Positions 1 through 52,939 are shown, counted from the whole stretch's first letter. The stretch is DNA of 52,939 nt, filler included, from Ionaspis alba (GCA_964255285.1; 2 parts of 2 records of this genome joined end to end with filler, not necessarily neighbours in it); one strand, 5' to 3'. The notes: generated by a model from the letters alone, not told the origin. Program-made: numbers and translations.

Positions 1-371
1 GTCTCTGGGAGGGAGGGGATGAGAGTTGGTGTGCCCAGTGAGTGGGAGGCAGCGCCTGTGGGGAGGGTGTTTTGGGGAAGAGGCGAGAAGGCAGGAGGGT
101 GAAATGGCTGTGTTACAGGTCCTAAAGGGTTGCGAAGAGATTGTGCAGAGTTGTGATGGTGCAATATCTGGCACACATTCATGAGAGCTCGGTCTGGGAA
201 TGCCACTGAGCTCACATGCTGCGCGGATAAAATCGGAGGGATAGGCTTGGTCACTGTTGGAGAAAGAGGCATGAGAGGTTGAATATACTATCCTCATCAT
301 CATGAGTCCGAAATAGTTCGGGGACCGAATCTAATCCATCTATGCCTATGCTATGCCGCTAAAAAGCAGGT

Positions 372-3300
372 TCAGAAAATCAAGTTCTCCAGTCCAATCC
401 TTTCCTGCCTCCGTGACATCGCACCTTGTCCATCATCGAAAGCAGGTAGACCCGCAACCACGTCAAAGAAGCGGTCGACCTGTGCCAGAAAGCTTGCTCT
501 CTCTTCCTCTAAAGTCCCTATATCTATGCGGACCTCTCGGCGAGTATTGCCTCTTACTAGGTAGAAACGACCATCGTGCTCTGACCACTGTTTACCGAGT
601 GTCTCCATCAATTCAGTCGCTGTGAAGGAGCGTATGGTCTGTATCCGTGTGTCGACCACCTCTGGTTCTGGAAGGATATCCGGTCCCTGGACTTCTGGCT
701 CTCCATTCACAAGCGAGGCTACGAAGCCCGAGAGAACTTTCATGGCAGTTACAGCTCGGAACGCAGGTTGCTGATCGTCACGAAGCCGTGTAATGTAATC
801 GAAAGTCGGTAGTGCCGCTGTCGTGACAGCAAAGTACGACGCCAACGTTCTGAGTATTCTTGGCTGTTGGACTAAGCTTACCTCGTTAGCTAACATCGTC
901 AATGACATCTGAAAGCTTCCGAGTAGAGTCATAATGGTCTCCTCGACTGCATCAATACTACGCTCGTTGGCTCCGTCTAGATCTTGACGTATGTTTCCCA
1001 TCAATTTTTGCAGTGCTTGTAGAATAGGCACCGCCAGCAGCCAGGCGCAAGACGTACTTATGGCTAGCTCAATGTAGACTGGAAAGATGGCTTGTACCAG
1101 GAAGGATCGTAGCGTTGGCTTAGACGAGTCGCCATGTTCGAAGGTATTTGACATTGCTGTGTATAGTTGCTCGACCAAGTACTGTTGTTGACCATCCACG
1201 GCAGCACGTTCTGACACTGTTTGAATAAAGGCAGCCAATTGCTTCGGAATCCTAGAGTCCTGCAATCGAAGACCATAGTTCCTAAGGCGACCAACTACAT
1301 ACGTCGGATCAGTAGCAGGTAGTGGGAACGCAGCAGAATCTGTGAAGTATCGATCCACAGGCAGAATCTCAGCACTGTATTGCTGCAAGGATTCCACCAC
1401 TTTCTGTACAAAGTCGACATAGGCTCCTCGAACCCATGAGCCGTGTCCCAGTTCCTGGTAATTGTGTTTCATGCTGCACATCAAAGTCTGGAGAATGTCA
1501 ACATACTCTTGCTTCTGAGAGACTCGGTCGGACAGATTGTGGTAGGTACTGAAATCCAAAGACTCTCGCATGTTTGCCAGTATGCTTGAGATGAGAGACA
1601 GGCGACGATTCCGAAAATCTGATGCAGATACACTGAACTGTCCAGTGGTTGAGTTTGCCGAGAATGGGAGATTGACTAGTAACGGGTTGTCATAGTCCGA
1701 ATTGATGATCATAGCCGTCAACTGATGTTGAAATTTGAGCAGCGACTCCCGTTCAACTAGGGAAGATACCCAGGTCCTGAAGAGGTGGTCTTTACACTCC
1801 TCGTACATGCCGTTTTCAACTTCGATTATCTTTGCAAGAAAGAACGGTGTGAACTTCCGAGTCTGTTCAGTGTCTCCAAGTGACGTCCAGCTGTCCGGTC
1901 CGTAAGGGCCCAGATAACTTTCCCAAGTCCTTGTGCCACCTTTGACTGCCAATTGAGCTATGGAACTCCAGGTCTCGACGAGCTTGGTCAGGATGGGGTC
2001 CTCGGGAACTACGTCCGCCCCGAAGCAATTCGATAGGAGACGACGTATAGAATTGTAAATTGGATCATCCGTGTGACTATCGTTCTTTTTCATGTCGTCG
2101 AAACCAAAATCCTCGTCAAAAACTGATGACCCATCAAATCCCTGACTGTCAATATTGCTGCTTGAGGACCGACAACGCTTGTTGTAAGCCAGAACGACTT
2201 CGAGTGCTTCGATTACGACCATGTTGATGCGAGGGTGCTTGGCATCAAAGAGACCGAAAACTCCGGTTAGTATCTTGGGCATGAGCTTCGTGGCATGTTC
2301 AACACTACGAGCCGCTTCGATTGCCTTCCTGAGTGAAACCAGGGCGTCGGCGAGGATTGCCTCCACATGACGCTGGTTCCTGGCAATGGTCGAATCTTGA
2401 AGCTCCCGTGTTACAATACAGCCACCTACACACTCGGCTCGATTCACTTCAATCTCGACTTCAGTACGGGCAAGTTTGTGCTGCCGGAGAATCTGCTCGA
2501 CAAGGTCACTGTACCAGTCGGCAAATGGTTCGAGGCTCTTGATTGGCTCATCTGTAGACAATTGAAAGCGGACGAGATTGGACCAGGATCTTATATTGAT
2601 GTGACACACTTCCCGATGGGAATCTTCGAGATGAACCAGGTTTTGGATGACGCTTATGCGAGGCCGGGAACCTGCAGGTGAGGCCCAGTACAAGGTGCAC
2701 AGCAGATCGTGATGATTCCGTAATGCATCTAGGTCCTCTCGACGGATGGCCTCGTCCTTCGGGTGAGTTCGGCTGTGATTGGGCATCAGACGAAACACAA
2801 TCCCACTGATCTTCTTGTCCGAGTAAATCGACTGCATGCCCCGTAGGCCTGTACCGAGAATCTTGAGCAGAATATGGAAGCAGCGGTCCTCCTTGCGATA
2901 TGCTAGATTGGGCTTGTCCGCGAGATTCTCGAGGAAAACAGGAGACCCAGAGCTTTCTTCATTGTGGAGGTTCGCCAAATTGTTCTTGGCAAAGAAATCA
3001 AATAGAGTACCGATAATGGATTCGCACTTCCTCCAGCCCCATGCCTTGATCAGATACAGACAGCGCGCCAAGATGGTCCGGCAGTAGGAGTTGAACGTGA
3101 CTCCTTGTCCTTTGGGATTCTGCAAGTACGACTGAAGTACTGGCTTGACTAGCGATGTCACAGTCTCCCAATCGTCAGGGGTGTCCTTAGACCATTGCTT
3201 AGAGCTGACTTTGCCTTTCGGGTCGAAGCCAAGTAGGGGTAAGACGTGAAACAATTCGTTCCATCGCCGATCTAAATCCGAAGCACTGAGCGAACGGGTG

Positions 3301-6300
3301 GTATTCGAAGGCTTGCTGGAGGCATTCAGAACGCTCCAAAAAGATCCAATGGAGGAGTTGTCTTGCTTCGACGTATGGAATAGAATGACTATCGTTTCCA
3401 CGATGTACTGGTCTGCGCGAAGTCCACATTGAGGAATAAACATGCTCTTGCAGTCCCTCAGTAAAGACCGTATTTGATCGAATTTGTCATGAGAGATGAG
3501 ACTCGAAGTTCGTCGAGTTGCAGCATCCAGTAAGGATTGGATTTCTTGCCTCAGCGAGGAAGTTATCAAGTCGTGGGCTGCAATGTGGCGGAGTTGATTG
3601 AGCAGAACTACACATCGTGCGGACAATCGCGTGCAGAACATTTGGGAGGATGAGTTTGGAGCGGAAGAAGCCGTTAATGTACTCCGAGGCGAACTGATAG
3701 TGTCGTCAAGATCACCTAAAAGCATCAAAAGCAAGTCGGTACATTTCCGTGCAAAGGAGCGTCGGTCGATCGGATCGAGAAAGAATAGATTGTCAGACAG
3801 GTATTGAATGAGCGACTCTTGAATGAAGATAGCATCCTTCATTTCATTGTCTGAGCATGAGGCAATCCCATCTTTGCGGCGGACCTGTTCCAGAGCCTCA
3901 GAAAGTCTGCTGAATGCTAAGCTCAATTCTGTCGACACATTGTCGTTCCATGGACCCCATTGGAAGGACTTCCCGTTGTTCTTCATTACTACCGAAGGTC
4001 GAGGTTGGTCAAGATCCCGCGTTAAGATCGTCGTAAGACTCTTGTTAAAGGCGCCACTGCCGATGAAGGTTTCTCGATGAAAGTGAAGACCCAAAGGCAA
4101 AGGTTCAACGCCAAAGTCGACAGGATAATCTGTTCCGAAGGATCCAAGGCATTTGAGTAGCGATTTCGTGGTCGTGTGTTCCTTCGGGGTCTCTTTTTCA
4201 TTATTTGGATGTATTTGACTAAGGCTAGGAGGGCTACTCTGTCGATACTGTGATACAGAAATGTTGATATGCTGCGGAGGCCTTTTCCGCGGCTGAGGTT
4301 GCGGTCTCGATATAGTCTCTGTCAACGAATGTTTGTACGGTCCCTGTGCCTTGTCTATGGACTTCGAAGTAGGAGGACTCGTGGATCTAGGCTCGGGGGA
4401 GTCCAAAAATCTCTCTAGCATGAGGTTCTGCACTTGAGGTTGACGATCAGAGTTCAGCACATTATTATGACCCAATCTTAAACCTCTATCGGAGCTTACA
4501 AGCCCAGCACTCCCTTCTAGTGACTCTAATACCGCAGGTTTGTATGACGCAGAAGTCCGCAGAGATGAAGAGATCCGTGGTTTTCGAGCTCGCCCTCTTT
4601 TTTGAGCTGCAGTAGGCAAGGTTCTTTCGAGTGAGCGCTGCTCTCTGGGACGTCGGGAAGATTGCCGGCGAAGAGCCTCTTCAAGTGTCGTTTGTACTTT
4701 TCTAACCTTCCTACCTTCCGGTCGTTTTGTCGAACGATGAAGTGTGCTCTTATAGGCTTCACGCTCAGCCCGCGGATATGTAAGAGCTGGTGGAGTTTGT
4801 TCGTTCGCCGAACGAGCTGTCAGAGGCCTGCGCGTGGACGTTCTGTTAGGTTGATAATTCGTCGAGGGTGTCAATGGAGGGGCCAATGTCCCTTCACGCC
4901 ATGGTCTCAAGGTCTCTTCAACATCAGCCGTATCGTCCTTTGTGGCGAGGCAAAAGAATTTTCTGTGGGGAGTTTGCTGTCCTTCATCAGCTCTTAGGCG
5001 TGCTATCCTAGCAGCAACTCGCACAAATCTCGGTGCAGCCTGTATTTCCTCTAGAGGTATTGTATCAAGTATGCTTAAGGAAGGGAGGCGAAACTTGGGA
5101 GCCTGCTGCTGAGTGTTCCGTTCTCTAATGACATGGTCCAGCATCTTTGGCTGCCGAGTGACGCGAAGGGGCTGTATTTGGAAAAGACCAGTACGTATAT
5201 CCGTTCGTCTTGTTCTGACTTTCCGTGGCCCCAATACAGAAGCATTATTGGAAGCACGAAACCTTGGTGGAAGCATTCGATCGATATCGTTATCCTCCAT
5301 GAAATCCAGCGATTCTGTAATAATGGTGGAAGTATCATCGAGGCCGTCATTCAACTTAATGTTTGCAGACGTCTGGATTTCAGAAGCTGTCGTATCGTCT
5401 TCATCCGAAGTGGCATCATCTGATATCTCAAACGGACCTTCTGCAGGAGCCAATTCCCCAGGCCCTTCTCCGCGCCTCGATAGGGGGCGAGCAACACCCC
5501 GCTGATTGTCCTTTCTGATAGGTGAAACGTTGGTGGCTCGGACTGTGGTACTTCCTGGTTTGAATTTCGGCGGTTGGGTTTTCAAATCCAATCTAAGCCA
5601 AGAAGCAGGGAGGACGCCTTTAATTTTACGCTGCACGCGACGAATCTGATATGCTCTATCACTTTCGGAGGAGGAGCTGTCTACCGTGATCTGATTGCCA
5701 GAAGTCTGGCGAGTCTCGAGCCCGGAATCCGCTTCTTCGTCAACCTCGGAAGAACTAGCTAACTCGATCCTCTGCGGTCCTCGGCCTTCAGACGAAGGCA
5801 CAGGTGTCTGTAGCTGGACAGGAGCAACACCTGCGGGATAGTGAAATCCATCAATTATTACAATGCTTGGAGATGCGGGTGCTGGTGATGTTGATAGCGG
5901 AGGTGATGGACGATTTTCCAAAGACCTACTGAGCTTGGCTCGTGGCAATGAATCTAAGACCGGTGGCCCATCCAGAGATCTCAGAGGTGTTGTTCGCGAC
6001 GGGGCTGCCTGAAACCCGTGCTTCTTGGGGAAGATGTGAGCAGTTTTCTTGCGCTTGAAACCCTGGTAAGAAACACCAGAGATCGGCTGACGCAACAAAG
6101 TTTCGACGTCCGGGAACTCATCCTTATCAAGTTCAGCTGCTTGGGTTCGCAGTGGACTGGAATGTGAGCTTGGTGCCCTGGGAGGAGATGTAGAGGCAAT
6201 ATCTTGTGTCACATCGTCATTATTGATGAATTGGCTGTCGTCATCAGCGGCGACATCGTTATCTTGCGAGCGGTCGCTACTAGCATCATTATTGTCAGGC

Positions 6301-7241
6301 TTTTCTTGGTTGATTTTGATCGGTTTTACGCCACGAGCTTGCAAGATCTGCCGATATCGTTCTCCTTCAAGCACATACGGATGGAGTTGGATCGCATTCC
6401 GTTGACGGAACACTCGAGTCGGCGGTCGGCTCTCCGCTGCGTCACTCCCTGATATAAGCCGTTGGGGAAGTGACTGGGGATCCTTGAAAGTCGCCTTCTT
6501 AATCTCTGCTCGCGCCAGTGGTAGGTTTGCTGATATGCTATGCAATTTTCCATCTACAGAGTCAGCAGTTGGACTTATGGAAGGTGATCGAGAAGGGTCA
6601 GTTAGAGGTGATGAGAGAATCGAATTTGGTAGAGCTGTCCGAGTTTTGAGCGTGGAGGACGAGTTCTGGGCATGTACTGAGGTCGGAGTTTTCTGCAAGA
6701 GCTCAGTGGCAAATTGTATCGCAGGGAGCGCGGGCGACGACTGTATATCCTGATCCTGTTGGAGCTCATCGACATCTTTCTCATCTAGAAAGTCTTTATT
6801 GTACCGAGAACGGAAGGTTTTTAGACTTCTCTGGACAGTGCCTCGTCGTCTTAAGGAAGATGTTGTCGGTTGACCAAGTTGTAGCTCATCAATATCAGTA
6901 AAACCATCATCGTTCTCTGGGTTTCCGGTCGCGATGACTGGTGGCTGTTCGACCTGGGCTTCCTCTGACGGACATCTTTCCTCAAGGCGCAGTTGTATCT
7001 GAGTGCTCTCATTGCCCTTCCCGTCTCTTTGAAATCCGTTTTGCTGCGTAAACTTCGTGGCAGTCCTCAATAGCTCTGTCGACGTAGCCGTTGCAATTAT
7101 ACGCTCGTCAATGGCATCGATGTCTGGAAATCGATTCTGAGTGGGGTCGTGCTCTTGCTGGCTTTCAGCATTAGAGCTACTTAAAGCATCTCCTTCGTCT
7201 TCAGAGTCTGCGACATATTTTTGACGTCTCCAATCTGCCAT
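372..7241 (-). CDS. MMS22: Mus7/MMS22 family replication-fork repair protein
   Basis: 2289-aa intronless ORF. Long disordered N-terminus with RQRNAIQLHPY and RKIKGVLPASWLRLD, then a helical C-terminal region with WGWRKCESIIGTLFDFFAKNNLANL, DRCFHILLK and DLDALRNHHDLLCTLYWASP, typical of fungal Mus7/MMS22. Confidence 0.85.
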   Translation of the reverse strand: MADWRRQKYVADSEDEGDALSSSNAESQQEHDPTQNRFPDIDAIDERIIATATSTELLRTATKFTQQNGFQRDGKGNESTQIQLRLEERCPSEEAQVEQPPVIATGNPENDDGFTDIDELQLGQPTTSSLRRRGTVQRSLKTFRSRYNKDFLDEKDVDELQQDQDIQSSPALPAIQFATELLQKTPTSVHAQNSSSTLKTRTALPNSILSSPLTDPSRSPSISPTADSVDGKLHSISANLPLARAEIKKATFKDPQSLPQRLISGSDAAESRPPTRVFRQRNAIQLHPYVLEGERYRQILQARGVKPIKINQEKPDNNDASSDRSQDNDVAADDDSQFINNDDVTQDIASTSPPRAPSSHSSPLRTQAAELDKDEFPDVETLLRQPISGVSYQGFKRKKTAHIFPKKHGFQAAPSRTTPLRSLDGPPVLDSLPRAKLSRSLENRPSPPLSTSPAPASPSIVIIDGFHYPAGVAPVQLQTPVPSSEGRGPQRIELASSSEVDEEADSGLETRQTSGNQITVDSSSSESDRAYQIRRVQRKIKGVLPASWLRLDLKTQPPKFKPGSTTVRATNVSPIRKDNQRGVARPLSRRGEGPGELAPAEGPFEISDDATSDEDDTTASEIQTSANIKLNDGLDDTSTIITESLDFMEDNDIDRMLPPRFRASNNASVLGPRKVRTRRTDIRTGLFQIQPLRVTRQPKMLDHVIRERNTQQQAPKFRLPSLSILDTIPLEEIQAAPRFVRVAARIARLRADEGQQTPHRKFFCLATKDDTADVEETLRPWREGTLAPPLTPSTNYQPNRTSTRRPLTARSANEQTPPALTYPRAEREAYKSTLHRSTKRPEGRKVRKVQTTLEEALRRQSSRRPREQRSLERTLPTAAQKRGRARKPRISSSLRTSASYKPAVLESLEGSAGLVSSDRGLRLGHNNVLNSDRQPQVQNLMLERFLDSPEPRSTSPPTSKSIDKAQGPYKHSLTETISRPQPQPRKRPPQHINISVSQYRQSSPPSLSQIHPNNEKETPKEHTTTKSLLKCLGSFGTDYPVDFGVEPLPLGLHFHRETFIGSGAFNKSLTTILTRDLDQPRPSVVMKNNGKSFQWGPWNDNVSTELSLAFSRLSEALEQVRRKDGIASCSDNEMKDAIFIQESLIQYLSDNLFFLDPIDRRSFARKCTDLLLMLLGDLDDTISSPRSTLTASSAPNSSSQMFCTRLSARCVVLLNQLRHIAAHDLITSSLRQEIQSLLDAATRRTSSLISHDKFDQIRSLLRDCKSMFIPQCGLRADQYIVETIVILFHTSKQDNSSIGSFWSVLNASSKPSNTTRSLSASDLDRRWNELFHVLPLLGFDPKGKVSSKQWSKDTPDDWETVTSLVKPVLQSYLQNPKGQGVTFNSYCRTILARCLYLIKAWGWRKCESIIGTLFDFFAKNNLANLHNEESSGSPVFLENLADKPNLAYRKEDRCFHILLKILGTGLRGMQSIYSDKKISGIVFRLMPNHSRTHPKDEAIRREDLDALRNHHDLLCTLYWASPAGSRPRISVIQNLVHLEDSHREVCHINIRSWSNLVRFQLSTDEPIKSLEPFADWYSDLVEQILRQHKLARTEVEIEVNRAECVGGCIVTRELQDSTIARNQRHVEAILADALVSLRKAIEAARSVEHATKLMPKILTGVFGLFDAKHPRINMVVIEALEVVLAYNKRCRSSSSNIDSQGFDGSSVFDEDFGFDDMKKNDSHTDDPIYNSIRRLLSNCFGADVVPEDPILTKLVETWSSIAQLAVKGGTRTWESYLGPYGPDSWTSLGDTEQTRKFTPFFLAKIIEVENGMYEECKDHLFRTWVSSLVERESLLKFQHQLTAMIINSDYDNPLLVNLPFSANSTTGQFSVSASDFRNRRLSLISSILANMRESLDFSTYHNLSDRVSQKQEYVDILQTLMCSMKHNYQELGHGSWVRGAYVDFVQKVVESLQQYSAEILPVDRYFTDSAAFPLPATDPTYVVGRLRNYGLRLQDSRIPKQLAAFIQTVSERAAVDGQQQYLVEQLYTAMSNTFEHGDSSKPTLRSFLVQAIFPVYIELAISTSCAWLLAVPILQALQKLMGNIRQDLDGANERSIDAVEETIMTLLGSFQMSLTMLANEVSLVQQPRILRTLASYFAVTTAALPTFDYITRLRDDQQPAFRAVTAMKVLSGFVASLVNGEPEVQGPDILPEPEVVDTRIQTIRSFTATELMETLGKQWSEHDGRFYLVRGNTRREVRIDIGTLEEERASFLAQVDRFFDVVAGLPAFDDGQGAMSRRQERIGLENLIF

Positions 7242-7321
7242 CTGATGTATCAGACATAGTTTTGCTTGTCATGCAACCCGCTGTGAGGGGCAGACAACGC
7301 AGTATCTGAAGCATTTCTACA

Positions 7322-7385
7322 TCGCGAAGAACAGTCTTGCCGGTTGACGCGACTCAGCCCTACAACTTTTACGACACTAACGCGT
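7322..7385. promoter_or_regulatory. MCB-like elements in the bidirectional MMS22 promoter
   Basis: ACGCGT at 7380-7385, ACGCGA at 7347-7352 and TCGCGAA at 7322-7328, all within about 145 nt of the MMS22 ATG. This fits MBF control of a replication/repair gene (inference). Confidence 0.5.
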
Positions 7386-7447
7386 CGGATCTCAATATCG
7401 TCATCGGATCTGCCGTCGTTCTTTGCGTCTGACACTGCTCGATTGAT

Positions 7448-7950
7448 ATGAGCAAGGCAAAGGGTCTCTTCGGCTTGGTCTTAGCAACTACTTTTGGTGT
7501 TGTCAATGGCACGTCTGTTCCTGTAGATTGTTGAATATGTTCTAATAGAGTTCAGGCATTGTCATATTCGATCCGCTCCTGAAGGATCAGAAAAATCACG
7601 AAACTGAAAAAGAGCAGGGAGTTCTGACGACCAATGCATCTTCAATTACAACTTCAGCAACTGTTCAGGATGCCGTCGTCACCACCCCTGATCGTGCTAC
7701 CGCGAAAATCGATACTCCCGCTACAACTGATTTATCATCTCTTTGGACGACCTTGAAATTTTGGGGGAAGAGTCGCTCTTCAAAAGGGCCCACACAGGAG
7801 AAGCTCGAAAATCCAGCCACAGAGAGTGGGTCAGATTTGGCAGCTACTGCCGTAAAAGATATTCCAGGCAGCGTGAAGGAAAATCCAGTGTCGAGAGTGG
7901 CCGTTTCTGCCGCTCCAGCAAGGAACTCCTGGTGGCCCAGTTGGAAATAA
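7448..7950 (+). CDS. Small single-pass membrane protein (~151 aa), two exons joined by a GC-AG intron
   Basis: Exon 1 7448-7508; intron 7509-7555 (GCACGT..CTAAT..TTCAG); exon 2 7556-7950 is in frame with the 7753-7950 ORF. Product MSKAKGLFGLVLATTFGVVNGIVIFDPLLKDQK...SWWPSWK. Confidence 0.7.
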
Positions 7951-9463
7951 TGATGAATCGATCCTACTGAGGAAGTCAAACTCATACGGCCTTCTGATAT
8001 GAGCCTTCCATCCAACCGATTTCGAGGATAGCCTTGGTATCGCGGTCGCTATTGCATGCCGGATAGCGTTCCCTCATTGATATTAAAGTTCTTCAATGGC
8101 TCGAGACTCGAGGCTAGTTTCGGAGGAGACTTTTCATTTCTGCGATCTGTTCAGGGAAACTAGACCCTACGGATTACGAGTGGCGAAGACTAGCTTTGGG
8201 TTCTGACCTACTTGCCGAGGACGAGTATGTGAACCGACACAGGAGGGCCGGTTCAAATACCATAATGGAAACAACTGCAATTTTCATACTCCGAGCTTTG
8301 CAATCTCCGCAGATGGATTTGCATGCACTGGATAGGCACCTCTCTGTTGAGCTGCTATGAATCAAGTACAACGCAGCCCTAGTCTGTGTGGCTAGAAAAG
8401 TAGCCATTTTGTCGATCTGTGCAAGGTGATGGTACAGATCGTGATCTCCGTATGATACGTTCACCTTAGTTGTCATCTTTGGTTGCTGTTGAGCCGCTGC
8501 GGTTATCTGTTAGGGTAACCTCGAACTGTCTATCCCCTTCCATCCATACATTTCTACGACTGCTAGTTTTGCGCTGTAATGATGAATGCGGAGAACACGG
8601 ACGGGCGGCTAGATGGTGACCTTGCTGCGAACGGCTGCGAATGAGCAAGTGGAATACGGCATAGGACGCAGCTTCAATAGCATTCAGCTGGTCTGGCTTT
8701 TATAGAATAAAGCACTAGATCTTTTGGTGTGCATTTGCTAGACTTTGTATGCAGGTAAGGATCTGAAATACTCGATGATGCTGAGAGTGCGGGTCTATAC
8801 AGTGACGAGTTGTACATAGTGGGACTTTCAAATAAGCTTTTGCGAATCCTTGAATCGTGATTCTGAGTGGAAGGTCACTCAATTGCACGACGTGCATGAG
8901 CAATAAAGAGTGGAATTCGTGCTAAACTGCACCTAATGTGTGTGTGCTCAAGCGCTCGAATAGGCCACTATGTCTGAGCAAAAAGTGCTAGATTCCGGCA
9001 TGACAAAGGAAGTGCCGCCACTCAAACTTGAGACAGCCAGCTCGCACAGCCATTCGAGCAACAAAGTTCAACCCAAATGGATGGGGAAATCACAAGACTG
9101 CCGACAGTGGAATCTGCCACATGTGCCAATCAGTTCAGACCCTACCAGCCCTGGGACATGGGCAATAAGATGTGACCAATCAAGCAACCAGACAATCCAG
9201 CACAGACATCGACATGTTCCAATAAAATGGCTTCAGCCCTAAAGCTCGGCGTTTCAGACAGAAAAAAAAGCAATTGCGGTCATCGATGGAGTTCGGACGA
9301 TGCTGATCAGCCATTGATTTCCGCGATATGTCAAAAGAAGATATGTTGTTCGACGTCAACGAGTTCTTGAATCGACCAAACCATAAGAGACGCATTCGAA
9401 ATATCGTAGATGTAGATGCTTTTCGCTGGTCTTTGTATATCTAGTCGATGGAAGCTCGGTCGT

Positions 9464-10369
9464 TTACATGAACCCGCAGTTGCCGGTTGCGCCAGTGGCA
9501 GATCCAAGCGTGGCCTTGCCGCTGCCACCGGCACGGTTGCTTGTGTTGGTAGCAGTGGTATAGACATTGCGATAGGTAAAGTCCAAGACGGGGGTGCAGG
9601 TACGCGATGCTTTCTTCTTTTGCGAAGTAGCACCGTCCCCTGCCAAACCGTTGGTGGTGACATTGTTGCGAGCTGTCTCAACGTCAGATGGGTGAGCGTT
9701 GTGCAGTCAGGGCTGTAGACTTACCTCCCCCGGTCAAGTGAGAGTCCTGATGAGTTGAAGAACCACCCGAAAACTTAGGGTTTCCAGCCTTGGTGGAGGA
9801 CGCCGAGCCAACGCCACCGGAATTTGTTAGGGTTTCGCTTCCAGATCCTGCAGCACGCTGAACATGGGAAAGGTTGGTAGATCCGGCTTTCGTCATTTCG
9901 TTGCCAGCCCACTGAGTGTCTGCGCCACCCTTGGGCCCGATCATACCGTAGCGTTTGGTGGCGTTGTAGTACTTGGTCTGGCCAACATCTACGGTCGCAG
10001 TGAGCGTGCTGGTGGTGATGCCAGGAACTTGATGGCCACGACGCTCGGCGATAGTCTTGTCGACAGCATTGTGGACTGGCTGGGCAGTCTTGGCGGGTTT
10101 CTCAATATAGGTCGAAGAAGAACTGGTCGANNNNNNNNNNNNNNNNNNNNNNNNNNNNNNNNNNNNNNNNNNNNNNNNNNNNNNNNNNNNNNNNNNNNNN
10201 NNNNNNNNNNNNNNNNNNNNNNNNNNNNNNCTGGCTGGGCAGTCTTGGCGGGTTTCTCAATATAGGTCGAAGAAGAACTGGTCGAATACGGAGAAGGGGT
10301 GCTGCGGGCAGTTGACGACGGGGAAGGAGTTTTGCGTTGAGCAGACGCGGGAATGTTGGATTGAGGCAT
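9464..10369 (-). CDS. Ser/Thr/Gly-rich hypothetical protein (~232 aa after collapsing the gap) ending in CaaX-like CGFM
   Basis: ATG 10369 in a CAACAAGATG context. Removing the 100 N and the 55-nt duplicate gives an open frame to intron 9673-9724 (GTAAGT..CTGAC..CAG); exon 2 runs to TAA at 9464. A probable 5'-UTR intron lies at 10454-10528 (GTAAGT..GCTGAT..CAG). Confidence 0.7.
10076..10285. other. Assembly gap (100 N) flanked by an identical 55-nt duplicate, probably an unmerged contig overlap
   Basis: 10076-10130 is identical to 10231-10285, with N at 10131-10230. Collapsing the two copies restores the reading frame. Confidence 0.85.
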
Positions 10370-11628
10370 CTTGTTGTTGGATAATAGTTGACGGTCGCAA
10401 AAGTGGCTTGTTGTGAGATTGGAGACGGTGGGTAAGGATGTCTGAAAAGGATACTGTATAGCAAATCAGCAGCAGATTCAAGGAAGGACATCCAAAGGTC
10501 AAAGGAGAAGGTAAAGTATAGTACTTACAAGCAGGGAAAGGTTAGAGTGCGAACCAAGAATGGTGGAAGGTTGTAGGTTGAAGAAAGGAAGAAGAAGGTT
10601 GAAGGGTTGACAGGAGGACAGTGGTAGAAGAATGGTCCTGAGACTCAGTCGATCAGACGTGGGGAGTGAGGCGACGAAAGGAGAATGATTGGAGCTGAAC
10701 AGCGCAGGAAGGAGTATAAGAACGAGATCCCCACAGGGTAGGAGGATGCAAACAGGGAGGGGGTACCTCTAACAGTAGTGTCCGCTCTGTTCAGGGGTAC
10801 AACAGTAGAAACGTCGACGTCAAGTCCCCGTCACTTGAATCTGTCGAAGGAATGCGAGAAGAATTGTCAGCCCGCAAGAAAACGTGGAGGAAGCGATGGA
10901 GGTTGAGGGTTATCTTGTGCTGAAGTGAAAAACAACAAAGACGAGGCACAGCCAACAGTCTTAGGGTTACGTGGTAGATCCAACTTGCCCACGATCAAGC
11001 AGCATAGGACACTGTTGCATAGAAACAAGCAGTATAGACGAAGAAAAGACCGGAAAGGAAGGTCAAGGAAATAGGTGCAGCTGGCCTTATAAGAGATATC
11101 ATGGCATGAGACAATGGCACCAAACAAGTGCAGGAATTCGTACCAAGAACAACAGCTAAGTTGTCAATAACCATGCATGTTGAACATCCCTCTGAATCAT
11201 TAGATGGTATATATGATCCGGCCTATTGACCCGTTTGAGTGTAGAAGCAGGAATTTGTCAATGGACGCAGCCTATATTGGCATTTCCTTCGTTATCGAAA
11301 TATTCCATGGCGGCCAAACACATCGAGAATAGAGAACTTAGGGCACTGTGGGAAGATGACCTTTGCAAATGAACCAGCAAGGCAGTAACAGATCTTGGAG
11401 TCCAGGCTTGCGGTACTGCCTATGTCCATATTTTCATATTCAATGAAGTCTGTGCATTGCTGGAACGAGGGTGAGGACGGGATTGCAGGGGATGTCCATT
11501 TGCAACTACCCTGCAGGCAAGGCATACACTAAATCAACGTTGCTGGTACATGTGTAAGGGCAAAACCGCATAACTCAAGGATTCCTCGTGTGGAGAATTT
11601 TCAAAGTGGAGCATCTCTTCATCATACT

Positions 11629-12255
11629 TCAGGTTCTATCTTTCCCGAGGGAAGCTGCATTCCTGTCAACAAGCATATAATCGCTTCCTGTGGTCGACCA
11701 AGGCGACTCTGGCATGGCTCCAGGCATAGGAGGCATTCTGAATGAAGGGTTGTTTCCCGTGGCAGGTCGTGACTCCGACGCAGCTTGCTGCCTCGTGGAT
11801 GAGTCTTTCGCCGGTCGTGGTGATTGGGTATATTGTGAACGATCCGGCTCTCGCACCGTTGCCGGTGGCACCCGTGAACTACCTTTAGCGGGAGGAGATG
11901 GCAAGTAGGACTGCTTCTCCTTCAGTCGCTCCTCAGTCTCCCGAATGCGTGCTTCGAGGGCCTGGAGCTCGGCGGTTTGTGATGAGACCGCTTTCTTCCT
12001 AGGAGTATCGATCAGCATCGTAACCAGATCTCATATGACTTTGAATGAACAGGAAGACTGAATAGAAACCTACTTCTCCTCCACCGCAGCTTCGAGTCCC
12101 TCTAATCCAAAGGCATTGTCAAGTGCAGCTGAGAAATCAAGTGCAATTGTACTGGCGTAGTCGAATCAGCCTGTATAGTATGTAGTGGTCCACTGGGAAA
12201 CACCTTACGACTCCGGTCTGCCACTGTTCTTGTCTTGTTCCTCCTTGTCAGACAT
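11629..12255 (-). CDS. Fungal hypothetical coiled-coil protein (~164 aa, 3 exons)
   Basis: Exons 12255-12209, 12151-12074 and 11998-11629 with GT-AG introns. Product MSDKEEQDKNSGRPESTIALDFSAALDNAFGLEGLEAAVEEKKKAVSSQTAELQALEARIRETEERLKEK... Confidence 0.75.
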
Positions 12256-12796
12256 GTTGTTCCTCAGCTACAAAGGTTCTGATGTTCAGTCAAGGTAGGT
12301 CGACGCTTGAGCTCAATATATGAAAATAAGAGGAACGAGATGGTTCTATTCAGCCAACATTGAGCTCCCAAAGCGATATTCGAAGGATCGTGATCATGGT
12401 GATATGGGATCGTGCATGTGGTTTATTCAATCAGAAGACGCTGGGGAGCTGGCTTCCTGGAATGGACAAGGGTTGAGCTATGTTGTGCATCATACCTTAG
12501 TTCAGGAGGTCAGAGACGACCGCGTTTATTCGGCGCGTGCCAAGAATCGCGCCAAATCCAATCAAGATGAATACTTAGAAGGGAATGGCGTTGAAGCTGA
12601 TTAGTATTTGCAAAATCACAATACCTGGTCCCCGTTGGTTCTGCCTCGCACCTACAGTGTGAGAAGGCCGGACCAAATAAGAGGCTTGTCCCCATGAGAG
12701 TGGGGAAGCACCAGCTGTATCGCAAAACTGGCACGGGACTCAACACAACTGCTGGGCGACCGCTTTCGCGAAGCAAATGTCACTCGACGATGGAGG

Positions 12797-15685
12797 ATGA
12801 CCACAACTACACTGCACACTCCGCTTGAGGTCTTTCTATTCTTTCAGTCTTTGCGGGTGTTAGGTCCAGAGCCATCGAGCTTCATTAAGATCTCCGGGAC
12901 ACTCAAGGAGAACGAGTTCATCAAAGAGAACAAGGATTACCAGCCTGATCGGTTGAATCCCGACTCGTTGAAAGAATTGTATCTAGACTTACTAAAGGAA
13001 GAGTTGCATAATGAACGTATAGCTAGGAGTAGTCCAAGTCGAGATGCGAATCACAATCCGAGGAAGCGAAAGCTTTCGAGTCCTCCTTCTCCCCCGGCCG
13101 ACGAGGCCAACGAGCATAAACGTTTGCTACCACAGCTGGTGGATCGGCTCTATGCTCGATATCGGGAACATGTAATCAAGTCAATCGAAGACGAGGAAAA
13201 GAAATACCGAGCGCTACAACAAGATATCGAGGAAATAGAACGAGGGGAGTGGGACACTCGTCTGCAGCAGCAAGAAAATTCCACGAGAAGAGGATCCAGA
13301 GGTGTAGCATCAATACAAACCCTTCTTCGTGATGATGCAGAGGACAACGTTCGGGATGGAGAGAACAGGAAACAACGTGCAGAGCAGTTCGAGTCAAGTT
13401 CTCAGTCGGTCCACAGCAGACAAGACTCGGGAAGCTATAATGAACCACACGCTCGTGCCTTTTCTATCGGCAATAGCGGCGATGCAACGCAGTCTTCAGC
13501 TTATGTAGCTACGAGACCCGATGGAAGCAGAATAGCCGATCTGGGGATTCATCATTCTCGAGGATCATCAACTAGCGGAATCCAACAGGGCTTCTCCCCA
13601 CGGCTTGATACGATTCAGAACGCTTCAAGGCCAACATCTCAGTCTCGGATGGCAGATACCCACGCGCCGTACCTACCACCAATCAACTATGCTGCATCTT
13701 CTCCCACCACAGATACAAGTCGCCGATTACCCCCTCCACAGCAAATGGGTGCTCCACTTTCTGCCAGTCCTCGTCTGAATCAGCTACCATTGATACCGCC
13801 GGAACGGTCATCGGCCTCACCCATCATTTTGCCGCCGCCTCCTGGGATGCTACGCTCATCAGGATCTCCGGCTGGGCCACTGGATGCTCTTGCAGACATG
13901 GCTGGCCATCAGCACCGTTCAAACCCTAGTCTGCCGTCACCGAGACTGAGTCAATCTCATAATACTCAACCGCATCCGAATCAGCTTCCCCAACCACGCA
14001 ATTACATGCAGCGTCAATATCCATATTACGATAGTCAGACACCATATGTACCACCGTATTCGCCATATGGGCAAAGTCCAGGAGTCCCCTACCAGTCTCC
14101 CAATCAGACTGTTATACCATCCTATGCAAATCCATCTCAGGGCTTTCCGCAAAGAACAGACAGTGCATCGTATCATCAAGCATCTTTCTCTACATATCCA
14201 CAATACCAAGGATACCCACAGGCACAGCCTGTCTACCAAGCTACCTCGCAAACCACTCACATGCAGCAGAGCCAACCTCTGAGACCTCCTTTTAGCTCAA
14301 CGCCGGCTTCTACAGGCCCCAGTAAACTACGTGGACCGCGGCCTCCTTCAATCCACACTTCCGTCTCTTCTACCCAATGGAAGCGAACAGATCGTCCGGA
14401 GTCAAACGAAAGTCCAGGTTCGCCAAGTCCACCTCAGCCCGAAGATGTTAGTCCTATCAGTCCGAAAGCTCCCTCTCCGGTTCCAAACTCTCCAGGACCT
14501 CAAGGCAAACCCCCAGGCAAGAAGGGCAAGAACCAGCCAGGTTCCAAAACCACCTCACCAGCAGACGAGACCCTTTCCGCCAGCACCAAAACTGCTCCCA
14601 AACCGACCAAAACTCGTCAATCTCGAACTACTACCCGACGCACCCGAGCTGCCAGCACTGCTTCCTCCACCCTGGGAGCCTCCGCCAACACTCACACTCG
14701 CAGCGTATCTCCCGTTTCTCACACCGACGAGCTCTCCCGCGATCCAACTCGCTCCAGCCGCAGAATCAAACACGAACCACCTGCCACTCCCGCCGCACCA
14801 CCTTCAATATCCTCCACAAACTCCACACCCGCCCTCGAAGCTCCTCGTACCACCATCCGCCGCCGTGCCTCCACCCTCCGCTCTCTCGAAACCCCGCCAA
14901 CAATCCGCGCAAGCACAAAACGCAAGCGCGCCCCTACTCTCGAAGCGACACCCGATATTCAACTTCCACCTCCGACCCCGCAGAGCAGACCTAATCAGGT
15001 TCTTGCGAGCCGCAACTTCCCTCGCACGTCTGCTCCCATCATGAATGATATCACGACCCACAAGCTGGCGTCTCTGTTTGCGAAACCGCTCACCGAGCGC
15101 GAGGCCCCCGGGTATCGAGATGTCATTTATCAGCCTCAGGATCTGAAGTCTATCAAGGGTGCTATAAGTGCGGGCAGCAGAGCTGTGGCTGCTAAAGTAG
15201 AGGCGGGTGCGGGTGATGAAAGTGGTGGAGGCACTGGTAGTGTGGGAGGGAGTGTCTGGATCGAGAAAACTGCGGATGTTGTGCCGCCGAAGGGTATTGT
15301 GAATAGTGCTCAGCTGGAAAAGGAGGTCTGCCGCATGTTTGCGAATGCAGTGATGTTCAATCCGGACCCGAAAAGGGGACTAGGTGTTGCCTTCCGTACT
15401 AGAGCAAGAAGGAGGGCGGCGAGGGAGGCGGCGGGCAAGACCGGAGACGAGGACAGCGAGAACGAGGAGGAGGATGTGCAAGGGATGGATGTGGATGATG
15501 GTGGAGGTGTCGTTAGGGATACGAGGGAGATGTTTGAGACTGTTGATAAGGCGGTAGGCGGGTGGAGGGCTGCGGAGAGGATAGGGGAAGATGGAAGGAG
15601 GAGAGCAGGGAGCGAAGCTGATGAGTTGGCGGGGGAGGACGTTGATGGGGACGGAGAGGGCGGGAGGAAAAGGAGAAGATGGTAA
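12797..15685 (+). CDS. Bromodomain-containing protein, BRD8/Bdc1-like (probable NuA4/Tip60-associated)
   Basis: 962-aa ORF. N-terminal helical/coiled-coil region (LVDRLYARYREHVIKSIEDEEKKYRALQQDIEEIERGEWD), Pro/Ser/Gln-rich middle, and a C-terminal bromodomain (IMNDITTHKLASLFAKPLTEREAPGYRDVIYQPQDLKSIK...LEKEVCRMFANAVMFN) split by a Gly-rich insert. Confidence 0.75.
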   Translation: MTTTTLHTPLEVFLFFQSLRVLGPEPSSFIKISGTLKENEFIKENKDYQPDRLNPDSLKELYLDLLKEELHNERIARSSPSRDANHNPRKRKLSSPPSPPADEANEHKRLLPQLVDRLYARYREHVIKSIEDEEKKYRALQQDIEEIERGEWDTRLQQQENSTRRGSRGVASIQTLLRDDAEDNVRDGENRKQRAEQFESSSQSVHSRQDSGSYNEPHARAFSIGNSGDATQSSAYVATRPDGSRIADLGIHHSRGSSTSGIQQGFSPRLDTIQNASRPTSQSRMADTHAPYLPPINYAASSPTTDTSRRLPPPQQMGAPLSASPRLNQLPLIPPERSSASPIILPPPPGMLRSSGSPAGPLDALADMAGHQHRSNPSLPSPRLSQSHNTQPHPNQLPQPRNYMQRQYPYYDSQTPYVPPYSPYGQSPGVPYQSPNQTVIPSYANPSQGFPQRTDSASYHQASFSTYPQYQGYPQAQPVYQATSQTTHMQQSQPLRPPFSSTPASTGPSKLRGPRPPSIHTSVSSTQWKRTDRPESNESPGSPSPPQPEDVSPISPKAPSPVPNSPGPQGKPPGKKGKNQPGSKTTSPADETLSASTKTAPKPTKTRQSRTTTRRTRAASTASSTLGASANTHTRSVSPVSHTDELSRDPTRSSRRIKHEPPATPAAPPSISSTNSTPALEAPRTTIRRRASTLRSLETPPTIRASTKRKRAPTLEATPDIQLPPPTPQSRPNQVLASRNFPRTSAPIMNDITTHKLASLFAKPLTEREAPGYRDVIYQPQDLKSIKGAISAGSRAVAAKVEAGAGDESGGGTGSVGGSVWIEKTADVVPPKGIVNSAQLEKEVCRMFANAVMFNPDPKRGLGVAFRTRARRRAAREAAGKTGDEDSENEEEDVQGMDVDDGGGVVRDTREMFETVDKAVGGWRAAERIGEDGRRRAGSEADELAGEDVDGDGEGGRKRRRW

Positions 15686-15898
15686 TGATGGATGCGGAAA
15701 GTGGGAAGTTGGCTTTGGGGTCGACAGCGGCATTGAATTGAGCAAATACCATAGAGCAAAGAATGAAAATGCTCAGTTCCGGGTTCGTCTTGAGATTCTA
15801 GAGTGTGCATTGTCCCCACCTTTCACCACGTATCCAGCTAGATTCCAAAAATCATTTGCGTTCCTCATGGCCTAGGTTTGGGAAACATCCTACCATTC

Positions 15899-18171
15899 TC
15901 AGACAAGCAGCAATACTTTGTTCGGTAACGCACTCGCAGCTTTGAGAGCGCAGTCTTCGCAGCAATCACTGCTTTTGATTACGATCCGAAAGTCGTCGCG
16001 GCTCTCTGAAGTGTATTGAAACCAGAGCGTCCGATGCCTTTGCGCTAGATAGATGCAAATTCTCTGCTCGATCTTGTTATCGCGCATGTCGGCCTCAATC
16101 TCCCACGGATCGCCCGTGACGGTTGCAGCATTGAAGCCAAGAGAGGCCCTTTCCTTTGCTTTGACTAGGCATCCGCACGACGCTGTCCGTAAACAACGCC
16201 AAAGATTTCTATGGAGCTCCCAGTACCCAAGAGAGGAATTCATGCTGCCAATACCTTCGTATTTCATTTCAAGCCCGACTGTCACCTTGAATGCATTCTC
16301 AGCGCTTGCGCAGAACTCCTTCCTCTGTGTAATCCGAGCCAATGAGCGAGGAACGTATGATTCTCCTACATCAACCACAAGCTTTCGAGGATACGCTTGA
16401 CCCCAAGGTGGTCCATCACACACGAAGCGTTTCCGTTCGCCCGTCATGCTATGCGTGGGCACACCGTGACATATTCGGACCATAGACGGTCGCACGTCGC
16501 CAGGATCAACAACATTGACGCAGCCAAGCACAACGCTCCAACCGAAATCGCTGATCACAAAAGACCGTGCCGAAGTTAATCCTTGGAATTGTAGCGTTCC
16601 AAGGACAAGCGCCAGGATCTGTTCATGAAAGAAGTCTTGAACGACTGTAAGATTTGACTGGGCTCCTTCTAGCTCTTCTAGTATTCTAGAGTGGTAGTGT
16701 AGAATATGATCTTCCAGATAGTGAAGAGACACAGGCAAAGCTGTACACTCCGCCACGTTGTGTACATGTGCGAATGTCAGTGTCAGAAGGGTAAGCTTCG
16801 CAATGTGCCGGCAAGTCTCGTCTTCGCGGGAGGTAGCGGGTCTTTTAGGATACAAAGATGCAATCTGCCCGGCGACTCGCTTGACGCTGTCTGGCAAACA
16901 GCTCCGATCTATTCCACATTCCTGAACTTTCTTTAGGTAGGCCTTGGGCGCTTCCTTTCTTATTTGAATACCGTCGAAAAGAATGGTAGCCGAGTCGAAC
17001 ACTCGCCATGCTTCGATAGCGAGACCCCGGAAATATGTTTCTTCCATTGGCGGTTCTTCACCACGGATTTTACCAGATGCGTTCAGTGCCACAGCGAGAA
17101 CCATAGACACGAGATCCAGATACACAGGATCGTCATCGCGAATGAGGTATTCTTCGTTGAAATATCGTCGGACCAACTCTGTTCCCAACCCAAGCAATGC
17201 ATGTCTCTCTTGATCGAGTGCTTCGATTATCAAATCGTGCGACTCGCGGATGCAACGCAGGACAATTTGAGACTCAGCGTCCAACAGGAGCCATTCTTCT
17301 ACCGCCTTCGGTTCAAAATCAGTTTCTTGGATGAAAACGTTTGGTGCACCGTTGCAGTCCCCAAATAGAGTAATCCTGGAATGCTTGTCGGTTACCTGTA
17401 CTGACAGACCCAGAAGATAATGTGCCCAGACCACTATAGCAACAATCCCTCGAGTAGTCCTGACTACAATTTTTCGGTCTTCGGGCAGATGTTGCACCAA
17501 GAAAAAATAGTCCATGCCAGCTAGAATACCTTCGGCGGAGAGTCCTCTCCCTGAAGATCTTGCCGTTAGAGCAAGCAGGTTGTGGTTGTTAGACAGGGCT
17601 GATTGTCGCAGGTGGTTTTCAACTGCATGCACTGAAGAGTCAAAAAATGTGATATTTGTCTGTGAACTGCATGCTTCGAGTATTCCTTCGATAGACCTAG
17701 CTCCGATGCTTACCCCGGATCTTTTCATCATGCCCTGGGAGAGAGCCGAGGATAAGTCGGAGCGATCATAGAAACGGGACAAGAATGAGAGCTGAACAAC
17801 TGTGTGGAGGTATTTAGAGTCTCGATCTGTCAAGGCTCGATTCAGAGTCGGCCCTGCCCCTGCTGAGAGCACAATCGGCGAGTCTTTGGACAGAGATAAG
17901 ACTTTGGTGTCTTGCAAGACATTTGTTTTGAATTTCTGCAGAACCTCGTGTGAAATTCTGACACGACCAAAAACATCAGCCAGCTCTTCCTCGACGAAAA
18001 TATCACTGTTTGTCTTCTTGGTTTAGCTGACATGAGGGCCACATTTATATGCTCGCTTACCTTCCGAAGATCACTGGCAAATTTCTTAAGATCCGCAATT
18101 TTGTTTGCACCATACTCGACAAATCGTCCAACGTCAAGAAGCTGTATATTTAGCTGAACTTGGTAATTCAT
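15899..18171 (-). CDS. Uncharacterised fungal protein (~741 aa, 2 exons)
   Basis: Exon 1 18171-18061 (MNYQVQLNIQ...FASDLRK). Intron about 18014-18060 (GTAAGC..AAG; acceptor uncertain). Exon 2 is open from 18013 to 15899 (SDIFVEEELADVFGRVRI...GAGPTLNRAL...SDFGWSV...CCEDC). Confidence 0.7.
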
Positions 18172-19344
18172 TTTCTGTTCCTGCCAGAAATTCTGCTCGA
18201 CTTCGTCAACAACACTTTCTTTTCATCTTTCCAGAGAGAAAGACCGTCGTGGTCTGCTTATCAACTGGGCCTGAACACCCGATTTACTATACATTAAGAG
18301 GGGCTGAGCATTATTAGGCCCTGCCGCATCTTCGCAGGGTTGAGGTGGTACAAAGACATGCTAGAAGTGGACCGAGTGACTGAGATTTGGTGATTGAGCC
18401 TATCACGCTAGAACGACAGCTGGCGAGGCTGCGAGTCGATCAAATTGTTAATTGCCTTGCGGTCACCAAAGACCAGACCCACTGGTTTTAATCGAGTGGA
18501 TCTCCGAACCTATGCAAGGCTGACTGCTGCCAGAGATTTGGGCAGCTGTGCGGGGTACAGACAAAGAGCATGCATCCTGCACCGGATACCATGAGTTGAA
18601 TTACTGTAAGCGTTGTTTCATCCCAACCTTTCGTTGAGTCCTAGCAGATGGATGACCGACTTCCACTTGCAGTATGTCATTAAAGTCATTCCTCGCAACG
18701 CCTTGAGCCAAATCCAGTCGACGAATGTGCTTGGCCTTGCCCTCCGCAATGGGTCTCGTGCAAGATCGACTCAATTGGTGACTTCTAGGAATCACCAAGC
18801 GATAGCTAGTAATCCCCAGTGCCGCATGTACCGCGCCATGGGCTTCGCATTGTGCAAGGCCGGTAGGAGGCTGTCCGGCAGAGTGACCTCCTATACATCA
18901 AATCTATTCTCAACGATAGATTGGGTCCGAAAATTCTATAGCTCGACCCATCTTTGCTCTAAACACTCATGTTGCTCTTCGACCGCGGCCTGAAACAACC
19001 CAAGGATATGCTCTGCCAGGCCCATGATTTGGGGCATATCGTTGGAGTGGATTGGAAGCTGTCTCCAAGATTCCATACCCCCAGTGTTTCTCTCCGCTCT
19101 CAGCAATTGGAGGCCACTTCGGCACTCCCGCACATCGTGTAATATTTACGCTCCTCGTCAAGGTTTCAACAAGTCTTGCGATTCACAGACCGAGAAAATT
19201 GGCTGCTCACGCCCCATTCTTCCTGACGATCTGGGTCGGGGCTCCAAACACACTGGCCTAGCTTCATCAGAGAGCCCTAGTGATGCTACACGCATCCAAG
19301 ACACTTCTCGATATTGAAATCTCCATCTTCCAGTTGAAACCACC

Positions 19345-20760
19345 TCACCCCTTGACCGGAGCAGCAGCAATCTTCCGATCTTTCGTCCTCCCAAGTCCAT
19401 CCTTGGCATAGAAGTCCATTGGATATACGCCGTCGTTCCCTTTTTCCCAGCTTTGCCGCGCCCCAAGAGTCACCAGTGCTTCATACGGCGTCAATAGCGG
19501 TCTCGGGAACGCATAACCCCAATCGATGCTTAAGCGTGGACACGCAATCTGCACCCAACACTCGACATCGTCCATCATGGCTAGTTTTCCGGGAAAGATC
19601 TCACTGAGAAGAAGGTTGATGAACGGGATTCCTTGGTCACTGAGCAGATTCTCGATGAGCGTCATTGTATGCGGATTTCCTTGGCGGCCGAGAGAACCGA
19701 GAATGAGGCCCCATTTCTTGGCGGATTTTGCAGAATTGATGGCGTGCCGTCGGAGATCGTGCATCTCGCTATGGTCGTAGGTCTCGCGCGTTAGTTTGCG
19801 CGAGTAGGGATCGTAACGGTAGGCTGGGATAGTGGGGTTGTGAATCATGGCAGACTCGAGATGGAAGCGGCCGTCGCCGAGGTAGAGGATTAGATCGACG
19901 GCTGCTTCGGAAGGGAGGCGAGGCGATGTGCAGCCGAGGATTTCGCCCTTGCTAAGAGGCATGATCTGGGGAATCACGACGTTGAAGCCGGCACTTTGGA
20001 GGACGGGCTTAATCGTATGTAGAGTGGCGTTGAACTGAATGGTTCCAACCATTGCGATGGCCTTCCCGGGTTGGAAATTCCGCTCAAGTGTTGCGATCAG
20101 ATGCTTGGTATCGATTGAGATGTCGACAAAGACATAGAGAGTCTTGATCTTGGTTACATCGACGGGTATGAGACAACTGTGAGCGTAGTGAACAAGAAAG
20201 TCGCAGCCAAGGGCTCTGGCCGTGTAGTCATCGATGCAGCAGGCGCCGTAGGTGACATCTCCCATGATTAGGGTTTCGGTTCCAGGGCAGAAGCGGGTGA
20301 GGATGTCGGAGATGGTGGTAGCAAAGAGAAGGAGGCCTTCGGGAAATTGGAGCGCAACCTTCTTGGAGTTCGACGTTCGTATTCGATGGATTGTTTTGTG
20401 GATCTCGAAGGAGTAGTTAGGAGGAAGGAGGGCAATGGCGGCGTTGATTTCTTCATCGTCCGTGATTTCAGATGGGACTTGATTCAGAGCTCTAGCTATC
20501 CTTCTGGTATTTGAGACTGCCACTCACAAGTCAGTCAGACTCAAGCCTGATGTAGTGCTTAGATCGTCCATATATCTACCTTGAACAGTACCGCTTTCTT
20601 CAATTGTTCCGGTTGTTACGCCGTCCTTCTCAGTCCTTTCCGCAGCTGCTCTGCGTCCAATAAATCTCTTTTTCGGAGTACGTTGTGCATCCTGCGTTGA
20701 CGCTGCATTCGCTAATTCCACGACCATTCCAAGGTCAGACTGTGCTTGAGCTTCCTCCAT
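19345..20760 (-). CDS. DPH1: Diphthamide biosynthesis protein 1 (2-(3-amino-3-carboxypropyl)histidine synthase subunit 1)
   Basis: Exon 1 20760-20580, intron 20517-20579, exon 2 to 19345. Motifs [43 protein letters not shown] and [12 protein letters not shown], including the Fe-S cysteines. Confidence 0.97.
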
Positions 20761-21738
20761 GCTTGCTTGCTGGCTGGTACAACGACTTTTTGTGTTTTCG
20801 GAGTAAAGTTTCAGATAACGGACTTAAGGATGGTGAAGCCAGAACTGAAAAGGAAACGAAACCTCGGTTTGTCCCTGCCGAGAGATGTTGTGTATCACAG
20901 CCGGGTCTCGGCAGGGGAGCTGATTTGAGTCCACTCGAACTCCATCTTCTCACATATACTTTCCCTTGTCGACGATCGAGCTGCTCGTTTTTCTGTAGGT
21001 CGATGCTGATATATAGTTACGCTATCCCTTTATTTTTCATTCAATTTCAGGTGCTATTTACCAGGAAAATTTGTGCATGACAATGTCTGAGATCATAAGT
21101 GCCAGAATGCCCCTTTTTCTCTTCGTGTGATTCGATCTAGAACTTCCGGTAAACGGGTGATCAATCTTGCAAAAGAACACCATACTGGAGGACTGGTGCA
21201 CCTCACCGGTAACGCTGAAAACATGATCCTCATCTATCGAGATTTTCACGAGAATAGTTAAACACACAAGTCAATCCTTGAGAGCACATGCACCTTTCCG
21301 CACCGAGTATTTGCATCGCCTTAAGCTATGCACATTCGTCTTATCAGTCCTCGTGAGCCGAACCATCCCAATCAGCCTCACAGCAGGTATACTATATCTC
21401 CTGTGGTGCTACAAGAAACATAGTGCAAAATTGAAATACGAGTCAATGCCTCCAATCGTTTGCTTGAGCACTCAGCAGCATGCAAGGTACGTACGTTCAA
21501 GTGTGATACCTACACGAATCCATTGGTTTGCACGACATCGTGATTTCATCATAGCTACTGCGATGGTGGACAACTCATCAATGTGGGACTCTTATTTTAT
21601 ACGAGATCATGTAACCTACTCCATAAGTACAAGAAGTCTTCCCATCTTCTATCTTTCCATATTGCCCATCTTCTTTCCTGTCGTTACTGTTATACGATTT
21701 TGAAGAGGCCTTGCTAGACAAGACAAACAACAAGCAAG

Positions 21739-23665
21739 ATGGATACAAGTCTTATAGTAAGTGAATTAGGAGATATACTGCCCGTCAACAACGGACTTAT
21801 CGTGGTGGTTGTATTTGATGGTACTGACGCTCCGTCAAAAGTTCTTTCTCCTGGCGGTCTTGTTTCCACTGAGTCAAGGTACTGGCTTCCGGACCATTGG
21901 CTCTTCTGGGTGCACCGTGCAGATGGTTTTCCTTCCACCGTATACCAATACGGCGGTCTTCATCGATGGTTATCATGCCAACTACGGGGGACCAGGTGTC
22001 AATCTTGTAACGGGAGCCCCTTCGCCTGTATCCTATGTGTACGACGATGGTTCAGGAGTAAGTGTTTTCGGTACAGAGTACAACTTGCAAAACAATGCTC
22101 TGCGCAAACTCAGGCCAAAAAGTGACACATTTTGTTCCGCTGGATCCTTCTTCGCTGATGGAACACTTGCGAATGTTGCCGGAGCAGAGCCTGGTCCAGC
22201 GAGCGTGGGTAGTGGGTTCAATAAAATACGCACATATGCTCCCGGTCCATGTGGTGGTGCCTGTACCCAGGATTGGGTTGAAAGCACTTCTACCCTACAG
22301 AATGAGCGGTGGTATCCTTCGATGCATACCCTCGTTGATGGTAGTGTTCTTGTCGTTGGAGGCGCTAATGTAGGAGGACTGGTACTGAACGAGGCCGATA
22401 TCAACGTTCCGACTTATGAGATTGTTTTGCAAGGCGGCGGAACGGCCCCTCCACCCTCTCTACTTCCAATTCTCAATTTTACAATTGAGCAGAACCTAGT
22501 GCCTGGAAAGTCATACAATCTTTACCCTATATGTACGTAAATTCATTGTGGCCCGGAGGAAGGGTGTTGCTCACGGAGAATGCAGTACACTTAATACCTA
22601 ACCCCACCGCTGCCAATCAGATATTCACCGTGGCTGGTACCCAGGCTGTTGTATGGGACTACACCGAGAATGTGCTTGTTAAGGCATTGCCTGATGTACC
22701 TCTTCAACCGCGGACTTTTCCGTCTTCAGCAGTATCCGTGCTCCTCCCTCTTGTTGCTCCAAACTACAATTCAACAGTCCTTGTGTGTGGAGGTTCCTCA
22801 GGAGATATGCCCAATCCTCTGGCATTAAACGACTGTTACACGATCACTCCGCTAGGTGTCCCTTCGAGATGGACAGCCACTGATGCATTGCCTAACGGTC
22901 CACAAACACTGTCAGAAGGCATCTTGCTCCCTGATGGTACTGTTCTAATCCTCAATGGAGCACGTACTGGTTGTGGCGGCGGGTTCATGGCTGATGCTCC
23001 TGTTCTTACGCCTGTGATCTACAATCACTCTGCTCCGCTTGGTCAGCGTTTCACTTCACAACCCAGTACAAATATACCAAGGTTGTATCATTCGGTTGCG
23101 ATATTGCTTCCATCGGGTGAGGTTTTGGTGGCTGGCTCAAATCCTTCTGTCAGCTACAGTGCTAGTGGCAAAGTCCCAGAACAGCAAGTATCCTTTGATC
23201 TTCCTTGTACCAACTAGATCTGACTTGTACCGCAGCTGGCCGATCTTTGAGAACAATGGCCACATATGTGCTCTTCATCAGCAGCAGACACAGGCTTCGG
23301 CATACCCCACTGAGTATCGCGTCGAAATCTTCTCGCCTCCATACATGTTAGCTCCATCAAGGCCACTAATTGTTTCAAGCCCTTCTGCCATTGCGTACGC
23401 ATCAAACTTTACCGTCGACGGTACGCTTTACAGTTTCAGACTTCCTGGGAAGGTACAGGTAGTTCTCTCCAACCCAGGGTTTCACACCCACGGAGTTGCC
23501 ATGAGCCAGAGAATGGTGATGCTGGGCTTTCAGACTGTACCGAATACGAATTCTTTCACGGTCACAGCTCCAGGTGATGCCAGTATAATGCAACCAGGTG
23601 TTTACTTACTCTTTCTTGTGAATGATGGGATACCGTCCGAGGGTGTATGGGTTAAGCTGCAGTGA
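21739..23665 (+). CDS. Secreted copper radical oxidase / glyoxal oxidase family (CAZy AA5_1), 4 exons
   Basis: Introns 21757-21841, 22533-22585 and 23184-23235 (GC-AG). Signal peptide MDTSLIFFLLAVLFPLSQG. Active-site motifs DTFCSAG (Cys), RWYPS (Tyr), PRLYHS (Tyr-His) and FHTHG (His), with a C-terminal DUF1929-like PGVYLLFLVNDGIPS. Confidence 0.9.
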
Positions 23666-23955
23666 TGAAAGGGCCAATAATCTTTGCTGTCATATCTTAG
23701 AAGCTAGCAACCGCACTATAATAAGATCATGTCCGCTTCTCCATATGTCGAATAGGACCAGAGTATTGTCAAGGTCGAATGCTATAACTCGAGCTCCCAT
23801 ACACTGTCTCGGCTCCGCACGTCATAACGCGGAGCTCCGCTTCCCCACAATCCACCCCTAACACATCCATCACTCTTATAACTCTCCTTTTCAGACAAAT
23901 AAGTTTGGTTCAGTTGCACTTCTCCCAGAATTCCAGTCCACACACTGTAATAGGA

Positions 23956-25489
23956 ATGCCACCGATGGCTCTCCGACCATTGCTTTCGCCTTCAACGTGC
24001 CTCCCATATATCTCCCACTCGTCCGCGCTCACAATCCTAGCTCCTCGTGCCCATAACACTTATCGCGCTGCCCAACGTTCCAGAGTGCATCACCGTCCCC
24101 GGACCCAATCCTCTACCACCTCGAACGGATATTCCACAGCGTCTCCACCGCAGGATTATGCCCGCATTGTGGAAGTTGGACCCCGCGATGGCTTGCAGAA
24201 CGAGAAAACAACAATTCCACTGGCGACGAAGCTGGAATTAATCAGAAGATTGGCGGAGACGGGAGTCACGGATATGGAGGCGGGCAGCTTTGTGAGAGGC
24301 GAATGGGTTCCGCAGGTACGTTGCTGCAAGAGGCAGTCAATACACGGAATACGAGCCTCTAAAGCCTATCGAAGCATCAAGGGAGGGCAGCATTTGGGAC
24401 CTACAACATGAAAGGGGGTTCACCGAGCTAATGGCACAATTTGTTCAATAGATGGCAAACTCAGCCGATGTCCTAAATTATATTCTCGGACATCCACCCC
24501 AAGCACCACACTCAATTGCATACAACTTTCTCGTGCCAAACCTAAAGGGCATGCAAAACTTCCTCAAAGCTTCTGAGCAGGCCTCGGAGAAGTCAAACTC
24601 TCCTCTTACACCACCTCCTTCGCCGAAACTAATGGAAGAGGAAGCACCTGCTTCCAACACCTCCTCGCAAGATCCGAATGAAATGCCATCCAGCGAAGGA
24701 CAGAGAGCACCACCCACCCCACCAGCTTCACCAAAACCGGAAGACGAATCCCTTCCCGCCTCAAACACGTCCTCCGAAGACCCCAACTCCATGCCCTCCC
24801 GAGCAACACCGCGCGGCTCTCCCTCCCACCAAGCCCAACCTCCATCCCCACAATTCTCCACAGAGATCTCCCTCTTCGCCGCCGCCACGGAAGCCTTCTC
24901 GAAAGCAAACACAAACTGCACAATCGCCGAATCTCTGGACCGCTTCAAGCCCATCATCTCCCTCGCCAAATCCCGTGACTTGCGCGTTCGCGGCTATGTT
25001 TCCGTCGCCCTCGGCTGCCCTTACGAAGGTCCCAATGTTTCCCCACAGAAAGTCGCTGAGATCACGGCCACGTTGTTAGAGATGGGCGCGGATGAGGTGT
25101 CAGTTGCTGACACCACGGGAATGGGCACCGCGCCTAGGACGCAGGCCCTGCTAAAGGCATTGGAGGCGGCGGGTGTTAAGGATCAGGATCTGGCCCTGCA
25201 TTTCCACGACACGTATGGGCAAGCGCTCGTGAATACTGTCGTGGGACTAGAGCACGGAGTTAGGGTGTTCGATAGCAGTGTTGGCGGCTTAGGCGGGTGC
25301 CCGTATTCAAAGGGTGCGACAGGAAATGTGGCCACGGAGGATTTGGTTTATTGTTTGCATAGCCTCGGTGTTAGGACTGGTGTGGATGTCGAAAAGGTTG
25401 CGGAGACTGGGAAGTGGATTTCTGGAGAGTTGGGGCGCGAGTATGAGGCGAGGGCGGGGAAGGCGCTTTTGGCCAGGTTAAAAGCGTGA
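23956..25489 (+). CDS. Hydroxymethylglutaryl-CoA lyase, mitochondrial
   Basis: Arg/Ser-rich presequence, RIVEVGPRDGLQNE, intron 24316-24451, VADTTGMGT, ALHFHDTYGQAL and GLGGCPYSKGATGNVATED. Confidence 0.95.
24608..24799 (+). repeat. Diverged two-copy tandem repeat (108-nt / 36-aa period) inside HMG-CoA lyase
   Basis: TPPPSPKLMEEEAPASNTSSQDPNEMPS starts at 24608 and TPPASPKPEDESLPASNTSSEDPNSMPS starts at 24716. Confidence 0.85.
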
Positions 25490-25684
25490 GGTGCGTGGAA
25501 AGCGGTGAGGATGTAATTCTTTGAAAAGGGGATGGAGTCCGGGGGAGTGCTGTATAAAGATTGCGGAGGGCGTGTTTCCCGATGTCGGAAGTTACTGGCT
25601 GTATATCGCACTTGAAAATGACGAGCTGCCTTTCGGACGGTCCGTTCTTCGCTTTCCTGATGGAGCCTGGAAAAATCACATCAT

Positions 25685-26299
25685 TCAAGTCTTCCCCGTC
25701 TCAACCACAATATAGCGACCAATCTTCTTAGATGCTCGAGCCAGTGGATCCCAGTCTTCTGCACCGTTTGTGTCTACTGGTAGATTCTTCTTCCTCCTTA
25801 TCCGCCTTGAGTGCCCCACGACCTCTTCTTTCTCTAGTTCTGGTAACATCGATTCCAACGTGATCTCGTTCTCTCTGTCCGCAGCTTCGGTCTCGTCTCT
25901 GATACTCTGTAAAGGTTCGACACCTGTAGTATCGACGCTCTGGATAGCTTGAACGAAGTGAAGTTGGGATTCGAGAGTCTCGATCATCTTAGCTTCTTCT
26001 TCTGCGGTCTTGGGTAGTGGAAGGGCGGAGAGTCGTAGAAGATGGTGCAGCTGTTTCTGGGTGATTTTTGCAGCAGGTTGAGCAGTGTCGTGCGGTTCTA
26101 GTAGTGATTGAACGGACCAGGTTGGTTTATCGAGGAAATCACGAATCTCTTCCTTTGATAGTGCTTCCGAAGTTATTGATGACTGCCAACATCGCTGGTG
26201 GACAAAGGAAAGATCCAATTGCAGAGGTTTCCGTGCTAGAGCGCTGTTTACACTGCTCAAGCATTTCACTGCTGAAGCAGTTCTCGTAATGTTGAGCAT
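25685..26299 (-). CDS. Mitochondrial Glu-tRNA(Gln) amidotransferase subunit C/F-like protein
   Basis: Likely ATG at 26299 (MLNITRTASAVKCL.., presequence-like). Motifs PTWSVQSLL, QLHHLLRLSALP and QLHFVQAIQSVDTTGVEPLQSIRDE. Confidence 0.8.
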   Translation of the reverse strand: MLNITRTASAVKCLSSVNSALARKPLQLDLSFVHQRCWQSSITSEALSKEEIRDFLDKPTWSVQSLLEPHDTAQPAAKITQKQLHHLLRLSALPLPKTAEEEAKMIETLESQLHFVQAIQSVDTTGVEPLQSIRDETEAADRENEITLESMLPELEKEEVVGHSRRIRRKKNLPVDTNGAEDWDPLARASKKIGRYIVVETGKT

Positions 26300-26424
26300 C
26301 ACGCTCACGAATGAGACAGTTGTGAGAGCAGAGAGCTCTGCCTCAAAGTTGCTCGTGACTGCTAGTGTCCCTGACTCTGCCCTATCACAATACGTCACAT
26401 CAACAATCCAACACCGAGCCCCTT

Positions 26425-26524
26425 NNNNNNNNNNNNNNNNNNNNNNNNNNNNNNNNNNNNNNNNNNNNTTAATTAATTAANNNNNNNNNNNNNNNNNNNN
26501 NNNNNNNNNNNNNNNNNNNNNNNN
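26425..26524. other. Artificial 100-nt contig linker N44-TTAATTAATTAA-N44
   Basis: TTAATTAATTAA (stops in all six frames) at 26469-26480 embedded in N runs; it truncates the PFA3 ORF. Confidence 0.95.
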
Positions 26525-26884
26525 GGGGAATGGAGAGGGGAGAGGAGGGGGAACCGGGGTCGGTGAAGACGGCGGTGGTGTAGGACCAGTTGAGGAGGAT
26601 GTAGAGGGTTGTGCCGAGGAGGAGGGTGAGGTAGCCTAGGTTTTGAATTCGTGAGCCAGGTATTCGTGAGCGAAGATATAGGAGAATATACCCTTCCAGG
26701 AAGTCTTCATCCATATTAGACTGAGCGTGCCCTCGACAAAGACGCCCCAGGTTGTCAAGCCATAGACGAATAATAAGGGGATGTGGGTGACGACTGTCCA
26801 GCAGCATCGCTCACATCGCCGGGCGAAGCCCCGTCGCCGTCGAGCAGGTGATGACGGCGAGGGTGATGAGTCCCGGCTCGCCAT
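26525..26884 (-). CDS. PFA3: DHHC palmitoyltransferase PFA3-like, N-terminal part only (cut by the linker)
   Basis: ATG 26884, intron 26636-26691. ARRCERCC..PLLFVYGLTTWGVFVE..LYILLNWSYTTAVFTDPGSP matches the first two TM segments and DPG motif of fungal Pfa3. The DHHC domain itself is not in the window. Confidence 0.8.
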
Positions 26885-27480
26885 CTTGAATGTGGTTCCA
26901 AAGCTTGAAGAATACCTCACTCATGCGCCATGACCTAAGTTCGGGGCCAGTTCACGCATTCAGGGGAAATCTTCTGCAGGTAACGAAGGCTGCAGGGATA
27001 GTCTAATTAGTGGTCAATCAAGAAAAGATTGATATAGACAATGAATGTGATATGATGCTAAGAATGAGCAACCGAATAGAGCCTGGGTGTTAGAAATACG
27101 GGATGGTTGGTGTCAGGAGTACGTCCAATCTTCTGGTCTCATGCTACGTAAGCTCCGCCATGGTGTGCCAGCGGCGGCACAGTCTTACAAATTGTCAGGA
27201 ATAGTTGATGCCAAGCCTATCCATCGATCAAGAATGCACAAGTACAAACAGCTCAAGACCTTTCAAGAACAGTGAATTTTGATTATGAGCTTCTAGTAAG
27301 ATAGTTGTGAATCATAAAATGACTTAATAAGTACAACTGTGGATAAATCGCCTTGACAAGAGCTCTCCTCCAAAGATGCGCCACTTGCTATGCTCAAACA
27401 TCGACAAAAACCACTCTTTGAACGCCGCACCAGCTCCTCTTTGACGGCATAAACCTCATGGACATACACTGAAAATCCCT

Positions 27481-29175
27481 CTAGAAGAAACCTTGAAGAT
27501 CCGTAGGAGAGTAGAAGTCAAAAACATCCCTCTTCGTAGTCCTATTCTGTAGCTGAATATTTCCAATATCACACCAGTTCTTGATCGGCTATAGAATCAT
27601 CAGCACAGCCCTCCATTACAACAGAATACTCAAAAAGACTTACCAGACAACTCAAATACTTGCACCAAGAGCAAGTATTCCGATATTTGTAGAAATTATT
27701 CAAGAGCACCACAAAGCAGACCAGAACCCCAATCAGTGCACCAGCCCTAACAAGCCACCACACCCACCACAGCGGCTTCCGTCCTTTGAAAAAGCCAACA
27801 GGCTGTTTGACAAAGCCCTTGACCCCGTCGAAACTGTCAGGATTCGACTTGGTGGTTACTGCATGATAAGGAACGGTAGTCCCGACCCTCTCTCGGAGCA
27901 CGTTCGGCGAGTGCAGGATACACAGGCCAAAGACCAAGCCCATAAGAAAGCCACCAATATGCGCAAAGTTGTCCAAGCCCGGAAGAAGTCCTAAAGCCAA
28001 CGAGATCACGATATCGAGGAGTATAAAAGCCAGATCCTTACCGGGCGACCTCCTCTCCTTCCAGGTATACAGCAAATCCAGCAGCATAATCGCAATAATG
28101 CCGAACAACGCCCCGGACGCCCCCGTCGACGCAATCCCGGTCGGAGCAAAATTCCCACCCATCACGAACCCGAAGATCCCACTACTAAGATACACCAACA
28201 GGAACCGCAACGACCCGATCTCCTTCTCCATCTCCTTCCCCAGCGTCAACTGCAGCAGCATATTAAATGCGATATGGATAATGCCCGCGTGGAGGAATAT
28301 CGGGATGATGAACCGGTACCACTGATTCGGCTGCGGATTGTCCGAGACGCTGCCTCCGACGTGGGGATTCGGTACGCCTTGGAAGCCGCACAAGTCCGAG
28401 AGAGAGCATTTGTTCATGGGACTGGTGGGAAGATCCGAGGTTGTGTTTGGACAGGGCCAGGTTATGGGTTCGGTGGAGTCTTGGATGCCGTTGACGGATT
28501 TCATGCAAGGGACGTAGCGGGCGCCCATGTTGATGAGGACGTAGATGGAGGGGCCCAGCATAGGGTTTACTTGCGGGTGGATGGCGATGGGGGAGCCGGT
28601 GAGTATGGCTGCGGGAGGTTGTCAGTGCGTGCGCTGAAGAGTGGGGGGTGAGACGACTCACAATTTCGTACTATTTCGGCGATGAAGACCGCGATTTGGA
28701 TTAGGGTGAATATGTAGACTACCCATGGTATCTTGCCCTTGAACCAGCCTTTCTTCTCTGGCTCCCTCCGCTTCTTGCGTCGCGATCGGTTTGCAGGTCC
28801 TGGTAGAGCGCCATCGTCCATGGAAGGCTGTTTCCCGTGCAGACTACTGTTTTCTAATTGTGGGTTCTGGGAGTGTGGTTGCAGGGGTATGTCGTCTGCG
28901 AAGTGGCCTGATCCATTGCCTCTCCCTCCACCTCCGGCTCCGTAGAAACGCGAATCAGAGTCGTCCGATGTTTGTCGCCCAGGGTGGTGGTACAGTGAGG
29001 ATTTGGGGTCGTAGTTGGGAGAGATGGGAGAGTCTGTTGTGTGTGCTGCGTACTGAGGGTTGTATGCGCTGTATGAGGATACTGGTAGGGGAGCTGGGGG
29101 GAGTCTTCCTCCGGCGGAGGAGTGTTGGTTGGGATGGTCTGGAAGAGGTGCGTTATAATAGTCGTTGGCGGCCAT
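27481..29175 (-). CDS. Rhomboid family intramembrane serine protease (3 exons)
   Basis: Introns 28609-28661 and 27589-27643, stop TAG at 27481. Motifs QWYRF, FLHAGIIHIAFN, catalytic GASG and DNFAHIGG, with Cys-rich luminal segments. Confidence 0.93.
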
Positions 29176-30573
29176 GATGAGCTTGTCGAGGCTAGAGGCG
29201 TGGAATTGGTAGGGAACGTTTGATGGTCAATCTTTAAGAAATTTGGAGGACAACAGCGGCCTCACGGCATGGTAGAAAGCGATGTTATGGCCACAAGAGG
29301 TCTCGGTGTACCGTTACACGGTGCAGCGCAGAAGGAAAATATCTTTATGGATTCTTGGCTGTTGACAAGATATGGACTGTACACAGTCGTGTGGGAGCCT
29401 GGATGCTGCTTTAGTGATTGTGTATGATGTTGAACGAGTGAATTATGAATCACTAGAAAAAGAATGAAAGGAACACAGCTGGGCGAAGAGGAGTGATCCA
29501 AAGTTGTTGTACAGAAGGTACGTGTCTGGCCAAGCTAGGTTAGGTTGCGAGTGCTGTGCTTGATCTGTAGCAGGGTGGCGTCGGCAGCTTCCTGGGTTGC
29601 ATGAGGGCCGAATCGGGATTGGTGCAGCTGGCTTGATTGCTCGAATCGGGTCGTGTCATCTCTTAGTCCCATGCTAGTGTGTTTCATAATCATTAATGCC
29701 GACCAATGCTATCATGCACATAGTGGATATTTAAGCAGGATACGTAATTGGCAAGGCTATAATCTGCAGTCCCATCCATCCATCCCATCATCGAAGACTT
29801 GTCTATGTCTCGATTACTACATAATGGCGAGCCAACCTGAGAAGCCTTACCGTTGAGATATGCCTTTGTCATATGGGTTTGTGTAATGTCCCATAGCTCC
29901 AACGATTTCCCTGTGTCTCCACACATTCCCCATATCGACTACTCACGCTCTCATTGGTGTATTAGATTAGACGTCAAATACATGTATAGTCACACGATCA
30001 GGATTGAGATTGAGGGCACGGGATGTAGGATAGAGAGGAATGCTCTGCCAAAGCATCACAAGGACTCCAGCCACAACACAGCCACTGGCTCTACAAACGG
30101 TCACCACCAAGAGGATGAGTGTGGAGAGATGCAGGTTCCGAGGCCACGGGTGTAGTTTATGGCCCTTGTTGAGGCCTTGCAAATCGTCGTAAAGCTCGTT
30201 CGATTAGTGTGCATATAGAAATGGGCTCGCATATTGTTCTGCATGCATTATCTCATTGGTGCTTCAAATAGTGACGACTCAGGACAAGGCTGAGCCTTGC
30301 TACCTCGAACATGAGCGGGTTGGATAGTAACAATGAGACCAGCAATGGCTGTCCCCATTAATGATATCGAGGACAACACTGCGTGAGGGATTTTATAATT
30401 GTGGTCATGCAGAATCCCGCTACTCATCCAATGTGCTCCCTTGACCACCACACAACAGCCACCTCAAGTGGATCAGGACCGATGTCTGCATAAACTGAAA
30501 CGACCACACAGATCTCGAAGATCAGACACTTTTTTGACCTCGATCGTAGTAGCCGTGTTACAGGATCACAGAC

Positions 30574-32562
30574 ATGGCAGACCCGGAAAATCCACTGATT
30601 AAGGCTCTCCCACCAGAAATCGACTACATCTCCTATCTGACCATCGTCGAATACAATCTCACCGAAGAGCAGCTACCGCTCCTTCACAGCATCCTCCGAG
30701 ACAACCCAACTCTAACCACTAACATTGGATGGGATCTCGTTCATCTTCTCGTTCCATTTCTCCCTGCTTCGAGAGAATGCCTCGAGGATGTGGCTCAGCT
30801 AGGAAACCCCAGGGAGGTGATCCTCAAGGTCACAGAGGCACTTGAAATCATAAGGAGTCAAAAGTCTGATGAAGACGATGATCAGAGCTTTGTCTCTTCG
30901 TCTGGCGAAGCGAACGAGGACGAGGAAGCCCCTTCCCTTGAACCTCACGCTGTGGAAGATGGAGAAGCCAACGAAGGAAAGCAGACCGCAAACACTCTGC
31001 TCATCAAGTTTGAAGTCCTTTTGCAAATGCTATCTACTCTACACCAACGTATCAAGACTGCATATCCCAGCCGGTTTCTGTCAACATCTCTGCAAGCCAT
31101 CATTCCTGCTTACGCTAAAGTGGCACATCTCTCTTCCGCCATAGAGAGCCTAATCTCATTTGTCAAGAGCGTGGTGGGTCCAAAGAAACCTCCACTCCCA
31201 CCTCGCAATGGCGGATCAGTGCAACACACTGCGAATGATGCTTCTCGTGCAGCTCCAGACCCAGAAGCTTGTCTGGAAGATCTGTCACCAGAAGAAGCAA
31301 AGCTTCAGGATCGGCTCATTTGCTCTTTCATCACTCATGTCGTAGAGAGATATATCGACTCGATCCCTGCAATGGAAGATGTCCCAGGCTTGGCATGGAC
31401 TTCTCGGTTTCAGGAGAAGCGTTGTCCTGAGAAGCTTATACCCCATCGCCAAACGATGGAGGCTATGTTCGCAGATAATGATGAGCTCAAGCGTCGAGAT
31501 GAAATGGTTCTGCAAATCTCGGGATTTGTATCAATATCGCTATCTAACCAAATCGAGGATTTAAATTGGATCTTGACACATTCCGATATCGACCTTGAAG
31601 GTTCCGATATCCTGGAACATTCTGATGTATTTGCAACGGACCTCCCGCCTTCCCGTATTGGTCTGCTATACATTTTGGCGAACGATCTCTATGCTGGCGG
31701 CTCGCTCACCAAGAATTCATTTCGCAAGCCCGTCAAAAACTCTGTGAAGACGCATGCCAGTATGATGAGATCCTACATCGACGATGCCAATGTGGGCAGC
31801 GCAGGTACAGAGAGACAGGCTGTCATTGATGCACTTCTTCTCTTTGGATTCATGTCCTTGCAAGAGATCTATCCTGACACATTTGCTAGCGAGGAAGAAT
31901 TCTTCGAATACTTGCAGCGCTTGTGTCTCCTCTCGGCGAACACACCATCGCCTAGCCTTCGATATCATGCTCACGTTCTTGTCTCTACTATTCTCCACGC
32001 GCATCCTAGCGAGCAGACTCGATATACTTTTATCAAAGATACGCTCGAGCACTGTCCTTTTGAGAACCTCAAAGTTAGTGCTGTTGGTTGGTTCAAAGAG
32101 GAACTTCTTGCTGCCGGTAGGACTGAAAGCCAGACCGAAGACAAGGACCAAACTGCAGAGACTCCAAGCAGCAAAGAGCCTATTAGTCAGCAAGGAAGCA
32201 ATTTCTTCCTTGATCTCGACACGCTCAGTTCCCTGTGCCCCTTTCTATTCCCGTCCATCGAATCCGCCGCAGAAGATCTGACGGTCCTTCAGATGCAGTT
32301 GCCTTTCTACCTGGCAGTATTGAACCTCTACTACCTTATGTGCTCGTCGCCACTGCTGCTCGAAAGGCTTGAGATTTCGAAACTGGAAAAGCACTACGAT
32401 GTTGTCAATCATTTCATCAATCCACTAGCTGAGCTCGCGTCTAAGTTTAGACGACAAGCGGAAACGGGAGATCGATTAGTCAGTGACTCGGCAGAAGTTC
32501 TCACGGACCTGCAACTTCTTGAGGTCATTATTGAACAGGTCCGGCAAGCGCGACAAAGTTGA
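30574..32562 (+). CDS. YAP-binding/ALF4/glomulin family protein (Ybp1/2-like, DUF1760)
   Basis: 662-aa ORF with LTTNIGWDLVHLL, AQLGNPREVILKV, RIKTAYPSRFLSTSLQAI and LEHCPFENLKVSAVGWFKEE. Confidence 0.8.
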   Translation: MADPENPLIKALPPEIDYISYLTIVEYNLTEEQLPLLHSILRDNPTLTTNIGWDLVHLLVPFLPASRECLEDVAQLGNPREVILKVTEALEIIRSQKSDEDDDQSFVSSSGEANEDEEAPSLEPHAVEDGEANEGKQTANTLLIKFEVLLQMLSTLHQRIKTAYPSRFLSTSLQAIIPAYAKVAHLSSAIESLISFVKSVVGPKKPPLPPRNGGSVQHTANDASRAAPDPEACLEDLSPEEAKLQDRLICSFITHVVERYIDSIPAMEDVPGLAWTSRFQEKRCPEKLIPHRQTMEAMFADNDELKRRDEMVLQISGFVSISLSNQIEDLNWILTHSDIDLEGSDILEHSDVFATDLPPSRIGLLYILANDLYAGGSLTKNSFRKPVKNSVKTHASMMRSYIDDANVGSAGTERQAVIDALLLFGFMSLQEIYPDTFASEEEFFEYLQRLCLLSANTPSPSLRYHAHVLVSTILHAHPSEQTRYTFIKDTLEHCPFENLKVSAVGWFKEELLAAGRTESQTEDKDQTAETPSSKEPISQQGSNFFLDLDTLSSLCPFLFPSIESAAEDLTVLQMQLPFYLAVLNLYYLMCSSPLLLERLEISKLEKHYDVVNHFINPLAELASKFRRQAETGDRLVSDSAEVLTDLQLLEVIIEQVRQARQS

Positions 32563-33246
32563 AAGAGTAGAACTTGGTCTTTGCTCCTGTACATGCATAC
32601 TTCGCACCATATGGTGCAAAATCAGGTCAACCATTTGACCACTCGTCCTAGTTTCACTCCAGATTACAATACCAGAGGAGCATGTCACTATGCCTCATTT
32701 CGATGTTGTGAGCTATGACATATCACAAATCAACAGCAATCACTTCCTTCGAAAACTACCATGTGTTCAACAAGCGTTTTGCATCTAACTACAAACCGTC
32801 ACGCAGGCTAGCTAGACCCACGCAACACCCGCTTGGAACTCATCTTTCGCAGCAGGAGATCTCCCACCCAACGCCATAACACCCAAAAAGCATACATAAT
32901 CCAAAGAAGAAAAAAACAGAGAAAATATCAGACAAAGAGCCCAATGCCATCACACCCACCCCCATCTCACAAGATCCCAGACCCGAAAGGGCACAGTCTC
33001 CGAAAGAACGAGAGCAAGTCGAGGCCGGCTAGTAACAAAAACAGGAATTCCCATACAGAGTCAGACAAAAGAGAGAAATGGACCCATTACAATCCACGAT
33101 CCTAGGATTCAACAGCGGCCGGTTCTCAACACCTGGGGATCATTGCTGACTCCAGGTACCAAGCACCATCGCCTGTGGGTCCCCGCGGCTCAATAGTGCA
33201 CGGGTGGTGGATCGAGGACGTCAAGGGTGTGTGGTGCTGGCGCCAT

Positions 33247-33330
33247 TTACATGACGGTGCAGCCGGAGCCGGGGATGCCTCTGTAGCCGTTGGCGGCGGT
33301 GGGGGTGGGAACGTTGCTTGATGGAGACAT
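33247..33330 (-). CDS. a-factor-type (CaaX, lipopeptide) mating pheromone precursor, 27 aa
   Basis: ATG 33330 in a strong AACCAACCATG context. Translation MSPSSNVPTPTAANGYRGIPGSGCTVM*: S/T/P-rich pro-region, Asn before the putative mature peptide, CaaX box CTVM. It has its own TATA box and 5'-UTR intron and sits alone in a 2-kb intergenic gap next to PLD. Confidence 0.85.
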   Translation of the reverse strand: MSPSSNVPTPTAANGYRGIPGSGCTVM

Positions 33331-33360
33331 GGTTGGTTTTGGGATTGGTAGTCTGGAGAC

Positions 33361-33412
33361 CTGTTGGTGGGGTGGGTTAGCTGGGTGTGGGAGGTGAAGG
33401 GTGGGGACGTAC
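33361..33412 (-). other. 5'-UTR intron of the pheromone precursor gene
   Basis: Donor GTACGT at 33412, branch GCTAAC at 33376-33381, acceptor CAG ending at 33361, 30 nt upstream of the ATG. Confidence 0.75.
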
Positions 33413-33486
33413 TGTTGGTAACGAAAGTGTTTGAAGTAAGAGAATGATTTTTGGTGAGGAGTGGAGGGTTGGTGGTGGGGAGGCAG

Positions 33487-33676
33487 TTTTATACTGTCCG
33501 CATGTTAGTTGGGGTGAGGATGAGGAGAGGCTTGTTTCGGACTTCTAGGACTTCGGAGATCGTGAGCGTGTCTTTGTTCTGGAAGGACGACATTTGAGGA
33601 GCTAGGGTTGCTTGATATTGTGCTTTGCTTAATATTGTTCCCGAAGTGTCAAAGAATTGGTCGTGCTCAACAAAGA
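33487..33676 (-). promoter_or_regulatory. Pheromone promoter: TATAAAA plus HMG-box (TR-box-like) sites
   Basis: TATAAAA on the minus strand at 33487-33493. Plus-strand TCTTTGTT at 33571-33578, ATTGTT at 33634-33639, TCAAAG at 33649-33654 and AACAAAGA at 33669-33676. Confidence 0.6.
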
Positions 33677-34603
33677 TGCAAATCAGGTTGTGGGAGTGCT
33701 AGATCTCCGGGATTGGTACTGTGGCATCATAGCGTGGGATCTGGTCATTGGTGTCAATGGTTTGGAGTGAATGCGTTAGTTGCCGTTTTCCGGCCCTTCA
33801 CATCTGATCATCAAGTCTTTACTGTCGATTCAGAGTGGTCAATTGCGGAAAGCGCTCCGACATATCGGAGAGACTATAGTTGTCGATTCATCGACACCAT
33901 AGGCTGAATAATCGACTCTGAAGTCCACTTCTGTGGCCACACTGCTAAAGGAGCCCCCAACCGTTGCCAGCCTTGAAGGGATCTTTCTCCATTCACGTAT
34001 CAGTAATATCTCCGGTCCTCGTGCAGACATGTAATTATGGGTCCACGGCTTTTGATTTTGATACATCTCAGTGCTGAAAGGAACGATGCCTGGACTTGAT
34101 TTATTTCTCCTGCTTCTGCCTTCACGACATTTTATGACTAATGGAGGTGGTGGGTCAAAACACGATGTACTTCTAAGTCTTGCCAATAATGTCTCCGCAT
34201 TTCGTGCACAAATTAGGAGACACAGGCAGAAGAGATCTACATTGAGCTGAGACACAACGCAGAAGACAACGGCAAGCTAGACATCGGGAGGCTGGTGGCC
34301 CCCCTCCGCCAAAACCTCCTCATGAACGGGAAAGGAGAAATGTTCATTGTCGTTCATGCTCGACATGCGATTTTCACTTTCAAACAAGCTGGTTTGCAAG
34401 CCAGTTGATTAGTAGCTGGGTCATTGAAAGATCATGCCTCCTCAGAATGAGTTGCATGTAGTAATGCCAAGCCCAAAGAAATCCAGCTAGCCGGATCTCG
34501 CCATAAACCCTTAGTATTGTTCTTCTTATCTTGCCTTTGTCGCTAAGCACGGTGCCAGGCTTTCTATGTATCTAGAGCTCGAGCAGTTCTCTACCATTCT
34601 CGC

Positions 34604-37565
34604 TCAGGTGTACACTTCCTCCGTAAACGCGTTCAGACTCAAGCCCTCCTTCGCAATGTCTTCCTTGATCAAGAACAGAAGTGGCATCTCCACCAAGTTA
34701 CCTTTGACCGTACTAAGCAGGTCCTTGACCGCTCTCACACCCTGTTCTCCTGGCGGGAACTGATCCGCAACGACGTGACCCCATTTGTACCTCGGAGGCT
34801 TCTTAACACCACCCTTGTCAGGCTCCTTATCGCCGTGGAAGAAGCACTCGTAGAAGGAGTCGTAGTCGCTCCAAGTCTGGACCGCATCGTGCGGTACTGG
34901 GTGGAAAACTCGTCCAAAGGCCTCCGTATTTTGTCTGGCTACGCCATTCCAGAAATTGAGGAACCCGTCTGATAAGGGATCGATCACAGCTCGATCCTCC
35001 GCAGACCCGTAGTCGTAGACGTTAGGGACACCAATAGGCTCGAAGTTCTGATTCGCCCGCTCGATATCCTGTGCCGGAAGAAGGCCGATGTGCTTGCGGA
35101 AGATCTGCCGTCGAAGTGTCGCTGCGAACTTCGACGCCCGCCACGGTTGACCATTCATGCTTGAGTCGAGCGGGGCGGGATCTTCAATGATAATGGCAAT
35201 CTCGGAGTCGTGATAACCCAATTGAGATCGATCATTCAGATTTGCTGAGCCACAAATGACCACACGATCATCTGCAATTAGAACCTTGGAGTGCACATAG
35301 AGCTCTTCACTAACGAAGGCGTCGATTTCAGGCACGTTGCCGCTCTCCCAAGGCACGTTCCGGATGTCCGTCCCTCCAAGCATATAGCACTCGCTCACGC
35401 TGTCCCAGCGACTATTGCCGAGTCCACCGCGATCGTCTATATTACTCGCAGCTTGCTGGTAGCGCTGATAATTCTGACCAGACGACGACTCGTTCGCATA
35501 TCCAGCCCCACCCTGTGCGCGATAGCCCATAGGATCAACCATAGCATCATGCTCTCGCCTGGCAAGCTCATAGTCCACTCCGCTCAGCTTTTCAGCTTCG
35601 CGCATTGCTGCACTGACATTGATTCGGTCATAGCTTCGTAAATTATAAAACCGTATGTATTCCATAGGATTGAATCCCGCATTGGCAATCGTTTCCATGA
35701 TACTATGGCCCCCACGGTTGATTGAGTTGTACTGGAACTCCATAATTGCTCGTGTACCCAGACTCGACTCGTCTTTGAGGTCGCCTGCAAATGCAGGGAT
35801 CGCTGGCATCACAACGATGACTTTGTACTTCTCCCCTGCTCGTGCAGCTCGCAGGATACGATCGGCGATCGCGCCACCGATCTTGTTCTTGATCGGTTTC
35901 TGTGCGTCTGAGGTGGCAGTAATGAAGAATTGGTTTTCAATATACACGAAATGCTGGCTCCTTTGGATGACATCGATGTATGCATTAGCGATTGAGTGCT
36001 CTGTGGGTATACCATGACTCCATTTACTGCTGCTGCGAGCAATCTGACAACGGATACCCGCTCGCGGATCCGATGAGTAGCTTCGTTGCACCGTTGGTTG
36101 CGGAGTTCCGCCATGGAACCTAGCGCTACCACCAAGATACTGGTCTTCGACATGATGCATACGACTTTCGAAGCGCTCGCGAGCTTCTTCTTCGAAACGA
36201 TGCATAGAATGCAGCTGTTCCGCTTGAGGTTGCTCGTGCATGGTCGTGGTGAGCCTCGAATACCTGGCGTCATGCCTGACATTATACTTCTCGTCGTAGA
36301 TGAAATTCCATCTCTCGACAAAGTGGGCCTTGAGATCTTCCAGAACGGGCCCTGATAAGCTTAGAGAAATGTCCGACCATCCCATTCGTGAACTTTCCTT
36401 CCGATCAAGCTTGTTATTCTCCCAGTGGTCGACGTCCGCAAAATCCATTATCCTGGCATTGTTGAAGTCTTGGCCAGGGAAGACAATTCTACCGAGATCG
36501 CTGGGATGAGCATCTGCAATAGAATGTTGATTGGTATCCCAGCGTCCATAGCACAAATCTAATCCACCCATGAACCCGATCCTCCCATCCACAACGCACA
36601 ACTTTTCATGATGCGCCCAATACAAAATAACGCCCTCATTCATGCCGTACAGTGCTTTGAGTGTGTCTCCAGGTAGTTTGGAGGCAGTCGCCGCGGTCAA
36701 AGAAAGATTTTGCAGGGAAGAGAGAAGAGAACTTTCCACTGTCTGAGCATCTGGAAGATGGTCGGGATGACGGAAGACACATATGTTTTGATGAAGATCC
36801 TCAAGAGCATGTTTGGTGTGGTTCGAGTTGACTGTCAAAGGCGGAGAAATCAGCGGATTCTCGGCCTCTACATATTCGAGTGATTTGAAGGTGACAGCGA
36901 GCCCCAGCCGAGTAAGTGCAGATGTTACTGAGTCCGTTGCATGCGGCAGTAGAGAATGTAGGTATTTGGGAATCGTCGGAGATAAGTACTTACGGGTGAG
37001 AGCTTGAGCGACTTCCTTGTAGACAATGATATTTACCTTGACACCGCGTTGAGCTGCCGCGAGTAGCATACGGTCTACACGGTATTGCTCGTTCTTTGAT
37101 GGTGGTCTTCGAAGATAGAGCTCGGGGGAGAGCCACCCTACTTGATCAGCCAGTAGTCACACATAATTTCGTGGACGACCAACAATCAAGGATCCAGATG
37201 GACTCTCTGGCCTGCTCGAGAGCTCGAGACACAGCCCACATGTAGCCACAGCCATCAACAAACCATTTGACATCATTCCCGTCTCTTTCGGCGGCAAAGC
37301 TATCATACCGATGTGGAGAGTCGTGTGTACCATCAGAACATTGACCTGCATGGGTATGACTATGTTTCTCGCCGGCTAAGCGGCTTGTAACCTCTGTTCC
37401 AATGCCATGGACTGTCTCGTGGACCTTGTTGAAGACGGAGGAGAAAAGAGAACCAGAACCACCACTTCCGTCGCCACGAAGCTTTTTGAAAGTATCTCCG
37501 ATTAATCCTCGTTCCCCGCCTTCTGGAGGGACATCTCCGTAGGCAAGGTAGTCCTCGTTAGCCAT
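34604..37565 (-). CDS. Phospholipase D (two HKD motifs, no PX/PH domains)
   Basis: Introns 37138-37183 and probably 36832-36993. Motifs ESIWILDWWLSPELYLRRPP, WAHHEKLCVVDG..GGLDLCYGRWDT, YIENQFFI and YVHSKVLIADD..GSANLNDRSQLG. Confidence 0.95.
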
Positions 37566-37754
37566 CCGCAGTGAGATATTTTGCCTCTAAGAATAAGCGT
37601 CGCTGTCTATTTATGTAGGTAATCTAGGATTCTTCGTCTATGTCTAATAATGACATCGAAGGATGCTGGTGAAGATAAGACCATGTAGCAAAGGTCACGT
37701 GCCGTTTGCTACACGCAGTGACATTCAAACTGAGGGAAGGAAACGTTGACCAGG

Positions 37755-39047
37755 ATGCCACAAAACCTAGATGTCCGTGCCGCAATTGAGGAGGCAATCA
37801 AGTCCTATCATGAGCTCAACGGGACTACTATCGAAGAAATACCAGAGCCAAGTGCTCTTGAGTATATGAGATATGTTGCTCAGAATCGACCATTTGTCGT
37901 GAGGAGAGGATGTTCAGCGTGGCTCGCACAGCGATGGAATGTCGATTATCTATTGGACACTATGGGCGAAACCCCGATTGCGGTTGCCATTACGCCTCAC
38001 GGGTTTGAGAATGTCACTTCCTCGATCCTTTTTAGAAAGTCTGACCTGATCCAGAAACGCTGATTCTGTCGTCTATAACCCTGCTGACGGAAAAGAATAT
38101 TTCACCAAACCCTTCGAAGATGAGGAAAGTTTTTCTGAATTTATGCACTACGTCCGATGTCAAGAAGAAGAGGGTGATCATATATCGCTTGTCAAATATG
38201 CGCAAACACGTGAGTTCCATGCCAGATGGGTGCGCCATAATCATAATGGTCATTAATCGTCCTTTGAAGAGAACGATAATCTACGAGGGGAGTACCAGAA
38301 CCTGTTCGAGGACGTGGCCAAGGAAATCCCAAGGGCTCGAGTTGCTCTCGGTCGAGGTCCTGATGCGGTCAATCTTTGGCTAGGCAATTCACGAAGCATC
38401 ACAGCGCTACACAAAGACAACTATGAGAACATCTATTGCCAAGTCATAGGGAAAAAACATTTTGTGCTGATGCCACCCATAGAGATGGCATGCACCAATG
38501 AGGAGGTACTTCCATCCGCAACATATATGGTATTGTTGTGAATTGCCTCATCTCATCATCGTGGAAAATGCTGATTTTATCAAGCCAACATCAGGAGACC
38601 CCGAAAATTTAAAGCTTGTACCCGATGACGATCAAGATCCCATACCATGCGCAAGATGGAATCCAGATGAGCCGGCAGCAAATCATAATGATTTTTCGCA
38701 TCTGAGCTGTCCCTTGCGAGTCGACCTGTGCCCTGGTGACATGCTCTATCTACCAGCGTTGTGGTAAGAGTAAAAGGCTTCAACTCATTTACACGGTTGA
38801 CCTATTTGCAGGTACCATCAGGTCTCGCAGACCACCGGCGACGAAGGTATTTGTGTTGCTGTCAATTATTGGTCAGTAGTGTCTTTGAGATGCTGAGAGG
38901 CAGCATAGTGTCGTGGCTGATGAGAGCTTCAGGTATGACATGGATTTTGGGGGCTCCTTTTACACGTCGAATGCTTTTATGCGCGACATAGCGCTCTTGG
39001 CTTGCCAATCTTCCGAGGACGTAAAAATTGTTGGCGTCAACACCTAG
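37755..39047 (+). CDS. JmjC/cupin-8 dioxygenase, JMJD7-like (6 exons)
   Basis: Introns 38003-38054, 38210-38269, 38530-38584, 38764-38811 and 38872-38932. Motifs TPHGNADS, YAQTQNDNL, PDAVNLWLG..TALHKDNYEN (HxD), GDMLYLPALWYHQV and AVNYWYDM. Confidence 0.92.
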
Positions 39048-39097
39048 CCGAGAGGAGGTGCAATGTGTTCCTCCAAAGCAATCGATCATTCCTGTGA

Positions 39098-41802
39098 TCA
39101 CTTCCGCTTCTTTGATAATCTTTTCTCTGCCCTGACATCCTTCTTGAGACGAGCGTCGACGATCTTGTATTTGCCTTTCGTTCCCCTTGGACGACCTGAT
39201 ATCCCACGGTTTTGCCCTCGTGCTACAACAAGCTTGACTGATTGCTTGGGTTTCTTCTTCGCTGCCTTGCTCATGAGCTTTGCGATACTCTGAGCCTTGT
39301 CCTTCTCCGTCATTCCCTCCTCATCGACGAGTAGCGCCGATTTCTTCCGGAGTTTTTCCAGGCGTTGCGCAGCCTTGAACTTCTTGCGATCTTTGGCTTC
39401 CCTGACTTTCTTGATTGGACGAGCGTTGAGAACTCGAAGCTTCTCCTTTATCGCTGCAGCAGCTGCAGCAGTTATAGGTCTGTGGGGTTTGCTATGTCTA
39501 TCTTCGTCGTCCAAGAACCATTCGGGCATGCCGTCCCGATCTCGAAAAGCGTATTTGTTGAACCCGTCATCTAACAAGTCATGAGTTGTTTTCTCGCCGG
39601 AAGCGACTTGGTGGGCAAGTGTCATAGCCTCTGCAGTGATAATATCAATATCTAAGAAACCAGATTAGTACACTTGCCACGATCCACTTTAGGAAAAAAA
39701 TTTACCGAGACGGCCATCTTGACGCCTCTCTGCCTGCTTATCCCACTCGTTCATGTCCGTTTTTACAAGCTCAAATCCGTCCTGATCATCAATAGATGAA
39801 TGCTCCGACAGCTTCCGAGGTGGCTGAGAAGCAACTTCAGCATTGCCATCCACTTTCTGCTTAGCGTCCACCAGCTGGGACAGATGTGTATTACGGACAC
39901 CCACTGACTTGCTAGCCGCATTGACAACGCCTGAATGAGACTTTTCAGCCGCATCTTCCTGCATGTCGATTGCGCTATCGTCTCCACTTTCCGTGTCTAT
40001 CCCACCAACGTCTTTGAATATGTCCTGATCGAAAAAGAGGGCTGCTCGGGTAGTTAAACCATCTTTGCCACCTTTCATTCCATCTGCTCTTTGGATCAGG
40101 GTCTTCACAATTGGTGCTTCTTCGTCCTCTGATGACACCTCGCTTTCTTGGTCCTCTTCGATTTGATCCGAACTGCTGTGACCATCATCTGAAAAACCAG
40201 CCCACTCTCCGTCGCCGCGCTCTTTCCGAGCTTTTTTTGCTCTAAACTTGGCGTCGGCGTCTGACTTGTGCTCCTGATACTGCACATAAAGCGAGTCCAG
40301 CTCGCGATCTAGCCGATCTTCTTCAGCATCACTGTCTTCGTCAGAGCTGGAATGCAGGTCATCCTTCTTGGTATCAACTACGACACTTGTAGCCATTCTC
40401 CCATGGGCAACTTTGTCGATCGCTCCTGCTCGATCAACTGTGCTTAGTGCAAACATCGAGTCTTCTCCATTCGGCCCAGTTTGTTCTAAACCAATCTCAG
40501 TGGGAGGCATCATATGCATTTGCATGCGCACAATCTCCCGCTGCTTCTGTTCATTCGCCCGTCTTCTTTCTCGTTTCTTTCGTGAGTTCTCCTTGTCATT
40601 CAAAGTCTCGAGTTCCTCCAGTATCCGAAGATCCTCGTCCATCGGGGTGATTTCGGCCACTTCTTCACTTTCAGTCGGTGCATCTGCTGCTTTTTTTGTC
40701 GCGAAGCCGAACAACGCTCGCGCCTTCAGTCGCCATCGAAGAAGCACACGGAACTCCTTCCGTCCTAACACCTTTAGGTCTTGGCAACATTGTCTGACCT
40801 CTGGAGTCGTTTCTTCCAGCTTGTCCAGAGCGGCCAGCGCAATGTCACCGTTATCCTTTTGCTTGAAGCTCAAGCGGTTCAGCGATCCAAGCATAGCTAT
40901 TGGGTCGGTCGTCTGAATGAACTCACTGGCCGGAACTTCTTTGAATTGAGTATAGTTTCCGTCTTCGTAGCCGTCCCTCTTCCTCTTCTTGACCTCTGGA
41001 TTGAAGACTTTGGCTTCGTTGTTGGGTGTGGGATCTGCAAGTTCTGCAAATACTGAACGAGGGTCGAGGAAGCGTGGATCTATACGTTTTGGTGCTTTGT
41101 AACCACGACAGACAACAAAGATCTCAGCAGAGACATTTCTTGATGAGGGAGGCTTAGTAGCTTCGACCTTGGTGAAGAGCTGATTGAAGACCCAGAGAAG
41201 AGCATTATAGTCTTTTGACCGAAAAACTTTTGTGACGAAAGTGCCGCCCTCGGCAAGAAATTCTGTAGCCAATTTCATTGCTTGAAGAACGAGTTCCGCC
41301 TGGGAGAAGGCATCTTGCACCCATGCAGTACCGACATTTGGCGCACCATCGTGAAGGACTGTGTCAGCCTTCCAGGTCTTGAAATGACTTCGAATTGTGG
41401 CTCGGCACTTGTCCGTAGTGATATCGCTTTGGAATGTGATGACACGCGGGATAGGTTTAATCGGCGAGAGGTCTACACCAACGATGAGGCTGTTGGCAGG
41501 CATTGACTCTGCTGCGACTTGACACCATGACTTGGCCTGTCAGTCTTGAACTATACAAGTCTTGAGAGCATCGACAGACTTACTCCCGGTGCCGCACATA
41601 GGTCCAGTAAAGCCTTACTCTTTTCGAGAAAGCCATATTTGCGGTTCAATTGAATAAGCTTGAATGCCGCACGAGCTCTATAGCCTTTCTCTTTCGCGAG
41701 TTTGTACCATTTGTCAAGCCGACCTTTGCCATGCTGGAAGATCATCAGTGGATATTGTTCACACTAAAGAGAGCCATATACTACCTTCTTCTGAATGCCC
41801 AT
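39098..41802 (-). CDS. SPB1: AdoMet-dependent 27S pre-rRNA 2'-O-methyltransferase Spb1 (4 exons)
   Basis: Introns 41734-41784, 41531-41583 and 39652-39705. [72 protein letters not shown] and the Spb1 C-terminal [12 protein letters not shown]. Confidence 0.97.
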
Positions 41803-42153
41803 GACCGCTCAGTACGTATCATCGATACATTCGAATACTGGAGTCAGGAATGTTGTTAACTCAGTTTTTCGCACTTTTGATGCCAAGTGTCTGGGGTCTC
41901 TTTTCACCGAACTCCGATGGTGGAACCACTAACTAGCGGCAAAGCTTATATGCGCGCTATGATGCTGCGTGGGGGTCACCTCGTGGCCCGACTACCGAAC
42001 GTTTGAGAAACAACCGCCTGCCATGTTTGCCGAGTCAACAACCACTATTCTCTTGATCACGACTCCCTTAGAAAGCTTCCCGTATTTCCGCAGCTAATGT
42101 CACTTAGACAGACTTGACATAAGGATCTTGCGCTAATGCTGTAACGTTGGCTA

Positions 42154-44941
42154 ATGGGTTCTCGAAAAAGAACTAATCCAAACCTCAAGGCAGAAGCCTC
42201 ACAGCCCAGCCAGTTTCCACCGCCAGAAGCAGTCCCGCTGCCCAAGGAAAGATCTCGAGTGGAACACTTGAAAAACAACGGCTCACAAGAGCCACCAAGT
42301 GAAAGCATAGCAACTCCAGGGAGCTCTGTTGCAGAAGCACCATCATTGAATAGTGAAGCAGAAACACCCAAATCTACAAAAGCCTGGTATGGCGGTACCT
42401 GGCCACGCGCCCCAAAGGCAGCACCAATAACGCGAATCGCCAAAGACGGTATATCTACAGCTACAGGAGTCATATCCAGCGTCGCAGAAGCCGCAACATC
42501 GCCAGAGCAAAACAAACTAGCGTTGGCCGCGCCAAAGAGTCCTTCCGTCTATCTGTCCCGAACCCTAGGGTCCTCCACCAGATCGTTACCTCTTTCTACT
42601 ACTACGACAAAGCTGAATATCTCTTCGAGTGGGTTAAAGAGTACACTTGGTTTGGCAGGGAGTAGTGCTAGGACAACGGACGATGATCAAGGCACAGATC
42701 GGAACGTGGAGGCCTTGCAGCCCGACAATGGAAAGGATGTTGAAAAGATTTCCGATGGTGCAGCTGAGACGGCAGAAAAAGACATGCCACCACCGAACGA
42801 TACGGCGGTAGCGCAGAACGCCAATTCTTCTCCGGCACGCCAAGCGCCCGAAGGACAGTCGAGCTGGCTCGGCTGGTTCTCCCAGACCGAAAGATTCGCC
42901 AACAAGGGTCTACCAAATGTAGAAGGGTCAAGTGAAGGCAACAAAGCTCCGTTTCCAACTCTCGATCTTGATGCAGTCAACAGTCAACGAGGTAACGGTC
43001 AAAAGCTTGAGCAACGTCGGAACTCTGATCCAAGTCCCCGCACCGCGATTGATGAAGAGGGAAAGCAGCACCCCCGTTCATGGCTCGGTTTTTGGAGTAA
43101 TCCAACACCGCCTCCAGAGAAGAATACATCAAAGCCTCTTGCGAGCCCGTCTACTCCGGCATTGTCCACTGTGCTAAGGAAAGAACCCACCTCAGCAGGT
43201 CCAGTCGACCGATCCACGGCAATCACTGCAAATTCGGGTGGGTGGGCATTCTGGTCTCGGAGTAATGCAAATGAAAGTAATAATGACGGGCGTCCTCCCT
43301 CGCTCGTCGGTGAGCTAGCAGTCGCCGGTTCTGCATCACAATCAAAGCCCGAGAATGCGGTCATTGACAATAAGAAAGCTGTGCCTAAGACTGGGGTCCC
43401 AGCCAGCAAACCTCAGAAGCGTCTGTCGTCAGCAGCCAACGGAGAGGCTAAGCAGCGAACCAAGGAAGCCAAGATAAGTGGTCCAACAATAGTTGCAGCG
43501 GAACCGGCCCTGTCTAAATCCACGAAAGTGAAAGAAACGAAGAGTGTCCTGAACCAGAAGAGCGATCCTGAGAATCTAGTTCTCCCTTCCTTCGAGAAGA
43601 CCTTTCGTGTTGCCGACAGTCCAGGCTTTCTTCAGCAGCTTGGGAACTTGCTATACAGGAAGGCACGAGCCGATCCTAAACACGTAAACATTCTTCGCGA
43701 TCCACCTCGGATCAAAAAGGCACTTGCCATAGGTGTACATGGCTACTTCCCCGCGCCTCTCATTCGCTCCGTTCTTGGTCAACCGACAGGGACCTCTATC
43801 AGATTTGCGGAGTCCGCAGCGAGTGCAATCCAGAAATGGACCTCGATTCACGGGTACTCATGCGAGGTCGAGAAAGTAGCTCTGGAAGGAGAAGGCAAGA
43901 TAGAAGAGCGTATTGATGTCCTCTGGAAGCTCATGCTGAATTGGCTGGAGGATATTAGAAAGGCAGATTTTATTCTCGTGGCCTGTCACAGTCAGGGTGT
44001 ACCAGTTGCAATCATGCTGGTCGCAAAACTCATTGCATTTGGATGTGTAAATGGAGCTCGCATTGGTGTTTGTGCCATGGCGGGAGTGAATATTGGGCCT
44101 TTCGCAGATTATAAGTCTCGGTGGATCAGTGGTTCTGCTGGTGAGCTTTTCGAATTTGCCCAGGCAAACAGCAAGGTATCAAAAGATTACAAGGCGGCAC
44201 TGGATACAACGCTTCAATTTGGGGTCAAGATTCTCTACATAGGGAGTATAGACGATCAACTTGTGTCGCTAGAGGTCCGTATAGCACCCACAGCTTATCA
44301 ATGCAAAGTCACTAACAGCGAGTTCTCAAGTCGTCGACGTTCGGCATCGTTGATCATCCATACATATTCAGGGCTGTGTTCGTCGATGGAAGAGTTCATG
44401 CCCCAGACTTGTAAGTTGTCCGTCCGGCCGGGCGCATAACGTCTCGAAGTGAGCGTGGTACTGATTTGGTTCTTAGCCTGACCCATCTTGTTGGGTTTGC
44501 CTTGAAACTTCGCAACCTCGGGGTATCGGATCACGGACTGATCCGTGAATTGAGTTCGCCTTTAGCTGGAAGCCTCTATAGTGGAGAAGGGCATTCAAGA
44601 ATCTACGAAGACCCGGCAGTCTATGGGTAAGTCCGACTGAACACATGCAGCCCTCATCCTGTGTTACTGATCGCGTAAACAGTCTGGCTGTCAAGCATGC
44701 TCTTGAAACCACGTCCATGGCAAGTCCGTCCTTGCGGATTTCCTGGCCCACGACGTCGACATCACAAAACCCGTACATCCTACCATTTGCTATGAGAGGT
44801 GTGCTGGAGGAAGAATATGTCCGGACGCAGTTACAGGACGAGATTAATGAATTACTGAAGCAGTTTGACGACTGGAAGCCGTCTAGTAAAGTCCTCAAAG
44901 ATGTCAAATTTCGGCTCGAAGGCGTCAGGTCAAAGCTATAG
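42154..44941 (+). CDS. Conserved fungal YML020W-like protein with alpha/beta-hydrolase-like C-terminal domain
   Basis: Introns 44275-44330, 44411-44476 and 44627-44682. Disordered N-terminus with SWLGW/GWAFW motifs, then IGVHGYFP..GQPTGTS, ACHSQG nucleophile-like elbow, DDQLV, GEGHS and NPYILPFAMRG. Confidence 0.8.
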
Positions 44942-45426
44942 ACCATGTTAAGACAGACAAGATTTGCGTGCGAGCATCGTGAAAGACTTGTTGACCTCTA
45001 TGCGATCTAGTAATCACTGCGATCATGGGAAGGCGTATCATAACGAAATACCACTACTTTGATGAGCCAGAATCTAACTCAAACAAATCGTCCATTGCAT
45101 GAAACACATTCCTCAATAGACGTTGGAAGCTGAGAAAATGAGTATTACTGCAACTTTAAACATCTATGTGTGACTTTATTGGTGGCAAAGAAATGCAGGG
45201 CTGCTCAAGAGCCTCATCATTAGCCACACGCCATTACGTGGGTGCCTTCCGTCAGCCACAGTAAAAAAAAGCGCCCGCCGCCCGAGTGTCAACTTGCTCC
45301 CGTGATACTCTTTGGTAGTCTCCACACCACCATGCATTAAAAATCTATTCACTCACTTATATTCCTTAGAAACATTCCTTGCTATTGAGCTTTCATGTAT
45401 AACAGCGCAGTACTCTGACAACAATA

Positions 45427-46944
45427 ATGTCTTTCAATTTCAAATCACAGCCTTTGAGGATAAGGACCGAGACTATAACATCTAAGAAGACTTCCGCTTC
45501 TCGAACTACGCCAGTGCCTATTCCGCAACGCTTGAATAGCCAGAAGGCTCGGCCAAGTAATGGGCCTGCGCAGAAGAAGAGCATGAACTTGGAACCAAGG
45601 AAACAGAACAAGACGTCAGCAAAGCGTACTCCAGAGGTTGACTTTGGCAACGACGAGAGTGATGCAGAAGTCTCCCCGACAATACCAAAGAAGAAGCGCA
45701 AACAAGAAGAGGACTATGAGCCTGATCTCAAGCGCCAAATTCGAAGTCGCAAAGCATTCTCTGAAGATGATAGTGGTGTTTTCCCCATGGTCCATGCTGC
45801 GAGCATTCCTTCACTAGACAAGAACACTAAATATATACCTCTATTGGCCGGCACGTCAGAATCGACCGAAATTTCTCTTCAGTATCCATCCGCTTCGCAG
45901 CAAGAGAAGTAAGACCTAATCCAGTTCTCCGACCATTCTCCTTCAAACCTGACTGCGAACAGGTTTTTACTAGTGAAGCCGAAGACGGGTGATGACAACT
46001 ACGAAGCCATTGAAGACATCAAGCAAGTAATGCACAAAGTAGTCGAGTACTACCTCCCATTGTCCGAACAGAAAGACTTTGACAATGAGCGCTCTGGCTT
46101 TCCTCAACGACTGAGCCGTGCCGTACAACATCAGTCAGAAGAGGATGTTCGTATAATCATACAGGAATGGAACACGGCAATCTCAAAGTTCCGGAACGAT
46201 GGCACCATATCTAAAGTCTTGGACGATTACAAGACCCTCGATTTGAGGCTTGTGGAAAGAATTCTAAGCCAAGCCTGTTCGCGCACTGTCTCATTGCGCA
46301 TTAAGGACCTGGCGCGATATGAAGCAGGCTCCGACAACGTTTATGGAGAGCTCATGCCGAGATTCATATCCGATATCTTGAAAAAGGATACGCACATAAA
46401 GTCTGACCAAATCTTTGTTGACCTTGGATCTGGAGTCGGGAATGTCGTTTTGCAAGCCGCATTGGAGGTCGGATGTGAAAGCTGGGGCTGCGAGATGATG
46501 AACAACTATTGCGATCTTGCCGAATTGCAGAAGGCCGAGTTCCAAGCTCGGTGTCGGCTCTGGGGTCTTGCAGCAGGGGACATACATCTTGAGCGAGGCG
46601 ATTTCACTACCAATGAAGCAATCTTTAAAATCCTCCCACGCGCGGATGTTATCGTCGTCAATAATCAGGTCTTCACTCCGGAACTTAACGAGAAACTAAC
46701 AAACCTATTTCTGGACCTCAAAGAAGGATGTCGAATCGTCTCCTTGAAGTCTTTCGTCCCCGCAGGACACAAGATGACCTCTCGAAATCTTTACTCTTTC
46801 GCCAACAGACTCGAGGTCGAGCAGAAAGAGTACTATTCGGGGTATGTGAGTTGGACGAACGCTCCTGGTACCTACTATGTGTCCACAAAAGACAGCAGGA
46901 AAATCAAAGCCTTCGCTAAGAGGAGCGAAGGTCAAATGGAGTGA
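45427..46944 (+). CDS. DOT1: Histone H3K79 methyltransferase Dot1
   Basis: Intron 45909-45962. Motifs DNVYGELMP, FVDLGSGVGNVVLQAALE, SWGCEMM, VVNNQVF, LKEGCRIVSLKSF and VSWTNAPG. Confidence 0.96.
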
Positions 46945-47119
46945 GGACTCAGCTCAAGACATTTTTGGCTCGTGGATTGCTTCTAGTAGCGCGGAAGGGA
47001 GCTTGGCGAGGGATGATAGCCACATCGGAGATATCGTAGAGCATAGCACTGGCGTTCAAGAAGGCATCGAGATACCCCTGCATGAGAGAATAGATAGATG
47101 AGATTCGTATTCTATTTCT

Positions 47120-47797
47120 TCAAGAGAACTTCGATGCAACATTCATAGCATCTGCCTCCTTGCCCATGCGAGCCATCCATCGATCCACCAGCTCCTTGTT
47201 CTCCTTTTGGAGCTTCTCGCGCTGAGCCTCCGCCATATTGAGCTGAAGAGTCAAAGAAACCGTTTCGTCATGTACGTCCTGAAACAGCGATCTTAGCCAT
47301 GCATGTTTCTGTTCTGTCTGAATAGGAATCATGTACCTCCAGGAGCTTTGCCTTGCCCCTTAGCTCTTCATCTCGGTCCCGCACTCTAATAGCAAGTGTA
47401 GACTTCTCAGCAGTGAGCTCGTTCAAGTGCCTAGACTCGGCCTTCAGCCTCAAATGGATCTGCTCGAGCTCCTTTTCGACGGCATCCAGCCGTTTCTGGA
47501 GCTCTCCTCGACTACGTTGCGCTTCCACAAGATCCTGTCGTATGGTGACTGCGACTTGTGCCGAGGGGGCGTCAGATGATGCATCCTCCACGAGACTTAC
47601 GGCGGTCGGCCTGCCCGTCTCTGAGCCCGTCGTTCTGTCTGCTAATTTCGTGTCTGCCAGGAAGCCTTAGCAAGTAGTCTTTGTATGACTATAAGACATG
47701 GAATGCTCTATCTACAAGAGTCATAAATTCCCTTGTTGGCCTGCTCAATAGAATCTCGGGCTGCCAATGCGGCAAGATAATCTCCTTGCCAGGACAT
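47120..47797 (-). CDS. ATG16: Autophagy protein Atg16 (3 exons)
   Basis: Introns 47654-47715 and 47279-47336. [22 protein letters not shown] (Atg5-binding helix), coiled coil [20 protein letters not shown] and [21 protein letters not shown]. Confidence 0.92.
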
Positions 47798-48388
47798 TAT
47801 TTTCAGAATGTTCAGAGCAGGCTTGACTTGTGAAGTTACATGTTCATGACCGAGACTTAGGTTTTGCGCGCTTGTAGCGGAGAGTTATGCCGGTGATTCA
47901 GATATTTAAATGCCAGACACTGCCTCGGAGTATAATCCCTTGTATTGACTTTGATTGAGTGCACATTATGTGCGGAGATATTCATTGCTTTGGAGGCCGT
48001 CAAGACGATGTGACGCAAGTCACTGCTTAGCCATCATAAAATGACTACTTAATTGTCCTTTGCTATTCTAGACTTAGCCTCCTATATAGCCAATAATGTA
48101 TTTCGTTGTCTTGGACCTGGCCTCTGTCAACGATAACCGATTAGCGCATGCCGTCATGTTCCCGCGCGGCTCCTTCCTCCATGACCTACGATACATCTCC
48201 TCCACTGCACCAAACTCTGAATACATTGTCAAGCTGCACTATTTAAACTCACTGAGCAAATACTGAACGCAAGAACAGCAGATCAGCCCTGCGCTCGGCA
48301 TCAAAGCTTCAACTAACTCTGCGTACCCCGTGCGAAACGCCGAATTAGACCCTAGGGTGCCTGCTCCAGTAGGGATTAGGCAATAGTG

Positions 48389-49284
48389 ATGGCTTCGAGG
48401 AAGAAGGTCCTCCTAAAGGTACGTACAACATCTTTATGTACTACGGAAATTAAGGCTAACTAGATACTCGTTTAGGTCATTATTCTAGGCGATAGCGGAG
48501 TTGGGAAGACGAGTCTGATGAACCAATATGTATGAGAGCCATTCCAGACCAGCGCGGTATGCAAGAGCCAGGTCTGATGGAGATACTTTGCAGGTCAACA
48601 AGAAGTTCAGTGCGAGTTACAAAGCTACAATTGGTGCAGATTTCCTCACAAAGGAAGTCCTTGTGGACGACCGACTAGTGACGATGCAGGTAAGTCACTC
48701 AATGCTGAAGCTTTATGCTCATTCTGACGGCCGACCAGTTGTGGGACACTGCTGGGCAAGAGAGATTTCAGTCATTAGGCGTCGCCTTCTATCGGGGCGC
48801 TGACTGCTGTGTTCTTGTCTATGATGTCAACAACTCGAAGAGTTTCGATACCCTGGACAGCTGGAGAGATGAATTCCTGATACAAGCTAGCCCTCGTGAT
48901 CCAGAGAGCTTTCCATTCGTATGTATACCGCACATGCTGCAGCGTTCGTGGCTGGAGCTGATAGAAATCTAGGTAGTCCTTGGCAACAAGATTGATGTAG
49001 AGGAGAACAAGCGCATGATATCGTCGAAGAGGGCGATGACGTTCTGTCAGTCGAAAGGTGGCATACCATACTTTGAGACTAGTGCAAAGGAAGCAGTCAA
49101 TGTCGAGCAAGCGTTTGAAGGTAGGATTTCCTGAGCTTCTGTAGCGGGCAAAACCGTATTAAGATTCCACTCAGTCATAGCAAGAAACGCCCTTGCCCAA
49201 GAGGAATCGGAAGAGTTCAGTGGGGACTTTTCTGATCCTATCGATATCCACCTGGATAAGGAGCGCGATGGTTGCGCCTGCTAA
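48389..49284 (+). CDS. YPT7: Rab7 GTPase Ypt7 (6 exons)
   Basis: Introns 48419-48475, 48530-48593, 48690-48738, 48919-48972 and 49121-49174. [51 protein letters not shown] and C-terminal CAC. Confidence 0.98.
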
Positions 49285-49593
49285 GGCTGACTTACGAGTT
49301 AGTGATGGGTCTGGGTTCTGGTGCATTTGAGCTATGAGTACGGTGTTTTGTCTTGGTTATCTTGTATACAGGTTTTGGGTGTACTGCGGTGGAGACGACT
49401 ATGTTCTAATGGCCAAAGACGTCCGCTAGCGTCATTTGCGTGTACCTGTCTTTGAGGACGTTTGTACATAACTCAAGACACTATAGAAGTCTGCAACCCA
49501 AGCAACTCTGACCATTACGAGAATGCTACTCTGTGCCCCGATTGCATCCATCGGTACGCCATCGCTATAATATCCCAAATTACGCAAAGACTA

Positions 49594-50754
49594 TCAAGCA
49601 GTAAAAACGTTGCCAGCCTCAATCTCTTCAAATGCGTTCATCGTGTGATTCCAGACCCTTTTCGCAAGATCGGTTTCTCGGGCTTCCTTGTACTTCTTCT
49701 GCGTGTCAATCGTTTCACCATTCCAATTGACAGAATAAGCGCCGCTACCACGATTGCCGTCCGTTCCCGTGGCTATTCCAACCTTCCCTTCAGTAGCACC
49801 AGTTTCTTTACTCGTCGCAATTTCAGTTCCAATGGCTTTTCGTGCTGGATATCGAGGAGTTGCGAGAAAAAGTGTTCGATCACCACATTCATCTGGTGGG
49901 ATAGAGAACGGTCGCATGATGGGACCCACCAGTCGCCATGTCAACTTGAACCACATTGGTAGGCCTGGATAGGTATATCCCGATGTAATGACCACGCTGG
50001 GGAAGACATGCACCAAACTAAGCCGCTCGCGATGTCGCTCAGCTAGATTCTCCATGAAGAATGTGGTCATGTATGTGACATGTGATCTTGCGTTTGCAAA
50101 GCCATAGTGCTTAGGGTCGCGCAGGGAGAGATCCTCGGGAAAGAGATTGCTTTCTTTTCCTGCTGCGTAGACCGATATAATGTGCGCGGGAAGCTGGGAC
50201 GAAAGGAGTAGAGGAAGGAGCTTGATGATAAAACGCATGCGTGAGTAGTAGAGAAGAGACATTTGCGTGTCAAGCCCTTCCTTGGTTTCTATTCATCGTT
50301 GTATTAAAATATTGTCCAATGTATTTACATCAAGAATGTAGCCGAAAGAAGAAAATATACCTCTCCGTGGCTCGAAGGACAAGAACGCTTGACTCATGAC
50401 CAAAAGATCCACTCTTGCGTCTCCACCAGCCGGAGTCTCCTTTTCTTCCAGGCTTGTGATCTCGGCGCAAACACGGTCGACATCTTTCAGCAAAGCTAGG
50501 TCTTTTGCTTGCACGAAATCAAATTTGCCCCGTTGACATAGTCGAGAGCATTCCGATATAGTTTTCTTAGCAGCTTCCGTGTTTCGACCAACGATGTAGA
50601 CGTGGAGTCCCTGTCTGGAATCTGAACACTTAGCAGCTAAAGCTTTCACAGTATATTCCCCAATGCCAGATGTGCCGCCGACGAAGACAGCAACAAGTGG
50701 TTGGCTTTTGACAAGAGTGGAAACACTAGAACGAACGATATCCAGTTGAACCAT
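49594..50754 (-). CDS. Short-chain dehydrogenase/reductase (fungal atypical SDR)
   Basis: ATG 50754, intron 50289-50360. Motifs VAVFVGGTSGIGE, YIVGRN, ETKEGLD..SLLYYSRMRF and ECGDRTLFLATPRYP. Confidence 0.88.
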
Positions 50755-51482
50755 GGCGGTAGATTTACACAAAATCTAGATAAATAATGTCAAATGGTAA
50801 GTCTGATGATAAGAGGAGCTGGTATCGAAGGATATGATTGATGCATTCGGCCTCTCGGACGTAGTTTATGTCCGAGTGTGGCCGAATACTGCTTTGATAG
50901 TAAGCGCAAGCGTCGTTACAGGATCTAAGCTCTGGTGTCAGCATCTATGCAAAAGAACTTGGAATCTATCTCTCAATCGTACAGCTCGTTTTATCAAAGC
51001 TTGTAGTCCCCGAATGATGATCAGACCAGCGACGGCGGGAATTGATTGTTGCCAAGCACAATAACCACAGTAGCTGGCGAAAAGCAGAGCCCCAGGGGTA
51101 GCTCACCAATTTCTCCTCCTGAAAACACGAGACATTGGCCCCTGAAAGCAACGACTGTCCAGACGAGGGGACATGAATCGTTAGCGCTACACAACTAGCA
51201 CAATACTCAGCGGAAAAAGCTCCTGGGGCACTTGCTGGAAATAGGGGACATAAAACAGAAAACGTGCCTTCTGAAGATTCCCCGCCAAGCCTCACGGAAT
51301 GGCACATGCCTTGCTTACGTGAAACGATGAACCACGTCAGGCATGCGCCTCAATGATGGTAAAGCCTTTATCCTCGACAGTCTATCAGAAAAACTTCCTC
51401 CATGAAGGAGAAAAAGTCGCTTCTGCCAATGCGTCTCGAGATCGTCCCTAATCTTTCGTGGAAGCCTCCATAATCACCCCTC

Positions 51483-52939
51483 ATGGCTGCGGGCAATCCT
51501 CCAGCGCCTCCGCTTGCAGCAGAGGACTTCTCTGTCCCAGCTCTGGAGTCGGACATTTCATTGGAACATGGCCCACGAGCGTCTACAACGTCTACGAGAT
51601 CTACAAGGATGGCAGCTCACTCGATGATGAAGGACATGACCACTCATGGAGGCATCGCGCGTCGGACATTTGGCATAATACTTCTGCTGACGACTGTGTT
51701 CCTATGGACTGTTTCCAACTTTCTTGCGAGTGTAAGTGTGAAGTATAATTCTTGGTATACAGGCACTGATGTAGAGCATAGACTATCTTTGCGGATAATT
51801 CATTCTCTAAGCCGTTTTTCGTAACCTACGTCAACTCGTCCTTTTTCTCGGTCCTCCTTGTGGGCATCTTCCTTCGTCGGTTATGGAGTAGCAAAGGAGA
51901 TATAGTGGGGGTCTTCAAGGGCAGAAGTGGGACGGATCAACATGCATGGACTAGGGAAGAGAATGAAGCATTCCTCAAACCCAATGACGAATCAGGACTT
52001 GGACATATGGAGCAGACCCCAAACCCTGCTATGTTACAGGACGATCAGCACAGATATTCTCAGAGAACCTTTCCTGGTGATGGTGCTAGGAAAGAAGACC
52101 GCCTAGATGTTCGGGAGACTGCACGGTTGAGCCTCCAGTTTTCAATATTATGGGTAAGTACTTCTGTAATAGTCGAGGTGTGCCAACAGAATTCACTAAC
52201 ACATATCAAAGTTCGCTGTAGGTCTAGACCGGAGAGTCCAAACGAACGTTTCTAACCTTGAGAACAGGCTAATTACTTCATCGCTACATGCCTTGAATAT
52301 ACTACTGTTGCGAGCTCTACTATTCTGATGTCTACCAGCAGTATGTCACGACAGTTCCGTTCGAAGCTCAGGGTTGGGCTGACTTAATAGGCATTTGGAC
52401 CCTGTTTTTCGGTGCACTCATAAAGGTTGAGCAATTCACTTTGAAGAAGATGATTGGCGTTCTCGCTTCTCTAGCAGGTATCATTCTCATATCAAGAGCA
52501 GATCTGTCTGGAGAGACGGACAAGAATCGCGGATCCTTCCCACACAAGTCTCCTATGCAAATTGGTATTGGTGATGCATTGGCTTTGGGAAGTGCAGTGC
52601 TCTACGGACTCTACACTGTTTACATGAAGAAGCGAGTAGGAGATGAAGCTAGGGTGGATATGCTCCTGTTCTTTGGCTTCGTCGGTGCCATAAATATGCT
52701 CCTAATTTGGCCATTTTTCATTGTCCTCCATTTCACGGGTTTGGAGCGCTTTGAAATGCCTCCTTCCAGCCGTATATGGACAATCGTGCTGGTAAGTGCA
52801 TCTGTCTGTGTCATATCCCTGGAGATGCTAAAACCATGGTAAATAGGTCAACTCCCTTACCTCTTTGATTTCGGATGTCACATGGGCCTATGCGATGCTG
52901 CTAACTTCTCCGCTCCTCGTCACAGTTGGACTGAGCTTG
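51483..52939 (+). CDS. SLC35F5/Thi74/YML018C-like EamA-family transporter (continues beyond the window)
   Basis: Introns 51732-51781, 52154-52211, 52218-52267, 52341-52390 and 52792-52846. Motifs VFLWTVSNFL, FSKPFFVTYVNSS, LWFAANYF..LEYTTVASSTIL, GDALALGSAVLYGLY and WAYAMLLTSPLLVTVGLSL. Confidence 0.9.

Follow-up and report, generated by a model that had tools for sequence, protein, structure and literature searches.

The leader of the a-factor precursor of S. cerevisiae is removed in two cuts, at T7/A8 and then at N21/Y22 (accessible part of PMC2134810), and the precursor of S. bayanus begins with MQP (MQPITTVSAAPKDKTSTEKKDN-YIIKGVFWDPACIIV; PMC10569646 file S2). The same file gives MPSTAASTKVPQTTMNFNGYCVVM for N. 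crassa and S. macrospora (N. crassa pattern MPST...NFNGYCVVM), MPSTKPTSSQKPGYPLSCTVM with the end ...PGYPLSCTVM for G. zeae, and the units RGVDQSSGCSVM and KNGGGHSGCSIM for the repeat-type precursors of Huntiella and Verticillium, respectively. In Sordariomycetes, cyanase and EBP2 are the flanking neighbours of the a-factor locus (PMC8661429, accessible part), and according to Wilson et al. 2023 (PMC10569646) no a-factor gene was known in filamentous ascomycetes outside this class before their work. Srikant et al. (bioRxiv 10.1101/2021.09.28.462209), in the accessible part of the preprint, filter candidates by a CaaX stop, a length of <100 aa, an Asn 5 to 20 residues before the Cys, and conservation that is strongest in the mature part. 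Two lichen genome papers, in the portions available, mention only receptors or alpha-type genes.

Here, we describe an 84-nt ORF on the minus strand of the window (i.e., the whole stretch of DNA that was analysed, 52,939 nucleotides) that is likely a real, unannotated gene encoding the precursor of a lipopeptide pheromone of the a-factor type (a-class), in a fungus probably among the Lecanoromycetes. This mini-gene, its parts, and its neighbours are as follows:

30574 to 32562, plus strand: Ybp2/Alf4/glomulin-family gene (Pfam PF08568, E 4.8e-111), convergent with the mini-gene
33247 to 33330, minus strand: CDS, which by translation encodes the 27-aa precursor MSPSSNVPTPTAANGYRGIPGSGCTVM and stops at TAA; this copy has no CDS intron
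33250 to 33261, minus strand: CaaX box C24-T25-V26-M27, with predicted farnesylation, -TVM removal and carboxymethylation (chemistry by analogy with yeast a-factor, accessible part of PMC2134810)
33259 to 33288, minus strand: candidate mature peptide in the long reading, GYRGIPGSGC (G15-C24; putative cut after N14)
33259 to 33279, minus strand: candidate mature peptide in the short reading, GIPGSGC (G18-C24; putative cut after R17)
34604 to 37069, minus strand: PLD-domain gene (Pfam PLDc/PLDc_2), co-oriented with the mini-gene and upstream of it, with conserved linkage

Translation from 33330 to 33247 confirmed the ORF, and the details listed for it in the earlier note were all recovered: it has a strong start context (AAAACCAACC-ATG-T, A at -3), a bias for C-ending codons (C at 20 of 27 third positions versus 4 of 27 first positions), CTVM immediately before the stop codon, an N14-G15-Y16 motif, and Ybp/ALF4 and PLD genes as neighbours, seen as Pfam matches at the positions given above. 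In the genes adjoining the mini-gene, C occupies 27% to 42% of third positions. The window contains N runs at 10131-10230, 26425-26468, and 26481-26524 (188 bases in total), none of them close to the mini-gene.

The window Ybp2 protein was used to place the host lineage and to find related loci. Its database search gave 986 matches at E <= 0.001 among 7999 candidates scored, with 120 listed; among the matches listed, the closest three are 50% to 51% identical and the best named ones, from Lecanoromycetes and Dothideomycetes, 43%. In a maximum-likelihood tree built from 51 Ybp2 proteins, the window and the three relatives closest to it cluster with Trapelia, Lambiella, and Xylographa (SH-aLRT 99); this midpoint-rooted tree comes from a quick search, uses a single fast-evolving protein, and samples no Eurotiomycetes, Sordariomycetes, or Leotiomycetes. 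The window fungus probably belongs among the Lecanoromycetes (Ostropomycetidae) and probably forms lichens. Metagenome contigs were scanned with an alignment of 22 Ybp2 relatives, which matched 225 stretches, 166 of them encoding a relative; the best 80 of these 166 (L001 to L080; 900,124 nt in total) were taken as loci for comparison.

Strict CaaX frames, defined as C[TVISAL][VILM][MLASQ] before a stop, occur 63 times in these 80 loci. The 21 frames that end in C[TVS]VM form a single family at a shared genomic position and all stop with TAA, while none of the other 42 strict frames has a VM ending. The check proposed in the earlier note, a search of the Ybp/ALF4-PLD interval in relatives for a short CaaX ORF, thus came out positive in 21 of the best 80 of 166 loci, where the mini-gene lies in this interval or adjoins PLD (L006-8, L014, L016-18, L021, L022, L025, L026, L028, L041, L047, L050, L053, L069, L072, L074, L076, and L079). 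A PLD gene was found in 19 of all 80 loci, and 17 of these carry the mini-gene downstream on the same strand; in the two exceptions, L023 and L024, PLD is truncated by the end of the locus. In four more loci, the mini-gene lies on contigs too short to reach PLD. Since Ybp2 is inverted relative to the PLD/mini-gene pair in L006-8, the conserved linkage is that of PLD to the mini-gene. Including the window, there are 11 distinct precursor sequences from about eight lineages, and several loci from one accession series repeat the same species.

Judged by the closest named Ybp2 protein, L053 resembles Pleopsidium (79%), and ten loci are Letharia-like (65% to 71%; L001, 3, 4, 5, 9, 12, 13, 15, 21, and 27), among which L021 carries the mini-gene; the L014 and L041 groups fall into a clade adjoining the Lecanoromycetidae in the Ybp2 tree. 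Eight Letharia-like loci (L001, L003, L005, L009, L012, L013, L015, and L027) lack both PLD and the mini-gene out to 8 kb from Ybp2, and a loose scan of the Ybp2 neighbourhood in these eight found no mini-gene frame; Ybp2-PLD synteny is broken in this lineage (Lecanoromycetidae). The strict scan likewise found no mini-gene in the Ybp2 neighbourhood of the remaining loci among the best 80 of 166, including Aureobasidium-like ones. L072 (11038-11178, minus strand) and L074/L076/L079 (13611-13814, minus strand) retain the order Ybp2, mini-gene, PLD, and they come from distant fungi with Ybp2 proteins only 32% to 44% identical to everything named. By its sequence, the mini-gene family extends to these loci and hence well past the group of the window itself. 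A protein-database search with the unspliced L006 ORF (P0122, 55 aa) gave no candidate with three words in common, and a HMMER scan of 1.84 billion representatives gave a sole match, to the intron-encoded proline-rich part (P0124), and no annotated relative; these blanks weigh little, because short spliced genes are seldom called.

Unlike the window copy with its uninterrupted CDS, 19 of the 21 homologues fit a two-exon model with a phase-1 intron of 66 to 153 nt that has a CTAAC-type branch site and a CAG acceptor. Exon 1 of these relatives runs from the ATG to a GTAAGT, GTACGT, or GTATGT donor, and the intron sits 10 codons before the stop, or 13 in L041/47/50. The deduced precursors of the relatives are given here as exon 1 / exon 2:

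L014 group: MQPATPITTAAPTEVPQPQEAR / GQPGYGCTVM
L025, L028: MQPTAPITT... / GQPGYGCTVM
L021: MQPAIATTTVAVAPAEVKVPQEAR / GQPGYGCTVM
L006; L007, L008: MPSTTNPTT(A/S)AAPQELPQTSDSR / GQTGYGCTVM
L053: MSPITNAAPQEIPQTVDAR / GQVGYSCTVM
L041, L047; L050: MPAQSQ(I/V)PKTVEVSAAN / AEAHPGWSACSVM
L074, L076, L079: MSPSEIAQSAAVVK / VSPGGGCTVM
L072, closely similar to L074/L076/L079: MSPAQIQNSAVVK / ASPGAGCVVM

With 27 aa in the window and 23 to 34 aa after splicing in the homologues, all precursors stay below the 100-aa limit used for a-factors. They start with MQP, MPS, MSP, or MPA, continue with a leader rich in S, T, A, and P (with [TS]AAP in several), and end in a short Gly-rich core with a single Cys. 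The two loci that do not fit the two-exon model belong to a species-level cluster of nine near-identical copies: in L016 (10657-10860, minus strand), the ATG of the eight sister copies is replaced by GTG, and L018 (10651-10855, minus strand) has GC in place of the GT splice donor. The GTG may mark a dead allele or an assembly error, and either change may reflect a null or variant allele carried by natural populations or, alternatively, faulty assembly.

Conservation within the family follows the exons. Across eight pairwise comparisons, identity is 75% to 100% in exon 2 and 64% to 99% in exon 1 versus 44% to 63% in the intron and 48% to 71% in the 200-nt flanks, with the exception of the near-identical L014/L025 pair (intron 97%, flanks 82% to 86%) and the upstream flank of L006/L007 (100%). 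Exon 2 contains synonymous differences in Gly, Thr, Val, and Ser codons (GGC/GGT, ACC/ACG, GTC/GTT/GTG, and TCG/TCT). Furthermore, the 12 minus-strand ORFs of at least 40 aa in 33331-34700 (two of which extend slightly past the ends) have no tblastn match in the loci, and this lack of conserved coding sequence between PLD and the mini-gene implies that the CaaX exon is not the tail of a larger protein. Together, the stronger conservation of exons than of introns and flanks, the synonymous differences, and the missing match to a larger protein indicate that the mini-gene is protein-coding and under purifying selection, with the last ten codons most constrained. That it is real and conserved is, in our judgement, close to certain.

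The sequences on both sides of the CDS add predicted transcript and promoter features:

33206 to 33246, minus strand: 3'UTR block of ~40 nt immediately 3' of the stop, conserved with L006, L007, and L053
33331 to 33360, minus strand: 5'UTR segment 3' of the UTR intron, conserved at the DNA level with L006/L007/L053
33361 to 33412, minus strand: predicted 52-nt 5'UTR intron, GTACGT(33412)...GCTAAC...CAG(33361), from splice-signal sequence
33487 to 33493, minus strand: TATAAAA box, 163 nt upstream of the ATG
33533 to 33539: Ste12-PRE-like CGAAACA, a motif match and suggestive only
33572 to 33578, minus strand: AACAAAG, HMG-box-type site, a motif match and suggestive only
33669 to 33675: second AACAAAG copy (CTTTGTT), a motif match and suggestive only

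A blastn block across the UTR and first codons connects the window to L006/L007/L053 at 76% to 78% identity, and an equivalent 5'UTR intron lies at the same place in L006, L007, and L053 (acceptor 29 to 32 nt before the ATG). At the other end, identity between the window and L006, L007, and L053 is 81% to 87% over the final 26 nt of coding sequence and ~40 nt of 3'UTR. The block TAAATGGCGCC.GC.CCA...CGTCCTCGATCC in this 3'UTR is present in the window, L006 (5447-5490), L007 (4983-5026), and L053 (10185-10229), though not in L014 or L021, and it may serve to regulate or localise the mini-gene transcript. TATA-like boxes are found at -128 to -195 in L006/7, L041, L050, L072, and L074. L006/7 and L053 have CATTGTCCGC..CCAGC(A/T)TAAATAC at the TATA-like box in common, ~195 to 170 nt upstream of the ATG, and GCGGAC (the reverse-complement hexamer) precedes the window TATAAAA at a matching distance (~33494-33510); this likeness may reflect a promoter element in common, or chance.

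HMG-domain MAT proteins regulate pheromone genes. Both AACAAAG sites of the window, as well as CGAAACA, sit upstream of its TATA box, and AACAAAG occurs upstream of the mini-gene in 4 of 8 lineages (window, L006/7, L053, and L074) versus a background of 0.085 per 450 nt of loci; these motif matches are no more than a hint of HMG-type regulation. A freshwater metatranscriptome (X1) yielded a 249-nt contig that matches 32766-33011, in the gap separating the stops of Ybp2 and the mini-gene, at ~98% (5 mismatches, 1 indel), with the strand unknown and DNA carry-over possible. A very close relative of the window fungus seems to be present in that sample. Run X2 contains the window in full and is probably where its sequence comes from. 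Run X3 yielded three identical low-depth pieces, none over the ORF, and since the X1 contig lies outside the ORF as well, both bear neither way on its expression.

Likeness of the family to known a-factors was judged on short motifs compared by eye with PMC10569646 file S2, not by statistical alignment. On this basis, the precursors of Sordariomycetes (N. crassa mfa-1, P. anserina, S. macrospora, and G. zeae) come close to the window family in length (21 to 27 aa), in their MPST or MSPS start with an S/T/P-rich leader, and in a single Cys within a CaaX box ending in VM (CTVM also in G. zeae), and several have GY near the Cys. The two groups differ in the core, which is Gly-rich G-x-P-G-x-G-C in the window family, and in genomic setting, with cyanase and EBP2 (PMC8661429, accessible part) on one side and PLD and Ybp2 on the other. 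Similarities to the Saccharomycetaceae concern the leader, since the L014 and L021 precursors start with MQP followed by T-rich residues and AAP like MQPITTVSAAPKDK of S. bayanus. The window leader MSPSSNVPTPTAAN resembles both the MPST and the MQP leaders of published a-factors (PMC10569646 file S2); it is polar and has no hydrophobic stretch, so that on inspection there is no signal peptide, as in Saccharomyces MFA1/MFA2, which are CaaX-ended like the window precursor. However, the CaaX box is of the CVIA type in yeast and CTVM in the window, and while mature yeast a-factor has 12 mostly hydrophobic or aromatic residues, the putative mature part in the window is unusually short with 7 to 10 residues rich in Gly, Pro, and Ser. 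Compared with the filters of Srikant et al. (accessible part of bioRxiv 10.1101/2021.09.28.462209), the window precursor shows all four features, including the Asn, and the family as a whole three of the four.

Two other kinds of precursor resemble the window peptide in part. The repeat-type (h-type) precursors of Huntiella, Verticillium, and Trichoderma (HPP1) are built from units of a basic residue, ~8 residues, and C-x-V/I-M, similar to R-GIPGSG-CTVM of the window, and the Huntiella unit RGVDQSSGCSVM parallels the window end RGIPGSGCTVM. Yet these precursors have 2 to 5 tandem CaaX units whereas the window and all 21 homologues have one, and we rejected a repeat-type identity because of this single CaaX. 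The putative a-factor of Leotiomycetes (B. cinerea BCIN_13g03330 family; PMC10569646) is usually unannotated like the window gene and also has a mostly CTVM end, an S/T-rich N-terminus, and a GY motif, but it is 45 to 64 aa long with a Cys-rich tail (C.EC...CCC...PC-TVM; ...CLECDGYECCCIPIPCTVM), unlike the window family with one Cys in 23 to 34 aa. File S10 of PMC10569646 contains 93 CTVM ends, 0 GCTVM, and 0 GYGC. Membership of the window precursor (27 aa, one Cys) in this family was rejected. The Cys-rich Leotiomycete candidate resembles neither the classical a-factors nor the PLD-linked family.

The NGY motif, which the earlier note expected to recur in relatives, is present in the window as stated above, but it is not conserved: the relatives have GY before a Cys-proximal Gly or Ser (GYGC, GYSC) or no GY at all. 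An Asn 5 to 20 residues before the Cys is found in the window (N14, 10 residues to Cys24), L041/47/50, and L072, and is borderline in L053, but it is missing in 4 of 7 other lineages (L006-8, the L014 group, L021, and L074/76/79). The Asn at which yeast a-factor is cut is thus not a family-wide site, which counts against the a-factor reading. In the lineages without it, Arg or Lys occupies the exon junction itself. GYRGIPGSGC, proposed before as the mature peptide, is for these reasons only one of two readings. The long reading N/GYRGIPGSGC fits the N-X rule (Srikant et al., accessible part) and has a parallel in AAN/AEAHPGWSAC of L041/47/50, while the short reading R/GIPGSGC aligns with R/GQPGYGC, R/GQTGYGC, and R/GQVGYSC at the exon junction; as judged from these alignments, it is uncertain whether the mature peptide would be GYRGIPGSGC or GIPGSGC.

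In a CaaX box, Met as X directs farnesyl transfer. By analogy with yeast a-factor, we infer that the mini-gene product would be farnesylated and function as a pheromone acting on Ste3. The window precursor would stay in the cytosol without a signal peptide, Cys24 would be farnesylated (X = Met), -TVM would then be removed, and the Cys would be carboxymethylated. The S/T/P-rich leader would be cut off, possibly first at T/A (PTPT/AAN) and next after N14 or R17; the candidate sites T11/A12 and N14/G15 of the window compare with T7/A8 and N21/Y22 of yeast a-factor (PMC2134810, accessible part). The resulting 7- or 10-residue Gly-rich farnesyl-peptide methyl ester would leave the cell through a Ste6-type ABC transporter, and the partner would perceive it with a Ste3/PRE-1-type receptor.

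How far other explanations account for these observations depends largely on the homologous loci. Viewed in isolation, the window ORF is not above chance because Cxxx ends are common (40 of 1036 short window ORFs with M start and 12 to 80 aa, nested starts counted) and a few of these 40 resemble prenylation boxes; with 46% C in the 200 nt upstream, it could be a spurious frame in C-rich intergenic DNA that ends in a CaaX box by coincidence. What lifts it above chance is its conservation in other fungi: the 21 homologous copies at the same locus, the frame kept across introns of differing length, and exons far more conserved than introns contradict a chance ORF, which we rejected and regard as barely conceivable. 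Slightly less remote, but still very improbable, is a reading in which the conserved element either encodes no peptide, acting instead as a regulatory element or lncRNA for PLD or Ybp2, or supplies the final exon of a longer CaaX protein. Conserved UTR blocks adjoining the CDS and the metatranscriptome contig of unknown strand in the Ybp2-ORF interval would agree with this, whereas conservation that tracks the frame (ATG with MxP, phase-1 junctions, synonymous changes, and TAA in all copies), the 12 upstream ORFs without tblastn matches, and a TATA box of the mini-gene's own speak against it. A CaaX protein of the Ras, Rho, or G-gamma type that ends in this exon was rejected specifically, given no conserved coding sequence upstream of the mini-gene.

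A more serious though still unlikely alternative is a conserved prenylated micro-peptide that serves mainly for something other than mate recognition, e.g., as an autocrine or density signal, as a developmental signal also used vegetatively, or as a membrane-anchored micropeptide. The family is conserved and CaaX-ended and nothing here ties the mini-gene to mating type, but to our knowledge there is no other class of 23- to 34-aa CaaX peptides with such leaders. A precedent for a role of this kind is found in F. oxysporum, where a-pheromone and Ste3 take part in autocrine control of spore germination according to the accessible part of a review (PMC13308352). Nevertheless, every structural feature of the mini-gene product fits a-class pheromone precursors in the by-eye comparison with PMC10569646 file S2, and 4 of 8 lineages have HMG-type sites upstream of the mini-gene.

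The a-factor interpretation proposed in the earlier note, which remains the likely one, is thus upheld by the syntenic CaaX family, the exon-selective conservation, and the a-factor-like leader, but its expectation of a conserved N-G-Y was not borne out. Our search of openly available full texts found no report of the mini-gene family, of its C-terminal strings, or of an a-factor-like gene of a lichen fungus. Most likely, the family is of the a-factor kind known elsewhere and new for Lecanoromycetes, with an earlier report possible. More tentatively, and with the odds against it, the PLD-linked two-exon CaaX mini-gene could be a true orthologue of the yeast and Sordariomycete a-factor genes that has been retained across several classes of Pezizomycotina. 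If so, the MQP/[TS]AAP leader would link the family to Saccharomycotina, and L072 and L074/76/79 would extend it past Lecanoromycetes. PLD synteny, the phase-1 intron, and G-x-G-C-T-V-M would then be a search handle for the Lecanoromycete a-factor that has been missing for decades, and the same handle might serve in Eurotiomycetes and Dothideomycetes. The Cys-rich Leotiomycete candidate would, under true orthology, be something else, and the mature pheromone, as a 7-residue farnesyl-heptapeptide, would be among the shortest known.

Lichen fungi grow slowly and we know of no routine laboratory crosses of them, which is why their mating biology has been inferred almost wholly from MAT loci. A pheromone candidate makes the sexual signalling of these fungi testable without crosses, and the mini-gene family offers a marker for the loss of sex in asexual lineages. 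The recipe of PLD synteny, intron, and CTVM could be applied to hundreds of published genomes.
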